DNA of 16,608 bases from Bacteroidales bacterium (GCA_028282585.1 JANQHR010000103.1:1-16608), one strand, 5' to 3'. Counted from the stretch's first letter, positions 1 through 16,608 are shown. Made by a program: numbers and translations. Notes: generated by a model from the letters alone, not told the origin.

Positions 1-75
1 GACCCTTAAGATCGTAAATTTTAAGGGGACAACAAAATTAAAAGGCTGTCCTTTTACTTTTTGGACAGCCTCTTT
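1..75 (-). mobile_element. Left end of an insertion sequence (probable IS1182 family), pointing out of the window; truncated by window edge
   Basis: 1-75 is the reverse complement of 16473-16547 with one mismatch (39 vs 16509). It contains the GAGGCTGTCC-type terminal motif. The matching right-hand copy continues into a transposase-like N-terminus. Confidence 0.7.
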
Positions 76-78
76 TTT
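40..78. terminator. Terminator-like hairpin inside the IS end, downstream of the tRNA
   Basis: AGGCTGTCC (43-51) pairs with GGACAGCCT (63-71) around an 11-nt loop, flanked by A4 on the left and T6 (73-78) on the right, so it could terminate in both directions. Confidence 0.6.
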
Positions 79-79
79 G

Positions 80-153
80 TAGCAAGAGGGAGACTTGAAC
101 TCCCGACCTCATGATTATGAATCATGCGCTCTAACCACCTGAGCTACCTCGCC
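80..153 (-). tRNA. tRNA-Met (CAT), elongator type; CCA not encoded
   Basis: The minus strand folds as GGCGAGG TA GCTC AGGTGGTTA GAGC G CATGA TTCATAA TCATG AGGTC GGGAG TTCAAGT CTCCC TCTTGCT A. Anticodon CAT. G2-C71, C3-G70 and A73 fit elongator Met; it lacks the initiator C1:A72 mismatch and the three G-C anticodon-stem pairs. Confidence 0.93.
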
Positions 154-177
154 ATTTCAGTAGTGAATACCGGGGTG

Positions 178-185
178 CAAATATA
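178..185 (-). promoter_or_regulatory. Bacteroidota sigma-A -7 box for the tRNA
   Basis: The minus strand reads TATATTTGCACC, an exact TAnnTTTG match about 25 bp upstream of the tRNA 5' end. Confidence 0.7.
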
Positions 186-279
186 GTATTTTATTTTATC
201 TTTTATAACTTGAATACAGAAATTATAAAAAAAAAATTATATCTTGCGATGAAGGGAAAAATTGCTAATAAGTAAACCT

Positions 280-654
280 ATGAAAAACAAATACGAATTA
301 GAATACTCAATAAATTCTTCACCTAAGATTTTATTTACGAGATTGAGCACACCAGGAGGATTATCAGAGTGGTTTGCTGACGACATAAACATACAAGGTA
401 ACGTATATACTTTTATTTGGGAAGGAACTGAACAACAGGCTGAACTTCTTAATAAAAAAGATAATCAACTGGTTCGATTTAAGTGGCTTGACGAAGATGA
501 AGATAGCTACTTTGAATTTAAAATAAGAAAGGATGAATTAACCGGAGAAGTTGCACTCGTAATTACCGATTTTTCTGAGGATGAGGAAAAAGAAGATGCT
601 ATCGAATTATGGGATACTCAAATATCGGAACTAAAACATGCCTTAGGTCTTTAA
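280..654 (+). CDS. START-like/SRPBCC (AHSA1-like) domain protein
   Basis: MKNKYELEYSINSSPKILFTRLSTPGGLSEWFADD...FKW...WDTQISELKHALG matches the conserved small Bacteroidota START-like family. ATG at 280 preferred over TTG at 262. Confidence 0.85.
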   Translation: MKNKYELEYSINSSPKILFTRLSTPGGLSEWFADDINIQGNVYTFIWEGTEQQAELLNKKDNQLVRFKWLDEDEDSYFEFKIRKDELTGEVALVITDFSEDEEKEDAIELWDTQISELKHALGL

Positions 655-689
655 TTAGTATTATTCAGTATTTCTTTCATAAAATAATT

Positions 690-697
690 TACTTTTG
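690..697 (+). promoter_or_regulatory. Putative -7 promoter box for the lptF/G-GT operon
   Basis: TACTTTTG (TAnnTTTG) 26 bp upstream of the GTG start at 724. Confidence 0.55.
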
Positions 698-723
698 TAA
701 TCGTTTTGTAAAAAATATAATAA

Positions 724-2274
724 GTGAAACGATTACATAAATTTATATTAAAATCATTTTTTGGTCCAGTTGTAGCAACATTCTTTGTATCTCTGTTTAT
801 TTTATTGATGCAATTTCTTTGGAGGTATATTGATGACCTGGCAGGGAAAGGTTTAGAGTGGACAATTATTGCTGAGTTTATTATGTATGCTTCAGCTCGA
901 CTGGTTCCAATGGCACTGCCATTAGCTATATTACTTTCATCTATCATGACTTTCGGTAATATGGGTGAACATTTTGAGCTAACTGCAATAAAATCAGCTG
1001 GCGTTTCTCTTCAAAGATTTATGATTCCTCTAATGGTATTTACAATAATTATTAGTATTGGTGCATTCTTCTATTCCGACTATATTATACCATATACTAA
1101 CCTTAAGACAGGTGCATTAATTTATGATGTAAAAAACCAACGTCCTGAACTCCAAATAAAGGAAGGTATGTTCTATAATGGAATTGAAGGGTATAGTATA
1201 AAAATTGCAAAAAAAAATTATAAAACAAACCTCTTACAAAATATTATGATCTACGATCATAGTGATAATAAAGAGAATAAAAAGGTTACTATAGCTGACT
1301 CCGGTTATATGAGAATGACCGCCGATGAAAGAAATCTGATTTTTACCTTGTATAGCGGATATTCGTACGAAGAAATTGAAGAGTCGAAAAATACCAGACC
1401 AAAAGACAAAACCTATCCGCACCAAAGACAAAAATTCGAAAAACAAGTTTTTATTTTTGAATTGACTGGTCTTGATTTTAGTAGGACCGATGAAGATCTT
1501 TTTAAGAACAATTTTCAAATGTTTAATTTAAGACAACTGCAATATGCTGAGGATTCTCTTAAAAAAGCACATAATGAACGAGTTAGTAGGTTTTCAAAAA
1601 ACTTGTCATCAACCGAATACTTTAAGCGAGAAAGTACAATATTAAATGAGTATAAAAAGAATAGCGAGAAAGAAAAGGTAAGGCAAGCTAGACGAATTGA
1701 AGAAGCTGAGGATTTCAAGAAATCTTCATTTACCAGTGATACAATAAAAGTATTCAATGATACACTTGTTAAACCATTTAGTCCTGACAGTGTATTTCTT
1801 GCGTTAAATAAAAGAAATAAAAAGCAAGCAATAGATTACGCTCTTAATTATGCGAGAGCCACTCAAAATACTATTTCTAATTCAAGAAAAGAATTTAACC
1901 ATAAAGAAGAACGGATCCGAAGGCATCAAATAGAATGGCACAGGAAATTTTCTCTTTCATTTGCCTGTTTAGTATTCTTCTTTATTGGCGCACCTTTTGG
2001 TGCGATTGTAAGAAAAGGTGGTTTTGGAACTCCTGTTGTAGTATCAGTACTTTTCTTTATTTTATATTATATAATATCGATAACAGGTGAAAAATTCGCA
2101 CGAGAAGGTGTAATGTCGGCACCTATTGGAATGTGGTTATCATCTTTTATTTTAATGCCGTTAGGTATATTTTTAACATATAAAGCAACAACCGATTCCG
2201 TAATTCTTAATGCTGATACGTATTTATTATTCTTCAAAAAACTATTTAAAAGATTTTCTAAGAAATCTGATTAG
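724..2274 (+). CDS. LptF/LptG (YjgP/YjgQ) family LPS export ABC transporter permease
   Basis: Three N-terminal TM segments with PMALPLAILLSSIMTFGNMGEHFELTAIKSAGVS, a long periplasmic region, then EWHRKFSLSFACLVFFFIGAPFGAIVRKGG and three C-terminal TMs. Confidence 0.92.
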   Translation: MKRLHKFILKSFFGPVVATFFVSLFILLMQFLWRYIDDLAGKGLEWTIIAEFIMYASARLVPMALPLAILLSSIMTFGNMGEHFELTAIKSAGVSLQRFMIPLMVFTIIISIGAFFYSDYIIPYTNLKTGALIYDVKNQRPELQIKEGMFYNGIEGYSIKIAKKNYKTNLLQNIMIYDHSDNKENKKVTIADSGYMRMTADERNLIFTLYSGYSYEEIEESKNTRPKDKTYPHQRQKFEKQVFIFELTGLDFSRTDEDLFKNNFQMFNLRQLQYAEDSLKKAHNERVSRFSKNLSSTEYFKRESTILNEYKKNSEKEKVRQARRIEEAEDFKKSSFTSDTIKVFNDTLVKPFSPDSVFLALNKRNKKQAIDYALNYARATQNTISNSRKEFNHKEERIRRHQIEWHRKFSLSFACLVFFFIGAPFGAIVRKGGFGTPVVVSVLFFILYYIISITGEKFAREGVMSAPIGMWLSSFILMPLGIFLTYKATTDSVILNADTYLLFFKKLFKRFSKKSD

Positions 2275-3471
2275 ATGAAGATCTTGCAAATTGCAAATAA
2301 AGCAATATTTCCTCCTGATGGAGGAACTTTGGCCATCTTGAATCTTGCAAAAGGATACATAAAGAATGGTTGTCAAGTTCATTTATTAAATATGATTACT
2401 CATAAGCATATAAATAAATTAAATGAAATTGAAGAAGGGGAAAATGAGTCATTTCAAATAACGGGCGTAAAAATAAATACTAGAATTTCTGTTTTTAAGT
2501 TGATAATAAATTTCTTTTTTTCTAACAAACCTTATATTTCTGAAAGATTCATATCCAAAAAATTTAAGAGTAAACTTGTTGAAATTATTAAAAGTGAGAC
2601 ATTTGAATTTATTCAGTTGGAAGGTTTATATGTACTTCAATATATCCAATTAATCCGAAAAATATATAAGGGAAAAATATTATATAGGCCACATAACCTG
2701 GAATATCTTATTTGGGAAAGAAATTCAATTGAATCAAAATCTTTCATTAAAAAATATTATTTTAAAATCACTAGTATAAGACTTATTAAACTTGAAAAAA
2801 GTCTGTTAAATAGATATGATTTTATAATACCCATAACAAATACAGATTCGGATATTTATAAAAAACTTGGAAATAATAAGCCTTCAATTTTGGCTCCTTT
2901 TGGATTGAATTTAAATAGCTTTGAATCTAAACAAATTAAAATAACAGATTCTGAACAATCAATAAATTATATCGGTGCACTTGATTGGATTCCTAACCAG
3001 CAAGGACTGATTTGGTTCATAGAAAATTGTTTACCCGAAATTATAAAGTCATTTCCTGAGATTAAACTAAACATTGCCGGTAGAAATGCCCCAAAATGGT
3101 TAAAAAGAAAATTTAATAATAAGAATATTAAATTCTTTGGTGAAGTTGATAATGCATATGATTTTATCCAATATCCTGGCCCTATCATAGTTCCTCTATT
3201 CTCAGGAGGTGGTATGCGCGTAAAAATTATTGAATGCATGGCTCTTAAAAAGGCAATTATTGCAACAAATGTTGCTGTGGAAGGAATTGAACCTAGTTAT
3301 GATGAAAATATTTTATTGGCTAATTCTGCATCTGACTTTTCCCAACTGGTTTTAGTTGCTTTAAAAAATAAAGAACTTCAAAAAGAAATTGGTGAAAATG
3401 CATTTCGTTTTGTAAGCGAAAAATATAACTTTACCAAAATTGCTTCAAATATTATAGATCAGATTGTTTAA
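2275..3471 (+). CDS. Glycosyltransferase family 4 (GT-B fold)
   Basis: N-terminal MKILQIANK..FPPDGG; C-terminal YIGALDWIPNQQG and VPLFSGGGMRVKIIECMALKKAIIAT motifs typical of GT4. Confidence 0.88.
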   Translation: MKILQIANKAIFPPDGGTLAILNLAKGYIKNGCQVHLLNMITHKHINKLNEIEEGENESFQITGVKINTRISVFKLIINFFFSNKPYISERFISKKFKSKLVEIIKSETFEFIQLEGLYVLQYIQLIRKIYKGKILYRPHNLEYLIWERNSIESKSFIKKYYFKITSIRLIKLEKSLLNRYDFIIPITNTDSDIYKKLGNNKPSILAPFGLNLNSFESKQIKITDSEQSINYIGALDWIPNQQGLIWFIENCLPEIIKSFPEIKLNIAGRNAPKWLKRKFNNKNIKFFGEVDNAYDFIQYPGPIIVPLFSGGGMRVKIIECMALKKAIIATNVAVEGIEPSYDENILLANSASDFSQLVLVALKNKELQKEIGENAFRFVSEKYNFTKIASNIIDQIV

Positions 3472-4648
3472 AACCGTGCAAATACTCTTTTGGATATTTT
3501 TATTTATCATATTTTACTCATATGTAATTTATCCTGCCGTACTATATTTAATTAGTTTATTTGTAAAGTTTTTTAACTTAATAAAGGCCAAGAATGAAGT
3601 TATAGATAATTTACCGGAAGTGACTTTATTTGTTGCAGCCTATAATGAAACAGACTTTATCAACGAAAAAGTCAAGAATTCGTTTTCCCTGAATTATCCT
3701 CAAGAGAAAATCCATCATATTTGGATAACGGATGGCTCAGACGATGGAACACCTGAGATATTAAGAAAATACGATCGTATTTCAGTTCATCATATTAAGG
3801 AAAGAAATGGAAAAACAGGAGCCATTAACAGGGGAATGCAATTTGTAAAAACTCCGATAGTAATTTTTTCCGATGCTAATTCCATATTAAATTTGGAATC
3901 AATTCAACATATAGTAAGAATATTTAAAGATCCAAAAGTCGGATGTGTTGCAGGAGAAAAAAGAATCAAAGCTAAGAATAAAGAAAATGCGGTAAATGCA
4001 GGGGAAGGAATTTATTGGAAATATGAATCTTTAATTAAAAAATGTGAATCTGAAATTAACTCAGCTGTTGGTGCAGTTGGCGAATTATTTGCTATTAGAA
4101 CAGAATTGTTCGAAGAAATTGAAAGTGATACGATTCTTGACGATTTTATAATCTCCTTAAGAATTGCAATGAGAGGTTACAAAATCAAATACGAACCAAG
4201 AGCAATAGCAACAGAAGGGCCGTCTGCAAACATAAAGGAGGAATTAAAACGCAAAACTAGAATTGCATTTGGAGGTTTCCAAGCTATTGGACGATTAAAA
4301 AAACTACTCAATCCATTTAAATATCCATTTCTTTCTTTTCAATATCTATCGCATAAAGTTCTAAGATGGGCAATTGTACCTTTTTCCTTTGTTATTGTTT
4401 TCATAACTAACCTCTTTTTGGCATTCAATGCTAATTGGATTGGTTTTTATACGATAGCTTTTTATTTGCAGCTTATATTTTATTCAACAGTTTTAATAGG
4501 TGCTCTATTACAAAAAACGAAAACAAATCTCAAATTTATATTTGCCCCTTATTATCTCTTCATTATGAATCTAGCAGAGATTATCGGATTAATCAGATTT
4601 ATAAGAAAAAAACAGTCTGTAAACTGGGAAAGAGCAAAAAGAGAGTAA
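3464..4648 (+). CDS. Membrane glycosyltransferase family 2 (PgaC/IcaA-like fold)
   Basis: N-terminal TM, then VAAYNE, TDGSDDGT, GKTGAIN, FSDAN, GAVGELFAIR and LDDF motifs, and C-terminal TMs. TTG start overlaps the GT4 stop; exact start uncertain. Confidence 0.88.
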   Translation: MFKTVQILFWIFLFIIFYSYVIYPAVLYLISLFVKFFNLIKAKNEVIDNLPEVTLFVAAYNETDFINEKVKNSFSLNYPQEKIHHIWITDGSDDGTPEILRKYDRISVHHIKERNGKTGAINRGMQFVKTPIVIFSDANSILNLESIQHIVRIFKDPKVGCVAGEKRIKAKNKENAVNAGEGIYWKYESLIKKCESEINSAVGAVGELFAIRTELFEEIESDTILDDFIISLRIAMRGYKIKYEPRAIATEGPSANIKEELKRKTRIAFGGFQAIGRLKKLLNPFKYPFLSFQYLSHKVLRWAIVPFSFVIVFITNLFLAFNANWIGFYTIAFYLQLIFYSTVLIGALLQKTKTNLKFIFAPYYLFIMNLAEIIGLIRFIRKKQSVNWERAKRE

Positions 4649-4697
4649 CAAATCCTAATTTATATTGTCTTTTTTAGGGAAATTTAAACACTTATTA

Positions 4698-4705
4698 TAC
4701 TTTTG
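4698..4705 (+). promoter_or_regulatory. Putative -7 promoter box for ribBA
   Basis: TACTTTTG 30 bp upstream of the ATG at 4736. Confidence 0.55.
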
Positions 4706-4735
4706 CAAAATCATTTTCCCTTTAATTATAGTAAA

Positions 4736-5995
4736 ATGTCTAACAATCAAGATAATAAAACAAGTCAGCTTAATACTATTGAAGAAGCAATTGAGGATAT
4801 TAAAGCTGGAAAGGTAATCATTGTAGTTGATGATGAGGATAGAGAGAATGAGGGTGATTTTGTAGTAGCTGCAGAAAAAATAACTCCCGAAATCGTAAAT
4901 TTTATGGCCACTCATGGACGCGGTTTAATTTGTGCTCCATTGCCAGAAGACAGGTGCGAAGAATTGGAACTCGAACTAATGGTTGGTAATAACACTGCCT
5001 TACATGCTACTCCATTTACTGTTTCGGTTGACTTAAACGGACACGGATGTACAACAGGAATTTCAGCATCCGACAGAGCAAAAACGATAAAAGCTCTTGT
5101 TGAACCTGACACAAAACCTGAAGATTTAGGCCGCCCTGGACATATTTTCCCCTTAAAAGCTAAACAACGTGGTGTAATACGACGAGCCGGACATACTGAA
5201 GCTGTTGTAGATTTAACTAGGCTCGCAGGATTAAAACCAGGTGGTGCACTAGTGGAAATCATGAATGAAGATGGTACTATGGCACGTTTACCTGAGCTTT
5301 TTGAAATTGCCGAAAAATTTGACCTAAAGATCATTTCTATTGAGGACCTTATTAAATTTCGTTTAAATGAAGATTGTCTTGTTGAAAAAGGCGTAAGGGT
5401 TAAACTTCCTACCGAATTTGGTGATTTTGATTTGATTCCTTTCAAACAAAAATCAAATGGACTCGAACACGTTGCACTTATAAAAGGCACTTGGACAAAA
5501 GACGATCCTGTTTGTGTAAGAGTGCATTCATCTTGTGTTACTGGTGATATTTTTGGCTCAAAAAGATGCGACTGTGGTCAGCAATTACATGAAGCAATGA
5601 AAAAAATTGATAATGAGGGTAAAGGAGTTGTTCTATATATGAACCAGGAAGGAAGAGGAATTGGTTTATTTAATAAAATAAAAGCTTACAAGCTTCAAGA
5701 GGAAGGAATGGATACTGTCGAAGCCAATATAGAGCTTGGTTTCGAAGACGACGAAAGAGATTACGGAGTTGGCGCAAGTATTTTACGTGAACTTGAATTA
5801 GGAAAAATCCGATTACTTACAAACAATCCTATTAAAAGAAAAGGACTTGAAGCTTACGGCCTTGAAATTGTAGAAAACATTCCTTTAGAGATAGAGCCTA
5901 ATGAACATAACAAGTTCTATTTAGAAACAAAACGACATAAAATGGGACATTCTTTAGAACTTGTAGACCTAAAACCTGAATTTAACAATAAATAA
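4736..5995 (+). CDS. ribBA: Bifunctional 3,4-dihydroxy-2-butanone-4-phosphate synthase / GTP cyclohydrolase II
   Basis: RibB motifs [22 protein letters not shown] and RAGHTEA; RibA motifs [28 protein letters not shown] and LLTNNP. ATG at 4736 preferred because the TTG at 4703 overlaps the promoter box. Confidence 0.97.
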
Positions 5996-6001
5996 AAACA
6001 G

Positions 6002-6027
6002 AAAAGACCGATTCCTCCCGGTCTTTT
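6002..6027. terminator. Bidirectional intrinsic terminator between ribBA and the DUF4405 gene
   Basis: AAAAGACCG-attcctcc-CGGTCTTTT inverted repeat between convergent stop codons. Confidence 0.8.
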
Positions 6028-6716
6028 TATAATATCGTTATTGTTTGATCAAAAAAAGAATTTGAAGAAGATAAATCAAAGTAACCTGCATTCCCTCCTT
6101 TTATAAATTTAGGTTTTAAAGTAAGGTAAAATTCTTCAGGACTAATTTTATTCATTTTACAAAATTCAGAAACAATAGTAGTTTTTGAGGTATTATTTAA
6201 ATCATAACCAGAAAGTTCTTCAACCATACGTTGATACGAAATACGAAATACCTGATCCGCAAATTCTTCCATTGTAAGCTTTTCTGCATCAGGTATACCT
6301 GTAAATTCAACGTCTAATGAATGTATATCGGATATATTCTCGCCCCAATCAATTACAGTTTTAAAAGGAATCCAACTATTAAATGTTCCAGTAAATACCA
6401 GTATTGTAATTAACAAGGCAACAGTAATTTCTTTTAAAAACTTAAATTTTAATTTCTCAACAACAAAATATGAAATAAAATATGTCCAGTTAATTTTAAA
6501 TAAATGAAAAACTGAAAATAAAACAAAAAGGTAAGAAAAAATAGTATGCTGCTGTTCCCATTGTTTTTTTGTCAGGTTTAATATATCCCATCCAATCCAC
6601 CTTGATAAACTTCCTTCCGGTGCTACATAGAGAAGAATGCCAGAAAATACCATAATAATAAATGATAAAAGCAATCCAATGCTTATAAAGCTTTGCCAAT
6701 TAAATTTGTTGTTCAT
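6027..6716 (-). CDS. DUF4405-type membrane protein (putative His-ligated cytochrome b-like) with soluble C-terminal region
   Basis: SGILLYVAP...W...LTKKQWEQQH...LFSVFHLFKINW pattern, with two His 14 residues apart in or near a TM helix. Three TMs followed by a hydrophilic domain. Confidence 0.72.
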   Translation of the reverse strand: MNNKFNWQSFISIGLLLSFIIMVFSGILLYVAPEGSLSRWIGWDILNLTKKQWEQQHTIFSYLFVLFSVFHLFKINWTYFISYFVVEKLKFKFLKEITVALLITILVFTGTFNSWIPFKTVIDWGENISDIHSLDVEFTGIPDAEKLTMEEFADQVFRISYQRMVEELSGYDLNNTSKTTIVSEFCKMNKISPEEFYLTLKPKFIKGGNAGYFDLSSSNSFFDQTITIL

Positions 6717-6769
6717 ATAGTAGTTTTTAACTAAGACCTGTGTTAAAATCCAAAGTTTAAAAGATTAAT

Positions 6770-6777
6770 TAAATTTG
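6770..6777 (+). promoter_or_regulatory. Putative -7 promoter box for fmt
   Basis: TAAATTTG 27 bp upstream of the ATG at 6805. Confidence 0.5.
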
Positions 6778-6804
6778 TGTTCAAATTTAATGAAATCAAT
6801 TAAA

Positions 6805-7788
6805 ATGGATAAAGACGGTTTAAGAATAGTTTATATGGGTACTCCTGATTTTGCTGTAGAGCCCCTAAAAAAACTCTTAAAAAATAGCTACAATATAGTT
6901 GGAGTAATTACTAATCCGGATAAACCAGCAGGAAGAGGTCAAAAAATGCAGGAATCGGCAGTAAAGAAATTTGCTGTAAGCCATGATCTGAAAATTCTTC
7001 AACCTGAGAAATTCAGAGATGAAACTTTCTTAAATGAACTAAGAGATTTGCAGGCTGATTTGCAAATTGTGGCTGCTTTCAAGATGTTACCAGAAGTAGT
7101 TTGGAACATGCCTAAATTAGGCACCTTTAATTTGCATGCTTCATTATTGCCACAATACCGAGGTGCTGCCCCAATAAATTGGGCTATAATAAATGGTGAT
7201 CCTAAAACAGGTGTAAGTACTTTCTTCTTAACTCATGATATTGACACAGGCAATGTAATTTATCAGGAAGAAGTTGATATAAACGAAGATGATAATGCCG
7301 GAACAATACATGATAAGTTAATGCACATCGGTTCTGATCTTGTAATAAAAACAGTTGATTCAATTATTGCAAATAACTACCCAAGAATAAACCAAAAAGA
7401 CTTAGTTAAAGTTGATACTAAAGTTAAACACGCACCAAAAATATTTAAAAATGATTGTAAGATTGACTGGACAAAAAGCATTGAATCAATCCACAATTTA
7501 ATACGTGGGTTGAGTCCTTATCCTGCTTCTTGGACTGAAATAAGCAATGAACAAGAAACAATTCAGTTAAAGATTTTCAAGACATATAAAGAAGTCAAGG
7601 ATCATAATTTTGAACCTGGAGAAATATACACAGATGAAAAGACTTTTCTAAAAGTAGCAGTTAACGATGGCTTTATACAAATAAAAGAACTACAACAAGC
7701 TGGCAAAAAGAGAATGGATATCCACAATTTTTTAAGGGGATTTCAAGGAATAAAAAATTATAAGTTCTCAACAAAAGCTAAGCTTTAA
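6805..7788 (+). CDS. fmt: Methionyl-tRNA formyltransferase
   Basis: RIVYMGTPDFAV, TNPDKPAGRG, NLHASLLPQYRGAAPINWAI, IDTG and IRGLSPYP motifs. ATG at 6805 chosen; ATG at 6790 also possible. Confidence 0.97.
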   Translation: MDKDGLRIVYMGTPDFAVEPLKKLLKNSYNIVGVITNPDKPAGRGQKMQESAVKKFAVSHDLKILQPEKFRDETFLNELRDLQADLQIVAAFKMLPEVVWNMPKLGTFNLHASLLPQYRGAAPINWAIINGDPKTGVSTFFLTHDIDTGNVIYQEEVDINEDDNAGTIHDKLMHIGSDLVIKTVDSIIANNYPRINQKDLVKVDTKVKHAPKIFKNDCKIDWTKSIESIHNLIRGLSPYPASWTEISNEQETIQLKIFKTYKEVKDHNFEPGEIYTDEKTFLKVAVNDGFIQIKELQQAGKKRMDIHNFLRGFQGIKNYKFSTKAKL

Positions 7789-8028
7789 TGTTATTTAAAC
7801 GAATCATTGTTTTACCTTGCAGTTATTTTATAATTGAAAAGAAATTATGCGAATCAGGTAAATTGGTAAAATACAGGAAATAGAGAAAAGATGAAACAGT
7901 TATGATGATCAGAGTGCAGTTTGCATCAAATCTGAGATCTGAAGTTTGAAACTATAAATTAAATTCTTACCTAAACCGGATACCATAAATAATCTTGAAT
8001 AAAATAAAATAAATAATTAAATCTAATT

Positions 8029-9090
8029 ATGAATAACTACGGTTCTGATCAAAAATCTGCATTAGATGCGAAAATAGATGCTCAAAAAATTGCGTTCGCT
8101 CCAATTGTTTTCCAGGCGGTTTTATCTTTAAGGAATTTGAAAATCTTGGAAATACTAGATCAGAATTCTGAAGGATTAACAGCGCAAGATATTGCAGAAA
8201 AAGTTAATATTTCAGAATATGGAGTAAGAGTTTTACTCGACGCAGGGTTAAGTGCTGAAGTGGTAATGTTAAGAGATAACAAATATCTTTTAACAAAAAC
8301 AGGATATTATTTTATTGCAGATCAAATGACAAATATTAATATGGATTTTGTTCAGGATGTTTGCTACAATGGAATGTTTTATCTGGAAAATTCAATAAAA
8401 AACAAAAAGCCCGAAGGCTTAAAGGTTTTTGGTAACTGGCCTACAATATATCATGGATTATCGAAATTACCAGATCAGGTTAAAAAAAGCTGGTTTGCAT
8501 TTGATCATTTTTATTCTGATAATGTTTTTAAATCAGTTTTACCAATCATATTTGAAGATAATAGAAAAAAAGTTTTAGATGTTGGTGGTAATACGGGAAA
8601 ATTCTCTTTACAATGCGCAAAGTACAATTCTGAAGCCGAAATTACAATAATGGACCTACCCGGGCAGTTAAATGTTGCTTTGGAAAATGCGAGAAAAGAA
8701 GGCTTTGAAAACCAAATAAAAGGCCATTCAACTGATATTTTAGATCATTCAAAACCTTTCCCGAAAAGATTTGATATTATCTGGATGAGTCAGTTCTTAG
8801 ACTGTTTTTCCGAAGAAAATATTTTCCAAATTTTAAAAAGAGCTGCTCAATCTATGACCGAAAATACAAGATTATTCATTTTAGAAACATACTGGGACAG
8901 GCAAAAGTTTGATGTCTCCACTTTCTGCCTGAATAATACCTCACTATATTTTACTGCCCTGGCAAATGGAAACAGCCGCATGTATCATTCGGAAGATATG
9001 ATTCGACTAATAAAAGAAGCCGGATTAAGGATCGAAACTATAACAGATGATTTAGGAATTAGTCACACCCTAATTGAATGTAAACTTTAA
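8029..9090 (+). CDS. SAM-dependent methyltransferase (O-methyltransferase family 2 with N-terminal dimerisation/wHTH region)
   Basis: SAM motif VLDVGGNTGKF, MDLPGQ and WMSQFLDCFSE. The N-terminus AQKIAFAPIVFQ recalls methyltransferases of aryl polyene/flexirubin-type clusters. Confidence 0.85.
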   Translation: MNNYGSDQKSALDAKIDAQKIAFAPIVFQAVLSLRNLKILEILDQNSEGLTAQDIAEKVNISEYGVRVLLDAGLSAEVVMLRDNKYLLTKTGYYFIADQMTNINMDFVQDVCYNGMFYLENSIKNKKPEGLKVFGNWPTIYHGLSKLPDQVKKSWFAFDHFYSDNVFKSVLPIIFEDNRKKVLDVGGNTGKFSLQCAKYNSEAEITIMDLPGQLNVALENARKEGFENQIKGHSTDILDHSKPFPKRFDIIWMSQFLDCFSEENIFQILKRAAQSMTENTRLFILETYWDRQKFDVSTFCLNNTSLYFTALANGNSRMYHSEDMIRLIKEAGLRIETITDDLGISHTLIECKL

Positions 9091-9091
9091 C

Positions 9092-10123
9092 TTATTTATC
9101 GAAATCTTCTATAACCGGAGTTTCTTCAATAACATCCGAATGCTCTTTAATGCTTCGTAGCCAAAGCTTTTGTCCTACTTTCGGTTCTGTACCCTCTTCC
9201 ATCAAGTTTTTTTCATAAAGCTTTTTGATCTTTATTCCATATAACTGAGAGATGGAATACATCGTCTCTCCTTCTTTAACATCATGAAAATCAAAGCCAT
9301 GTTCTGCTTTATTCCTTTTTGGTTGTATATACAAAATTTGACCTTCAGCTAAATCGATATCTCCTTCAATCTCGTTGTACTTATATAATTCCCATGAAAG
9401 CATCCCTAATTCCTCAGTAATACTTTTAAATGTATCTCCTTTTCTTACAATTATATAATCAATCCTATTTTTACTGAATACTCTGTGTTTTTCAGTATAG
9501 ATATTAAAGTTATCAACGTCACCTAGATATATTTGACCAGAATCCGAAATATCTTCTGTTTCATCAAATACTAAACTTCCTCCCTGATCATAAACATATA
9601 ATTGATTATCCTCAATAATTTTGATAAGCATACTAGCATAGGTTTTACTTGTTGCATAACCTGCTTTTTGTAATCCTCGTGCCCACGATTTATAATCTTT
9701 AGGACTTAAATCAAACAAAAAGGAATATCGCTGACCTTTTGCTATAAAATCAGAATGATCGATGTAAGATTCATAAACAGATTTATATTTTCTGAAACAT
9801 TCATTTCGTCTGTCATCATCATGATAAACTTTTGCACCCTTCCAACTGCTATGGCATTTAATTCCAAAATGATTGTTTGATTTTTTAGCTAAAGTGCTAT
9901 TTCCATTGTCAGACTCCAACATGGCCTGAGCTAGTTTAATACTTGCCGGAATCTTACTTCTTTTCATTTCCTTTATCGCCAGATCTTTATATGTTTTAAT
10001 ATACTCTTTTCTATCCAGGCTTATATATTTTGGTGCTGGTTGTTTTGTTGATTGAGGTACTTGTCGTACTTTACAAGAAACTACGGCTATTGGTATTATT
10101 AGGTATAATAACTTCTTTGTCAT
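9092..10123 (-). CDS. Lipoprotein peptidoglycan hydrolase: GH73 glucosaminidase plus two LysM domains
   Basis: Lipobox MTKKLLYLIIPIAVVS-C; GH73 motifs IPASIKLAQAMLES, NNHFGIKC and GLQKAGYAT; LysM-like IVRKGDTF and VKEGETMYSISQLYGI. ATG at 10123. Confidence 0.92.
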   Translation of the reverse strand: MTKKLLYLIIPIAVVSCKVRQVPQSTKQPAPKYISLDRKEYIKTYKDLAIKEMKRSKIPASIKLAQAMLESDNGNSTLAKKSNNHFGIKCHSSWKGAKVYHDDDRRNECFRKYKSVYESYIDHSDFIAKGQRYSFLFDLSPKDYKSWARGLQKAGYATSKTYASMLIKIIEDNQLYVYDQGGSLVFDETEDISDSGQIYLGDVDNFNIYTEKHRVFSKNRIDYIIVRKGDTFKSITEELGMLSWELYKYNEIEGDIDLAEGQILYIQPKRNKAEHGFDFHDVKEGETMYSISQLYGIKIKKLYEKNLMEEGTEPKVGQKLWLRSIKEHSDVIEETPVIEDFDK

Positions 10124-10143
10124 TTTTTTTTTGTTATTTTGAA

Positions 10144-10151
10144 CAAATGTA
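10144..10151 (-). promoter_or_regulatory. Putative -7 promoter box for the GH73-LysM gene
   Basis: Minus-strand TACATTTG 20 bp upstream of the ATG at 10123. Confidence 0.55.
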
Positions 10152-10203
10152 AATATAAATATCATTTTTTAGGTTTGGTATTTTTCACAAGTAATAATAT
10201 CTT

Positions 10204-10686
10204 ATGAACAAGCGCGAAATAAAGTCCACTTTAATAGATTACAATTCTCTTGCCGAACTTGATTTTAAATACCAGGAATTAATCCAAAAAGCTAAAGAAG
10301 CTGCTGAAAAAGCTTATGCACCTTATTCGAAGTTTAAAGTTGGAGCTGCAGTTTTATTAGAGAATAATGTAATTATTCAAGGAAATAACCAAGAAAATGC
10401 AGCATACCCTTCAGGACTGTGTGCGGAGAGAGTTGCAATTTTTTATGCAAATTCTAAATATCCGAATGTTACTATAAAGGCGGTTGCCATAACAGCTAAT
10501 ATAGAAAATAGTTTTATTAACGAACCAATTCCTCCTTGCGGATCATGTTTACAAGTTATGTTAGAAAGTGAAAACCGTACGCAAAATCCTATTAAAGTTT
10601 TGCTTTATGGTGAAAATAGAATTACCGTAGCTGAAGGAATCAAACAATTCCTGCCATTTAATTTTGATAAAGAAATGCTAAAATAA
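10204..10686 (+). CDS. cdd: Cytidine deaminase (short, homotetrameric type)
   Basis: AYAPYSKFKVGAA, GNNQENAAYPSGLCAERVA and PCGSC zinc motifs. Confidence 0.95.
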   Translation: MNKREIKSTLIDYNSLAELDFKYQELIQKAKEAAEKAYAPYSKFKVGAAVLLENNVIIQGNNQENAAYPSGLCAERVAIFYANSKYPNVTIKAVAITANIENSFINEPIPPCGSCLQVMLESENRTQNPIKVLLYGENRITVAEGIKQFLPFNFDKEMLK

Positions 10687-10689
10687 ATT

Positions 10690-12291
10690 TTAGTATTTTG
10701 ATAAGATTTTAAGGAATTCACTATTAGGAGTAATCCCATCATCATCATCAGAAAATTCTGGTTTTAATCTGTTCACAAAGTACATATCAAGCTGAACGTT
10801 ATTTTTTACTTCAACCTTTCCACGATGGGTGCACTCAAAATAATCCTTAATGTATTCATACGTATCACCAGAAACATTAACTTTCTCTACCTCTCCTGAT
10901 TGCTCCATTCTGCTGGCCTTATTTACAGCATCACCCCAAATATCATAAGCAAATTTCTTTTTCCCTATTACCCCTGCAATAACTTCTCCGGTATGGATTC
11001 CTAATCGAAGCTCCCAGGGAGTTTCATTTTCTTTTCTCTTATTCTCCGCATAATCCCGCATAAATTTTTGAATTTTTAAACCGGCCAGTGTTACATCAAT
11101 TGGATTACTTTTATTTCTTAATGGAAGCCCTCCGGCACACATATATGCATCACCAATGGTTTTTATTTTTTCAATGTAATGTCCCTCAATAATTTCATCG
11201 AACTTTTGTATATAAACGTTCAGTTCCTTAACAAGCTCTTGGCTATCCAATACATTAGTTAGGTTCGAAAAATTCTTGAAATCTGTAAATAAGATGCTTA
11301 CTAGTTTATACTGCTTCGATTTTGCAAATCCCTTTTTCCTTAATTGCTCCGCCGTTTCAAAAGGAAGAATGTTTAACAACAACTCATCTGACTTCTTTCT
11401 TTGTTCTTCAATAAACTCCTTTTGTTTCTCGATTTCTTCCCGCTGTTTTTCCAAAAGTAAATTAGAACTTTCCAGATGTTCAGTCAATGTTATCAAACTT
11501 TCGTTTTTTGCTTCTAATCTTTCTTCTGCCTCCTTTAATGCCGTAACATTTGATTCTATAGCGATGTATTTTATAATAATATCCTGTTCGTTATAAACAG
11601 GAGTTAATGTTGTTTGTATCCATATAGGTTCGCCATATTTGGTTGCCCATTTTTGTTCATATAAAATACTTTCTGCTCCATTTTTACATTGCGTAATTGC
11701 ATCTGCTAGCTTTGGATTTTTGTTAGGGTCAAAAATAGTTGACTCAAATTTCTCTTTAAATTCTTCTAGAGTATAACCATACATTCGTTCAAACCCTTCA
11801 TTCACCCATTCTATTTCACTATCATGACTAATAATTACAACGCCCGTTGCCGTTTTCTTAGCAACAATTGAAAGTTCACGAAGAAGTTCATGTTCTATGT
11901 AAATCTCATGTTGGAATTCTTTTCTGCTTTCGGCAGCCTCAATTCGCATTAATAGTTCATCTTTGGTATAAGGTTTTTTTATAAAATCCACTATACCATA
12001 TTCAAAAACTCTATCAAAGTTTGTGCGTGGGGAATATTCGATAATTAAAATAACAGGAATTCTGTTAGTAGAATTATCCTGCTTTAATGACATAATGCTT
12101 TCTATACCGCTTTTAGCTAAAGAATCAACACTTATTAATATAATATTTGGTTGAGTTTTTAATGCAATTTGATATATTTCATTTCGCGCTGATCTAATGA
12201 TTTCAAATCTATCCAAATCATCATTTAGAGTTTCTTGCAAATAATCGAAAGAATTTCCATTATCACTTGCAATTAATATTTTATAACTCAT
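10690..12291 (-). CDS. Cytoplasmic class III adenylate cyclase with N-terminal degenerate receiver, PAS domain and coiled coil
   Basis: Catalytic motifs ILFTDFKNFS, KIKTIGDAYM and AYDIWGDAVNKASRME (Lys/Asp pair indicates ATP specificity); SDELLLNILP transducer element; PAS motif IEWVNEGFERMYGY; REC-like GIVDFIKKPY. No TM segment apparent. Confidence 0.9.
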   Translation of the reverse strand: MSYKILIASDNGNSFDYLQETLNDDLDRFEIIRSARNEIYQIALKTQPNIILISVDSLAKSGIESIMSLKQDNSTNRIPVILIIEYSPRTNFDRVFEYGIVDFIKKPYTKDELLMRIEAAESRKEFQHEIYIEHELLRELSIVAKKTATGVVIISHDSEIEWVNEGFERMYGYTLEEFKEKFESTIFDPNKNPKLADAITQCKNGAESILYEQKWATKYGEPIWIQTTLTPVYNEQDIIIKYIAIESNVTALKEAEERLEAKNESLITLTEHLESSNLLLEKQREEIEKQKEFIEEQRKKSDELLLNILPFETAEQLRKKGFAKSKQYKLVSILFTDFKNFSNLTNVLDSQELVKELNVYIQKFDEIIEGHYIEKIKTIGDAYMCAGGLPLRNKSNPIDVTLAGLKIQKFMRDYAENKRKENETPWELRLGIHTGEVIAGVIGKKKFAYDIWGDAVNKASRMEQSGEVEKVNVSGDTYEYIKDYFECTHRGKVEVKNNVQLDMYFVNRLKPEFSDDDDGITPNSEFLKILSKY

Positions 12292-12525
12292 AGAATTTGA
12301 AATCGTTTATAATTAATATACGAGTTTAAAAATATAAATTTTAAAACGAATTCGGTCGAATTTTAATTTTTTTTATCTGATACATTTTTACTGTTCGTAC
12401 TAATAATTTAAGCTTTCATCAAAATAAGATTAAGATTTAAACCAAAAATTGAAAATAACGTATATGGTTTCTGGTTAATTTACCGAACAATCCTTATTTT
12501 TATTTTTCAAAACTCGAAACTTTAA

Positions 12526-13764
12526 ATGATTTTCAAGTTATTAGTTTTAAATTTTAATTCAACAAGCATTGAAGGAATAAATTCTATTGTTAATTCCGAA
12601 TACCCTAATATTGACTTATATATTTTAGATCAACATCAAGATATAATATCCGATGTACAAGCAATATCACCTGAAATAGTTCTTTTTGATTTGGATAGCC
12701 AGTTAAATCATGAAGAAAAAAGTGAAAAATTACTTTATAGAATTAGTCATGATTTAAACTTACCCGTTATTGCATTTTCGTCGAAAAATTTGCATAAAAC
12801 AGCTTTTGAAGCAGGTGCAATTAATTTTATACAAAAACCTTTCAAGGATGTAACTTTAATCTCAAACCTAAAGTCTACCCTATCACTTATTGATATACAA
12901 GAAGCTATATATGAAAAAGAGCGCGAGATTGAAGAAAAAAATGTACGTATTCAATTTCAAATTGAAAATGAGTTAAAACAAAGAGAAATAATTATTCGAA
13001 AGAATAAGGAAGTAATGGCTGATATTCGTTATGCCAGTCGAATTCAGCAGGCAATACTTCCAAGTATCGAATATATAAACGAACATTTACAGGAGTATTT
13101 CATTTTACACCAGCCCAAAAGCCATGTTGGTGGTGATTTTTATTGGCTTAACTGTCAGGGTAATCGAAAAATCATTGCTGTTGGAGATTGTACCGGTCAT
13201 GGTATTTCAGGAGCATTAATGCATATGCTTGGTTCTGTTTATCTAAATGAAATTATAAATGCAGGCATTTATGAAACAGCAAGTGATATTTTAGAGCAAC
13301 TAAGAGATCATATTATGAGATCTTTAAATCAAACAGGAGAATTAGGAGAAACGCAAGATGGATTAGATATCGCTTTGTGTGTTGTTGATTGTAATAAAAA
13401 GAAATTGCAATACTCAGGAGCAAATAATCCTCTTTACATCATTAAAAATAAAGAATTAACCGAAATAAGAGGTGATAGAATGCCTGTTGGAATTCATGTA
13501 AACTTCGATAAACCATTCACTAACCAGGTTATTGATATAGAAAGTGATGATCAAATTTATCTATTTTCAGATGGATTTGCTGATCAATTTGGAGGTCCTA
13601 AAAATAAAAAATTCAGATACAAACAGTTTAAAGAATTATTGGTTAAAATTTGCCATGAGCCAATGAATATTCAGAAAGAAATTCTTAATAATTCGCATGA
13701 TAAATGGAGGGGATCCGCAGAGCAAATTGATGATATTCTTGTTTTTGGTATAAAAATAAAATAA
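12526..13764 (+). CDS. Receiver-like domain plus PP2C/SpoIIE-family Ser/Thr phosphatase (cytoplasmic)
   Basis: REC motifs PEIVLFD, LPVIAFSS and AGAINFIQKPF; YASRIQQAILP linker; PP2C motifs VGGDFY, VGDCTGHG, LFSDGFADQ and QIDDI. Confidence 0.9.
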   Translation: MIFKLLVLNFNSTSIEGINSIVNSEYPNIDLYILDQHQDIISDVQAISPEIVLFDLDSQLNHEEKSEKLLYRISHDLNLPVIAFSSKNLHKTAFEAGAINFIQKPFKDVTLISNLKSTLSLIDIQEAIYEKEREIEEKNVRIQFQIENELKQREIIIRKNKEVMADIRYASRIQQAILPSIEYINEHLQEYFILHQPKSHVGGDFYWLNCQGNRKIIAVGDCTGHGISGALMHMLGSVYLNEIINAGIYETASDILEQLRDHIMRSLNQTGELGETQDGLDIALCVVDCNKKKLQYSGANNPLYIIKNKELTEIRGDRMPVGIHVNFDKPFTNQVIDIESDDQIYLFSDGFADQFGGPKNKKFRYKQFKELLVKICHEPMNIQKEILNNSHDKWRGSAEQIDDILVFGIKIK

Positions 13765-13790
13765 CTTTAACCTTTGTTAATATTATAGTT

Positions 13791-15524
13791 GTGAGAAAAA
13801 TAGCAAAAATCATATTTATACTTTCCCTATTAAGCATATTTTTATGTGATTCTTCCTTTTCTCAAGATATAAAAAACGAACTTGCAAGCTATGAAACAAA
13901 AATTGAAAAGTACAAACAAGAAAATAATCCTTCGCTTGAGTTAGAATATTTAAATAAAGCAGCTTTTTTGTGCTGGGATAATCAAATGTACAATAAGGCA
14001 ATTAGTCATTTTAAAAGAGTTCTGGAATTAAATGAAAAACTAGGAAATCAAAACGGAGTTCTTTTAAGTATCAATTACCTAGGTGTAATATACGATGAAA
14101 CGCAAGATTATAATACTGCAATTGAATATTTCAAAAAAGCTTTAAATATTTATAAACGCTCTAATGATAAAAAGAATATTTCTTCTTCGCTTTTTAATAT
14201 TTCGCAAACTTATCAAAACTTGGGCAATTATGATGAATCTAACTCATCAGCTTTAGAAGGTGTTGAATTTGCCAAAGAAATTAATGATTTAAAACTGGTC
14301 AGAAGCTTTTACGGGATACTTGCTAATAATTACCAAAATCTTGGAAACTCTGAAAAAAGTATTGAATATTTCGACTTGTTTGCTTCAATAGATAAGTTTT
14401 TGAAGAAAGAAGAAATTAAAACTATAAAAGAAGAATCGGAAACTCAAGTTCAAAAGGCTGAACAGGAAAAACAACAAACTCAACAAGAATTAGCAAAACA
14501 AACGGATAAACTTAAACAAACGGAGACATCTCTAGCAAAAGTTGAAGAACTAACTAAGGAACAACAGATGCAACTTGAGTTAAAAGAATCCAAAATTAGA
14601 GAACAAGCCGCGCAATTGAAATTTGAACGTTTGGTTCGAAATATTTTAACCTGGGGAATTATAGCCATTTTAATATTTTTGGTTGCCCTTACTGCCCTTT
14701 ATAGAAAAATTAGATCGCAAAAAAATCAAATAGAAGAACAAAGGGATATTCTTGATTTACAAAATAAAAAGATTAACTCAAGTATACAGTACGCACAGAA
14801 TATACAACGTGCTATATTACCTGTAAAAAATCAAATAGAAAACTTATTTGAAAGTTTCATTATATACAAACCTAAAGATATTGTATCCGGTGATTTTTAT
14901 TGGTTTGCTCAGATAAAAGACACAGCGTTTTTAGCAGCAGTTGACTGTACAGGACATGGTGTTCCGGGAGCCTTTATGTCTATGATTGGTAATAGTCTAT
15001 TAAATGAAATTGTTTTAGAAAAAAATATTACAGAACCGGCAAAAATATTATCTTTATTAAACGAAAAAATAATTGAATCGTTAAGGCAAGACGAAACTGA
15101 AAATAATGACGGAATGGATGTTTGTTTTATATCAATTGATATAAATACAAAGAAAATAACATTTTCAGGTGCAAAAAGACCTTTGTTTATTTTCAACAAA
15201 AAAACATCCGAGTTTAATGAAATAAAGGGAGATCGATTATCAATTGGCGGTGCAAAAAGGAAAAATAAAAATGAAGAATTTAACAACCGCATAATTGATA
15301 CAGAAGCAGGTGATATTTTATTTTTATCGTCAGATGGTTTAACTGATCAGAATAACTCAGAAAGAAAAAGATTTGGAAGTAATAGGCTCAAAGAAATTAT
15401 TTTAAATAATATTTCGGAGCCAATGAATAAACAAAAAGATATTATTGAAAATGAGCTGAATAATTTCCAAAAAAATGAGGAACAAAGAGATGATATTACT
15501 TTAATTGGTATAAAAATAAATTAA
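13791..15524 (+). CDS. Membrane sensor phosphatase: signal peptide, TPR repeats, coiled coil, TM, PP2C/SpoIIE domain (SiaA-like role)
   Basis: Signal peptide ending SSFS-Q; TPR-like repeats (YLGVIYDETQDYNTAIEYFKKALNI); TM ILTWGIIAILIFLVALTALY; PP2C motifs VSGDFYW, VDCTGHG, SSDGLTDQ and QRDDIT. Confidence 0.9.
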   Translation: MRKIAKIIFILSLLSIFLCDSSFSQDIKNELASYETKIEKYKQENNPSLELEYLNKAAFLCWDNQMYNKAISHFKRVLELNEKLGNQNGVLLSINYLGVIYDETQDYNTAIEYFKKALNIYKRSNDKKNISSSLFNISQTYQNLGNYDESNSSALEGVEFAKEINDLKLVRSFYGILANNYQNLGNSEKSIEYFDLFASIDKFLKKEEIKTIKEESETQVQKAEQEKQQTQQELAKQTDKLKQTETSLAKVEELTKEQQMQLELKESKIREQAAQLKFERLVRNILTWGIIAILIFLVALTALYRKIRSQKNQIEEQRDILDLQNKKINSSIQYAQNIQRAILPVKNQIENLFESFIIYKPKDIVSGDFYWFAQIKDTAFLAAVDCTGHGVPGAFMSMIGNSLLNEIVLEKNITEPAKILSLLNEKIIESLRQDETENNDGMDVCFISIDINTKKITFSGAKRPLFIFNKKTSEFNEIKGDRLSIGGAKRKNKNEEFNNRIIDTEAGDILFLSSDGLTDQNNSERKRFGSNRLKEIILNNISEPMNKQKDIIENELNNFQKNEEQRDDITLIGIKIN

Positions 15525-15528
15525 CCTA

Positions 15529-16053
15529 ATGAATGATACAGTTTTAATTATGACGGGCAAAACTATCTTATCATATAAAGGACCATTTTACATCGAATTA
15601 ATTTGCGTATTTGGAACAAACATTAGAAATATTAATGATTCTTTTAGCAATGCCCGCAAAAAACTCTTTAAGATATTCATTGAGCTTTCACAAAATGTAT
15701 CTAATTATTCTGAAGATTTCCATATGGTTAATAATGTTCAACGAATTGGAGTTGGAGAACTTACTTTAAAAGAAACAGATACTTCATATATTTTTACTAC
15801 CAGAAATCAAGTAAAAGATAAAGATGCAAATATCCTGGCAGAACGTTGTGAATTAGTTAATGCATCGGACCAATTAAGATTAAGAGAATTAAAGCGTGAA
15901 CAAAGATTAAATTCTCCGGGAGAAAAATTTGGGGCAAGAATAGGATTGATACAAGCTGTAATGCTTTCAAAAAATAAGTTAGAATATCAGATAGACCAGA
16001 TAAACGAAAAATTTTCTTATTTTTCACTCACCGTAAAAGTTGATAAAAATTAA
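15529..16053 (+). CDS. siaB: SiaB-family protein kinase (DUF6272, GHKL-like)
   Basis: LSYKGPF, KLFKIFIELSQNVSNYS (E-x2-QN box), LRELKREQR and GARIGLI motifs. Lies between a PP2C gene and siaC. Confidence 0.8.
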   Translation: MNDTVLIMTGKTILSYKGPFYIELICVFGTNIRNINDSFSNARKKLFKIFIELSQNVSNYSEDFHMVNNVQRIGVGELTLKETDTSYIFTTRNQVKDKDANILAERCELVNASDQLRLRELKREQRLNSPGEKFGARIGLIQAVMLSKNKLEYQIDQINEKFSYFSLTVKVDKN

Positions 16054-16065
16054 ATAATTCATATT

Positions 16066-16455
16066 ATGGAAAATATTACTTTAACAAGCTCACCTACTAC
16101 GCCTTATTTCCCTGAAGTTAATTTCGATGTTAATAAAGGTACTTGTGAAATAAGTGGAGAATCGTACATGGAAGAGACTTATAAGTTTTATCTACCGTTA
16201 ATAAATTGGATAAAGGATTTCACAAATAATATTAAGAGACCAATTGAACTTAACATTAAACTTATTTATCTAAATACCAGTTCAACAAAGTGTGTATTAG
16301 ATATGTTAGAGATACTAAAGGATTATGAAGATGAAGGTGGAAAAGTTAAAGTAAATTGGTATTACGATAAAAGTGATCCTGATATGGTTGATGAAGTCGA
16401 AGATTTTGAAGCAGAATCAGGAATTAAGATTGAGTTAATCGAATTTGAACAGTAG
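16066..16455 (+). CDS. siaC: SiaC-family regulatory phosphoprotein (DUF1987)
   Basis: PEVNFD...ISGESY.E...FY.P...W, LIYLNTSSTK (Thr71 equivalent to the P. aeruginosa SiaC phospho-Thr in YLNTSS) and VKVNWYYD...DM...EDF. Confidence 0.9.
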   Translation: MENITLTSSPTTPYFPEVNFDVNKGTCEISGESYMEETYKFYLPLINWIKDFTNNIKRPIELNIKLIYLNTSSTKCVLDMLEILKDYEDEGGKVKVNWYYDKSDPDMVDEVEDFEAESGIKIELIEFEQ

Positions 16456-16476
16456 TCCGCATTTATAAAATCAAAG

Positions 16477-16514
16477 AGGCTGTCCAAAAAGTAAAAGGAC
16501 AGCCTTTTTATTTT
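16477..16514 (+). terminator. Terminator-like hairpin in the IS end, downstream of siaC
   Basis: AGGCTGTCC-aaaaagtaaaa-GGACAGCCT followed by TTTTATTTT, starting 21 bp after the siaC stop. Confidence 0.65.
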
Positions 16515-16550
16515 GTTGTCCCCTTAAAATTTACGATCTTAAGGGTCGGT

Positions 16551-16608
16551 ATGACAACAAGATCAAAGATACGATTTAAAGAAATTACTTGCCAACAGTC
16601 AGTACTGT
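16551..16608 (+). CDS. N-terminal fragment of a probable IS1182-family transposase (partial)
   Basis: Translates MTTRSKIRFKEITCQQSVL..., resembling the KI.F+.....Q.VLFP start I recall for Bacteroidota IS1182 transposases. Only 19 codons are visible. Confidence 0.6.
   Translation, partial: MTTRSKIRFKEITCQQSVL

Follow-up and report, generated by a model that had tools for sequence, protein, structure and literature searches.

Gene organization of the locus

The window analysed here, 16,608 nt in length, is an entire contig of an uncultured Bacteroidales bacterium (GCA_028282585.1 JANQHR010000103.1). ORF calling located on its plus strand a run of genes for two PP2C phosphatases, a DUF6272 protein and a SiaC-family protein, separated by gaps of 26, 4 and 12 bp, and on the minus strand a class III cyclase gene (10690–12291) that diverges from this run across a 234-bp intergenic region (12292–12525). 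The gene order and the spacings are those given by an earlier, sequence-only reading of this DNA.

The closest solved structures to the Sia-like proteins are P. aeruginosa SiaA, SiaB and SiaC. The first phosphatase (12526–13764, 412 aa) begins with a receiver-like region that stays below the Pfam cut-off, and the second (13791–15524, 577 aa) carries TPR repeats (TPR_12, 1.1e-20). Both contain a SpoIIE domain (PF07228; 6.8e-19 and 2.9e-25, respectively) and find their best solved match in 6K4E_A (1.6e-30 and 4.8e-38), an entry that its depositor titled 'putative serine phosphatase' and that we take to be the SiaA PP2C of P. aeruginosa; we accordingly classify both as SiaA-type. The DUF6272 protein (15529–16053, 174 aa; PF19788, 2.1e-27) aligns over its full length with SiaB, chain A of the SiaB–SiaC complex 6KKO (E=1.6e-4). 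It belongs to a distinct clade in the tree (support 100/100), within which E52, Q55 and N56 are invariant, and it keeps a Glu that aligns with the region of Glu61, described as the predicted catalytic residue of P. aeruginosa SiaB (PMC7647112). Because its Gly-rich box deviates, reading GARIGL instead of GAGLGL, we regard this SiaB-family protein as a putative kinase only. In the SiaC-family protein (16066–16455, 129 aa; PF09345, 3.5e-40), the stretch IYLNTSS falls opposite LLYLNTSS when the protein is aligned to P. aeruginosa SiaC (6KKO_C/6KKP/7E6G; E=4e-20), with Thr71 placed on T68, which bears out the conservation of this Thr proposed earlier; N70 does not vary among 26 relatives, and Y68 and S73 hardly do. 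Judged by these homologies, the run is a complete SiaABC-type module without SiaD.

Pfam divides the 533-aa cyclase into a receiver (Response_reg, 31.5 bits, just above the cut-off), a PAS domain and a Guanylate_cyc domain (1.6e-49), the last preceded by a signalling helix. No variation is seen across 29 aligned sequences in the metal-binding D337/D381, the adenine-specifying K377/D450 or N457/R461, and all six residues align with AC9/AC5 and bacterial adenylate cyclases; we take their roles from class III cyclases in general, namely two metal Asp, a substrate Lys and Asp, and a transition-state Asn and Arg. We predict an intact active site with specificity for adenylate. Its receiver is a pseudo-receiver: the acceptor position holds Ser in the window and A, N, S, T or F in five lineage relatives, and so is not Asp in any of the six. 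The idea that losing this Asp distinguishes the Sia-linked lineage was rejected: of 27 cyclase relatives outside the genus, 17 have the Asp and 10 lack it. A hidden SiaC-like domain inside cyclases was sought in 12 + 7 proteins with a SiaC HMM, and even relaxed thresholds yielded no credible match.

The 3′ side of siaC, outside the switch, had been read as a terminator-like IS end. A strong double hairpin is indeed present (-37.4 kcal/mol, z -6.7), in an interspersed repeat of ~107 bp at the contig end (16465–16572), and a terminator scan gave 0 sites because the hairpin loop is 11 nt long. The repeat has ~10 copies in the genome, of which four lie at contig ends, one of these being an inverted copy at positions 1–75 of the window. 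Since the copies share no sequence beyond ~110 bp, an IS end is not supported. Homology to the closest related locus ends at ~16481–16484.

Conservation of the cyclase–sia linkage

The sequence-only reading had proposed that a Sia switch may be rewired here to cAMP output. Two of its components stand, a SiaABC module without SiaD and an intact predicted adenylate cyclase, but the linkage between them proved to be conserved within one genus-level lineage only, which by that reading's own test counts against it. There, the divergent adjacency is kept in 24/24 same-genus genomes and in 33 of 37 related loci, whose SiaB identity goes down to 47%, and it persists despite one gene insertion and despite the loss of the first PP2C gene, which is missing in 6 of the 24 genus genomes, where the cyclase directly adjoins the TPR-PP2C. 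Since the entire lineage block is syntenic, including cdd, a glucosaminidase gene, fmt and ribBA in the flanks and an aminotransferase gene downstream, this conservation says little. The linkage has also been broken once: one genome (G273) retains both the cyclase and the sia genes but carries them on separate contigs.

Outside the lineage, no orthologous Sia module stands beside a cyclase (0 of 41 loci), and just 1 of the 61 loci that carry the window's cyclase subfamily includes a SiaC gene within 9 kb. SiaC is missing from the 9-kb surroundings of all 27 non-genus subfamily members of similar length, two of which adjoin a lone DUF6272 gene; REC–PAS–CHD was confirmed by Pfam in two of these 27 and PAS–CHD only in a third. 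The orthologous modules adjoin unrelated housekeeping genes instead (BipA, Sdh, Usp, a nucleoside symporter). A point in favour of cAMP output is that in one case (G036) the divergent gene encodes a Na+/H+ exchanger that carries a cNMP-binding domain. Most of the 17 SiaC loci of the window genome likewise have unrelated neighbours, and other SiaC paralogues have conserved neighbours of their own, as in a CheR-CheB-GAF-PP2C-DUF6272-SiaC cluster that is followed in dozens of metagenome loci by a ~1030-aa gene, a TerB-ABC transporter in the window genome.

These patterns speak for an alternative in which the switch is real and its target lies elsewhere or is no nucleotide cyclase at all, the cyclase being an independent PAS-sensor enzyme that adjoins the sia genes through inherited lineage gene order. 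We consider this a serious possibility, although one with appreciably less than an even chance. No alternative target was found, and the pairings and co-occurrence described below weigh against it.

SiaB-family genes beside cyclases in other lineages

In four other lineages, SiaB-family genes directly adjoin cyclases of the same subfamily. A DUF6272 gene stands directly beside the cyclase in 4 of the 61 non-genus loci of this CHD subfamily, where ~0.2–0.6 would be expected by a rough chance estimate, and elsewhere in the ±9 kb flanks in 0 of the 61. The tree places these cyclase-adjacent SiaB genes in clades other than that of the window's DUF6272. One of the pairs forms a conserved operon, in which a lone DUF6272 gene precedes a co-directional cyclase gene; it is kept in 18 of 19 informative metagenome loci, and we found no description of it in print. 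The operon's cyclases share 49–52% identity with the catalytic half of the window cyclase and vary in architecture (~400, 570 and 1300 aa), those of ~400 aa having a membrane helix and then a PAS-like region at their start. Since this two-gene operon belongs to a different SiaB clade, the pairing of SiaB-family proteins with cyclases recurs independently.

Co-occurrence of the module and the cyclase, proposed earlier as a check on the link, showed an excess. Among 248 non-genus genomes, 24 carry both, 10 the module only, 32 the cyclase only and 182 neither (odds ratio 13.7, Fisher p=8e-11), an association confounded by lifestyle and phylogeny. Nine of the 10 module-only genomes carry another PF00211 gene, and a class III cyclase is present in 33 of the 34 module-bearing genomes.

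Two further arrangements were considered and rejected. A tandem DUF6272-SiaC gene as cyclase partner has a cyclase within 9 kb in 0 of 40 further loci; such genes lie near a cyclase in the window's genus (3.5 kb apart) and in two other genomes (G039, adjacent; G040, 5.8 kb). A SiaC gene convergent with a CHD-HD cyclase occurs on contig C167, in G008 and in G015, but only 2 of 7 orthologues from other families have SiaC nearby (G031, 1.2 kb; G040, 5.8 kb). Word-based searches for fusions returned 0 matches of SiaC to longer proteins, hence no SiaC-cyclase fusion, and, among 120 listed of 133 longer DUF6272 homologues, no DUF6272-cyclase fusion, all 120 being tandem DUF6272 or DUF6272-DUF6272-SiaC; because the search was word-based, these negatives are weak evidence.

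Less likely alternatives: shared regulation and c-di-GMP output

An improbable alternative limits the connection between the cyclase and the sia operon to shared regulation, either through the divergent promoter region or through a common upstream signal to degenerate receivers, with no protein–protein control. The intergenic spacer, which measures 119–384 bp in the window and in 33 related loci, does contain conserved A/T-rich blocks in the alignment, and receiver-like domains stand at the start of the cyclase as well as of the first PP2C. However, no regulator site was found in the spacer, inspection of the alignment by eye revealing no Crp-type palindrome; the cyclase receiver lacks the acceptor Asp in 6/6 lineage members; and the PP2C receiver is sub-threshold and without Asp in G008, its whole gene being absent from a quarter of the genus genomes.

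As the sequence-only reading had stated, no GGDEF domain was detected by the Pfam scan of the 15 window ORFs. A siaD-like gene past the contig end was sought in relatives and not found. The custom HMMs used for this came from paralogues within the window genome, and the GGDEF HMM, made from one sequence, detects weakly, so that the negative is firmer where Pfam was also run; downstream of siaC these relatives carry genes for a class IV aminotransferase, a PD40 protein and a LytTR regulator. The window genome contains 17 SiaC genes, 5 cyclase genes and a single, degenerate GGDEF gene, located on another contig (C62) and unlinked to the Sia locus. The idea that the switch acts in trans on this 207-aa protein as a SiaD equivalent, to which its lack of a sensor, its short N-terminal extension and a match to SiaD (7E6G_A, 3.9e-14) among solved structures lend some colour, is very improbable and near-refuted as a general mechanism by its NGDEF motif, by its position between amylase genes far from any SiaC gene, and by its distribution, with matches (E<=1e-15) in 3 of 251 Bacteroidales genomes, an internal TAA stop in G008 and no orthologue found in G006 (98% complete), against Sia modules in 37 to 66 of the same 251, the window's own genome included. 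The GGDEF scarcity stated earlier for many Bacteroidota holds across this order. With this gene in 3/251 genomes, c-di-GMP cannot be the general output, and since Bacteroidales are almost devoid of diguanylate cyclases, their Sia modules must have other outputs.

Possible control of cAMP synthesis

Among single candidates, the divergent adenylate cyclase is the likeliest target of this Sia switch. That the SiaABC-type switch directly controls the cyclase, with cAMP as output, is a tentative proposal drawn from gene content and gene order, to which we give slightly less than an even chance. In such a scheme, the kinase and the phosphatases would set the phosphorylation of SiaC, and the switch would then alter cyclase activity by one of two routes. 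In the first, Pseudomonas-like route, unphosphorylated SiaC would dock on the helical linker between the PAS domain and the CHD (~aa 255–325) and stabilize the active dimer. In the second, a classical partner switch, the SiaB-like protein would bind or phosphorylate the cyclase, and unphosphorylated SiaC would titrate the SiaB-like protein away. The operons elsewhere that pair a SiaB-like gene with a cyclase and lack SiaC are a hint in favour of the second route. Complex prediction for the full-length cyclase monomer with SiaC, run without controls, gave a best score of 0.31 against a mark of 0.32, which we weigh in neither direction.

Three further features were counted against the link: the divergent orientation, without co-transcription, of the cyclase and sia genes; the number of SiaC genes relative to the cyclases (17 to 5); and the placement of the cyclase-adjacent SiaB genes in clades other than the window's.

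A broader proposition, that in GGDEF-poor Bacteroidales SiaB/SiaC switches regulate class III adenylate cyclases, with SiaB-family proteins as dedicated cyclase partners in the two-gene operon and the entire switch joined to such a cyclase in the window's lineage, is somewhat doubtful, with about one chance in three by our estimate. Were it true, a phospho-switch would control cAMP, which has no characterized precedent. To our knowledge, a role for the Sia pathway has been described only in Pseudomonas, as a switch for c-di-GMP and biofilm; here this three-protein switch is strongly expanded, with 17 SiaC genes in the window genome and modules in 37 to 66 of the 251 Bacteroidales genomes. Were the neighbouring cyclase, or cyclases at large, an output of these modules, this would be a new mode of bacterial cAMP control, and the many orphan PP2C, SiaB and SiaC genes of environmental Bacteroidota would have a first handle on their function. 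The proteins being small and soluble, heterologous expression offers a direct test of the idea although the organisms have not been cultured.

Comparison with known systems

The closest known system is SiaABCD of P. aeruginosa, which likewise combines a SiaA-type PP2C, a SiaB-family and a SiaC-family protein in one operon and has the LNTSS phospho-site. SiaA there is a membrane HAMP protein and the single phosphatase, whereas the window encodes two cytoplasmic ones with pseudo-receiver or TPR inputs; the window kinase differs by its altered Gly-rich box; and in place of the co-transcribed SiaD (stalk plus GGDEF), absent at this locus, a class III adenylate cyclase is encoded next to the module in the opposite orientation. 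SiaC is described as contacting the coiled-coil stalk via N67/T68/S69, and DUF1987 proteins are suggested to modulate neighbouring proteins (PMC8457831).

Partner switches with STAS antagonists also act on diguanylate cyclases, as in HptB-HsbR-HsbA-HsbD of P. aeruginosa and BgrSTUWV-BgrR of Sinorhizobium meliloti (PMC8457831). As would be the case here, a phosphatase and a kinase set the phosphorylation of an antagonist that modulates a nucleotide cyclase; those systems pair a STAS antagonist with GGDEF, whereas the window pairs a DUF1987/SiaC antagonist with a candidate cAMP enzyme.

RsbU/RsbV/RsbW and SpoIIE/SpoIIAA/SpoIIAB follow the same three-part logic of PP2C, anti-sigma-type kinase and phosphorylatable antagonist, and their kinase binds the output, which makes them the model for the second route above. 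Their output is a sigma factor, whereas none of the 15 window ORFs matches a sigma-factor family above the Pfam cut-off, the lone match being a sub-threshold Sigma70_r4 (16.7 bits, cut-off 24.1) in a methyltransferase ORF (8029–9090).

The lone DUF6272–cyclase operon of other Bacteroidales differs from the window in having two co-directional genes, no SiaC or PP2C nearby and a different DUF6272 clade, but shares with it the cyclase subfamily, the kinase family and the direct adjacency of the two.

Organization of the sia locus

ORF calling and Pfam searches of the window, which is one entire contig of a 4.89-Mb genome in 173 contigs, bore out the five genes and the spacings (234, 26, 4 and 12 bp) described from the sequence alone. 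The cyclase gene (10690–12291, minus strand) encodes Response_reg (31.5 bits; cut-off 30.2), PAS and Guanylate_cyc (1.6e-49) domains, and a 234-bp spacer separates it from a plus-strand run comprising a first PP2C gene (12526–13764; sub-threshold receiver and SpoIIE-type PP2C), a TPR-PP2C gene (13791–15524; starting 26 bp further on), a DUF6272 gene (15529–16053; 4 bp further on) and a SiaC family gene (16066–16455; 12 bp further on). The closest solved structures for the sia-module proteins were Pseudomonas aeruginosa Sia proteins. Both phosphatases matched 6K4E_A (TPR-PP2C, 4.8e-38; first PP2C, 1.6e-30), which we take to be SiaA-PP2C; the DUF6272 protein matched 6KKO_A over its full length (1.6e-4); and SiaC matched 6KKO_C, 6KKP and 7E6G (4e-20). 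The LNTSS motif aligned to that of P. aeruginosa SiaC, confirming the conserved Thr proposed at residue 71. At the level of homology, the parts list of the switch can be regarded as established. As described for P. aeruginosa in PMC7647112 and PMC8457831, the SiaC phospho-site is T68 in LLYLNTSSIK, and SiaC uses N67, T68 and S69 to dock on the SiaD stalk, which is a coiled coil.

In SiaB-like proteins of the window clade, the Gly-rich box (residues approximately 133–141 of the product of 15529–16053) reads GA(R/H/N)IGL, with GARIGL in the window itself, whereas P. aeruginosa SiaB and other DUF6272 clades have GAGLGL; this change may mean altered nucleotide binding.

Cyclase residues D337, D381, K377, D450, N457 and R461 were invariant in an alignment of 29 relatives. 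Because these six residues also align with the catalytic residues of adenylate cyclases, the enzyme is predicted to be active and ATP-specific; D337 and D381 presumably serve the metal, and K377 and D450 the adenine. The acceptor position of the degenerate receiver is Ser in the window and non-Asp in 6/6 members of the lineage (the genus-level group of the window and close loci), which makes phosphorelay input to the cyclase unlikely there. The acceptor Asp is kept in 17 of 27 relatives elsewhere, and its loss, which also occurs outside the lineage, is no unique lineage mark. Past the catalytic domain, a C-terminal tail, RLKPEYS..D..G..PN..F (10690–10780, residues approximately 507–533), is conserved, with P522 and N523 invariant in the 29 relatives.

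The contig ends in an interspersed repeat

Directly past siaC lies a strong double hairpin within an approximately 107-bp repeat (16465–16572), the first hairpin being followed by a terminator-like T-run. The genome holds about 10 copies of this repeat at 95–99% identity, four of them at contig ends, among these an inverted copy at 1–75 of the window. The copies on other contigs lie at C157:23327–23433, C160:45505–45612, C159:24657–24754, C147:75959–76054, C48:1–96, C45:63199–63298, C19:44367–44465 and C32:96213–96294. Similarity of the window to the closest related locus ends at approximately 16481–16484. The assembly was broken here by a small interspersed repeat, which looks REP- or MITE-like and with which no transposase evidence was found; the sequence gives no support for the IS end previously proposed past siaC. 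A search beyond this point in relatives for a siaD-like gene found none: the gene after siaC encodes a class IV aminotransferase, a PD40 protein or a LytTR regulator, and in no case a GGDEF protein.

Cyclase–sia linkage is confined to the lineage

Orthologues of the cyclase and TPR-PP2C were divergent on one contig in 24/24 genus genomes, although the first PP2C gene is missing from six of these. A scan of the species genomes of GTDB for DUF6272 of the module clade yielded 78 loci, 37 close (47–96% identity) and 41 distant (33–46%). The cyclase was directly divergent from the first PP2C gene in 33/37 close loci; among the remainder, one had an inserted aldehyde dehydrogenase, two were cut by contig ends and one (L165) had other genes, its genome keeping the cyclase orthologue (73% identity) on another contig with the cdd/glucosaminidase flank. 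This conservation weighs little, because the whole block is syntenic in the lineage, with ribBA, fmt, glucosaminidase and cdd on one side and the aminotransferase on the other.

No cyclase was found within 10 kb of the 41 distant module loci, whose neighbours were diverse. The cyclase subfamily of the window is present in 59/251 sampled order genomes, and among 61 loci from outside the genus, taken with 9 kb on either side (L099 having no called cyclase ORF), a SiaC domain was near the cyclase in only one. For the 27 non-genus cyclases of similar length (500–575 aa), no SiaC gene lay within 9 kb, and a lone DUF6272 gene adjoined two; Pfam analysis of three such cyclases gave REC-PAS-CHD in two and PAS-CHD only in the third, CHD being the class III catalytic domain. 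The sequence-only reading, which proposed a Sia switch rewired to cAMP output, had itself named non-conserved linkage as evidence against the idea; the absence of linkage outside the lineage therefore counts against it.

SiaB-family genes recur beside cyclases

DUF6272 lay directly beside the cyclase in 4/61 non-genus loci, from four different families and confirmed by Pfam, and nowhere else in the ±9-kb flanks of the 61 loci; 0.2–0.6 cases would be expected by chance, by our rough estimate from gene counts. In one genome (G039), a fused DUF6272-DUF6272-SiaC gene precedes REC-CHD; a lone DUF6272 gene lies upstream of the cyclase in G142 (L138) and G164 (L141) and downstream in G201. These kinases fall in other clades than that of the window. 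In a metagenome scan with these lone copies, 24 loci were of the G142 type (68–88% identity); the cyclase was immediately downstream on the same strand in 18 and clearly absent downstream in one, and five loci were cut by contig ends. Pairs of the G142 type thus form a conserved two-gene operon of other Bacteroidales (L268, L273, L279 and 15 further loci within L267–L290), laid out as a SiaB-family gene (approximately 190 aa), 100–220 bp and a class III cyclase gene. No SiaC or PP2C was found near the lone pairs. The paired cyclases vary in architecture (approximately 400, 570 and 1300 aa), their common part being PAS-linker-CHD, as in the window.

Co-occurrence, counted in 248 genomes after dropping the three own-genus genomes, was strong: module and cyclase were found together in 24, the module alone in 10, the cyclase alone in 32 and neither in 182, an odds ratio of 13.7 that is confounded by lifestyle and kinship. 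Another PF00211 gene was present in 9/10 module-only genomes, and five genomes without the cyclase subfamily were also without SiaC.

Other arrangements were observed. In G036 (C61; L055:7966–10935), the orthologous PP2C/TPR-PP2C/DUF6272/SiaC module has as its divergent neighbour the gene for a Na+/H+ exchanger of 989 aa that ends in a cNMP-binding domain. Proteins with DUF6272 in tandem, in some cases with SiaC fused to the pair (505–535 aa), occur in 66/251 order genomes, counting that of the window (C47:6250–12324, L041; also G008, L069; G015, L070; G039, L063); in the genus one such gene is 3.5 kb from a REC-CHD cyclase gene, with alcohol dehydrogenase and PBP1 between. A CHD-HD cyclase gene (approximately 470 aa) is convergent with a SiaC gene in the genus, with a gap of approximately 6–10 bp (C167:1–1822, L009; G008, L068; G015, L071); in other families SiaC lies within 1.2 kb of it only in G031.

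Output of the switch

The genome count proposed earlier gave one GGDEF protein and 16 cNMP-binding matches, together with 17 SiaC, 7 DUF6272 domains, 5 class III cyclases and 25 SpoIIE matches. The sole GGDEF protein (C62:10081–10701; L050:6082–6705) is 207 aa long, reads NGDEF at its motif, is free of sensor domains and is encoded between amylase genes. As it has matches in only 3/251 order genomes, its G008 orthologue carries an internal stop (TAA) and no match was found in G006, c-di-GMP is not the general output of sia modules.

The SiaC family is strongly expanded in this genome, many members standing alone beside unrelated genes. The phospho-site is Thr in 10 and Ser in 7; 6/17 genes are paired with DUF6272 and 4/17 have an adjacent PP2C, in neighbourhoods mostly unrelated to one another.

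We only tentatively favour control of the neighbouring cyclase by the Sia switch: the recurrent SiaB-family–cyclase operons, the co-occurrence and the cNMP-binding exchanger beside the G036 module speak for a cAMP output, and the lineage-restricted linkage speaks against it. The main rival, a real possibility that we place second, puts the target of the switch elsewhere and reads the cyclase adjacency as inherited gene order; other SiaC modules do have conserved neighbours of their own. One highly conserved cluster (C6:56000–72000, L038; metagenome loci among L295–L346) comprises CheR, CheB, a GAF protein, a GAF/PAS-PP2C (approximately 870 aa), DUF6272, SiaC, an approximately 1030-aa gene and two small genes. 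The approximately 1030-aa product is a TerB-ABC transporter in the genome of the window and, since a second SiaC gene (on C32) also abuts such a transporter, may be the target of that module. This arrangement fits the suggestion in PMC8457831 that members of the DUF1987 family may modulate the proteins encoded beside them, and leaves the case of the window undecided.

Control of the cyclase is of real interest because it is a specific hypothesis, cheap to test and now supported by independent SiaB-family–cyclase operons. Full-text searches of the literature returned no paper joining DUF1987, SiaC or DUF6272 to adenylate cyclases or covering these families in Bacteroidetes, and DUF6272 was named in none of the papers listed for DUF1987/SiaC partner-switching there. 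We suggest that SiaC phosphorylation at Thr71 would be set by the SiaB-like kinase together with both PP2Cs, and that the switch would then act on the adjoining cyclase by one of two routes. Because the SiaC-less operons suggest a direct partnership, the SiaB-like protein could itself be the cyclase partner, with SiaC titrating it. Alternatively, unphosphorylated SiaC could bind the helical linker of the cyclase, in the same mode in which P. aeruginosa SiaC binds the SiaD stalk.
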